Shown: piece after piece, positions 1 through 64,000 of the stretch
Layout of the letters: each line of letters opens with the position of its first letter
Numbering within the stretch: the stretch's first letter is position 1
NCBI GenBank assembly: GCA_964016885.1
Contig: OZ024742.1
Coordinates: 350,486,001-350,550,000 of the forward strand
Direction of reading: 5' to 3'
Source: Eledone cirrhosa
Taxonomy: Eukaryota
Length of the DNA: 64,000 bases
The notes under the pieces: model-generated
The model's input: only the letters and a program-made list of their open reading frames with translations
Databases searched by the model: none
Told to the model about the DNA's origin: nothing
Made by a program: the position numbers and the translations under genes

Positions 1-1756
1 GAGTTTCAGTATAATGTCGTCATACAATTTAGAGTTTCAGTATAATGTCGTCATACAGTTTAGATTTTCTGTATAATGTCGTCATACAGTTTAGAGTTTC
101 TGGATAATGTCGTCATACAATTTAGAGTTTCAGTATAATGTCGTCATACAATTTAGAGTTTCTGTATAATGTCGTCATACAGTTTAGATTTTCTGTATAA
201 TGTCGTCATACAATTTAGAGTTTCAGTATAATGTCGTCATACAATTTAGAGTTTCTGGATAATGTCGTCATACAGTTTAGAGTTTCTGGATAATGTCGTC
301 ATACAGTTTAGAGTTTCTGGATAATGTCGTCATACAATTTAGAGTTTCAGTATAATGTCGTCATACAATTTAGAGTTTCTGGATAATGTCGTCATACAGT
401 TTAGAGTTTCTGGATAATGTCGTCATACAGTTTAGAGTTTCTGGATAATGTCGTCATACAATTTAGAGTTTCTGTATAATGTCGTCATACAGTTTAGAGT
501 TTCTGGATAATGTCGTCATACAATTTAGAGTTTCTGGATAATGTCGTCATACAATTTAGAGTTTCTGGATAATGTCGTCATACAATTTAGAGTTTCTGTA
601 TAATGTCGTCATACAATTTAGAGTTTCTTGATAATGTCGTCATACAATTTAGAGTTTCTGGATAATGTCGTCATACAATTTAGAGTTTCTGGATAATGTC
701 GTCATACAATTTAGAGTTTCTGTATAATGTCGTCATACAGTTTAGAGTTTCTGTATAATGTCGTCATACAGTTTAGAGTTTCTGGATAATGTCGTCATAC
801 AGTTTAGAGTTTCTGGATAATGTCGTCATACAATTTAGAGTTTCTGGATAATGTCGTCATACAGTTTAGAGTTTCTGGATAATGTCGTCATACAATTTAG
901 AGTTTCTGGATAATGTCGTCATACAGTTTAGAGTTTCTTTATAATGTCGTCATACAGTTCAGAGTTTCTGTATAATGTCGTCATACAATTTAGAGTTTCT
1001 GTATAATGTCGTCATACAGTTTAGAGTTTCTCTATAATGTCGTCATACAATTTAGAGTTTCTGTATAATGTCGTCATACAGTTTAGAGTTTCTGTATAAT
1101 GTCGTCATACAGTTTAGAGTTTCTGTATAATGTCGTCATACAATTTAGAGTTTCTGTATAATGTCGTCATACAGTTTAGAGTTTCTGTATAATGTCGTCA
1201 TACAATTTAGAGTTTCAGTATAATGTCGTCATACAGTTTAGAGTTTCTGTATAATGTCGTCATACAGTTTAGAGTTTCTGTATAATGTCGTCATACAGTT
1301 TAGAGTTTCTGTATAATGTCGTCATACAGTTTAGAGTTTCTAGATAATGTCGTCATACAATTTAGAGTTTCTGGATAATGTCGTCATACAATTTAGAGTT
1401 TCTGGATAATGTCGTCATACAATTTAGAGTTTCTGGATAATGTCGTCATACAATTTAGAGTTTCTGGATAATGTCGTCATACAATTTAGAGTTTCTGGAT
1501 AATGTCGTCATACAATTTAGAGTTTCTGGATAATGTCGTCATACAGTTTAGAGTTTCTGGATAATGTCGTCATACAGTTTAGAGTTTCTGGATAATGTCG
1601 TCATACAGTTTAGAGTTTCTGGATAATGTCGTCATACAATTTAGAGTTTCTGGATAATGTCGTCATACAATTTAGAGTTTCTGGATAATGTCGTCATACA
1701 GTTTAGAGTTTCTGGATAATGTCGTCATACAGTTTAGAGTTTCTGGATAATGTCGT
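1..1756. repeat. 31-bp tandem satellite/minisatellite, about 56 copies, runs off the left edge
   Basis: Unit GAGTTTCTG(G/T)ATAATGTCGTCATACA(A/G)TTTA repeated head-to-tail with no spacers; variation limited to a few positions. Confidence 0.97.
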
Positions 1757-3940
1757 AGATCTTTCACTAATCTGAGTAGTGTCCATTTGTTGCTTTTTAT
1801 TTCAGGTCAATAGTAATGGAACAAATCTATGATCAAATATATTCTAACCGTGACCATCCAATGTTACCATGTACTAAGTTATTCAAAGTATCTTTACCGC
1901 TTTTAAGACGGTAGAATTATATGTAAAGGGAGTTTGTTTCTATTTCAAACAGGTCAAGCAGATGCGGTAGAGTCTCCCTTTGTTGTATAAAGTAATGTCA
2001 TATTTAATGAAGACAGAACAGACGCAGTGAGAGTCTATATTCCTGCTATGTTGTATTTATGATGTAAATGATGTAATATATGTCTGACATTTAAAGTATT
2101 TCCTTGTGATTTAATATTGCGCTCTTCATTGAGGCAATTGTTCAGGAACCCTTTAACCGCCGGCGATAATTCAAGTATCTGTATTGATGTAAGGATCTCT
2201 TAAGGCGCTACTCTATCATAGGGATTTTCTAATATATCTTGGCAATACACAAGTTCTTCGCTTTCGTCTGTAGCTTTCTAATATTGTTTTTAGTTATTAA
2301 TAGTTGATCTTATTGGTTTCACAGTAACCTTGTATACTCCAAATATACGTTTTATCAATTCCGTTTATATTTTATGAATTTTAGCGGTTTCTTCCTACAA
2401 TAGCTTGTATTCTGTGGGAATATTATGTTCATTATAGTGTTACTTCATATTTTAATGTTTTCCTTGGTTTGGTGATTATTTCCTATGGGTTTTGAAACGT
2501 TTCTACTTGCTGCATTTAGTTAACTTTCAGGGTTCAGGATTTTCTTATGTAATTCAAAATAAACAAATTCGTTTATAGAACATCAATTTGTTTTAATTCT
2601 TTGATTCGTGACTCCCAACTGTGTAATCCCCCTGGAAGCAGCATGATCAATGGCTATGATGTTTGATTTGCATTCATAGCGTCTAGGGTTCTAACTCAGT
2701 GCATGGAAATTTGGGCACATGTAGGTTACAATAGCTGTAGGTCATTCCAAGGCTTATAATTAAAGTTGGGTTGAGGGAGACTGTGTAGAAGCCTACCAGA
2801 TGAACCGAGCCTTCAATGTGTGTCACCTGCTGTGTCACGCTGGAACTTTTAATTGGAAACGTGTGAATGTGGTAAGACACTCTCAGGGGAGGTGGAGAGC
2901 AGAATGTCTTCAGAGAAGACCCCCCACCTCAAGTGAGTATTTCTGCCCTTAACGTCTGACACTCTAAGGAGGAAGGGCTGTATCCATGACACCCATGTGC
3001 CCTTCTGCTGACTTTAACTGTTCAAAAATGGAAGACTTGCTGTGTATTTAAACTCTATGGATATTTTGTTGATAGGATTTAGCTGGAACTCTTCTCCGTT
3101 GCCTCTACTTTCACTTATATTTAGTCACTTTCTTGAAATGGAAAATAACGATGGTAGTCATGGTAGCGGTGTGACTGGAATATACAGCGATTTAAACGCT
3201 GATGAAATAAAATGGACCGTCCGTTGACCTAACATTTGGAGCAGCCATGTTCGAAATCGATGGAGCTTTATTTAATATATTCGATGTATTCTTCAAATCT
3301 ATCCGTTGTATTTATCTCAGTTATTGATCATGTTAAATTAAAAGACAACTATAAACAATCTCATCTTGTATCTCATATGTTTACCCTTTACTTTCGGGTT
3401 CAGGTTTTATCGTTGTTCTTGAGATCCTGGTGAATATATTTTTCACAGGGCAGAGTTTCCTCTGTATCTTCTTAATGTTTTTGTTTCTTTGACATCAGCA
3501 CCATTAATGGAATGCCACCCGCCCTGGTGTACGTTCGTCAATTTGTATCATGATATCTCTAGCTAATAAATTATACCTCGACCTGCTCGAATCATTAGCC
3601 GTATCTTCATCAAATCTCAGATTTAAAACAGAAAGACGCTCTAAATAATGTAGTCTCTGATACACTGTTTCTGATAAAAAGCTAAACAATTATTTGCTCA
3701 TAAGTCTGTTTAATCGGAGCTTCACTCTGGCTAAATTATCATGTGAAATTATTCTTTTTATTAAATGTAATATTCCAGTGGTGTGAGTTCTCTCTCTCTA
3801 ATTTATGTTTCATATTCGATCGTGTTCTTTTCTCTTCGTACCTACGAGGTAATTTTTATTTGCATGAGGTTTGAACTCACTTAATTTTTTTTTACATAAC
3901 CTGGAAATATTGCATCTCATATCTGTTCTTTATTTTCTGT

Positions 3941-4131
3941 TAATAATTGTTTCTACTTTTGGCACAAGGCCAGCAATTACGCAGTATATTACTGGTACTT
4001 ATTTTATCGACCCCGTAAGGATGAAAGGCAAAGTTACCCTCGACTGGATTTGAACTCAGGCCGTAATGGGACGCAACTATGCTAGAAAGCATGGCGTCCA
4101 ACCCTCTACCGATACTGCCAATTCACCGCCC
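3941..4131 (-). mobile_element. tRNA-derived SINE (octopus-type, Meta-domain-like), full length
   Basis: Reverse complement of the family consensus: GGGCGGTG head, A-box TGGCAGTATCGG, B-box GAGTTCAAATCC, central GCCTTTCATCCTTACGGGGTCGATAAAATAAAGTACCAG, ATT-repeat tail. Confidence 0.9.
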
Positions 4132-4857
4132 TTTTCTGTTAACAATGTTATGTTGTGTGGTCATGTGAGGGTAAATTGGCAGAGGCATTAAAACGTCGGA
4201 TGGAATGTTTTGTGGTATTTGTTACGGTTCTCTGCTCTGCTGAGGCCAACTTTACCTTATTTCAAGGTCGATAAAACACTACCGGCCAAGTATTAAGAGG
4301 GTTGGTGCCTTCACTATATCCTTGATCAACCATGGAGAGGCAAGAGGCTCCGCCAGGTTTAAACATGTTCTGAAAACGCCATATGTCAATGCGGTGCCCC
4401 TACTACTCCCTCATGAGTTGCAGGACGAGGCATGTATGCAATGTGGATTCAGATGCATTTTCCTGCGATGTTTTACGATGTCTTCTATTGCATTTTATTT
4501 AGAATTTACTTTCTATATTTTCTCACTCAACTAAAATTATTTAGACATTCTCTCTTTTGTCTCACCCTCAATACATATTTACATAGATAGCATTACAATA
4601 AATATATACATAGATAGCATTTCAAATTGCTCACAGTTTTTTAACATGAAAATATGAGTACAGATGTAAAAGCATATAACAAAAACAATTAACTATTGCT
4701 AAGAACGTCACAAATACAACACACCAAAATATATAACCAGGGCGAGACGAAGAAAAAAGGGAAGCAAAAACAAAAACGACCTTCAATTCAACACCGAGTG
4801 CGACAATCGGCCGCACATCATATTACAAGGGTCAACGGTATATATAGAGGCAATCAA

Positions 4858-4999
4858 ATACACTAGTAGCATTACCAGCGGTGGGGGCAAGGCTAAGGTG
4901 TTGAAATAACCAGGGCACCTTCACAGTAATATACTGGTAGCATTACCATGGGTGAGGGGAAGCCTAATGTGTTGAAACAACCAGGCACCCTCACAGTAA
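4858..4999. repeat. Imperfect ~70-bp tandem duplication
   Basis: Two diverged copies of TAGCATTACCA...GTGTTGAAA..ACCAGG.CACC.TCACAGTAA. Confidence 0.75.
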
Positions 5000-5834
5000 G
5001 GTGAACGCCTCTCGGACGCCACATTTGCTTGTAGACGTGTATCGAGACATCTTTGAGAGATTTTGGAATATGATTTCGTGTATTTTCTGATGTTTATAAC
5101 ATTAAATTATGAATTTAAGACATCTAACCACTTAGCTGCCTTCTATACCTGTCCCATATGTTTAGTTTTCTATTGTAACCTTGACAACGGTTCAGTCTAG
5201 GCACGAAATTGCTCCATTGTTTGTTTCTTTTAGTCTTTATTATTGTGAAAATGTTGTTACCATCAGTTTAGTATAATGTCATGTTTATAAAATGAATATT
5301 AATTTAATTTAATATGCGTTCTTTGCAAGAAATTTCAACATTTTCCAAGCTAACTATTCTCAATTTGTGGCATAGTTATAGATGATAGCATGATAATGAG
5401 GAGTGAATGGAAACAAAGAGATATCAAAATCTAATAAAATTTGGTTTGTAGCTAGAAACACGAGTATTCAGAGATCAATATTGATTAAATAGAAGTTAGC
5501 AAAGTATACAGAACATGGCTAAAGAGAATAGCACAATTGCTTTATATGTTAAAACCTTCCTGTATTTTTCTCAAATAAATACTTACATAAACAAAGCCAC
5601 ACTTGTAATGCAATATGTGAGAAACATATTTGGCGGGTTGGGGGTGGGGTTATGTATAGCTTTAGTGGATCAAACTATTAGCGGGGTTGGGTGGTGGAGC
5701 TTTAGTGGATTAAACAATTCCCAATATTTCATTTGTAATTTATTGTACGGCCCTCGGAGGTTTAACATGCAAAATTGACATCGTTGGGATTTCAATTCAA
5801 AATGTAATGGATTAAATATATGAGTATGTGGTTT

Positions 5835-6256
5835 CAATGTCTCAGGAAAGAATTGTTGAATAGATTTTACGAGCAAAAACAACTGACAGGAGACTCAGGG
5901 GTAGACATCAAGCAAGATGGTTGGATAACAAATATGAGCTTGGTTGGTCTCGCTTGGAGTTCATTCAGATCAGTTGGAGACGGTAGCTTCTGACAGCCCC
6001 GTTTGAAGGAATGTTTAAGGACTCTGCCCTTATGACCATAGGAATATGTGGAAGAAGAAGAAGAAGAAGAAGAAGAAGAAGAAGAAGAAGAAGAAGAAGA
6101 AGAAGAAGAAGAAGAAATAGACGAAGAAAAAGAAAAAGAAAAAGAAAAAGAAAAAAAGAAAAAGAAAAAGAAAAAGAAGAAAAAGAAGAAAAAGAAAAAA
6201 AAAGAAAAAGCAAAAGAAAAAGAAGAAAAAGAAAAAGAAGAAGAAGAAAAAGAAGA
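5835..6256 (+). mobile_element. RTE-clade LINE 3' fragment with expanded (GAA)n/(GAAAAA)n tail
   Basis: 5835-6050 aligns by eye with 33500-33720 and 7990-8190 (TGGTTGGATAAC...CTGACAG); followed by a purine-rich tail at 6051-6256. Confidence 0.75.
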
Positions 6257-6422
6257 TTTAAAGACATTTGTTCGATAAAGGGTCTAAGTATGGGGACAGT
6301 TTCAGTACATACCTTCTGATGTCTTGATAGTTTACATGAGGTAACTTCATGGAATTTATTTCCATTACTTTATATTGACAATGAACCAGATGTCAGTAGT
6401 GTCCCCTTTTATTTCTTACTAA

Positions 6423-6622
6423 GGGTGGTAGATTGCAGAGCTTCGGACAAGATGCTTTGTGGCATAGTGGTATATCTCTTTACATTCAAATCCCCGCCGA
6501 GGTTAGCTTTGCCTTTCATCCTTACAAGGTCGATACAATAAAACACCAGCGATGAACTGGGGTCGATTTCGTCGACTTGCCCCTTCCCACAAATTGCTGG
6601 CCTTGTGCCTAAATCAGGAACC
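6423..6622 (+). mobile_element. SINE, older related subfamily
   Basis: TTCAAATCCCCGCCGAGGTTAGCTTTGCCTTTCATCCTTACAAGGTCGATA core and GGCCTTGTGCC 3' end. Confidence 0.8.
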
Positions 6623-6666
6623 TGTTTTCTGCTTTCGATAAATGTGTTCAATTCCTAAACAGTAAA

Positions 6667-6858
6667 ATAATTGTTTCTACTTTTGGTAAAAGGCCAGCAA
6701 TTATCCCAGTGTATTACTGGTACATTATTTTATCGACCCCGTAAGGTTGAAAGGCAAAGTTAACCTCGGCGGGATTGAACTCAGACCATAAAGAGCCATA
6801 ACTCTTTGCTGAAAAGCATGGCGTCCGAACCTCTACCGATACTGACAGTCCACCGCCC
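6667..6858 (-). mobile_element. SINE, full length, with target-site duplication
   Basis: Family consensus on the minus strand; CTAAACAGTAAAATAAT present on both flanks (about 6655 and 6859). Confidence 0.92.
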
Positions 6859-7686
6859 CTAAACAGTAAAATAATATTCTCTATTTCTTATGCTTAGCTG
6901 CTGTTCGTTGCCTTATCAAGGTTTAGTTATATACTGATTATAGACTTGTACACTGTACTCCAATGTAGTTATAGTTATCCGTCTTCGAGATCACAGAATA
7001 ACCTAGATTCTCTAATACAATCCAACATGGCAATAAACAACCTTCACACAATAACCTATAAACTCCAATACAATCACACCACATTATCGTAATAAATACA
7101 CACAGACAATAACCTATATTCTACCGTACAATCATATTACATTGTTTCCTTGATCGTCACACATATAATAACCTATATTATCCAATATACACACGTTAGC
7201 TTCAATTCCTAGATATTGACACATTGTCTGTTACTTCCTTGTACTAGTTTCGGACAGGCATATGTAAATAAATGTTTATGAGAATCTCACGTTGCTTTGC
7301 ATTCAAATGCAAGAAGAATAACAAGAATAATGCTCATGGCCATCTTCAGAGAAGTCCCAGGCTGTTGAAGATATCTCAGGAGAGAAAATAGGTCTCCGTT
7401 CTGCTGAAAATTATAGGAAGAAAAACGCAATTCGAGCGAGATTGGCTGAGCTGTGTTTTATCAAAGTGTTTACAATTAGACTCCCATACAGATATCCAAG
7501 AAGAATGTGCATGCGCTCGTAACCGTCTGGCAGGTTAACTCTATCTAACTGAACCACTATATTTTCAAGACATTCGACGGGATTCCACATAGTTACTGCC
7601 TAAGGATTACACTCAAACTTTTGGGGTCGACATGAGGCTATAATATTCGTTCCAACCCTTACCTATGGTCATTAATCTTGGGTAAT

Positions 7687-7860
7687 GGCGGTGGATTGGC
7701 AGTATCGGTAGAGGGTCGGACGCCATGATTTCCAGCATAGTTACGTCCATTTACGATCTGAGTTCAAATCCCGCCGGGGTTTACTTTGCCTTTCATCCTT
7801 ATGGGGTCGATAAAATAAAGTACCAGTAATGCACTGGGTAATTACTGGCCTAGTGCCTAA
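7687..7860 (+). mobile_element. SINE lacking its tail
   Basis: GGCGGTGGATTGGCAGTATCGG...GAGTTCAAATCC...GCCTTTCATCC...GTGCCTAA. Confidence 0.9.
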
Positions 7861-7861
7861 C

Positions 7862-8200
7862 CGAAGGGTTATGGGAGTAAAGTTACTCGATAGAGAGCAT
7901 AGCTCGGATATCAGAGAGTCACTCCAGGTAGAGCCGTTATTTTACCGAATTGAGAGATTACAGCTTCGATACTCAAGGTAAGAGGTTAAAATTTCTCAGG
8001 AAACGATCATTGGACAGATTTTACGGGAAAAACTAACCGGCAACAGACCTAGGAGTAAATCCCGAGGAACATGGTTGGATAACATCCATGAGTTTGGCTG
8101 GTCTTGCTTAGGGATCCAGCCAGATCAGTTGGAGTTGGTTGTTTCTGACAGGACACGCTGGAAGAAGTGTTTAAGAGATTTGCACCAATGAATTTCTCAA
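7862..8200 (+). mobile_element. RTE-clade LINE 3' fragment
   Basis: GTTACTCGATA...AGAGAGTCACT.CAGGTAGAGCCG...CCGAATTGAGAGAT matches 33390-33470. Confidence 0.8.
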
Positions 8201-9856
8201 GAGGAAGGAGAATGAGAATGAGGAGGACGGGAAAGCAGGAGAAGGGGAGGAGCAGGAAGAGAAAGAAGGGAATGATGAAAAAGAGGAACACATTCAATAT
8301 TAAGCGAAACTATTCCCCACTACGCCAGACCAGGTATAACATAAGTTGATATATTGCGGTGCTGTTGACAAATCTAAAAGTAAACACTGATGTAAAGTAA
8401 GGCTTGTATGTGTCTGTCATGAGTGCAAACCTAATACAAATATCTGATACTCCGTTCATAAGACAGAAGAATCAGTTATAGGATTGCATCTTTAGATTTA
8501 TTAGCATACACTTAATGTATTAGAGTATATATGTGTATTTAATGCGGGGTCAAGATTGATATCGTTGCTAATTTATAATTAAGATATGTTAATTTATATT
8601 TCCACATGTTGATTATTGTTCTCACTGATGGAGGTTATCCCTGTCCAAACAGACATATTATCAATAGCGCTCCAACTGAGAACATCCCACTTTTCTAATG
8701 TTTCTATCTTTATTTCAAATGGCTGTGAGTGAAGGTTATTAGGCTGCTATTTCTAACAGGTCAAATGACACCGTAGAGACATAATTGTTGCAGTGGTTGT
8801 AAATGTATGACATCTAAAACAGAACAAGCTTTGTTTATTTTTTATACTACTTTTGTGATGCGACAGGATTTACAAATCCTATTTTCTGTGTTTATCCCAA
8901 ATTTCCAATATTTGAAGCCTGAATTTACTGTAACCTAATGTAGTAGTTTGTCTTTAACAAGAGGTTTTCCCGTACAAACCTCTCCAGATTGTCTTTGTTT
9001 CTACTCTGACAGCTGCTTCTTCTATAACTCTAGTCATCTTATTTAATATTCACTAGACTGTTGTGAGGTTTCTTTTATCTATGATATTAAAGAATATTCA
9101 CAGTTTTTAATGTATTTGCTAAATTGTAGCTTTGCTGAAATATATCGTTGAAAATCTCTCCGTAATTTCTTTTCTTCTTTCATATCCTATTGTTCGTATA
9201 TTTCCTAAAACTTATACTTTTCCCTCTTCTTTCTAATATTTCAATCTTTTCTGTCTATTTTACATCCTATTTTTAAGACTCTTATCTATCTTCAGAGCTT
9301 CCTTTCAATTGCTTTTATCTACAGAGTTATTATGGATGTGGAAACGAATTCATTTACTTTTTCCTTGAGGGTATCCACCATAACTTTAGATATGACAACT
9401 GCAACTGTGTTGGTTAATCGTCTGAATGTTTTCATGTTATATCTTTCGAAAACATCTTCGAATACCTTATTAGAAACTTGTTATGGTTTTCCTTCGCATT
9501 CTCTGTCTCCTCTTTATATGTGTCCCCCTTCTTTTCCTTCTCCTTTTCAAGATTAGGTTTTCAATAGTTTCATGTGAGTTTCTTCTGTAGAATCAGATGA
9601 ACATCCGTCTTTCTCGAAGTTTCTGCGAAATTATCTTTTGAGGGAGTATCGCTCTCCCTGAGAATTATATTATGAGAGCACATGTCTGTGGAATGCTCAG
9701 CCACTTACAGGTTAATTTCATATGCAGGCCGTTTCATTGATTGAAATAACTGGTACACTTGTTGTCGAAAACGACGTAGGTCTAACAACAACAGCGAGAT
9801 GGTGTACTCATCAGTGTATCATATTATATTGTTTCCTGGTGTCTACTGTCTATATG

Positions 9857-10080
9857 GTGGTGGGCGTCTGGTGGTAAAAAGGTTGCACTTACGATCATAA
9901 TGTCGTGGGTTCGATTCTTGAACTGGGTTGAGTCGTGTCCTTGAGCAAAACACTTAATTTAACGTTGTAGTAGTATATTTAGTTGTAATAGCTGGGGATT
10001 TAACCCTGCAATTGACTGGCGTCTTGTCTAGTGGGAAGTCTTGAACTTTTATTTGTTTCACGCCACGAAACCGGTAAAAT
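9857..10080 (+). mobile_element. Second tRNA-derived SINE family (CORE-like), decayed
   Basis: GGTTCGATTC B-box followed by GTGTCCTTGAGCAAAACACTT; resembles 32190-32551. Confidence 0.65.
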
Positions 10081-10230
10081 CAGCGCATAGAGTTATGTCT
10101 TTCTATGATCTGAGTTTAAATCCCACCGATGTTAGCTTTACCTTTCATCCTTACGGGGTTGATAAGATAAAGTTTCAGTCACACACATTTCTGGCCTTGT
10201 GCCTATATAAGAAATCATTATTTTATTATT

Positions 10231-10428
10231 GGGCGGTGGATTGGCAGTATCAGTAGAGAGTAGGACGCCATGCTTTCCAGCATAATTACGTCCCTTTACG
10301 GTCTGAGTTCAAATCCCGCCGAGGTTAACTTTGCCTTTCATCCTTACGGGGTCTATACAATAAAGTACCAGTAATGTACTGGGTATTGCTGGCTTTGTGC
10401 CAAAAGTAGAAACAATTATTTTATTATT
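10231..10428 (+). mobile_element. SINE, full length
   Basis: Complete family consensus with ATT tail. Confidence 0.92.
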
Positions 10429-10605
10429 GTTCTTTGAGTCTCAGTCATTGATGTTATTTAACTGGAAAGTTCACCTGATCCTTTTCTATCACCGACTCTG
10501 GCTTATGCTCATACCACTTCTCAGAATGTGGTGAATTGTTTACTTTGCATTATTGGCAGTATTGGCCTTGTGCCTAAAGTAGAGACAATTATTATTATTA
10601 TTATT

Positions 10606-10805
10606 GGGCGGTGGATTGGAAGTATCGGTAGAGGGTCGGACGCCATGCTTTCCAGCATAGTTACGTCCCTTTACGATCTGAGTTCAAATCCCGCCTAGGT
10701 TGACTTTGCCTTTCATCCTTACGAAGTGGATAAAATAAAGTACCAGTAATGCACTGGGTTATTGCTGGCCTTGTGCTTAAAGTAGAAACAATTATTATTA
10801 TTATT
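10606..10805 (+). mobile_element. SINE, full length
   Basis: Complete family consensus; inserted in an (ATT)n tail. Confidence 0.92.
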
Positions 10806-12691
10806 GACGGCAGTGGATTTACAGAATACTTAAAACATCAAACAAAATGATTTGCGACATTTAATTTCTGTCTTTAGTTCCTGTGTTGAAATCCTTCCAT
10901 GGCCACCTTTCCCTATATCTTTATGGTTTCGATAAAATCACATAACAGTAATGCCCTGGGGTCAATTTAAGCGACATTTCCTTCATCCCCAAATCGTTAG
11001 CTTTGTGCCTAAATAAGAAATCATTATTATTGATTAAAGTTGGAATTGTTTATCACGATACAAATGTTGAAAGAAAATGTTTTTGTTTCATATTCTAAAT
11101 ACGTAACATCTGAAATGTTTGATCTAGGGGATATGGAGTTCTGTTTGTCTTTTTCTAGGAATCTATATGACTTTAAACCAATTATTTCATTGTTATCTTT
11201 TTAGAAAAGGCTGTGGTAGCAGTAAGGGCGTTAGACAAACGTATCAACAGATATTACACGCCCAGGACTGACAATGAATACGTTGAAAACAACAAAGTGT
11301 TGGAGAAAGTATGACAAACAGAAAAAAATAATTTTCAAAGAGGCTGAGTTACAAACACGTTAACACTGAGATAGATATGAAAAAAAAAAAAAAAAAAGAT
11401 TTCACTAACAGATATATTTGTAAACACAGACTTGCATACTGACACACACAATTAATGTATAATGGTAAAAATATTGCTAACATTATATACACTAGCGGAA
11501 AAATCACCCTTTCGGTGGTTTTCTGCTAGTATGTGTAGTGTGCATATTGATATTAGACGCAATATAAACGTTATGATATAAAGATGCAAATATATGAACG
11601 TTTATATAAACGTTATAATATAGCGTCTGTTATATCATAACCGGAAGTACTGATATTTGAAAATATTAAAAGAAGTGAATCTTAAAATATATAAGAATAT
11701 TTATATTTAATCAGCAGCTACGAAATTGAGTACATAAATTATATAATATTCATTCATTATTTATTCAAAGTAATCCGAATTATTATATTAACGGGATAAA
11801 AAATATATTCAGGACACAGTCCCGCACTCCTCACTTTATTATATTATGGTGACCGGATTGATAGAGATACGCCAGTATCCGGAAAGATAAACGAGGACTA
11901 TGTTTCGAAGAACAGTGCCCCATTATCTCAGATATACATTTAGCAATGAATAAATTGATGTTATAATACTTCTTTCTTGTTAATAAGCAAATATACTTCA
12001 GCATGGCGAAACAGGAAAAATCGGAAAAGATTATGACCACTGGGAGGCAATGTGGTTTATTGTGAGCATTGAGAACCAAAGAAAAATAAGAGAAACGATA
12101 GAATAACAAGCCAGGTCGACTGATATAATTGTTTCTACTTTTGGCACAAGGCCAGCAATTACACAGTGTATTACTGGTACATCTCGATGGTCAAGACAAA
12201 ATCATTAGGAAATGAAGTACCAGTCTTTTAGTGTGCGGCTATAGGTTGAAGACGTAAGCCATCGACCGGAGACAGTCAAAATTAAGATTAAACATAAAAA
12301 ACACATAACACGTAGTATTCTCAGTACAAAGACCCGCAGGATACAAGAAGAAAAGCCGAACTCAAGCTGCGAAGTCAGGAGATTCAGAAGTTTTTATATA
12401 ACCACTAATGAACTGATGATTGATCTTAACCACCTAAGCAGGATTGGGGTAATGGTATGTATATTGATGGAGATGTGAGATAAAACTTCGTGAAATGTTT
12501 AAATAAATCAACAGATCAACCTATGAAATGATATATGTGAATATGTTTAATACAGCGTCAGGTTTCAAGCCTTGTCTAACACCTTCAATGTTCACGTTCG
12601 GGAGTCCCACATTCCAGTAACAATGGACAGGTTTGTTAGGTTCGTAGAGAAATATGTTGCTCATATTTAATAGTTATGATAATGATATTAA

Positions 12692-12885
12692 TAATAATTG
12701 TTTCTACTTTATGGCACAAGGCCAGAAATTAACCCAGTGTATTACTGGTACTTTATTTTATCGACCCCGTAAGGATGAAAGGCAAAGTTAACCTCGGCGG
12801 GATTTGAACTCAGTCCGTAAAGGGACGTAACTGTGCTGCAAAGCATGGCGCCCCCCTCTCTACCGATACTGCCAACCCCCCCTCC
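12692..12885 (-). mobile_element. SINE, near full length
   Basis: Family consensus on the minus strand; TGATATTAATAATAAT on both flanks. Confidence 0.9.
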
Positions 12886-12934
12886 TTGATATTAATAATA
12901 ATAATTAATAATAATACTGTTATATATATATATA

Positions 12935-12993
<59 letters not shown>

Positions 12994-13989
12994 GAAATTT
13001 CGTTTTCATTTTATTACAACTTATATATATATATATATATAGGGTAGTAGAGTGGGTATTAGGAACGAGTAGGACCCCGACGGCTGAGCTCAACCCGTTT
13101 CGACGGCTAATTCTGGACTAAATGAAAATGTTTATCCTGGTATATGAATAGCCGAGCTTCTCGGGGGGTAATTCCATATATGGTAAAAGTGATTGTCACA
13201 AGAATTGGTCAAAAATGTTGGTGTTGAGACACATAATTCTATCATGGGAATTTCTGGAAGGAAGGGGTAGCTGAACCTGCCAGTAGAAGAAAGAGGGAGA
13301 GGGAGTGGAGGAAACCCAGTCGTGCGTTGATAGTGTCAACTACAGCAGGGCAGGAGGTCAAGCAAGTATACTAGGGGGGGGGGGGGGGGAGGAAGTCGAA
13401 ACAATAAGTAAATCAATATGGAGTAAATATATAGAAGAATACCAAGAATGTTAAAAATATAAAAAAACAATTTCTGGTTACTATTCCCTAACGACAGTCA
13501 TCAAGTCTCTCACTGGTACTGCTAAACTATAGAAAAGTTTACTAGGTGGGACGGAATTGTAATGAGACCATTTTAAGGTTGTTTTCCTGTCTCACTCGCT
13601 TTACGCGTTTTAATTGTCCTAATAACTTAATTTAGTTATTATTGCACCGACGTGAGGTATATGATTTTTAATGCAATGAAATATCTATGATCGTCGGCAA
13701 ATCACTGATGAGGGACTTATTTTATTACATGTTATCCATGTGCTACCAGCAGTATTTTTCTCCCCATTTTATTCACATATATTCACCTATACTGCGATTC
13801 TGTTTTTTTCTCTCTCTCTCTTACTGCTCCCTCATTCTCTCTGTTTCTCCTACTTTCTTTCGCCCCCTCTGTCGTGTCAGTTAACTCTTCCTCACACTTT
13901 CACTCACTCACTCACTGTTTCTCCTCTCCTCACTTCACCCCGTTCGTAACGAAAGCAATTTCTCTCTTTCTTAATAATAAATTTCTAGT

Positions 13990-14038
<49 letters not shown>

Positions 14039-14384
14039 CACACACACACAACTTCTGTCAACCTACAAACAGAGAAGGAAGGACAAACACGGACCGATAT
14101 ATGAACTCTCCTCTCTAAATATGTATGAAAAAACTAATAATTGTTCTTCCCCTTTTTATTATTTGTATAAATATGCAACATAACTATATTATGCATATCC
14201 GCAGTTGAAAAAGAATATAATGCTGAAAACGGTATTATTAAATGCGGAAATATCCACTTTATAAATAAATAAATGTTTTGCTATTTATGCTGAATGAATC
14301 TCTTCAGCATTTTCTACTGAAAAAATGTTTTTCCTATCTACTATTTGTTTATATATATCAACTCGAGTGTTAAACTCCTATATT

Positions 14385-14490
<106 letters not shown>

Positions 14491-14613
14491 GTAAATTATA
14501 TATATATACAGATTTGCGATATGTCTAAATATTGTATAGAGTTTTTTGATAACAACAATATATACATGCGTAATATTCTAATCTTTTCGATTTCATCTTA
14601 AAGATAAATTTAT

Positions 14614-15130
14614 GGGGTCTACTACTACATGGGGTCCACTACTGCATGAGATAGACTACTATCCACATGGGGTCCACTACTACATGGGGTAGACTGCCAC
14701 ATGGGGTAGGCTACTACATGGGGTAGACTACCACATGGGGTCCACTACTACATGAGATATACTGCCATATGGGCTAGACTACTACATGGGGTCCTCTGCT
14801 ATATGGGGTAGATTGCCACGTGGGGTCCACTATTACATGTGGTAGACTGCTACATGGGGTAGACTACTATATGGGGTCCATTACTACATGGGATAGACTG
14901 TCACATGGGATAGACAGCCACATGGATTAGACTGCCACATGGGGTAGAATACTACATTCGCTCCACTACTACATGTGACACACTACTAGATCGGATGGAC
15001 TACCACATGGGTAGACTGCTACATGGGATCCACTACCACATGGGATGTATTGCTACATGAGATAGGCTGCCACACGGGGTCCGCTACTACATGGGACAGA
15101 CTGCTACATGGGGTAGACTACTACATGGGC
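14614..15130. repeat. 17-bp GC-richer minisatellite, about 30 copies
   Basis: Units GGGGTCCACTACTACAT and GGGGTAGACT(A/G)C(T/C)ACAT. Confidence 0.9.
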
Positions 15131-15566
15131 TCTATTTTTGAGGCCGTGAAATTCAAGCTAAAATCTAAAATACTACAATAGGAGCTCAAATGATCTGTAA
15201 ACGAAACAAAATACAATAGTTTTGTATAAGAAGGAGTGGTTTATATATTTTGTATTGCATCAATTATAGTGGTTTTCGATAAGGAACTTCAAGAAATATG
15301 GAAAATAATGTTAAAGGCGATTGCGCATTATTCTGACAAGAGGCTAACAAAGAAAAAAATATTTCCACATTTAGCATTTATGTCAGGGATAACCCATTGA
15401 CACGCAAAGAGCAGGATAGACTTTTTCACGAGATACCTATATATAGAACATTCCAGAGATTAGTGGGGTTCGCGAGATCTACCTTTATCCGAGTGTATAT
15501 AGTTTATATGTAGATACATGCACGTTCCACAGTACCTATCGAACTTATACAAACTAAACAACACTT

Positions 15567-15760
15567 AAATTGGCAGAATTGCTTCAGTGTCAGATAAAAT
15601 GCCTTGTTCTTACGTTCCAAGTTCAAACCCCGCCGAAGGTAGCTTTGTCTTTCATACAAACGGGGCTGATTAAATGAAGTACGAGTAAGCACTGGGATAG
15701 ATTTAATCGAAATCCCGCTCCCCCCAAATCGTTGGCCTTGTGCTTAACTCAGAAACCAAT
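15567..15760 (+). mobile_element. SINE, diverged older subfamily
   Basis: TGGCAGAAT...GTTCAAACCCCGCCGAAGGTAGCTTTGTCTTTCAT...GGCCTTGTGC. Confidence 0.7.
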
Positions 15761-16460
15761 ATTTTAGGCGAATTAAAGTGCACTATCAATAGAACGCTGA
15801 ATAAATGTTTTATCAATAGAGAATCGAAGATGTTATTAGAAATATCCGTGGAAGTTGGTACATTCAAGGGCATCCTTTTCTTTTCTATATTCGCCTGTTT
15901 TCGTCTTGGGATGTTCTTAAAGCATAATAATCTTACAATTGTTTCTCAATTATAGCATAGCTAGCTTTCAGGAGAATCTAAGAGAAAGTGTACCACGAAA
16001 CATTTTAGAAGCCTGTTGTCACAAATTCTACAGATTCTATATTTCCATTCCACATTTGTATTCTGACAAGTGTTTTTGTTTTTGTTAAAGGTTTACTACT
16101 ATTTAGTTATGAAATGGCTTAAACAAATCTTTCATCCCAGCTTTTAATCTTTATTTCTGAAATACCCCCTCACCAATTATTTTATGTTTTACTTGGTGTG
16201 TTTTTTACAGAGATTTTCCCCTAGAAACTGCTGCAACAATTCATAACATTAATTTCTATTTTGTTTCATGTAATTTTATGATTTAGTTGCTGATTCCTCC
16301 AAACAGCTGACGGCCATTTTTGTTCTGTTTTATACCTTCTGGCATTCCCCACGGCCAAACATGGTTTCTTCTTGTCTTACGTTATCTTAGTAGATTTTTT
16401 ATTCTCTGCTGAATATATTTATAATCATAGAGAATCTTTTAAAAATAACTTTCTAAATAC

Positions 16461-16537
<77 letters not shown>

Positions 16538-17147
16538 CTATTGACTCCCCACAATTTCTTCACTGATTGATAACGTGCCTTAAGGAAATTACTTACTTAC
16601 TCCCTTTCGTGATTTGAATTCAAAGAGTGAAGGGTGAGGGAAGAGAGTGAGAGAGGGTAGAGAGGTAGGAGAAAGAGAGAGGCAAAGAGTTTGAGGATAG
16701 AAAGTATGAGGAGAGAGAGAGAGTGAAAGAAAGAGAGGGGTAAAGAGAGATGATTGTTTTGGTATATATATATATATATATATATATAAACAAATTATAG
16801 AAAATACATATAGATACATAAGTATAAACACATATACTGTCCACCCTTTACCAGTTTCCCTCGATGAATGAAAGAATTAAATAAATAATCAGCAAAACGT
16901 GTAAAGGACGGACACCACACATGTGTTTATAATTATGTATCTATATTTGTATGTGTCATCTTAATTTGTCCTAACTCCCTTATAGTTGAGTACAGAAATT
17001 AAGCTGACATAGACTGCATCTTCTAGTAACTTTGTTACTCGCCATCTACTAGCCCTCTGTAATGACGCTAAAACCACACGATAATTCTCTCTTTCGAAAG
17101 ATTTCTGGTAGCGGTCAATTCTTGGAATTTGTCTTTACTCAAAGCGA

Positions 17148-17227
17148 GTCTATTGAAAAGCCGACTACGTCATAGTTTCAGTGCCTCTTTAACTGCATAC
17201 CAATCGGCGAAACTGCATAGTCGGGGC
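17148..17227 (+). ncRNA. Hammerhead ribozyme motif (U3-A8 core variant), partly decayed helix I
   Basis: GTCTA TTGAAAA GCCGA..TCGGC GAAA CT-GCAT-AG TC GGGGC. Confidence 0.5.
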
Positions 17228-17264
17228 AATGAGGACAAATTAGGTATATTAAGACAAATTAGGT

Positions 17265-17314
17265 GAGCTGTACTGATGAAGGGTGAGACCTAGAAACATT
17301 AGTGTCTGCAGTTC
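17265..17314 (+). ncRNA. Minimal type I hammerhead ribozyme motif
   Basis: GAGCTGTA CTGATGA A-GGGT-GAG-ACCT-A GAAA CA-TTAG-TG TC TGCAGTTC; 8-bp helix I with G-U pairs, GUC site; A-A mismatch at the base of helix II. Confidence 0.75.
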
Positions 17315-17828
17315 TGTTTACATGCCAACACACGAGCATTAATGAAGAGTTCATTCTACTGACATGGCTATACAAATGAGGCTTGTTTGCATAATTGCAA
17401 ACGAATCGAATGTTATTATTAATATTCGAAAAACTCAGATTACATTTATTGTATTCAGCCATGTAGAGCGAACATTTTCTTCGTATATACACTTAGTGCA
17501 ACAAGATAGTGCAACGCAAGCGTTGCATCGGTTATGGTCCCGAGCTTTCGCTTTCACCCCCAACTCCAATTGGCTGAGGCAGTGTCGCGACGGAGACGCA
17601 TATGGCGGAGTATGGCCTGCACGCCTGAGTTGGTTAGTGGGATGAGCTCCTGCTGGCCTACAAAATGGCTAAAAATGTTTCTGATAAGTACTTTTTTTTA
17701 TTCACTGCAGAAGTGATAATTAAGGGACTAAGAAATTAATGAGAAACAACGAAATATAAACGTGATTATATTTGACACTCTACCGATTCCGTCATCTAAT
17801 TCCATTCTACATTCATTAATATAAATAT

Positions 17829-18022
17829 TATAATTGTTTCTACTTTTGGCACCAGGCCACCAATTATCCCAGCGTATTACTGGTAATTTATTTTACCGAC
17901 CCGTTAAGGATGAAAGGCAAAGTTAACCTCGGACGGATTTGAACTCAGACCATAAAGGGATGTAACTCTTTGTTGCAAAGCATGGCGTCCAACCCTCTAC
18001 CGATACTGCCAATCCACCGCCC
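17829..18022 (-). mobile_element. SINE, full length
   Basis: Family consensus on the minus strand; TATTATAAT on both flanks. Confidence 0.9.
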
Positions 18023-19040
18023 TATTATAATCGATAACATTAAACATTGATTGTGCTCGTATTTAAAGAGAGCAAAGATGGGCTTCTGTATAAGATACTC
18101 TAAAATAAATGTTCGAATTTAAAGCTATCTACAGAGGTAGGTTCTATCGACCAAACCTCCCCTATAAACGGGTATCATTGTACTAATGTAAGATAACATC
18201 ATCATCACCAGCAGCAGCATCCCTATCATATTCATATTCCCCCATTTTTCCTTCATCTATATCACCCTAATAAAAAAAAAACATTCTATTACATTAGAGT
18301 TACTTTTGTTGATTTTCCTAACAGATTTTGTCATCTAACCCCAATTACTTTGTGTTAAAACGGAGACGTTAGAAGAATATAAAATCAAAACTATATGTAA
18401 ACAGTAATGAATAATGCGAGATAAATTAATATCGAGTTAGCTTTAACATTGTAATTATATGAGGATACAACGAGACTAGACTAAAATACTGAAGTCTTAG
18501 TTTTCAAGTAATGTTTCAAGGGAAACACATATACTCACATTGTTTTTGTGCTCACACAAATACTATAGACATCTTTTAAAATTCATAGTTAAATCTAGTG
18601 AAATAATTATCGTACATGCTGCAACTTCTTACCTTTAACAAGTTTTAGTATATCATAAAAATGTTCGATCTTGTCTAATCGATGTTGATTACTGAAGTGG
18701 TTATATTCTTTGGAACCTAAAACTTTATATCAAGATTTAACTTACGTACTAAAGAGTTCAAGTGAACACTCATCTCTTTAACTTACGTACTAAAGAGTTC
18801 AAGTGAACACTCATTTTCTTTTCAGAATTCGATGTCGGTTATATCCGGTGCATGTTTCCAGTCTGTTACAAGGAAGCAGTGACTATGTACCTTAGCTATG
18901 AACACATGTCAGTGCTTATATCACGCTTTTAACGTTCAGTAGGAATACCAGAAAACAACAACAGCAACACAGTACAAAATATAATGAGGATTAAAACATG
19001 AATGAAAACAGGATTATAACAAATCAAAATGTCTACTTAC

Positions 19041-19337
19041 TCTCCGAAGCGTTATGTACCATAACTTCAATAGCAATGGACGCCTTGTTGGGCGTTCGGC
19101 AGACGTACGTTCCTCCATCCTCTAACCGACTGTTTTCTATTCTTAACAAACTGACTGTAACTTTATCTGCCGATGTATATTTAGTTGTCAAAATACGACT
19201 GTCTCGGTTCGAATATATCTTAGTGCCTTCTTTATACCAGTTAATATCACGTGACCGACTGTCACCTCCTGAAGAGTTACACATCAAGGAGATTGCAGTG
19301 CCTCGTATGACATAACGGTTCCCCGATATCGTAAGAA
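19041..19337 (-). CDS. Internal exon encoding an immunoglobulin domain (Dpr/ZIG-8-like two-Ig cell-surface protein, second-Ig type)
   Basis: Acceptor GATTCTCTTCCAG and donor A|GTAAGT; 297 bp, phase 1-1. Translation LTISGNRYVIRGTAISLMCNSSG...INWYKEG...LRIENSRLEDGGTYVCRT carries the Ig Cys, Trp and DxGxYxC motifs. Family assignment is from remembered resemblance only. Confidence 0.88.
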
Positions 19338-20288
19338 CTGGAAGAGAATCACACAAAGGACAGTTAGATGATGTTAAATAATGTAAGGGTGATAATGATA
19401 ATGGTGTGGATGAATGATAGCGATAAAAATGAAGAATGATATTCATAAATTTATAGTCAAATTTACATATGAGCAATAATAAACATTGTTTAGTATATTA
19501 GCTGAGTGTGGCTTTGGTCATGTGTTCAGGGGTGTAGTCGTACGCACCATACTTAGGGATTCGTGGGTTGGTGAGGCTATTTAAACCATAGTTGGGGTGG
19601 ATGGCCATTAGTGCGGAAATGTTTATCTACCCTTTAATAGCTCTTGTTATTTTTATGCTGCTGGGGTTCTACCAGACCAGGAACTAGTAGGGGAGCCTGG
19701 GTAATTACCGACCACACGAACATGAAGTTGCTTGTAATGGGTTACACGGTACCGGTAGCAAACAGAAGGCTGACCTGTCCATAGTGGGCACCAGTGGAAA
19801 AGAACGAGAGGGCGGCCAAATCCAAGATGGTGCGTCGATATGGCCAGAGATAGGAACGCACATGGCCAGAGATAGGAAGCGATGGATGTCACCCAGGGAA
19901 GGGTTCATCCAACAGGAGTGTGAAGGATTTAGAATTGAAGGAAAATGTGTATGAACGGTAGAGTGGTGGTTGGAATGTGTTGTATGAAATTAATACATTT
20001 TTAATGTTCAAGTTAGCTTGAGTAACCGTCAATTATTACGAGTAATAATAAGGATTTATCTAAATTCTACCACAAGGGGAGCGACGTTGTTTCAAAGATT
20101 GGATGGCAATAAGGTACATATACACACTAACAGAAACTCCAAATAAGCATTGGATATACAGAATTATCTATGTATAAGTCTAGAGTCTTTCAGACGGCAT
20201 AAATGAATACCTTCCACACAAACACGAGGAGACACACACATACACAGACACAGGCACACACATACGCACTCACACGTACACACACACA

Positions 20289-20325
<37 letters not shown>

Positions 20326-21079
20326 ACACACACACACGCACACACACACATACGCACACACACACAGATATATGCATAAATGTAATATATAAATATATAT
20401 AACAGTGGTGTCAAATTTAATGGACTCTTGAGAGATAAAATAAAATATTATTGGTGTCAACCAAGGATAGAGTAGAGGGAAACATTAATTTTATTGTAGG
20501 GGCGCTCACATATTTGATAGAGAGATAAGAAATAAAAAACTTAACTAAAAAAATATAATAGTAATACTGGTTTCTCATTTAGGCATAAGGCTAACAATGT
20601 TTGGGGGAAAGGGAAAAGATTCCAAACCACGTGATGGTGGGCACATATATAAGAGGGGCTGCAGAGAGGTCATACAATATACTTCAGTTAATTATATAGC
20701 TTCCATCTACATTTATACAACTAGTAAACCATTATATAATATCATTCGTAATACTACAAAAATATCTCACAAAATACTAAGAGAAGACGAACAAAATATT
20801 AAGAAAAGACGAACAAAATAAAAAGTTAGCAAATATAAAATATTAAGAAAAGACGAACAAAATAAAAAGTTAGCAAATATAAAATATTCTCTGAAGTAAA
20901 AGACATTCGTGAGAAATAAGACAAGAAAACAACCGCAACATAAATTGTGAAAAAACAAAACATTGTGGCTACAGATGCTACAACATCTTCTCAGAGTGGA
21001 AACAGGCAAATTAACATATCTGCATTTACTGAGAATCACAGGACACAATACTGAGAGGGAAGGGTTCTTCATTAGATAT

Positions 21080-21177
21080 GGAATGAAAGCTATTACCTCA
21101 GAATGAAAGCTATTACGTCAGAATGAAAACTATTACGTCAGAATGAAAGCTATTACCTCAGAAGGAAAGCTATTACT
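21080..21177. repeat. 20-bp tandem repeat x5
   Basis: GAATGAAAGCTATTAC(C/G)TCA. Confidence 0.9.
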
Positions 21178-21899
21178 CCAGTAAAGTAATCAGAATTTAT
21201 TTGGTAACTGTGAAACATAATTAACCACAGCCTGCAGTGCTGTACTAAATCTTTCCCTCCTGTAGACGTATTTTAAATATTATACCCCCAATAGAATACA
21301 CCAACAGACTCGACAGTTACTGAGCTTTCAAAAACTGACTCTTTCACCAGTATTATCAACTAAAAATTTAATAGAGATGGTATGAGCTTCCAGAAAGTGG
21401 CAAAACTACAATATATAAAGATTTGTTAATCCAATTAAACGTAAAGATCAGGAGTAATCTGTCAGATTTCGATGTCAAAGACCACCAGGTATATATAAGG
21501 CCTCCAAAATGAGATATTCAATCTGAAGAAATGATAATGCGTGAGGAATTATCTTCATATATTTATATAAATACAGTGACAACTAGAATATTCCGAGTAA
21601 ACGCTTGAGTAATTCAGATAACAATAGGTTCCATGGTCCGGCTTTGATACATGCAATAAAATACATAACGCAGTTCACAGGATTCACCAATATACGCGAC
21701 ATAAAGAACATAGTACAATTAGGCAATGTTCACATATTAGTTATATTGATTTCAATACTCCAGGAAATAGAAACGAAGGCAAAGACCAGCACATACACAA
21801 GGGGCATAGAAAAGTGTTGTGTAGTGCAGTAGAAACATGCAATACAAATATTACTAATGGAATATAATAATAATAGGCAGATTACCAACGAAATATAAT

Positions 21900-22630
21900 A
21901 GAAACATATTAAAAACATTATACATGTCTGAAGATGGAATACGAAGAAGAGAAACGGAGAGCTTTATCATGAAATTACAGAGACCAATATTATAAACAAA
22001 AACACATATTGAAAATAACTATCAAGACAGTAAATGTTACATTGGTTGCAAAATCGAGAGAAAAATCTAATATTTTATTGTGAGGGCATAAATAGATGGG
22101 ACAAAAGATACGCTGCAAACTGATTAGGGAATATGGATTGTAAAGTGGATAAAAATGGGACTAATCCATTGAACACAATATAACTATTGTAGCATTTCTT
22201 TGTGAAACATAGAGCACGCAACAGAAACACGGCAAGGAGACCTGGTCACAATAAACAAGACAATGAACATTATGTAAGAGTCGAATGAATTGAAAGAGAA
22301 CAGTTGAAAAGAATTGAGGACTTTTGTGAGATATGTGATAGCAGGTTTTCCCTAATGTCATAGGAGAATTATTGAAAACAACACAAATACAAACAGAAAC
22401 AGAACGGCTGAGGGGATTGAGATATATGTAATGGAATTGGGTTTCAGTAACACGTTATACTCTAATATGAAAGTCCTTGAGGAAGGAAAAGATTCCATGT
22501 TAATAAATATTAGGATGTGATTCTACTGACACAACAACAACAACAACAACAATAAATAATAAATAATAACAATCAACAACAACAATAATAACAATGATAT
22601 TAATAATAGTGATAATTATAATTATAATAG
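21900..22630 (+). mobile_element. Possible highly decayed LINE 3' end (R4/Dong-like) with (CAA/TAA)n tail
   Basis: Purine-rich degenerate coding-like tract ending in a trinucleotide tail at about 22530-22630; no intact motif. Confidence 0.3.
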
Positions 22631-24517
22631 TGATTCTACATGCAATTCCAAAAAATAAGCAGAACCAGAATTATACATAAAGCACTATCAATTCAATAAT
22701 ATATCTCATATTGCACAATTTCAGTAGAAACCAGAAAACAATATAAATACAAAATATAAATACAATATAGAATGAGATAAAGATTGAGGAAAAGCAAGTG
22801 ATAATGCGTTAATAACATGTTTTTTAGTTTTAATGCTACCGTGTAATAATATATTCAGGCGAAATTCTTTGTATGATAAAAGTAACGCCAAATACGAAAC
22901 AAAGAACGAAAGAAAAACATTTTCCTAATTAACGTGATGCAATTAAAGAGATTAAATTATTTAGGAACTGTAGTAAAATTCTTAGCTGAACAGTAAAAGA
23001 TTAATTTCCTTCATGTTTAAATCTCCATCTAATGTTGTACAATTCTTAAATTATTTCTGGATATCTAACTGAATGTATAAACAAGGTTAACTACAAGAAA
23101 TTAAATAGTTTCCTCTTAAGTTCAGAAAGATTTAAACCCATTATTGAATTTAATCTCTGGGATTAGTTAATTTCCTCTATAATTATACAGTTTTCTGGTG
23201 ATTACAACATTAAGTTTTATGCCCTACTATAGCAATTTAGATATAGGATTATAATCCACAACTAATACTTTAGGGATAGCACGGAGTCCTCCATATGGGT
23301 TCTCGACCGGCTAGACATAACAGTCAAATTTCTCACATTTCACACAATTGTTTTATTGGAACATCACACAAATAACACAGATTTTAAATACTTTATATAT
23401 TTAAAAAAAAGATTGCACTTTTCAAAGATTGGACTAAGAATGAGGACAAGGTGAATTTAATAGCTGCTTTTATAGCAAGTTTATACAGGTGTTTATCCCT
23501 ACCCCTCCGACCTTTATTGATGAGCCAATATTTACAAGACGTTAGATGGTGTAGACTATGATCTACAAAACATCGATATGCTAACGATTTGAATGTTATT
23601 TATCATAGACTTACTTGATTAAAGTTGATTTGGGTCTAAACAAAACAATGAAAAAGAAATTGTTTTGAACATGGGTACAACATAGCGCAATAGAGAATTG
23701 TGACAACTTTTATTACACGGAGTTTGTGAACTACATGCCAAGTGTGGGGATTAAACCAGTTGAAACAGTTCTAGTAAAAAATCACTTGCTACAAACATCT
23801 CAATGTTTAGAGAATGACTTATGAAACTTCTATGAGGGAGCCTAAATTACTCACAAAAAATGAATGATGTACACATGAATAGGTGTTTATACAGTGGCCA
23901 ATGGCAACAACACAGAGAAGTCAATGAAAGGATATCACGTGTCCCCATTCGTTTGTTCTACCTCTCCAGCATGCAGAGAGGCAGACCTCTGCCATCACAT
24001 GTTCCTAGCGACCAGAATAATAAAAAACGGCACACCTTGGTGTTAGGTTTTGGCTCTGAGATCAGCTGAACTTACAGATATTTTGATTAATCTCTTATCG
24101 AATGTTACCTGCAAGTAATTGATATCAGATACACAATTTAAAAAAATGTAACTCCTACATGGAAAACACCAAGAAACCATAATAAATGTGATCTTAATGT
24201 AAAAGTAAGCATTCAGTTTTATTTAATTTAAATAAATAAAATTTTGAAGTTGAACACTTCTGATACCATTATAGATAAAATGCCAGATTTTATAGTATTA
24301 TATTCTGAACTGCACAGTATGAAAATCGTCAGGGCGTAAGAACTTGCCTTGTGTGTTTCAGAACACTGCGCTTTGAACTCAAAATCATTTCATGTCAACT
24401 TCGGTAAATTCTTTAGGATATATCTAGATTTATGCAACGAGTAAAACATTATTTAATATCCCTTGTAGTACTGCAAATATATGTAACAAAATATAAAACT
24501 GATACGAATGTGTGACA

Positions 24518-24700
24518 ATAATTGTTTGTACTTTTGGCACAAGGCCATCAATTACTCAATATATCACTGGTACTTTATTTTATCGACCCCGTAGGGATGA
24601 AAGGCAAAGTTAACCTCGGTGGGATTTGAACTCAGACCGTAAAGGGACGCAACTACGCACGAAAGCATGTCCGACCCTCTACCGATACTGCCAATTCACC
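24518..24700 (-). mobile_element. SINE, near full length
   Basis: Family consensus on the minus strand. Confidence 0.88.
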
Positions 24701-25526
24701 TCAATAATATTGTTGGTTTAGAGCTTTCGACGGTCAAATCCCTAGCTGACCTCCCTTTTGCCGCCAAGAGACATGAGATTTGCAGTAACTCGGTGCGAAA
24801 ATAATACCTCAAGGGACGTCGTTCGTAAAGAACCTTATTCTTCATATCCTTACGAAGCTTACATAGACATGCAGATGTACACCGGTGAAAAATATCCCAA
24901 ATACTTCCCATTCACACACATAAATGAAAACATATACATACATACATATGTATTTAGAAGGGATTTCTAACAGGTCCGGGTCGTCTGATTTAATTCATAA
25001 ACAATTGTGGACTCGAGACTGTTATAGGATGCCATTCATTGGTTCAAACTGTCACGTAGTTGGAGCGATTTTGAAAGCCATAGCGGGGAAATGAACTTCA
25101 AATACACCTGCATGTATGTTTACTGCCAATCTATGCTTTACGTATCACTTTAGACTGATGCCAAACATAGTAAAGTCATTGTAGAATTGTCATAATATTA
25201 GTTATTGCTGTTCATGTCAATCAATATATTAGTAGTCATCTTGTATTAACTCTAACAATTAAACTTTATCAGGCGCGACTTCATATAAGTTCTTGGTCGT
25301 TTTGATATTATATTGTAGCATTAATTATTCATGAGTAATATTGGAATATAGTAAACAGCTGGGGTAGCAGTTATGTTATATTGTGACACACAGATGTTGT
25401 GTGAATAAAACGTAACATTTACATATAAAGGTATCGTACAGGAATTTGGGTATACGCCTTGTATGTGTAAAGATGGATTTTAGAAAATGATTAATCATAT
25501 AAGTAACGCAAGCAGGATACATACAT

Positions 25527-25559
<33 letters not shown>

Positions 25560-25653
25560 ACGATGGAAGAGTATTCGATACTATGGGTAGTAGAATGGGT
25601 AATAGGAAAAGTCAGGACCCCGATGGCTGAGCTCCGGACGTTTCATGTGTCTT

Positions 25654-25717
<64 letters not shown>

Positions 25718-25718
25718 C

Positions 25719-25749
<31 letters not shown>

Positions 25750-25773
25750 TGTATGTATGTATGTATGTATGTA

Positions 25774-25841
<68 letters not shown>

Positions 25842-26114
25842 TGTTTAATATAGAAATGACTTCTACATTACTGAAACTGTTTCATTCGTATGAAATCATC
25901 AGGATGAATCATCAGATGATTTCATTCGAATGACACATTTCTATCCTCTCGAAACAATTTGTATATTAAGTAATGATGTTTACAATCTGTAAATGTATTG
26001 GGTACCTTTTTAACTGTGGTTACCCCCTAGTTCACTCGGGATCTACACACACACAGACACACACACGCACACTCACACACAGACACGCACACATACATAC
26101 TCACACACACGCAA

Positions 26115-26181
<67 letters not shown>

Positions 26182-26924
26182 CAAGTATGTATACGTACAT
26201 ACATATATGTGTACAGACGCACAGTAGTATGTATATATCTACATAAATTCACACACATATCTACGTATGGGTTTACCGAACATTTATTATAATCTTCGGT
26301 TTCTTGGTAAACAAGACAGCCCGAATTACGCCGTACAGTGCTCGGCAACCATCGTCGCCCTTTTGTTCAACACTAACACAGGAACGATGTACTAGTTTCA
26401 AGCTTATTAGCTATTGTCATAATCGTATACTTTTCTGTCAGATGATTGAACGTCTGAAAGTATATACTTACCTTATGCCTATTAACGGCTGAGCAGCCTA
26501 ATTTGCATATCGAGTGAGTTAGTCGGCCGGGCATAAAGAATAGAATTTGAAAATGAAATGTGAGTCATTTAAGTACATTTATGTACTTTACTGGTTTCAC
26601 AATTCTTATATTATCAAAAGTAAAACTGAAATGGAGAGATTGTGTTTCGGCTGTGGTGTGTCAGAAACACAATTTTCAACTCAATTTTACTTTTGATAAT
26701 CATAAGAACTGTAATACCGCTAAAGTAAATAAATATTCTTCAAAGCTTCCAGTTGCATTTTCAAATTCTTTTCCTTATATTCTTACGCATGTGGAGCATT
26801 AAAAAAAACTTTACTTTATTGTATCTATCTATCTATCTATCTATGGAAATCGTGCGGCCTGATGCCCGGGAGACGAAGATGTGAGTGTTTTCTTCTCCTC
26901 TTCTTTTAACTTTTCAGAACCAAC

Positions 26925-29900
26925 ATGGCTAATATAAGGGTTGGATGTGTGAATGTACGCGGCCTGGGGTTGCCCTGGAAACAGGGCAAACTCTTAAAAG
27001 AATTCAGGTCACACAGTATGGATGTAGTAGCCATTTTCGAGTCCAGGATACACAGCGAGCGACAGCTGGCCCCCATCTTCGATAACTTTGAGATCTACGC
27101 ATCTCTCTGTCGGTCGGGGGGAGGGGGGGGGGGGGCGTTTTGCTGCGGAAACACCTGGGCCTCGTAACACTGACGGTACATCTGAACCCGAGGGTCGACT
27201 GGTGGTCCTAGACGTTGATGGTAGTGAAGGTGGAGCCTTCAGGCTGGTCGCCGCATATGCCCCATCCGGGACACCGCGGCCAGACTTCTTCAAACGTTTA
27301 GAGACTTTTCTGGGAACGTCCCGCTCCTTGCTTTTAGCGGGGGACTGGAATGGGATCCTAGATGCACGTTGGGAATATGTGGGAGCATGTCCCGATAAAG
27401 GGGGGTGTAACAGCCTCAAACAGTTAATCGGCCGATTTGATCTGGCCGATAGATAACCACTAGATTTTCTGACTGTGCCAATGTGGACGTGGACTAATCG
27501 TAGGGGAACATCTAGATCGTACCTAGATAGGGCTCTAGTTAGAAATTTAGCAGTATTGGTTATAGATGTTATCGCCACTTTAGCAGGGTGGTAGAATCAG
27601 TGGTCGTTAGTTGCCAGTGTGGTAAGTGATAGTATCCTCGTTGGATTATCTTGTTGACATAGACGTGAGGGAAGGTCCCTCGATCTATTTACCATCTATT
27701 CACAATATTCCTTTCGTCAGGTCGCCAATTCCAGCAGCATGGATTAAAGATGTTATTGAGACACGAGTAACATAATAACGACTTCAACCGCAGTAATTAG
27801 AGATGAAATGTTTGTTTATTTATATGGTTGAAGTTACAGATACAAAGAGGTTACAAAAATGGAATGTGCCATTGCGCCGTTAAGCCGGCGAGGCTAGTGG
27901 TGCAATATCTCACTGTTACATTATGCGTGTTGCTGGCTCGAAGTTTCTGGTACAAGCTAGAGATTCTTCAAATCTTCGCGGGGAATTTCTTCCTCAGGGC
28001 GCGTAGGGATACATCCTCTTCTACTGGCGCTGATTGGCTGAACTGAGCCAAATCACGCACAGAGAATGTATGTGAGCCCGCGGAATGTAGGTCACTACAG
28101 AAATAAGGATAGGGACATGTTAAGCTGTCTACAAATGTTCATGGTTGCATATTCAGATCACAAACTAGTGATCTGTATGGTCAACCTTGATATAACCCAT
28201 AGATAAGGACCCGGCTACTGGAAGCAGAACTTGTCGTTACCGACATGCAAAGCCTACAGTAGACGGATTAGCACTTTAGTTAAACAACACTTCACAGGGG
28301 CCATTGTCAACAACAGATGGTGGTACTCTCTCAAGAGAACAGTTAGATTAAACTCGTTAGTTTTTAGTAAAGAATTAGCGTTAGATAGAAATAGGACAGA
28401 GAAGGAACTGATAAATAAAGTAGAAGAGGCAATTAGAAGTGGCAACGTAGCCCGCGTGCTAGCAACGAGAACGGCCTTGGACCAGTTCTTCGACGCAAAG
28501 CACGAGGGCTGCGTTGTCAGAAGCAAAATACGTGCTCTGGGAAACGAGGAAGCCAAAGCTGTTAGCTGGGCCCGAGTGACGGAGGCAAAAAGTGTCAAGA
28601 AGTCCACGATTCGGTCTTTGAAAGACCAAGACGGACGCGTGATACGTGAGCCGAAACAGATGTGTACGGCCTTTCAGCGGCACTTTCCTCAATTGTGCGG
28701 GCAGGGCGGCGCGCCGGGAGGGGCTATGGATTTCGGTCCATACCTCGACGGCCTACCGCGACTCTCGGACAGCGAGGCGAAGTTTTGCAAAAAGCCGATT
28801 TCAGCCGCTGAGATAAGGGACGCGCTGAGCCAATGCGGCAAACGCAAAACTCCAGGTCTCGACGATCTACCCTACGAATTTTACGTAGCAATGCCGGACT
28901 TATTCTCCGGTCTCCTGGAAGCGGTCTACTGCAACTGGCAGCAGAACGGGAGAATTCACAGTTCTGTGACCGGAGGCGTAGTCACACTAATCATGAAGGA
29001 CGAGAATATAGGGGGATGACATAGGCAACTTTCGGCCCATAACTCTGCTAAACACAGAGTTACATATTTTTGACAAGGTGTTGGCAAAGAGGCTGGCGCT
29101 TGTCGTCGAGAACCTGGTGGGAGAAGCGCAGACATGCACAATTCCGACCAGGTCCATACATGACAACCTCCACCTCATGCGATACATCATAGAGAGGGTA
29201 GGGTGTAAACAGGGCTTCGGTGTGGCCCTGATCAACTTGGATCAGTCTAAGGCTTTTGAAGGGTTGACCATCGTTACCTGGAGGCGGTACTCGAGACGAC
29301 AGGCTTCGGATCTGTGTTCAGGGGCTGGATTGCTGCAATGCACAACAGCAACATCTGCTCAAGGGTCAAGGTGAACGGCTACCTCTCGGAGCCGTTCCAT
29401 ATCACGCGATCCATTCGACAGAGATTCCCTCTCTCATCCCTTCTGTACGTACTGACTCTCGAGCCACTACTGCGGAAGTTGGAGCTATTGCAGGGCATCT
29501 CTCTGGAACCGGGACTGTGGAAAGCGGCGTCGGCCTACGCCGACGACGTGACAGTAATGGTGTCGAGCACCTCGCAAATCGAAGAAGTCAGCACCTTTCT
29601 GAAGGAATACGAAAGGTTCACAGGAGCGAAGCTGAACCGGGACAAGTCCATCGGTTTGCAACTCCGATCGTGAAGAGGCAAACCGATGCCTTCCGATGGC
29701 GTTGTCGGACGCTGGACGGAAGGACTGGTAAAGCTGCTCGGGGTCTGGTTTGGTCCGGACTTCCAGGTGGAGAAGAACTGGAACGAGGTGACGGCCAAGG
29801 TGTTTGCACTCACCCAGAAGTGGGCCGAGTGCAAACTATCCTTGAAAGGTCGAGCCGAGGTGGCGAACAGTTTTATAGCGTCCGCTATCTACTACCGCTT

Positions 29901-30130
29901 GACTGCCGTGCCTTGTCCAGCCGAAACACTCGCCAAAATGGAGCGCGCGCTCTTCCAATTCCTTTGGAGGTGGCGGGCTCCTTTGGTGAGAAGATCCCTC
30001 TGCTGCTAACACCCTTCCAACGGAGGGCTGGGGATGCCGTGGCTGACGATGCGCAAACACGCGCTCATGCTGCGGCATCTCTACGTATTCCTCACCGGAC
30101 CGAGCTGCTGTCCTGGGTCAAGCAAAGACC
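26925..30130 (+). mobile_element. Decayed L1/Tx1-type non-LTR retrotransposon ORF2 (APE endonuclease + RT), frameshifted and 3'-truncated
   Basis: EN motifs NVRGL, YAP, GDWN, WTW, SYLDR, SDHK; RT motifs TPGLDDLPYEFY, NFRPITLLN, LDQSKAF, RQRFPLSSLLY, YADD, KLLGV; several frameshifts and stops. Confidence 0.93.
27547..28099 (-). mobile_element. Solo LTR nested in the L1 endonuclease domain
   Basis: GAAAT duplicated at 27542-27546 and 28100-28104; minus strand starts TGTAGTGAC; AATAAA near 27820; L1 frame (ALVRN|KDRD) resumes after removal; other terminus imperfect. Confidence 0.75.
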
Positions 30131-30798
30131 GAGGACAATGGAAAAAGAGGTTACGTTTCCATATTTTACTACGGGATGTATATTTCTGTCAAATATTTTA
30201 AATGGGTTTACATAGTTATATAACCCTATCATATATACATTCATAATAATGGCCATATATTTCAGAGGCGTTAGACAATTGTTACGTAAGAATATTATAA
30301 GTAGGACGGGATATCCTCAAATAGGACTTTTAAAGTCGGTAGTATGAATAAGCATAACAGACATAAGATGGTGATTGTTCGAAAACGAAGATATTTTGTA
30401 GTAGTACTTGTTCAGTAACATATTAATAGCCCAGAAGTGTTCACTTCCACGGGATCGATCACAACCCTGTCGAGGTGCGACTGATATTTGAAGAGTTTAC
30501 TCTCCTCGGCAGTAAAGCGTGGGTGCAGCAAAGCGTGGGCTAGTTGCAGACTGCACCTGGTTGCCGCTGGAGAATATATCGCTGCATATGGCATCCAGTT
30601 GAGGGGTTAACCACAGTGGACCCAGTAAGATTGCCACGTGTACTGACGTAACTCCTACTTTCCAGTACCTCCTCTTTTACTCTACCTACTGTTCTCAATA
30701 CAAGTTCCTTTCCTCTGCAAATAAACTGTTTTCTATATAATCCTAAGACATCAATAATTAATTACTGCCAAAAAAAATTAACTTCATTATTGTGAATA

Positions 30799-30988
30799 GG
30801 GCGGTGGATTGGCAGTATCGGTAGAGAGTCGGACGCCATGCTTTCAGCATAGTTACGTCCCTCTACGGTCTGAGTTCAAATCCTGCCGAGGTTCACTTTG
30901 CCTTTCATCCTTACGGGGTCGATAAAATAAAGTACCAGTAATGCACTGGGTAATCGCTGGTCTTGTGCCAAAAGTAGAAACAATTATT
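30799..30988 (+). mobile_element. SINE, full length, with TSD
   Basis: Family consensus; ATTATTGTGAATA on both flanks. Confidence 0.93.
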
Positions 30989-32189
30989 GTGAATACCAAA
31001 GACTATCCTATCATACAGACTCGCAGATATACCTAATTAAATACCGGAATAAAATTATGTAAATTTCTTGAATATTGTATTCACCATCTACAATTCTTAT
31101 ATCTTCTTTGAGGCGGGAGGTTCTTTAGATAATATTGGATATATACATCAAAATCCTAAATAATCATACACATACACACTTGACAAACGTTGCAGATTTA
31201 TATACAAAAATATAACTAACAAACATTGCAATTATATATACACACATAAATAACGTTGAAATTATACATACACACATAAATAACGTTGAAATTATACACA
31301 CATAAATAATGTTGCAGCTTTATGCACACACACATATATAACGTTGCAGCTTTATGCACACATACATACCTAATATATGTGGTAATTAAATACACAATCG
31401 TTTACTATAACTTCCACGACACCACATATTATATTAAATTATTTTCTGCTTACGTCAGAAGGAATTACTTGCGTGGTAGTGCAAACAAATAAAAGAAAGC
31501 CTGTTACAGACTTTATGGTCAATAACTAATCTAATGATATTCGAGTGTAATTAAATAATTAATTAGACTTGTTCACCTTGTTCATTTCGATGTAATTATT
31601 TTACAAACAAATACTATATTTATCCCAATTCGAAGACATCAGTTTGGCTTCTGGGAACGCATATCGCATTATGAAAACGTAGAGAAGATAGTTTATATTC
31701 ATCACACACTAGCTAACGTTCGTGACTCTTTGCTAAAACGAAGACTTCCTACTATGGTATCTCTGTAACCATTGAAGTTTAACGGCTAAAGATATTGAGG
31801 AATGCTTGAATATGTCGTGACGAATTAGCTGTTTAAATTCTATCAGCAAATATACAGCTTCCGCAAGAACTCGAAAGATTCATATTAAAAGTAGTTGTAT
31901 TGGCCTTGCTTTATTCAACTATTAGTTATATGCTGTTATATATCCCATTAGGCTTTTCATTCTGATAAAGCGATAAGTATCACGTTTAACACATTCAACG
32001 TCTATGTTCGTTTGAAATTAAAAACAAATAAAGAAAATAGTCTCTGGGAACGAAATAATGTTATATATAAATTGTCGTTGCTTTGTAATAACGTTTCCTA
32101 TATTATCACTTCCGACATTTTTTACTATCTATATAGTATCTAGCTTTCTACAATTGTTAGTTCATTTAAATAGAAAGGTTTTCACCATC

Positions 32190-32551
32190 AGTTTCTATCA
32201 GTGAAGGGTTTAGGGTTAGTACATTGCCCGACCTACCGAAGAATGCATGGTTTCTATATTTCTTATACTGCGACCTGTGCTGTTCTGTATAATAACTCAG
32301 GGTACGTGTGTGTGACAGCCCACACCTATGCAGGTTCAGCTGGCCTCCACCAAGGTATATCTCATTGGGGTGTCTTGAGTTATTTAATGACAGGGACCTC
32401 AGTCCTATCATCTCATTTCTACAGCTGAGTAAACTGGAGCAACGTGAAATAAAGTGGCTTGCACAAGGAAACAACACATCACCCGGTCCAAGAATCGAAC
32501 TCACAACCTTTCGATTGCAAGCCCAATGCTCTAACCACTAAGCCATGCACC
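32190..32551 (-). mobile_element. tRNA-derived SINE, second family (CORE-like)
   Basis: Head GGTGCATGGCTTAGTGGTTAGAGC...GAGTTCGATTC then TTCCTTGTGCAAGCCACTTTATTTCACGTTGCTCCAG; 3' limit approximate. Confidence 0.8.
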
Positions 32552-33039
32552 TTCACTATAACTCATTCCATACTGAGAGGTATATAATATCATAACGCAG
32601 AAGAACTCCCATTTGTAATAGCATTGTATAAATGTGTTTGTTTATAGTGGTGTGTAAAAATATAACGTTTATTTTCGACAGTGGTGAACACTTAAGGTGA
32701 TCAAGGTGGGTCATTAGGAAACAATTGTTTCTACTAGGACCCCCTGCAAGGAGTGTCGGGGACGTCCTGCAACCAAGGCCATCACAAGAAGAAGAAGAAG
32801 AAGAAGAAGAAGAAGAAGAAGAAGAAGAAGAAGAAGGAAAGAAAGGAGGATAAGAAAGAGAAAGACCTGGTATTTTTACGTGTAGTGAATACGTTACATG
32901 GAGTTGGACGTCATGTGAAATATACATAAATTAATTAATTAACATTTGCTTTAGTAACTTTCTCCTCTCTTCATTATTTACATGAATAGGATTGATATGC
33001 ACACTCAGGAAGTAGTATCACGACTAACAGGGCTAAGAT

Positions 33040-33755
33040 CAGTCGCCTAGAATTTGCAGACGACGGAAGGTGATATCCGACTTGTACTTTTTATATTTAA
33101 TGCCGAGTACTGCATGACTGGAGTTGAAATCAGTGTAGCGAAAATTGAGAAAATGAGAAAATGATCCTTTAAAGGAAGCCTGCGCAATGCACTACAGAAG
33201 CAGGTGGAGAAGTTCAAGTATCTCGGGAACATGGAGGAAGGCAGGATGCTGAATTAAGTATAGGAGCCGGTGCTGTAATGTGAAAGCTTCAGCATTCGGT
33301 ATTCAGAAGATGGGGGTAATAACCGAAAGTATAGGAGTTCCAAATGAAGCAGCCGAAATGCGGTTCCTCTGAAAGGTTTCAGGAGTAACGTTACTCGATA
33401 AATTGCGTAGCTCAGAGATCAGAGAGTCACTTCAGGTAGAGCCGATACTTCTCCGAATTGAGAGATCACAACTCCGATACTATGGGGATATGGTTAGAGT
33501 GTCTCGTGAAAGAATAGCTGGACATTTTTTACGGGCAAAACCAGCCGGCAGGAGACCCAGGGGAAGCCCACCGAGCAAGGTGGTTGGATAACATACATGA
33601 GCTTCGTTGGTCTCGCTTGAAGATCCAGCCGGATCAATTAGAGACGGTTGGTTCTGACAGGACGCGCTGGAAAGAGTGTTTGAGGACTCTGCGCCAACGA
33701 ACCTCTCGGGTATAAGTGGGTGAAGAAAAAAAAGAAGACGAACAGGAAGAAAAAG
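33040..33755 (+). mobile_element. RTE-clade LINE 3' portion, decayed
   Basis: QVEKFKYLG and RSSEIRESLQVEPILLRIERSQLRYYG...GRRPRG are typical RTE C-terminal motifs; GAA-rich tail. Confidence 0.85.
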
Positions 33756-34065
33756 AAATGTTTCCCGTATTTCATCATTTATTTTCTTAATATAATTCTT
33801 CTTTCAATATTTGTTTCATACATTTGTAACTGCATTAGTGACTGAAATGGATAAATAGAAAGTTGGGCGATATAAGACGACACATTGAATATGTGAGATT
33901 CTCATTGGAGACGAAATAGTAACTAAAGTCTTATATCTCTTCCAGAGTATCACATTTACTTCAGCTAAAACAGAAACCTGTTCTTGAACGCAAGGAATCT
34001 ATTGTCAGATTTCCCATAAACTAACAGACGAGGAGAAAGCCTGACTTGCTACTCTCTCTCACAGT

Positions 34066-34158
<93 letters not shown>

Positions 34159-34797
34159 ACACACACACACATACACACAGACACAGACACAAACACGCAC
34201 ATACAAACACAGACACCGACACGCACTCACACACATATGTATATACACGTAGTATGTGGATGTATGTGGATGTATGTGCATGAAAGCATCCATATGTATA
34301 TCTATACGGACGAATGTGTATGCGCATGTTGCTACTGTGTGCGCGTTTCATTAAAAGGGTATGTGTGTATGTAGTATGTACGTATGTATCTATATGTATG
34401 TATGAATGTCTGTGTGTGAATGCATGTATGTATATATGTATCTATGTATGTTTGTATGTATGTATATATATGTATGTATATATGTATATGTAGATCTGTT
34501 GTATGATATTGCAGTAGGATTAAATGTAAGTTTTCTGTAGCATCTAATCTGGCTAAATCCTACAAAGAGAACTTCATCTACTCATGTATATTAACAAAAT
34601 CTATACAGACCCGTGCACACACACACACACACGTGCACACACATACACACACACACACACACAAACATCTATATATATAACGATCAAAAACTAAGACAGA
34701 AGAGAAATCCGCTGTTAAACACGTATGTAATAAGAAATATTCATATACAAGCAAATCACTTTTACCACACTTAATCATATTTTCATAGCTACCACTA

Positions 34798-34862
<65 letters not shown>

Positions 34863-34881
34863 AATATATATATATCCACTA

Positions 34882-34930
<49 letters not shown>

Positions 34931-34943
34931 AATATATATAGAT

Positions 34944-35033
34944 TCCTCGACTACGTAGTTTCGTGGCATAAACAAAAACAATACATCACAAAGATATAGA
35001 GTCCATGCGAGGTCTGCCGACTTATCAAGAGGA
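34944..35033 (-). ncRNA. Type I hammerhead ribozyme motif, U3-A8 core, palindromic helix III
   Basis: Minus strand: TCCTC TTGATAA GT-C-GGCA...TGCC-AC GAAA CTACGTAG TC GAGGA. Confidence 0.78.
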
Positions 35034-35362
35034 TACCTCATTTTACTAGTCTCAAGAACGCGTCTACACGACGTGAGAAAGAATCCCAAAAGGCGGAGGG
35101 GGAGATAGTCACGCGATATTACGGTCGAGAAACAGAGCTAAGCCTCTCATAACCCCGAAGAAAATACCACGGAGGCGGAGGGGGTATTTATATCGAAGCC
35201 GTAGAAGAGGTGGTGAAGGAGGAGAGAAGTATGAGTAATGGAAGCTTTCCAGCAGTCCCCACACTTCAAAGATTGCTCGCCCAGAGGGAGTTATTAACAA
35301 TATATTTAGAAACACACAGATACATGCGGACACACACACATACATGAATATATATATATATA

Positions 35363-35801
35363 TAAAATAAAATAAATAAGTCAAATGTTTAAAATTCGGC
35401 TTCGATAATTACTGCTATATATATTTCGGTGACAGCCATCTTTGGCTGTGACCTCTTCAGGCAGTCCGAATTAGTGTGGTAGAGACGAGTACACATGTTG
35501 CTGAGGTGTTTAACTTTATCAATACTCTGATATGCCCAGTTCCTGGTTGGGTTGTTATTTCACTGGCTGGGTTGTTATTTCATAGGATTCCAGTTCCTCA
35601 GTGAAATAACAACCCAACCAGGAACTGGGCATATCAGAGTATTGACAAAGTTAAACACCTCAACAACATGTGTACTCGTCTCTACCACACTAATTCGGAC
35701 TGCCTGAAGTTGTCACAGCCAAATATGGCTGTCACCTAAATATATATAGCAGTAATAAACAAAGCCAAATTTTAAACATTTGACTTATTTATTTTATTTT
35801 A
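35363..35801. repeat. Fold-back element, ~203-bp inverted arms with 33-bp spacer (PLE inverted-pLTR-like)
   Basis: 35363-35565 is the near-perfect reverse complement of 35599-35801. Confidence 0.92.
35411..35465 (-). ncRNA. Minimal type I hammerhead ribozyme motif
   Basis: Minus strand: ACTGC CTGAAGA GGT-C-ACAGCCA-AAGA-TGGCTGT-C-ACC GAAA TATATA TA GCAGT. Confidence 0.85.
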
Positions 35802-35895
35802 CATTACTCCGGAGTAACCAAACCAACCTGCGCACTTCGTCGAGTGCTCCAATCTGCTTACTGAGGTGTTGGTATACAACCAACATATACTCAAC

Positions 35896-35940
<45 letters not shown>

Positions 35941-35945
<5 letters not shown>

Positions 35946-36147
35946 CGAAGTAAGTGTGGTAAGGAACCAGGTGGACCATAACGCACCAGAGTACTCGATA
36001 CTTTGGGTAGTAGAGTGAGTAATAAGAAAAGAGTCAGAACCCCAACGGAAGAGCTCAAGCTGTTTCGACAGCTATTTCTGGATTCTATGTCCAGAAATAG
36101 CTGTCGAAACGGATTGAGCTCTGCCGTCGGGATTCTGACTCTTTTCC

Positions 36148-36150
<3 letters not shown>
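35941..36150 (-). mobile_element. (TA)n-inserted asymmetric hairpin element
   Basis: TATAACGAAG..TGTGGTAAGGAACC tail plus ~60-bp palindrome ending TTCCTATA. Confidence 0.85.
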
Positions 36151-36196
<46 letters not shown>

Positions 36197-36213
36197 GGAG
36201 AGAGGGGGGGTGA

Positions 36214-36285
<72 letters not shown>

Positions 36286-36393
36286 AGTGTATAGTCAGGA
36301 TTTTACACTTCTCTATACACACTCTCCATCTCCCCATGTATCGAGTACTGACATAATGAGTAGTTTCCTCGGTCTCAGCACCGCAGACTCTCC

Positions 36394-36537
<144 letters not shown>

Positions 36538-36838
36538 TATATACCAATTCAGGTGTGAAACATTTCATTCAATCAATATAGACACGACGCACACACGAAC
36601 ACAAACATAATCATATAGATACAAACGCCAATATAGACTACATACCCATACACTAATACAACAATACTCATATACATACATACGTTAAAATGTATATCTA
36701 CATATAATATAATCAACACGCACATTAATACAAGAATACTCATATACATACATACGCTAAAATGAATACCTACATAAAATGTATACATACAAATACATAC
36801 AACATTACAATAATACTCATATATGTATATATATATAT

Positions 36839-37037
36839 ATAGGAAAAAGTATGACCCCGACGGCAGAGCTCAAGCCGTTTCGACGGCTATTTCTAGACTC
36901 CAGAAATAGCCGTCGAAACGGCTTGAGCTCTGCCGTCGGGGTCATACTTATTCCTATTTCCCACTCTACTACCCTAAGTATTGAGTATTCTGGCGCGTTA
37001 TGGTCCATCTGGTTCCTTACCACAATTCCCTTGTTAT
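36839..37037 (+). mobile_element. (TA)n-inserted asymmetric hairpin element
   Basis: Same family, opposite orientation; palindrome centred near 36899. Confidence 0.85.
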
Positions 37038-37230
37038 ATATATATATATATATATATAACTAAAAGTTAAACAAGGTTCATTGATTAATCAATGAATATA
37101 GTTTTACAATAGATTTGAAGCACTCAACAGGAAACGTTTTCTGGAGTTATTAATATTAATTCAAAATATTAATACTGCCAAGACTGGAATTGAACCACTA
37201 GCACAGTTGAGGTATGTCATACATTAATTT

Positions 37231-37302
37231 ATATATTTTATTTGATGAGGACGTACTGAGGAAACAGCACAGTACCTCCGAAATATATATAATAAAATAT
37301 AT
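37231..37302 (+). ncRNA. Type I hammerhead ribozyme motif (U3-G8)
   Basis: ATATATTTTAT TTGATGA GGA-C-GTACTG-loop-CAGTAC-C-TCC GAAA TATATA TA ATAAAATATAT; 11-bp helix I. Confidence 0.75.
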
Positions 37303-37340
37303 TTGATTACATGAATGTCTATATTTATTAATATTTTGAA

Positions 37341-37397
<57 letters not shown>

Positions 37398-38449
37398 GCT
37401 AAAGGGGATACCTACATAAAAAAAAAAAAAAACATAAACAATCGTTAGGAAGACATAGTTCTAATGTAGATATGTGTTATAGTACATGTATGTTTAAAAC
37501 ATTCATCTAGAGCAGCTCAATCAGACACAGAAATATGTGATTAATAAACACACATATATACTTATAGAAACACACGCAAACATTTAGTGCCGCAAGGCAC
37601 ACAGCCTTACAAAATATTTCGAACATTCACACACTCACACGCACACAACCACAAACAAACACACACACTCATACACCTATACACACACACGCGCATATAC
37701 ACACACACACTCACATGCGTATATAAATATGAAATACATGCCAATCTGTTAAAAACTAGTTTACGGGAGAATATATAATTTCTTATATATGTATGTATGC
37801 ATGTATGTATGTGGCAACCCACCAAGGTTTCTTGGTGAGGAGGGTGACTTTGGACATCCTGCAGGACTAAAAACAAAACCTGTCAAAGGGCAAAGGAGCT
37901 CTTAAGAGTCAATGGCCATCCAAAATCACCGGGAGAGATGACCCCTTAGCCTTTGTCAAGGCAGAATTCTAGGAGAAGGCAAAATCTGATATAACACCTG
38001 CAACTCTGATGGTATCCAATGATGTTGACTTGTTCTTCTTTTTGGTAAATATCATCTTGGTTAAGAGAGTGGGACTAGCTTTGTGCAGTGCCTTTTCTCA
38101 CTATAAAAGCTTCACGGCACATGCATTGCTTTATATCTGGACATCTCTCTGCACTTGTCGTCACATGGTACCATGGACCCAGCACTATGTGTCAATAATT
38201 GTCACAAGAGATGGCTGGTTTAAGTTAACAAGCGATGCAACAACACACAACACACGCACACACACACGCGCAAACGAGACAACTACGCACACACACGCAC
38301 ACACACACAGTAGCATTCCACCATACGAACATACTACACTGCCAATACAGAGGAACAAGGCAACAACACACGCACACACACACACACACTCAAGCGAGTC
38401 AACAACACACGCACGCACACACACAGTAACATTTAACAAACAGGCAGCG

Positions 38450-38932
38450 ATTGAACTGACAGCTAGCGCCATCCCACTCCCTCATTCGGCCGCTGACCTC
38501 TGTACGACCGACCCCATTGCACGCGCTCACGCGCTCTGCCGATTACCTCAGATATTCAAAACAACAAACAGCGAAGGACGCGTTGCGGACTTGTCCGACA
38601 GACAACCTTTTCCCCCACCCCGGAAAAAACCCCAGTTGATGGATGTGAATCCGAAATATATAGGGAATATTAAATCTCTCCCAAGGTAACTCTCTCTTGT
38701 GTTGTTATTTTTATTTCATCCTTTATACTCTTCCCTTCATTCTACACATCTCACACATCTTATACACACCACGCATCTCAACGTACACCCACTTACATCT
38801 CTCTCTCCACCACCGGACCTTGTTACCCGGAGATTTACCCATTTGCATTGTCGAGGCTTTCAAACGACTTAAAGATATTTACTTATTGTTCTACAATGCT
38901 TCAAGCAAACTTCAATACTCTCATATATATAT
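38450..38932 (+). repeat. Dispersed ~480-bp repeat (pLTR-like) ending in (TA)n; second copy at 60555-61000 minus
   Basis: Shared blocks CCCCAGTTGATGGATG, TAAATCTCTCCCAAGGTAACTCT, TGTTACCCGGAGATTTACCCA, GCAAACTTCAATACTCTCATATA. Confidence 0.85.
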
Positions 38933-39101
38933 ATTATAGTTGAGGCAGTAAACAAAAAACAAAAAAACAACAACGTGGAAGCGAAAAGGCAGTACAAATG
39001 TTAATAGTAGTTTGACACTTGAGAGTGGGGGGGGGGGGGCAGTATATATATATATATATATATATATAAACAAATAGTAAAAAGGAATAAAAAAATGTAG
39101 A

Positions 39102-39562
39102 AAAGGGAGATAAGCTCTGAGGAATACCAAGAGTATAAAACAGAGATCTCTCAGCTTATCTCCCTTTGATAAGTCACTACTTTAAAACAATTCAATAGCG
39201 TAAGGTCTTCAAAATGCTTTAATTAAGCACACAGTGTATTACCAAATACACTATATATACATTCATATATACATCGCTATTTCAGAGCACCAATTCTAAT
39301 TTTCAATTTTTGCTGCACCGGCAACCGCCCTGTATAATCAGTTCCTGATTATTACTGGAATTCTATATGAATCCAACATTCATCATTTTCAACAAACAAG
39401 GGGAGTGCTAAACTGTGAGGAATACCAACAGTATGAAACAGAGATCTGTCAGCTTATCTCCCTTTGTTTGTTGAAAAAAGAAGTGACTTAGTCACTACTT
39501 TAAAACAATAGCGTAAGGTCTTCAAAATGCTTTTAATTAAGCATACAGTGTATTACCAAATA

Positions 39563-39570
<8 letters not shown>
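39102..39570 (+). ncRNA. Tandem direct repeat (298-bp period) with a hammerhead motif in each copy
   Basis: Copy 1: AAAGGGAGATAAGCT CTGAGGA ATAC-CAAGA-GTAT AAAA CAG-AGAT-CTC TC AGCTTATCTCCCTTT. Copy 2: TAAACT GTGAGGA ATAC-CAACA-GTAT GAAA CAG-AGAT-CTG TC AGCTTATCTCCC. Confidence 0.75.
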
Positions 39571-39630
<60 letters not shown>

Positions 39631-39636
<6 letters not shown>

Positions 39637-39784
39637 CGAAGGAAGTGTGGTAAGGAACCAAGTGGACTATAACGCGCCAGAGTACTCGATATTTTGGGTA
39701 GTAGAGTGGGTAATTTTTGGACTGAGTCCAGACATAGCCGTCGAGACGGCTCGAGCTCTACGTTGGGATCCTGAACTTTTCCTA
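39631..39784 (-). mobile_element. (TA)n-inserted hairpin element, internally deleted
   Basis: Same termini TATAACGAAGGAAG and TTTCCTA; most of one arm lost. Confidence 0.75.
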
Positions 39785-41136
39785 CATATATATATATCTA
39801 GTGCGGGTAAAATTCCCGAGATCCACGGACGAGTTCTCTCCAGCGGTCTCTGTCCCTTATTATCGCTCCCAAAAGTCAGCTCAAAAGTGACACAGAGGAG
39901 ACTGAGGTTAGCTGTATATGTTCACTTAGAGTCAGATTTTGGAATCTACACATAAATCAATATCGTCTTTGCTGTTGTTTATTCTTTCGGACCACACAAT
40001 TATATCTACATATCTCATATTAGCACACATGATCTATAACAGATGAACTTAATTCTAAGTACATTATCTTATTACTCTTACACTCCTTTGACACTCTTAT
40101 TTCCTTCTTATTATTATTATTATCATCGAATGTACCCTATCCCTAATTTTATTCATCATGTTCTATATCTATTTACCATGCATGTTTTATTGTTGATGTT
40201 ATTGTCTTAATTATACGCTATTTGTTATTGATGTTGCGAAACCTAAACCCCCATGATTCGAACTAACAATCCTAACATTTAGAATAAGCCACCTAAACCT
40301 TAACATACTGAATCTACAACTTCACTTAATACCAGTTACCTAAGAATCATAAATCTTTATACACTCACTCCATCAATCTCATTAAGTTGATACAACAGAA
40401 AAAAATACTTATCTGTCAAACCATAAATCAATCTCCGGTTTATTGCTAGTGGGCTTTCAGACCCACAGCACACTTGTATCTAAATCCCTCATAATTGCAC
40501 TTAAAGTGTAGATTCCAAAATCTGACTAAGTAGATTTTATTAGATATTTCTTCATCTAAGTTAATTCATCCCTCAACTACTACCTCTAAAGTACCCTATG
40601 GTAGATTTCGCATGTCAATTCATACATCTGTAACATCTCTGTTCGTTTACCATGCTTCTTTTATCATTATATTCTATTTCTTACTTATATTGATGTTATT
40701 ATTTTAATTCTTCAGTATCTAGATAATTTGTTACTGATGTTATTGTTCTGGTCTAACACCACTCTTCTATAAAAGCCATGCTTTGCGTATTATCCTCACA
40801 TCCACACGCTCTGATGAATTGACTGGTTGTAAACAAAGTATTGGAGATCGATTGACGCAACACCAAGCGATTAGTGAGCTCTAGACCTACCAGATCAACG
40901 AAATAATTTTCAGCACTGTGAATAAATCCCTTATTGTACAGCCAACCATGTTACTCTTCTTTCTTGAATTATTATTACTCGAAGTATAACCTACATAGAA
41001 ATCACCGCGAACTCGCTGCATCACTATGAAAGCATCTTGTTGAGTCAAACTAAGCCATACGTTAAAACCATCCACAACACGAAGTACTCTAACTAGACTA
41101 CCTATAACGATAACTTGTTATCCTGTATATATATAT

Positions 41137-41187
<51 letters not shown>

Positions 41188-41312
41188 TATATATATATAA
41201 TATATATATAGAGAGAGAGAGAAAGGGAGAGAGAGACCATCCTGAATGCTGAATTTGTCCGTATAGGGTAGGCCGTATGAGCACTCGATGCTCTTATAGA
41301 GCAGAGTACGAT

Positions 41313-41516
41313 AACACAGAAAAAAAGAGAATCAGTGTTGCGACGAATGGAATACGTCTTGATTCTACGAAGAAGCAAGACGTTTCTGAGGTCCTTGCGA
41401 TTTTCAGAGTCAGGTTCGATCATCAGATCGATCGTGCCTCGAGCTGGTCGCCAGAGAAACGATTGTAATACATCAAATAAATTCCATTCTTCGCAACACT
41501 TATTCTCTTTTTTTCT

Positions 41517-41520
<4 letters not shown>
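41313..41520 (-). repeat. ~40-bp inverted repeats enclosing a decayed hammerhead motif
   Basis: Arms 41313-41352 and 41481-41520; minus strand CTGATGA...GAAA CGTCTTG-CTTCT-TCGT-AGAAT-CAAGACG TA. Confidence 0.6.
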
Positions 41521-41548
<28 letters not shown>

Positions 41549-41620
41549 CGCATGCATCGACAGTCTATCGACTTTCAAATACAGGTGTATGTAATATGCA
41601 CATATATATAATATATATAG

Positions 41621-41668
<48 letters not shown>

Positions 41669-41712
41669 TGACTATATTTTGGTTGTCTAATAAACGAAGT
41701 CAAATTTTACTT

Positions 41713-41768
<56 letters not shown>

Positions 41769-41874
41769 CATACATACATACATACACACATACATACACA
41801 CACATATATATACATACAATCATACATAAATATATATACTTACATTTGCACACATACACACACACACACACATG

Positions 41875-41915
<41 letters not shown>

Positions 41916-41963
41916 GCATACACAAACATACAATTACATATATACAAACACATACATACATAG

Positions 41964-42047
<84 letters not shown>

Positions 42048-42546
42048 ATAATGAAATATGAAATATTTGCCAAACTGAGCAAGAGATGTATATTGTTCCA
42101 AGTGAACTTGACGAAATATCTCACACTTTCACCTGGGAGTAATAAAATCCAAAGCAAATTAAAGTATCAAAGACATGTCTTTTAGAGATATTTCCGTTTT
42201 CTCCGGTGTCTCATCTTACACAAGTTTGAAATTTAGATTCCGTTGGTGAAAATATTCTTCTAAATGGAAGGGTGGATATCAAAGAACCATAGAAGTTGTA
42301 AAGTCATGTTTATACACAACGGAACAGAAATCTCTGCAAGTTATTGACCAGAGATAAATATGCAGATATAAAACATCTCTGGTGACAGCGTATGAGAATT
42401 TTCAGAATTAATAATTTTGCCAATGAATAGTAAAGTGATATCACACATAAAACGACAGAGTTCCTCAATGAACCACAACACAGTTTACTAAGAATCTAGG
42501 TTCAATTCCTGGATGTATCCGTTTATTTATGGCTTTACTCTTTAAC

Positions 42547-42950
42547 AATAATAGTTTCTGATTTAGGTACAAGCCCAACAACTCTAAGATGAGGTGAAAG
42601 TTTTTAACCGACCCCTGTGTGTTACTGGTACTTTATGTTATCGAGCCCATAATGATGATATGTAAAGCTAACCTCGGCAGGATTTGAACTCAGAACGGAA
42701 AGGGATGTATCTACATGCCACAATGCATGTTGCCAGGGGTTTTACAGATATTGCTAACTCACCAAATTAAGATAATGTTTCGGTGTATGTTTGAAAGTCA
42801 ATTAAATCGACTCCAGTTGGTTACTGACACTTTAGCGACCTCTTAAGGGTGAAAAGCAAAGTTAACCTCGATGGGATTTGAACTCATAACATAAAGGGAC
42901 GTAACTGCCTGCGGCTTGTTATTTGACACTCCAATACTCCCAACCAGCGT
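42547..42950 (-). mobile_element. Two adjacent diverged SINE copies
   Basis: AAAG(C/T)TAACCTCG..GGATTTGAACTCA at about 42665 and 42860. Confidence 0.7.
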
Positions 42951-45434
42951 CACAAAACAATAATAATCCAAGAATGTTGTGCAACCATCACAGGATTAAT
43001 TCCTTTGTTAGAAATTGTAACCAAATCTCCTATCACTGTTTATCTTTGTAAAAGGATACATTGAATAAAGTGCTCCACAATCTACAACTGTGTTTTTATG
43101 TCAAAAATAAAATAAAAATAAGACAAAACATGAGATGTCAGATATATAATGTTGTGGTCTGCTAGAAATAACAACCAAATCTCCTTACAATCTCTTCTGA
43201 CTCTGTTGCAAAAGGAGTATATATTGGGTCACATGGGACTTGATACCCTATTTCAGAATTAAAAGATGGAATAGACATGATTGGAACATGTTTAGTCATA
43301 TCTGTGTTCAATCAGGGTTAATGGGAAGTCAATAAAGCAATAAAACTAATACTCAGCAAAAAAAGCCTGAGTGTCACACACTATAATTTTCATCATCTAA
43401 TAAATCCGATACCTATGTCAGAAACATTTTCTAAAATATTTCAATTTGAAAGAATATATTATTCAGAAAGTTTCAATATGTCATTCGTACTGTAATTATG
43501 AATGACGAGAAAAAAGAAACAATTGCGAAATAAATTGAATTCTAATAGCCCCTAAAATTTAATTAAGCATAGATAACTTTCGAATGATATCATGCTGGTT
43601 ATATGAATTCAGGAAGTTACATGAAGTTCTTTTGACAGCCGTCAAGTGAAAGCTATTCGCTAAAATGTAACTGTTGTATCTATAATTATTACCGGGAGTG
43701 GAAAGTTTCCTAGATCCGATATAGCCATTATAAGCCAATTTGAAATCTAGTTTCAATTCCCAGTTGCTGCCAGCTTATTTTCTTTCTGTAAGTAATTAAC
43801 TCACAAGTCATTAATTTCACGTAGTCTTCAATATCTCCTATCATTTTGTCGCAGAATAACGTACATAGATGTGAACTTACATGACCGGAGAGTCAGCACC
43901 AAACAAGTTAGATGTATAAACTAGATAAGTCATGTATAGAATTCAATTTCGATTAATTTCGTTCCTCTTTGGGGAGAGGTTAAATCACCAATGTTCTAAA
44001 AAAATATGTTGTTTGGTAGATATAGAATATAAAAGATGTAGACATGCAATTCCGATGTTTGTATAGCTTAGGTTAAACGAAAGCTACTCAGGTCTTTTTG
44101 AAGCAAAGATTAATGCGAATGTAAGTTGAATTGTTATATCAAGAAAAATATCTAATATATGGTAAATATTTAAATACGTGGAAGTATGAGAATTCTAACT
44201 AAAATGACATCATTTAATTTATAATAAAGTTTCCAAAATAGATAGAGGAAAATTAATCGGCTTCATCTATTTCTCTACAAAATCAGACCTTAAGATTCCA
44301 AAATCAAAATGATAATTAAATATCGTTGAGAGGTCTTTTGATAGCTGAGAGACATATAATTAGATTTAAGATATTTTATTTATTATTTGGTAATTGTAGG
44401 TCTTTGGAGAATATCGTAATTGGAGTTCCCCAGTTCGAACCAATTAAATAAATACCAGAATATGTTAAAAGCAATTTATTCAATACAACCAGTCCAAGCA
44501 AAATTTTAGATATTTATTTTGTGGATAACAATTTAAAATAAAATATGGAACCAATGTAAACATTCGTAATAAATGAAATAGATAAAATATAAACATTTAA
44601 AGAATCTTAGTACAAGATCCAGATTTTAAAATCTATCAATACCGATGTATCCATTATCGCCCTCATGACAGAATATCGATCGAATATACTTCTGTTTGTT
44701 TGTTATATAGAAAAAGGTATTTCTACCCATAGTATTGAATCTCAAATGAGGGTCGTTTTACGAGTTTGCCATACGAAATACACAGGATTTAGAAAATGCT
44801 AGAATTTTCATATAAACTAAAGAACAAAAACGTGGTCCTAATTCTTATAGATTACATGTTAAACGAAAAAGAATAAGTTCCTCTATTTTCTACTATCAGC
44901 TCACCACTTATTATAGAAGTATTCTAACATAATGGTGAGGGTGTAAAACATTTTCGATTCTCCTTTGAGGCATGGGCATTATTGATATTTGTGCTAGTCA
45001 ATTACAGTCTTGGATGCCTTCTCCAGTACGTTACATTTATTCTACACAATATCTGACATAATATGGGACACCAGATTTATACATTTATGGGAATCCCTGT
45101 TAGTCTAATCTCAACCCCATCGTTTTCAAAAGATTTATTCAGGATATATTTTAGAAGAAACATATTAGGATTGTCATCCTTCAATGATAAAAAGTAACGC
45201 ATACACAGTCCAGGTACACAACTCACCAAATCAAGATTGTGTAAAACAGAACAAAGAGGAGACAAGGTAACACAAGAGTCACTAAATAAGTCACAGAATG
45301 TGTGACGAAAGAAATTGACAATCAACAGCTAAACAAGCATCCGTTCATTAAACTAAATGAAGGGAAGTTCTAATAAAGTGAACTGAAACATAGGAGGCGC
45401 GTTTGCTTTTATTAGCAGCATGGCAGCCAATAAA

Positions 45435-45622
45435 ATTATAATTGTATATATATGCCAAATTATAACTATATATATCCCAAATTATAACTATATATAAATA
45501 TTATAACTATATATAAATATTATAACTATATATATACCCCAAATTATAACTATATATATACCCAAAATTATAACTATATATAAATATTATAACTATAAAT
45601 AGCCCAAATTATAACTATATAC
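45435..45622. repeat. AT-rich ~20-25-bp minisatellite
   Basis: Repeated ATTATAACTATATATA with CCC or AAT linkers. Confidence 0.8.
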
Positions 45623-46859
45623 AAATATACATATAATAAAACAAAAAAATAAATGGCAAATAAAGTGTAAGAAATACGTGGACGAGGGTACAACACCAAG
45701 AACCAGAAAATCAGAGTATAGAAAATTTAGCGAACCTCCCAGACAAAGTACATTTGTATAGGTAAGGGTTAATGCATATATCAGCAAACCTCCACCGAAA
45801 TATACTTGACACATATACACAACAGCGATTAACCTCATTTGTCCATGAATGGTAATACACAACAGCGATTAAACTCATTTGTCCATGAATGGTAATTTTA
45901 ACACTATGAACAAATACCGATTGCTCGTTTCCTTCGTTGAACAAGGAGGAAAAATGCAGTTTTCACACAGTTGCTGGACTTACTAGATATAGGACAGCAA
46001 TGTCCTTCAAAACAAACTTCAGTCACATTAGATAAGATCAGATAACCTGGATAATCTAGTCCTTGATATATTCTACTGGATGGGAAAACATGTTTCTCAC
46101 ATTTGACATGATTATAATCGGAGCTCTAATAGTCTATAAATGGTTGATGGATAATGATGAAAAACATTGACAATAACGACCTCAATATTAACCTCCTAGC
46201 CTATAAATAGGACACTTTATGGTGGAATTAACACGCACACATTCGCCAATGAACCCAACAACAACGTATGTCTAAACATGTGCAAGCGTCAACCTGGCTG
46301 TTTGGGACACGTCACAAAACTCCGGAGTGAGAGACATGCTAATCAGGTACTGTATTGGTACACCCATTGAAAGAGGCGAAGAGGATGCCATAGATGAACT
46401 GGTGGCAGACAATCGAGAGATGTTAAATCCATTTAAACGATGTATTGACAGATGCAATTGACCACCTCAAGATGCTGTCGCTTCTAATCTAGGTCTAATT
46501 TTAACGTAATTCTCAAACCGAATTATATTTAAAATCTGTGCCAAAGCTAAACTACGGTTACAAAGAAATCTGATGTACTGCCACATGGTTTACGTATATC
46601 CAATTTTACTCAAGGCTTGGGTCGACCTGCAGCTATAATCGCTATACTACTAAAACTCTATAATTGTGTTCTTGTCTGTAATTTAATACAGCCAAAACGG
46701 CGCATGATGGGAAAATACATTGAACGGAAGTTTTCCCTGAAATGGGAATACAAATGGAATAAATCAAGTTTCGTGTAAATCGGGACATGGGTTCTCGAAA
46801 TAGAGAGAGAGAAAGATATGAAAAAAGAAATAGTGGCCGTGAGAGAGTAGATTGAAAGA

Positions 46860-46914
<55 letters not shown>

Positions 46915-47338
46915 CAAACACACACACATATATATATATATATGGGCCATCCAATTTCATTTACATGATACACATGTGTGTGTATATTTCATTTAAACAT
47001 TATTTTTAAGTGTACGTGATTAAAAAAATATTTTAAAGTGATCGTGAGCCAATGGGTCAGGGATGGTCTAGTAAAAGATAGGAGGTGAAGCTGCCACGTA
47101 TTATAATGGATCACGGAATCTGATGATAGCGAAACAAACTTCATAATTTAACTATCCCTGCATCCTCACTCCCTTTTGAATACATAGTTCCCAGTATAGG
47201 TATCACCCAGACAGATATATAATAAATATACTACAGTAACCATTTCACAACCGCTATAACTATTAATATACTATTACTATAATATCGTTATCAACTATGA
47301 TATATACATACATACACACATTCGTACACACACACATT

Positions 47339-47426
<88 letters not shown>

Positions 47427-47803
47427 CGTTCCCTGGCAAAGAACGGATAAAAACGAAGATAATACGTCATAATTTGGAACGTGAAAACAATTACACGCAA
47501 AGACAAAACCACGTTTATGGAATAAATGAAGTCGTAGACTAAAATTCTATTAAGGAAACCGAATGATTCTCGGCTTCAGAGTTAAGAATAAAGTAAAAGA
47601 AATATTTGATTCGGCGTTCACAGATTGATTTTTTTAGTTCCAGAAGATCTCGTTAAGGGTGAAAGCAGTGATTCTTTGCTTAAACTTTAATCTGTTATTT
47701 TAATAAATATTTGCTCTACGGTTCTTATATATTTGATATATATTTATCCTTATCGAGCCCTCTTTGGATTTTAGTCTTCAAATTTACTATCAACTATTAT
47801 TAT

Positions 47804-47859
<56 letters not shown>

Positions 47860-47979
47860 ACTAGAAATTGATTGACATATATATATATATATTTATATAG
47901 GTATTCCGTCTGTTACAGAAACATATGTCAATACCTAATAAATTCCTTTTTAAAAAAAGCACTTTCATTTTATATTCAT

Positions 47980-48216
<237 letters not shown>

Positions 48217-48299
48217 AAGTAAGTCCTTCATCAGTGACCCTCCAACCGTCCAAGGCATTTCATATGCACCACCATTTGCAACGCGCAGCCATCATTATT

Positions 48300-48364
<65 letters not shown>

Positions 48365-48366
<2 letters not shown>

Positions 48367-51190
48367 GCGATTATTTAACAAATTTTGAATACAAAACCAG
48401 CAATCTTTACGGACTTCCGAAGATCCACAAATGTAAAATAATCAACGATGCCTGTAAACAATCCATCTCAGCCTGCGTGAACACACAATACCCCACAGAC
48501 CTTAAATTAAGACCAATTGTAGCGGGCCCACAATGTGAAACACACAGATTGAGCAACTTTATAGACATACTACTGAAACCAATACTGAAACACATACCAA
48601 GCCTTGTAAGAGACGATCTGGACCTCTTAAACCACCTCCCTAAACATGTCAACAACGACACTATTATTGTGTCTTTCGATGTAGTGAATCTCTACACAAC
48701 GATCCCACACCAATACGGACTAGAAGCAATAGGATTCTGGCTAGATTAAAATTCATCCTACAGAACAACTTTTTTGATTTCGATGGCAATACTTACAAGC
48801 AAATATCGGGGACTGCGATGGGCACAAAAGCCGCTCCAACTTATGCCAACTTAGTCATGGCATACTTAGAAGTCCAGATATATGAACAGTCCAAATCAAA
48901 ATACGGATTGAACTTCCACAAATATTTATCAGAGAATTGGAAACGCTACTTGGATGATTGCCTCATTCTTTGGTCCCACACACTCGACCAACTGAAGGAT
49001 TTCAAAAACTTAATAAACGGCATCAATAACCACATCCAATTCACAATGGAATACAGCCAAGATCAACTCCCATTTCTGGACATCTTAATCACAAAAAAGA
49101 CACAAATATCGAAACTGACATACACTACAAACCAACAGATTCCAAACAATATCTGCTATTCACCTCCAACCACCCAAAGCACACGAAGACGAACATTCCT
49201 TTTAACCTAGCAAGAAGAATTTGCACAATTGTCTCCAATTATGAAACGCGAAATAAAAGACTTCAAGAATTAAAGAAAATTCTACTTGAGAGAGAGTACC
49301 CACTATTACTAATAAATAATGGAATAGAAAGGGCTAAAGCAATAGGCATTGATGAATTACGGAAACAGAAACAAATTCAAGGTACGTCCAATATTCTATC
49401 ATATATCTCAACACACAACCCAAGAAATGCGGACGCTTACAACACTATTCACAATAACATCCCACTACTAAAACAAAACCCAAGAATGAAAAAAGCCCTT
49501 GAAACACACAAAATAATCAAAAGCAAAAGACAACCAAAATCACTGAAAACATTACTCACCAATGCCAAATTACCTACCACAAACCCACAACCAAGTATCA
49601 AAAAATGTGGTCGCTCTAATTGTGGAACCTGCACTCACCTCATTGAAGGCAACACGTATACATTTAAATCAGGACAAAATTTTACTGTAAAAAATCACTT
49701 CACTTGCTCATCAAAAAATCTAGTTTATGCCATTAAATGTAAAGGATGCAATGAAGATTATATAGGACAAACTAAACTCACACTCAGAAACAGAATGACA
49801 GTTCATCGCCAACAATTACGAGATCCAACCACGAGACAGATACCACTAAGTGCACATCTAGACATTTGCGCAAGTAATAAGACACCCAAATTCCAAGTCT
49901 TCCCATTTTACCTTTGCGCTAACAATACAACAGAACAAATGCGAATAAATAAGGAAAATATGTTTATTCAAAAATATAGACCAACATTAAATAAGGTTTA
50001 ATATACATTATGTCAACACCACAATATGACATACACACACACACATAACACCTTCTACTTTAGAAAATAAAAACCCGAACTAAATAAACCTTAACATACG
50101 CTTGCACTGGCAATACAACAGCAAACACGAAAAAGTAAGGAAAATATGTTCATTCAAAAATATTGCTACTAAAGGAATCACTTTCCTACACACACACATA
50201 CACACACACACAATATATATATATATTCTCTTCATCTTAACATGCTAACCATACTCCCACACACATAACACCCATACACACACATAACAACCCCCACACC
50301 TACAACTCCCTCCCCATTTCTACTAATAGAACCACTTTCCTACACACATATATATATACACACACACAAAATATATATTCTCTCCATCTTAACATACTCG
50401 CACACACACACATAACACCCATATACACACACACACAACTCCCTCCCCCATCTCTACTAATAGAATCATCTTCCAATACACACATACACACACACACACA
50501 CACACATACACACACACAAGCACACAAATAAACATACATATCTTCAGTCTCAATAGAAAATCTGAACTCTGGCGAGTTGGCCATATTCACTGAACCAGAA
50601 CATTTCTCCCAATCCCTTTTCTCTTGACCACTATCTCTCCATTGTCATAACATTCACTATAAAGACTACAGAATAGTTTTCCAAATAAGGGCGCAAAAAT
50701 GTTATAAAAACTTGTTCACGTGACAGCCAAATTTCATTTATAACCAACCAAAAAAAAGCCTTCGTGAGCCTCCTTTTTTCAAGTAAAAAGAAATTCAAAC
50801 ACTCATATATGAAAAAACAACCTGTGACAATCCCCCACCCCCTCTCTTATTTGAAGAACTATTGTAACGCAAACTGGCGCGAAATTTATTATAATTATTG
50901 ACAAACCAATCAAATTACTTCTCGAAAAACCTGGAATTTCGAGCCACTTTTTCCATATAAAACAAGTAACATTCAGAGACCAACCAGATGTGAGAAAAAC
51001 CACAGACCCTCCATCTCAACTCACCTTTTGAAAAGCAGAAGAACTGCGAAACCGGTAAAGGAACCAAATAAATATATATATATTTTAAAAAAAATAAGAC
51101 TTCAGTTGTATTTTCGATTTCATCTCTTTTTCTTTATACTTTCACTCGTGTAGGACACCTCGGTTATTTTTCATTTTGTAAAAAAAACCT
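48365..51190 (+). mobile_element. Penelope-like element (Neptune-type linker), 5'-truncated; RT + GIY-YIG, with 3' non-coding pLTR region
   Basis: [53 protein letters not shown]; CGRSNCGTC linker; LVYAIKCKGC..YIGQT..LRNRM..H. One internal deletion and frameshifts; coding ends at 50001; flanked by (TA)n. Confidence 0.93.
51024..51061 (+). ncRNA. Minimal hammerhead ribozyme in the PLE 3' region (U3-A8 core)
   Basis: CCTT TTGAAAA GCAG-AAGAA-CTGC GAAA CCGG TA AAGG; same strand as the PLE ORF. Confidence 0.85.
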
Positions 51191-51199
51191 CACTTTCTA

Positions 51200-51394
<195 letters not shown>

Positions 51395-51446
51395 TATAAA
51401 CATGTAAATATATATATATTTATATATATATATATATATATATACA

Positions 51447-51769
<323 letters not shown>

Positions 51770-51794
51770 ATATATGTATATATATTTATATATA

Positions 51795-51835
<41 letters not shown>

Positions 51836-52097
51836 CGAGCCCTCTTTGGATTTTAGTCTTGAAAGTTATTATTATTACTATATATTTATATATATATATA
51901 TATATTTATAATAATAATAATAGTAATAATAATAAATTTGAAGACTAAAATCCAAAGAAGGCTCGATAAGGATAAATATATATCAAATATATAAGAACCG
52001 TAGAGCAAATATTTACTAAAATAACAGATTAAAGTTTAAGCAAAGAATCGGTGCTTATATATATATATTTATATATATATATTTATATATATATATT

Positions 52098-52260
<163 letters not shown>

Positions 52261-52299
52261 ATGTATGTAAGTGTGTCTGTGCGTTTGTATATATAAATA

Positions 52300-52437
<138 letters not shown>

Positions 52438-53619
52438 CTCTGACAGTGTAGTCAGATTTGACTAGATTCATGGAAAAAAAACGGTTTGCGTCTGAAATAC
52501 AGTGCTTTATGTCAACTTCTATTACATCTACCTAACTTTAATATCTTCTTTCTACTACGGAGCTTATGGTCAAATCTAATATTATACAATACTCAATTGT
52601 GTCAGTCAATCTATGTTACATCTAGAAAATAGCATTACCAGGATCCTCTTGTGCATTCTCCACAAAATATTTATGAAAATTGAAGGTTTCGTTTTTATTC
52701 GTGTATCAGAACTAATAATAAATGACTATCTTATATACCAAAAACAAAATAAATTACAATTGATTGGTTCAATCTACAGTTTTTATTGGCAATTATTCCA
52801 TCGAACACTCAACTAATGGTTTCTAATGTAGGCGTGAATCCAGTAAATTAAAGTGAAGGGTAGAATTGATTAAATAAATTCCAGTACCTGATTGCTAATT
52901 TATTTTATCGAACCTAGAAGAATGAAAAGCAAAGTTATCTTCGGTGCGATATTATCTGACCATGTTTAAGCCCAGAACATATAACATGATAGTTTTATCT
53001 GACTCCCTCCTAATTCTGCCATCCCGTCACCCGATCGAGCACAAATATATTGAAATTTAAAATTATCTCCGACAAAATTGAATTCCGAATTCCTACATAA
53101 ACCTACATAAATTGATGTTGTAACCCTTATCATTCGACATCAGATATAATTGTCAGGGACCGTCTTAATCTGAGGCACATCATCCCCTCTTTTTTAATAA
53201 TATAAGATGTTATTTCTGCTATATGGCAAATCCCGGATCCCATATATATGATTTGTAATATGTTTAGCAATTTTTATCAACAAAATCAACATCTTTGGAA
53301 TTTGAACGCAGAATATTAGATATAGTTGTTCATTTCACAGTTGGTATCGATTCTGTCAATCCACTAAAAAATAAATAGTAAGTGTTCCTTATATAGCACC
53401 AGTACTGGTCGATTAAATCGATTCCAGTGTTTGAGCTATCGAGTCCGGCATGATAACACCGGAGATTTAAATTGAAATTGCTAAGAGATGTACCTCACTA
53501 ATCCAATCATTTTGCCGTTATTCTACTAATTCTGAGAAATAGGAAGAATGTACCAGCATCGGGTTTAACTATGAGTGTTCTAGGTGTTCAATCAACGTAA
53601 AAACCGCCTCTGAAATTGA

Positions 53620-53850
53620 TGTGAAGTGTCTAAGCATTCCACGGTCTCGTGTACACTTAATGTGTGACAAATCTGACCCTTTGTATTACAGGTACAACCC
53701 ATCCGACGGGTTTTCAACTCGTTTCCGTCTACTAAACTTTACTCCTAAGGCCTAGCTGGAACCACGGCTGTAGTAAATGACACTTGCTCAAGATGACACA
53801 CAATGACATCTAACATAGCATCTAATGATTGCGAAGTGAACAACTTAACG
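53620..53850 (-). mobile_element. Old SINE remnant (third family)
   Basis: Minus strand CTTGAGCAAGTGTC...GTAGACGGAAAC...CCCGTCG resembles cephalopod SINE bodies as I recall them. Confidence 0.5.
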
Positions 53851-55183
53851 ATTCAACTAACTTTGATAAATAACATTTACCAAGAAACTAGCCGCAAACA
53901 CGATTTGAAAGCTGCAAAGATGAGGTTGTCTTTTCGACAACTTCATTTGTCAACACAATTCTTACATACAAAAATAAAATATCCATTAATTGTAAAGAGA
54001 GAGACGGAAGAGTGTTAACATATATACATTTAACATGTGGACAGATATATGAATCAAGTTAAATGGTTTTACACGGAAATGAAAACCGTTTCTCGTACTT
54101 TGTTTTACCGGAACTTGTCTTTATGAGTTCTCACGTTATATCACATTTTCTTACGTAGCAATCATTTTCAAAATTATTTCTAAGATTTAGCTAATGATGA
54201 AAATAAGAAGAAAACTTTTGGCGTAAAAGTAAGAGACTTTGACAATAACGTATGGATGAAAAGTTGAAAAGAAAATTAAAACGTTAAACACTTTGAATGT
54301 TTGTTTAGTTTACTTCAAATAGATGAAAGCAGAACCCAGCGGAAATCACCAATTAGATGGTTTTAGGATTCCAATATTTCTTCTTAAGACATTATACGAA
54401 ATATAATTTAGGCCGGTTATCTCCGAAGCGATTCTACAAAGTGATCTGCAGCTATAGAAAATTGATCAGAAATTTAATAACTATAAAGTTTTGGGTATTT
54501 ATTTCCAAGGGTCGTATTTTATTGCTACTACACTTTCATAAATAAAGTTTGTGAAAGGATGAAGAAATAATATTGAAAATTACTACATTACTATTTATTA
54601 CATCTGATAGTATATATATATATATATATATATATAGCTACACAGATATAGATATTCCATAGTTTAGAGATCGACATTTTCTCCTTGTTTTGTGTTTTTA
54701 AAATTAATAGTGAGATATTTAGTTTGAAGTATCTAGCTGTTGCTGAAAGTTTCTACATCTCCATTGAAAGCTAACATCACAGTTGAATATTATATTAGCT
54801 TCCCTTTGAAAGTACAATAGAAGTTACTGCTATACGGCTTTCTAAAGCCGCATTATTATTATTGTTATACTATTATTATTATTAGTAGTAGTAGTAGTCG
54901 TAGTATCATCATCATCATCAGCAGCAACAGTAGTAGTAGTATGAATTTTACGATCAGTAAAAAAGCAGGTTTTTTTTCTTTAATTCACTTCAGTGTAAAT
55001 TAGAGTAAATCCGGTAATTGAGGGAAACATTTTCCAAAGTAACAACATTATCTTCAGCAAAAGTAAAATACAGGAATACACATAGAGAAGAATCGAAATC
55101 TCATTTTCTTAAACTATTTTAAGTTTGGCTGCTTCCATTGTTAACATATATCTATATATATCAACATAAACGTGTAAATATAT

Positions 55184-55235
<52 letters not shown>

Positions 55236-55384
55236 TCATATATACCTGTGTTAATTTATATATATATTAATATAATTACAAACATATATAATTTCTCATC
55301 TATATATATATATAAATATAAACATACGTATATACATACATATGTACTGCATACATGTACATATATATCGATTCATAGCTAATA

Positions 55385-55469
<85 letters not shown>

Positions 55470-57261
55470 GTATGTATATGTGTGAGTGTGTGTATACTTA
55501 TGTGTGTTTTGTTGGATGGGTAGATTTGAGGGTTGTGTTATGAGTTATTTCCGTAAACAAAAGCGTTAATTATCTTGAGATCTGAAATGAAACGAGAAGG
55601 ATTTTGCTTTTCAAGTGAGCCTACATGTATTTCCTTACGCCTCATAATAAAGATAAATTTATAACAAATTCTTGTGAGACTATGTATTGTTCATAGAAGT
55701 TGTATAAATTATGTAAGTCTATACACGGCAAAAAATAACCTAAGCCGATTTGCTCTGACTTTTATATGATGAATACAAAATCGTGAAGTTCCCTTCATAC
55801 ATTGATGTTCCACTCAGCTGGAAAATATTTCGCTTGGAGAATTAAATATTGAATGGCTGTTCTATGGTGAGTTACAATCTAATTCCGACTGAGAAAAGAA
55901 GCCTCTATTCTTAGACAAAATCTAAAGACATTCTATGATTTTATTGTCTTCATACAATAGGACTGCATAGGTTGTTAATATTGTTCATCACAATTTTTTG
56001 CAATGATATTCCGATATTTATCCAGCATCTTTTCAACTTTGCCTGACAAAACGGACAGAAATAGCTTCTACGAGTAACGAAACATATTAAATTTTCTTCC
56101 TTTTATCATGATGAGAAAAATTCCCCATTATGTCCAAGTTAGAAGAAATTAATTGTAAAATTTTCAAAAGAACATGTATGTATGCGTTTTTAGTTGCTAA
56201 TGAACAAAAGTATGAATGGCAATAAGAGCCGTAGCAAAGAGATATAATCTAGTTGCAATGGGTCTACTACACGGATTTCATTCACTTTACCCAACTCATG
56301 TCATCATTAACAATCTAGTGAAACGCGTGTGAAAAAATTCAATTTCATTTTCACTCTAAATCTAAAATCATATGAATTTATTAAAGAAAAGGAAATATAA
56401 GTATGTGTGGCAATAGTCTTCGTCTTAATGGACATCATCCACTAGAACAAATCTACAATTGGATTTCGATTCCGTCTTGTAGAATTGTAATAATATCAAC
56501 GTCAGTTATGAACAGGAAACAAACGTGGAACTTAAAAAAAAGCTGTCAAATTTTATCCTAAAAAAACATAGCAATGCCTGTTATGAAGCTAATAATAGAG
56601 GTCCTTGTATGCCCTCAAGAGAACCTGTGTGCATGAATCCATTACTAGTAATAACAATATACCCTCTAGACCACATACGTTAATCTTATAAGAAAGGAAA
56701 TATATTTGTGAAAGTTACACTATACTTGAGCACAAAATATTGCATGGTGAGGGTGGCACTCCTTGACATTCTTCTAAACCTCACCCTAACCTTTATTATC
56801 CGAGACAAAATGATCTTTTCCTAAAAATACTTAACCACAAATGTCGGCAGCCCTGCTGCATTTATTTTAAACTCATCATTTAAAGAAACGAAGGAAGATA
56901 TTAGAGAATGGGGCCGAAGGTACTTTATGTTGAAATTAAAGTTAGAACGGTCACGGCTAGTACGTCTGTAATCAAAAGATTCTGGGGCCAAAGTTAACCA
57001 GAGACTATAAAGCACAGAATCAATGATTTACTCACAGGAACATGGATATTAAAGTCACATAGAAATGTAGGCAGGTTGTAATATTTAGAAAGGTTTACAA
57101 ATGGTTCCGAATATGAGTTATCAAATCGTTTCTTCTACCTCAACATCTCTAGAGGTTTTTCTCAGTAAGGCCTGTATATATATATATACGGTAAATATTG
57201 ATACAATTCATTTCAAGCACTCTACGTACTTTTTCCACATAAGAATGACGGGAGAATATAT

Positions 57262-57642
57262 AGAATAAGAAAATTCGAAGTAGTTTCAGATGTTAAAGTC
57301 CTTTATTGATAAGGTGGTGACACATATTTCAATTAACGACAGTGGCCACGCGATTCCACCTAACCAGTGCCATGATCACATCAGACAACTTCTTACATAA
57401 TAAGGTTACGTTCTTAAGGCAATCCAAATTAAAAAAGACAAGGGAACCGACAAAGATGTTGTTCTTGAAACCTTCGCCCGTTTTAATTTGGATTGCCTTG
57501 AGAACGCAACCTTATTATGTAGGAAGCTGTCTGATGAGATCATGACAATGGTTAGGCGGAATACGTGACCACTTTCGTCATTGAAGTATGTATCACAGCC
57601 TTATGAATGAAGGACTTTCACAACTTCGCATTTTCTTATTCT
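57262..57642. repeat. MITE-like fold-back, ~170-bp diverged inverted arms
   Basis: 57262-57434 is complementary to 57481-57642 (e.g. ACATAATAAGGTT/AACCTTATTATGT, AAGGCAATCCAAATTAAAA/TTTTAATTTGGATTGCCTT). Confidence 0.85.
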
Positions 57643-57972
57643 CTCTCTTTATATATATTTCTTCGGTCCACAAAAGAAGAAAGACAACTCATCTATATAG
57701 AAGATCATTGTGATGTGTAACTGAGGAGGCGAGTTGTATATCTGCAATGTTAACTTCAATTACATAAGAAGTATAATTAGAAAGTGATAGGTAGAGAAGT
57801 TTTACCAGCTCAACAAATATTTAACGAGTATCTTATAGGTAGATTCTCCGACTCCAACATAAAGTAGATGTTTTAGTTTCAACACTCTTCCTGTCAAACA
57901 ACTACTTCACACACATAGAGGGAGGAGAGAGACACAGAGAGAGAGAGAGATACAGACACACACGCACACATG

Positions 57973-58038
<66 letters not shown>

Positions 58039-59542
58039 AATAAATAATACTTACAACCGTTCTTTTTAATATCTGTAAAAGATAAAATGATAAAATTACT
58101 TCTTAGAATTGTGTCAATTTACAACAGCTGCAAAACAAATGAGTTTCACTAATAAAAAAATGTATATTATTTAATTCACAAGAGAATGTAGGTAAAATGT
58201 GACAGAATATTGATGATAAACATTTCATAAATTCGGTTGTAGTTGTAAAAATAGAGAGAAATGTTAGTTGAAAACCAAAGAAGTTTTGTGAAATAATTGG
58301 GATAATCACCAATGGTTCAGTTGATGTTTGCGCACATTTTTAAATGTCATATTTATCTTTTGATATTAATGGAATATATGTATTCTTTGGTTCGTAAATA
58401 TATCGACAGTTTCACGTCAGTTCACATCTACCGATATAAGAAGTGGCTATTTAAATGACTAAAGCAGTCATAGAAAACCGTAGCCCGTTTGGATTTCTGA
58501 ATGGCACGACGAATTTCAGAATTGCCTTGAATCGTTTAGCAGTATGGCCCACCTTATGATGAGACACTCCCTATGTGGCCCACTACTCGTCAAATGTTGC
58601 CAATGCCTGGACTAAAGTATATTTAAGTTCTTCAAAGTCAAGCTCAGCTGGGTTGAATATTGTGGCAATTCATAGTTCACTATTAATAAAGAAATTACCT
58701 CAGTATAAGAATGAACGGATATTAGCAATTTCTGTTTCACCTTTTAATGTAAGGTTGGTGACTACTACCCAAATGTATAGTATTTCGCTACAGGAGTCAT
58801 TAACATTCAATGAGTTCCGGGTATACACTAAATATAACAGGTATTTACACACATACGGGTTATTTATGAAATATATTGTGTCTATAATACCAGGTATTTG
58901 TATAAAAAAAACATTAAAATTCAATTTAGAAAACTTCTTAATATTGTGGGTCAAATCCTAGCTTGCACACGAAATGCGGTTATCAATATAATTACAAGAA
59001 TCATTAAACATTGGATATACAGATAGGAGCTTGTAATGTCAGTGAATCCTGTCAGAATCGGTTCAAGAAGGCGTATTCACAGATTCTTAGTATAATGAAA
59101 TTGGGTTAATTCGCGGATTGATGGACTAATCGTTGGACTAATCTCATATAGTAATTAATAGAGAGATAGTCACGAAATTGACCAATAAGAAAATACCGTT
59201 AATTTATGGAGTATAAACGTTCAAACAACTAGAAAGATAGTGTCACTAATTTATTTAATAAAACATACCATTAGCTACTGTCTTGAAATTACGCAACGTG
59301 TGTGACATATTCGTGTTGCATATCTTATAGAAGCTAATCAACCCTAATTAAGCCTTCATCATTTATTGAATTCAGTACTATGATCAAAATTATTCCTCAT
59401 CAAAATACCGAAGACTTCATTATTTAATGTGATTAACTTTAGTCCTCATTGCTATTTATGTCTACGATACTACTACTGCTGTTTCCATAGATTATTTGCA
59501 AACCAAGCCATAAGTATGATCCATTAAATGGTCATCCCAACA

Positions 59543-59655
59543 AATAATTGTTTCTACTTTTGGCACAAGGCCAGCAATTACCCAGTGTATTACTGGTACT
59601 TTATTTTATCGACCCCGTAAGGATGAAAGGCAAAGTTAACCTCGGCGGGATTTGG
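59543..59655 (-). mobile_element. SINE, 5'-truncated
   Basis: Near-consensus 3' half. Confidence 0.88.
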
Positions 59656-59701
59656 ATCGCGGTGTGGATCGCAGAATGATTTACATTAGATATTCTGAAT
59701 A

Positions 59702-59898
59702 TATGAGGGTCGGCTGAAAAGATCATAGGATGTCTATGAAGGAAGGATGCTAGGACTGTGAAATATTGTATCCATTAATTTCGAGTCTTTTTTCTTAATA
59801 ACTGCATTGTTTTTTCCTAGGGACTATATTGAAAAATAAACTTCATTTGGTCATTCCCTGAGAATATCTTGGTCGGCCTGACAACCTTTCAGCCAACA
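59702..59898. mobile_element. Possible Tc1/mariner-derived MITE
   Basis: TATGAGGGTCGGCTGAAAAG..CATAGG and CCTGACAACCTTTCAGCCAAC form imperfect terminal inverted repeats. Confidence 0.5.
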
Positions 59899-60074
59899 GA
59901 TCGGAGATAGTAAATAGAAGATAGATATGTGTGTATATCTATCTATATATTTTATTGACTTTGATAGATATTGGACAGTATTGACTCAGACCATGTCTAA
60001 CTATAAGCACAACTTGGCAAATATATATGTGTGTATATATATGCATATACACACATATATATATATACATACAT

Positions 60075-60171
<97 letters not shown>

Positions 60172-60280
60172 GATATATACATACACACACACACATATAT
60201 ATATATACACACACACACACAGAGATATATACATACACACAAATATATATATACACACAGGGATATATACATACACACAA

Positions 60281-60349
<69 letters not shown>

Positions 60350-60404
60350 GAAATATATACATACACACAAATATATATATACAGACAGCGATATATACAT
60401 ACAC

Positions 60405-60440
<36 letters not shown>

Positions 60441-60466
60441 TTATATATACCTATATAAATACGCAA

Positions 60467-60538
<72 letters not shown>

Positions 60539-60554
60539 ACATATACATATATAT

Positions 60555-61000
60555 GAGAGTATTGAAGTTTGCCTGAAGCATCGTGCAATAATAAAAAAAC
60601 ATTTTTCCGTTTTGGAAGTCTCAACAATGCAGGTGGGTAAATCTCCGGGTAACAGAATCTGGTGGTGAAGAGAGAGATGTAAGGGAATGTAGAATGAGAT
60701 GTATAGTGTGTAGAGGAACGTAGGAAAGAGGGTAAACAACTTAAAATAAAACACGAGATAGAGTTACCTTGGGAGAGATTTAATTGTCCCTATATTTCGG
60801 ATTTCGCATCCATCAACTGGGGTTTATCCAAGGGGGAAAGGAAACTGTCGGAGAGGAACGGTACGTGGCCTCTGTTGCCCGCCGTTTGTGTGTAACTGAG
60901 ATATTATGTAGAGCGTACGTGCGCGCGGTATAGGTGCGGTCAAGCAAAGGTCGAGGCAGCTCCTCTTTATTGTGGGAGTGGGACGGTGCTAGCTGTCAAT
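60555..61000 (-). repeat. Second copy of the 38450-38932 pLTR-like repeat
   Basis: Reverse complement of the shared blocks; abuts (TA)n at the same end. Confidence 0.85.
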
Positions 61001-61107
61001 CCATTGTACTATTCAGTCTTTGTTACTGGCAGTGTAGTAGTCTGTGTGGTCGCTTGTTGGTCGGTAGATGGTGGGGGCGCTATACACACAATAACACATA
61101 TATATAT

Positions 61108-61242
61108 ATATAACGAAGGAATTGTGGTAAGGAACCAAATGGACCATAACACACCCGATTACTCAGTACTTAGGGTAATAGAGTGGGAAATAGGAATAAT
61201 TATGACCCCGACGGCAGAGCTCAAGCCGTCGAAACGACTTTT

Positions 61243-61247
<5 letters not shown>
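61108..61247 (-). mobile_element. (TA)n-inserted hairpin element, hairpin collapsed by deletion
   Basis: TATAACGAAGGAATTGTGG...GAGCTCAAGCCGTCGAAACGACTTTTCCCTATA. Confidence 0.8.
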
Positions 61248-61312
<65 letters not shown>

Positions 61313-61322
<10 letters not shown>

Positions 61323-61825
61323 ATAAGAAACACAGTAAACCGTGTGTCTAAAACTACAAGGGTTGAAAAACCACATTTGTTTGAAATATTTAACCAAGAA
61401 GCAGACAGAATGATAAAATAAAAATATATTTTTATACAAACCGCCTCAATAACCAGTATATCTCTCGGACAGATTATCCCTAATCTGTTTCGCCCTGAGT
61501 GTGTTTCTAACAGATAATCCTGGGCTTCATCAGCGAGAGAATCTGATTAAATGCAACAAACACTATTTGCCAACGTTCACACAGAAAGATGAATTTGTCA
61601 CCTCGTGCTCCGCTAGCCAAACGTGGTAAGCGTGTATTGAACAGAAACAACAGTCCAACACACGCAACTTAATAAGCTCAACTTGTGAGGGAGCAGAAAT
61701 ATATATGAATATATTTTTATTTTATCATTCTGTCTGCTTCTTGATTAAATATTTCAAACAAATGTGGTTTTTCAACCCTTGTAATTTTAGACACACGGTT
61801 TACTGTTTTTCTTACTATATATTAT
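61313..61825. repeat. ~125-bp inverted repeats flanking a ~265-bp HHR-containing spacer
   Basis: 61313-61437 is complementary to 61702-61825. Confidence 0.9.
61461..61540 (-). ncRNA. Canonical type I hammerhead ribozyme with stable helix III
   Basis: Minus strand: TCTCTCG CTGATGA A GCCC...GGGC GAAA CAGATTA-GGGA-TAATCTG TC CGAGAGA; all core nucleotides intact, GUC site. Confidence 0.92.
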
Positions 61826-61959
61826 TAATCGGCTCAGTATTTTTATACTTGGAGCTTAATAGTTACAGGGTTCCAATTGAGTTTTAACTCTAATCTTCAT
61901 ATATATATATATATATATATATAGAAGGATTTAAATGGATACAGTTCAGTAAAAGGAAT

Positions 61960-62080
61960 TTATTGACACGTGTTTCAATAACAGTTATATAACCTGAAAA
62001 CAGCTGCTATCTACAAAGTATTAATTATGCAGACACGCAATATTTCAATGTTATTTTCAACTACCATTTCATCAGAATAA
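61960..62080 (-). ncRNA. Type I hammerhead with long rod-like helix II, in the 3' region of the second PLE
   Basis: Minus strand: TTATT CTGATGA AATGGTAGTTG...TAACTGTTATT GAAA CACGTG TC AATAA. Confidence 0.82.
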
Positions 62081-62528
62081 TATCATTGAGAACTTGTTTG
62101 GTTTTTATAGAGAATATTAAGAGGGAGGAGTGAAGTTGTTAGAAGAATAGTTAAGGGAGTGGATAGAAATTTTTGATAGCAGTGGGTAATTAGATTCCCA
62201 TCTGTTGTTTTGTTAGTTGAGTTTGACATTTTTATAGAATATTCATTATTTGGCGTTGGTTGTATTGGTTATTTTTCTAAATCTATAGAAGGATTAGAGA
62301 TAGTAAAGATATGCTTGGTTGGTTTTGTGTTTGCACTTAATTCACATTCAGACTTGAATTTTTCTTTCAAGTGTACGTATCCGTTCGCCCACACATAAAT
62401 ATATGTGTATATATACGTATTTAAAAAAAAAACATACACATTCACACACATACATATATGTACACCTCTACAAATACATACACTCACATACACATACTTA
62501 CATGTTCATACCTACATACATATATACC

Positions 62529-62588
<60 letters not shown>

Positions 62589-63028
62589 CATACGTACATA
62601 CATACGCATTCATGTATACACACTTTCATACACTACTTATCTTCATATACACACATATAGACACACACATATAGACACACACATATATACATACATACTC
62701 TTGTTCATGTGTATATATATATATATATAAATACACATATACATGAATACACATACATTTAATTATACACATCAAACATATATATATATATATATACACA
62801 CTCACCCACTTATTTACTTATTTATATACATTTTCACATATATACATACATGTCGCTTTTAGACACTTTCATTATAGCATATTCGCACCTATACTCACCA
62901 GCATATTTATCCATTATTAGTGTGATAATTTAAGGTTATTAATAGTACATATATATGTTGAGAAGAGATTGTTTTTATATTTTTCTAACTAGATTGAGGA
63001 TTTGTATAGTTGGGAGGATGTCCTTCGT

Positions 63029-64000
63029 TTATGTAATATTCAGCTTGTAGTGGGAAAAAAGGGTTTTAGTTCGGTGACGGCAGAATAATGTTCGTTCAAT
63101 TCTGTTATTAAGCAATTTCTTCTTGTGTGTGATTATGTAATAAATCTCAAGATTACATAATTTGCAGAAATTTTGGATCCTGGAAAAGCTTTGGGTTTTA
63201 GCTAATTTCTCCCATTTTAGGGTAAATTTTTGATCGCTATCCCTGAGCGTCCAAGCTTTTTCTGCTAAAGTTGTTACATTTCTTTGGCTCTCGTGTTTTA
63301 TTGAGTAAGAATGCCTATATAATCGAGATTTAAACGATGTTGCCGTTGATCCCACGTAATACCACTCGTTGCCTCCGGATTCAATGGTACACTTATAGAT
63401 GATATTTTTTTCCAGGCAGTTATTGCCGAGGGGGCAATTGTCAGGATAGGTGCAGTTACAGTTGTGTACGTTGGTTTTGTAGTTAGGTTCACTCTGGAGT
63501 AGTATTGCGGACGAACTTAGGTGTGGTTTATTTATGTTCTGTAGTGTATTGTCTACTGTTTTTTCTGTGCTCTTTGTACTTAAGTTTTTAGTGTTTTCGG
63601 TTAACCTTCTAGTATTAATCTTGTTTATGTGTTGTTCAAGGTTTAACGCTGTAGAGTATGACAGTCTTATAGTGGTAGGGTTTAGGATTTTGTGGTATTT
63701 GTGTGATGTAGGGAAATGTTTCATAATTATTTTAAAGAAGAGTACTGGTAAATTTGTACTAATGGAACTATTGTATTCAGGGTTATACCATAAGTACTCT
63801 TTGCATCGCTTTCTATTAGTTTTGTTTGTTGGTTAATTGGTGTGTACACTATGGTAGTAAGTGTGGTTTGGTGTTGTGTTATTATTTCTACCTATGTGGG
63901 ATTTATTTTGGGTGTTTTTATTGTTTTCATCTATATATTCTATTTTGTCGAGGTAGCCTGCTATACTAAGGGCGTTATCGTAGTACTCGGCGTGTTTCTT
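63029..64000 (-). mobile_element. Penelope-like element C-terminal region with GIY-YIG endonuclease (Naiad-like), continues past the window
   Basis: HKYHKILN...LSYS, CNC....CPLGNNC, IIYKC...YVGST..FKSRLYRH, CKLCNLE, LLN.R.E....CRH. Confidence 0.88.

Follow-up and report, generated by a model that had tools for sequence, protein, structure and literature searches.

In this work, we have analysed a hammerhead ribozyme in a 64,000-nt stretch of the Eledone cirrhosa genome, referred to here as the window. Our results show that the locus is one copy of a non-coding tandem repeat present in several hundred copies, that is, an animal non-LTR retrozyme. The explanation that we consider probable is that this single-hammerhead copy was reverse-transcribed into a (TA)n microsatellite, likely by a Penelope-like element (PLE) acting in trans, and that in most copies the ribozyme is predicted to be held off by a conserved leader lying upstream of it.

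The hammerhead and its repeat family

The minus strand of 61540-61461 carries a type I hammerhead in which the conserved core (C3-A9, G12-A14, A15.1-U16.1 and the NUH triplet) is entirely present. Helix I is open and pairs 61540-61534 with 61467-61461 (7 bp), and it is followed by CUGAUGA (61533-61527), an extra A (61526), a 4-bp helix II (61525-61522 with 61495-61492) closed by a 26-nt loop II (61521-61496), the GAAA motif (61491-61488), and helix III (61487-61470), which has 7 bp plus the A15.1-U16.1 pair (8 bp) and a GGGA loop. C17 lies at 61468, and the predicted cut falls between 61468 and 61467. The initial annotation had placed the ribozyme and its cut at these positions, which is borne out by the core, the helices and a minimum-energy three-way junction. 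In a 111-nt piece this junction has an energy of -29.4 kcal/mol (z -1.9; 10 of 200 shuffles were as stable), and ViennaRNA predicts it with a probability of 0.97 for the local hammerhead piece and of 0.88-0.97 over four contexts, in agreement with the monomer fold that had been proposed for this copy. The description of the motif as fully canonical stands for the core (CUGAUGA, GAAA and the cut-site triplet) and is slightly too strong in view of the extra nucleotide between A9 and G10.1, a known variant described as a hallmark of PLE hammerheads (PMC4209133). Four matches to a loose core pattern were found in the window against 0.52 expected, and a scan that checked helices returned five candidates at four places, only 61461-61540 having long helices I, II and III. 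Rfam matched no hammerhead when the entire window was searched at the gathering score, or when 2 kb were searched at E<=5. Restricting the search to 141 nt gave the type I model RF00163 a score of 22.9 bits (E 0.0011), which falls short of the cut-off of 34 bits; loops II and III contribute long inserts to this match. A core that looks intact does not by itself prove activity, since only one of nine predicted dimers cleaved in the work reported in 10.64898/2026.07.22.740005.

As the initial annotation had noted, the long helix III sets this ribozyme apart from the minimal, dimer-dependent PLE hammerheads. Both are type I and share the nucleotide lying after position 9 and before position 10.1 and the G10.1-C11.1 pair, but helix III has 0-2 bp and a palindromic loop in those described in PMC4209133 and 7-8 bp here, and in this respect our motif resembles the monomer-active hammerheads of fungal and protist PLEs in the same report. 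A monomer-active animal precedent is the coral hammerhead, with a rate of about 0.8 per min (PMC7229834). It had also been suggested that loop II contains a near copy of a helix III strand that might allow an inactive fold. The near copy is present (61520-61511), but the alternative folds are 3.9 and 6.4 kcal/mol worse, with a pair probability of at most 0.005, and we reject them on energy; the outer pairs are also broken in older subfamilies.

Searching the 3.0-Gb genome with the element gave 1,234 candidates, the best 40 of which were 96-100% identical. Pattern matches genome-wide numbered at least 565 (core plus helix III) and at least 531 (core plus helix II), both lower bounds on the number of hammerhead copies, with none in the reversed controls, while two exact 27-mers were found 357 and 600 times. 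The copy-number check thus gives several hundred copies, and the cassette is no isolated case. From tandem loci, the unit is 449-472 nt long (roughly 450-470), with a GC content of 36% and strong structure (z -5.3). Our main sample comprised 94 distinct sites (the top 30 matches, the sites on contig C1 found with two exact patterns, and eight on C2), of which 91 were analysed after removal of three segmental duplicates, and 40 further loci were chosen for divergence. A head-to-tail unit junction is present in 61 of the 91 sites, and 12 of the 91 have at least two complete hammerheads on the same strand. The oldest of the 40 diverged loci are about 70% identical and their layout is unchanged. 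Four insertions of identical layout within G000:C1:217.42-217.66 Mb are consistent with local segmental amplification. In literature on hammerheads or retrozymes together with Penelope, octopus and cephalopods, we found no description of this family among titles and the first parts of abstracts; the supplement of PMC7229834, which covers species and folds, may bear on its novelty.

The ribozyme is well kept across copies. In 29 representatives helices I, II and III are paired in 97.5, 99.1 and 99.0% of cells, respectively; changes are one-sided only, no two-sided change was seen in any helix pair, the leader included, and covariation did not exceed that of shuffles. Loop II has 26-30 nt and is nearly invariant, and it was not part of the pattern used for the search. 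Of 113 hammerhead copies, 73 have A as the extra nucleotide, 39 have U and one has G; in CChMVd, whose (+) strand shares the extra A10, an A at this position is reported to cost little and a U to speed cleavage (review PMC3705267). Two features that the initial annotation had singled out proved to be less general. The GNRA loop is not conserved, since the loop of helix III differs between copies (GGGA, UCCC or a longer sequence). The 7-bp extension of helix I is largely limited to young copies: at -3 kcal/mol it occurs in only three of the 20 leader-bearing rows of the diverged set, one of them this copy and another a deletion artefact, and its seventh pair is found in a single one of the 29 representatives, again this copy. 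The GGGA and UCCC loops are reverse complements of each other inside a perfect inverted repeat, which suggests a micro-inversion of the hairpin.

The unit was also present in four sequencing runs of one study, none of them on record as RNA. One of these runs (X4) is likely RNA, because it contains spliced joints at the GAPDH locus, which were not found in another run (X1). The dominant family contig in X4 is 287 nt long, belongs to an older subfamily and not to this copy, spans the cut site and has an intact core.

A conserved leader complementary to loop II

Close to helix I, on its upstream side, lies a 19-nt leader (61545-61563, minus strand) that is complementary to 61501-61519 in loop II, and that conservation and folding mark as a predicted lock or pseudoknot partner of the ribozyme. 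This segment was absent from the initial annotation, and it is kept in subfamilies about 70% identical. In 20 diverged loci, selected without the leader and loop II segments, the outer 8 nt of the leader are 97% identical and the corresponding parts of loop II 98% and 94%; by comparison, identity over the unit as a whole is 81%, and that of the sequence just upstream 61%. The leader duplex reaches -10 kcal/mol or below in 20 of the 20 leader-bearing rows (of 26), a count that is partly circular, as these rows were flagged by the leader sequence itself; of the other six rows, five appear to be 5΄-truncated or to lie at junctions, and in one the leader is mutated. With the leader, the predicted probability of the three-way junction is below 0.1 in 21 of the 29 representatives; without it, 12 of the 29 exceed 0.5 and 17 stay at or below that value. 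When five whole natural units were folded as circles, the junction probability was at most 0.04 in all of them, with the two folds only 2.6-7.4 kcal/mol apart. These figures come from ViennaRNA, which ignores pseudoknots, Mg2+ and tertiary contacts, and shuffled upstream sequence matched the leader duplex in 13 of 500 trials, so that the leader is only modestly better. We predict, on this modelling, that the leader blocks the active fold in most copies.

The copy studied here is predicted to behave differently, its modelled junction probability being about 0.96-0.97 with or without the leader. Its leader duplex is weaker (-11.8 vs. -15.4 kcal/mol), and two rare substitutions, both on the minus strand, touch the structure. 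At 61507 a C-to-G change in loop II breaks one leader pair; it is found in one of 113 hammerhead copies and produces a G-G there that no other of the 29 rows has, and a G at the equivalent position occurs also in one copy of an old subfamily (L198). At 61456 an A-to-C change, likewise present in one of 113 copies and one of 29 rows, supplies the helix I extension with a further pair, G-C. According to the folding model, these two substitutions would shift the predicted fold of this copy to the active one, and they probably arose by drift after insertion.

Could the leader act instead as an activator? Base pairs between its inner 5 nt and the start of loop II may form a pseudoknot of helices I and II by which the ribozyme is docked, and ordinary copies would then cut fast as monomers. 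This 5-bp pairing lies distally on both helix I and helix II, is 95% paired in the 29 rows, with no covariation, and is retained as G-U in old subfamilies; moreover, a pseudoknot of this kind was predicted in about 40% of hammerheads in PMC3088659, and it is beyond what the folding program can model. On the other hand, the outer 8-bp part of the pairing is equally conserved, the insertions have no excess of 5΄ ends at the cut site (see below), and the full 19-nt duplex would leave 5 nt of loop II to reach helix II, presumably too few to keep helix II closed. We consider an activating leader rather unlikely, with blocking by the leader the better account of most copies.

The lock and the activator can coexist as a switch. 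In such a two-state device, the leader would either zip 5 bp onto loop II, so that the ribozyme docks and fires, or pair along all 19 nt and silence it, and circles and multimers would stay intact for a Penelope reverse transcriptase starting at the two TA tracts described below. We put this forward tentatively, as a possibility that falls short of an even chance. If it is true, nature would have supplied an unlocked mutant in this copy, and with it a ready on/off pair for testing how the circles of animal retrozymes avoid self-cutting.

Insertion anatomy and mobilisation

The main arm of the element (61313-61709, minus strand) spans approximately unit positions 4-400 of a ~467-nt retrozyme repeat, ends at an internal TA tract (tract A), is 98-99% identical to the best genomic copies and maps to positions 1-400 of the natural tandem unit at another locus (L002). 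It is joined by an inverted, 5΄-truncated copy on the plus strand, of which 61708-61825 (unit ~283-400) is the part common to the main arm and the right arm of the inverted repeat, and 61826-61904 (unit 401-479) is the continuation, an optional tail of about 79 nt ending at a second internal TA tract (tract B). The tail segment matched family sequence at 97-100% in 40 of 40 scored genomic matches, and 61830-61905 is thus also family sequence, so that the right end of the element is at ~61904 and not at 61825. The (TA)n target microsatellite flanks the element on the left (61247-61312) and on the right (61905-61921). The 124-nt inverted repeat (61313-61436 with 61702-61825, 95% identity) is the overlap of the main arm with the inverted second copy and not a terminal repeat. 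The locus contains one hammerhead and is a monomer; two consecutive units with complete hammerheads, which define an 'active retrozyme' according to Li et al. 2026, are absent from it, and a 127-aa stop-free frame over the element had no Pfam match. Another repeat family associated with TA, which has strong internal palindromes, inverted arrangements and no hammerhead core, lies at 61098-61245 and 36100-36950 and beside several retrozyme loci, the retrozyme being in the adjoining TA run; we considered the 61098-61245 repeat as a hammerhead and rejected it, the core being missing from its other copies.

The same anatomy recurs across the 91 sites. The 3΄ end is at tract B in 53, at tract A in 35 and elsewhere in three, that is, 88 of the 91 end at one of two places, unit ~400 (A) or unit ~479 (B, 12 nt into the next unit), and TA-rich DNA follows directly in 84. 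An inverted 5΄ piece of variable length is found in 45 sites, and 39 of these 45 pieces end at A or B. By contrast, 5΄ ends are scattered, and only four of 136 fall in the cut region (unit 244-252), about what an even spread predicts. We therefore reject the idea that templates usually have their 5΄ end at the hammerhead cut, and the lack of an excess there is consistent with uncut or circular templates. The element spans the cut site in 82 of the 91 sites, a figure that is inflated because many sites came from hammerhead-containing queries. Twin priming on a single RNA fits this copy, whose main arm terminates within tract B, the priming site of the inverted arm. As a general rule it finds no support: of 39 anchored inverted copies, only eight stop near the same tract, as against four that stop near the other one (permutation p 0.24).

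Endonuclease-bearing (EN+) PLEs are described (PMC8557442, PMC3846280) as forming partial tandems and inverted 5΄ copies, as having a tail that is optional and as being biased towards microsatellites, and all of these traits are found here: the partial tandem, the inverted 5΄ copy, two 3΄ ends that define a tail, and the microsatellite target. One PLE has been reported to nick both strands at AT-rich DNA, to start reverse transcription at two internal sites defining the tail and to use uncut RNA, its hammerhead cutting only with the protein present (PMC11167929). The insertion anatomy is thus a signature of PLEs. Mobilisation in trans is read from this anatomy, since no partner element was found. 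The initial annotation had called for a search for an associated autonomous element, and none sharing sequence with the unit was detected among 30 loci of one young PLE family, that represented next to the element at 63029-63832, whose 3΄ end is unrelated. The element itself lacks an ORF with reverse transcriptase (RT) and GIY-YIG domains, and no such ORF is linked to it apart from the junction at locus L112 (G000:C1:384052500-384057500), where the 5΄ end of the copy joins directly into a fragment of a PLE endonuclease ORF. The 3΄ end of that copy is followed by TA repeats and not by the rest of the ORF, and L112 is a possible template-switch chimera.

PLEs and other mobile elements are also present in the window. 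At 63029-63832 (minus strand) lies the 3΄ portion of a PLE that is very young and has its endonuclease at the C-terminus; many of its genomic copies have 785-aa open frames at about 95% identity, and its 3΄ UTR contains a degenerate hammerhead-like core. Its Cys-rich linker, which had no Pfam match, suggests the Neptune clade. A frameshifted Penelope-type element with RT and GIY-YIG matches lies at 47901-50001 (plus strand), and several other families of minimal hammerheads with a palindromic helix III, typical of PLE pseudo-LTRs, occur in the flanks of many loci and at 62075-62032 (minus strand) in the window. There are also a degraded LINE with endonuclease- and RT-like frames within a GC-rich stretch (27031-30215, plus strand), and a tRNA-like match of 31.4 bits (32483-32552, minus strand), probably the head of a tRNA-derived SINE.

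The PLE-like anatomy would also be expected if the unit were the solo pseudo-LTR of an autonomous PLE, whose ORF-bearing copies would be rare, lost or unassembled, and if arrays came from partial-tandem insertion of the PLE, with no independent RNA circle. The extra nucleotide after A9, the relationship of Xenopus retrozymes to PLE pseudo-LTRs (10.64898/2026.07.22.740005) and the L112 junction point the same way. Against it stand the direct head-to-tail joins of units at most sites and the scarcity of PLE protein: in a sample that is part of the family, 16 of 94 sites have a match nearby, which the clustering of TA-targeting elements would lead one to expect, only at L112 does a match adjoin the element, and none abuts it in the 40 diverged loci, some of them about 70% identical. 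We judge this explanation improbable, and an ancient pseudo-LTR origin is in any case compatible with mobilisation of a retrozyme by a PLE in trans.

Even less probable is use by the host, as a cis-element cutting the transcript of a same-strand Ig-domain gene. An Ig-domain exon does lie 42 kb downstream in the sense of the hammerhead (~19036-19340, minus strand; Pfam Ig_3, E 4e-11), and this copy is the one predicted to fold actively; but the 86 ORFs of the window contain no further exon when compared with Pfam, so that an intronic position is a conjecture, the copy is young, being 98-99% identical to other copies, and one in 29 folding well is what drift would produce. Finally, a MITE-like or other DNA transposon with 125-bp terminal inverted repeats carrying the ribozyme, as the inverted-repeat cassette of the initial annotation might suggest, is refuted by the variable architecture and deserves almost no credence: the 124-nt repeat does flank this hammerhead and both ends lie in TA, but it is not a fixed unit, 46 of the 91 sites lack the inverted piece, the others start it anywhere from unit 7 to 448, and the right arm runs 79 nt beyond the repeat.

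We propose the following cycle for the retrozyme. Tandem loci would be transcribed into multimers, and some hammerheads would cut to give unit-length RNAs that would then be circularised, while pairing of the leader with loop II would keep much of the RNA uncut. The PLE endonuclease would nick both strands of a (TA)n tract, and its RT would start at tract A or B and read through the intact cleavage site. The inverted piece would be written by a second priming event from the other strand, and in this copy one arm may have been primed at A and the other at B.

Relation to known retrozymes

Tandem units with a type I hammerhead, 449-472 nt in length, with a GC content under 45%, no protein coding and no LTR structure, place the family among the non-LTR retrozymes. 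Those of coral, mussel and axolotl (PMC7229834) and of Xenopus and other animals (10.64898/2026.07.22.740005) are alike in being short, low-GC tandem repeats with one type I hammerhead per unit and no ORF, and in occurring as dispersed monomers and oligomers in PLE-rich genomes. The unit is longer here than the 170-400 nt of Cervera and lies within the 51-972 nt of Li. The long helix III and the 26-30-nt loop II are unlike those of metazoan non-LTR retrozymes. Self-blocking by a leader is predicted here, whereas PMC7229834 describes the ribozyme as free in most metazoan circles, with exceptions among those of mussel; the main text of that paper never uses the word 'inverted'. The EN+ PLEs (Penelope/Poseidon, Neptune) and their pseudo-LTRs resemble our family in partial tandems, 5΄ truncation, the inverted 5΄ copy, the optional tail set by two RT start sites, the (TA)n bias and the extra nucleotide after A9, but our family has no RT or GIY-YIG ORF, its tail is about 79 nt as opposed to 30-40, and its hammerhead is not minimal. 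Plant LTR retrozymes and hammerhead viroids are similar in that a segment complementary to the ribozyme is predicted to block it in the unit-length RNA. The hammerheads of plant retrozymes, however, are of type III and are located in LTRs, and these elements rely on Gypsy machinery; in our family the putative blocking segment is found just upstream and has loop II as its target.

What mobilises animal retrozymes, and what stops their circles from cutting themselves, are presented as open points in PMC7229834 and 10.64898/2026.07.22.740005. The hammerhead and the type of repeat that we describe are well precedented, and the parts worth a bench test are the leader and the two-site insertion signature. 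The family offers insertion-level evidence for mobilisation by PLEs, together with a conserved candidate for self-blocking and a natural variant that is predicted to be on.
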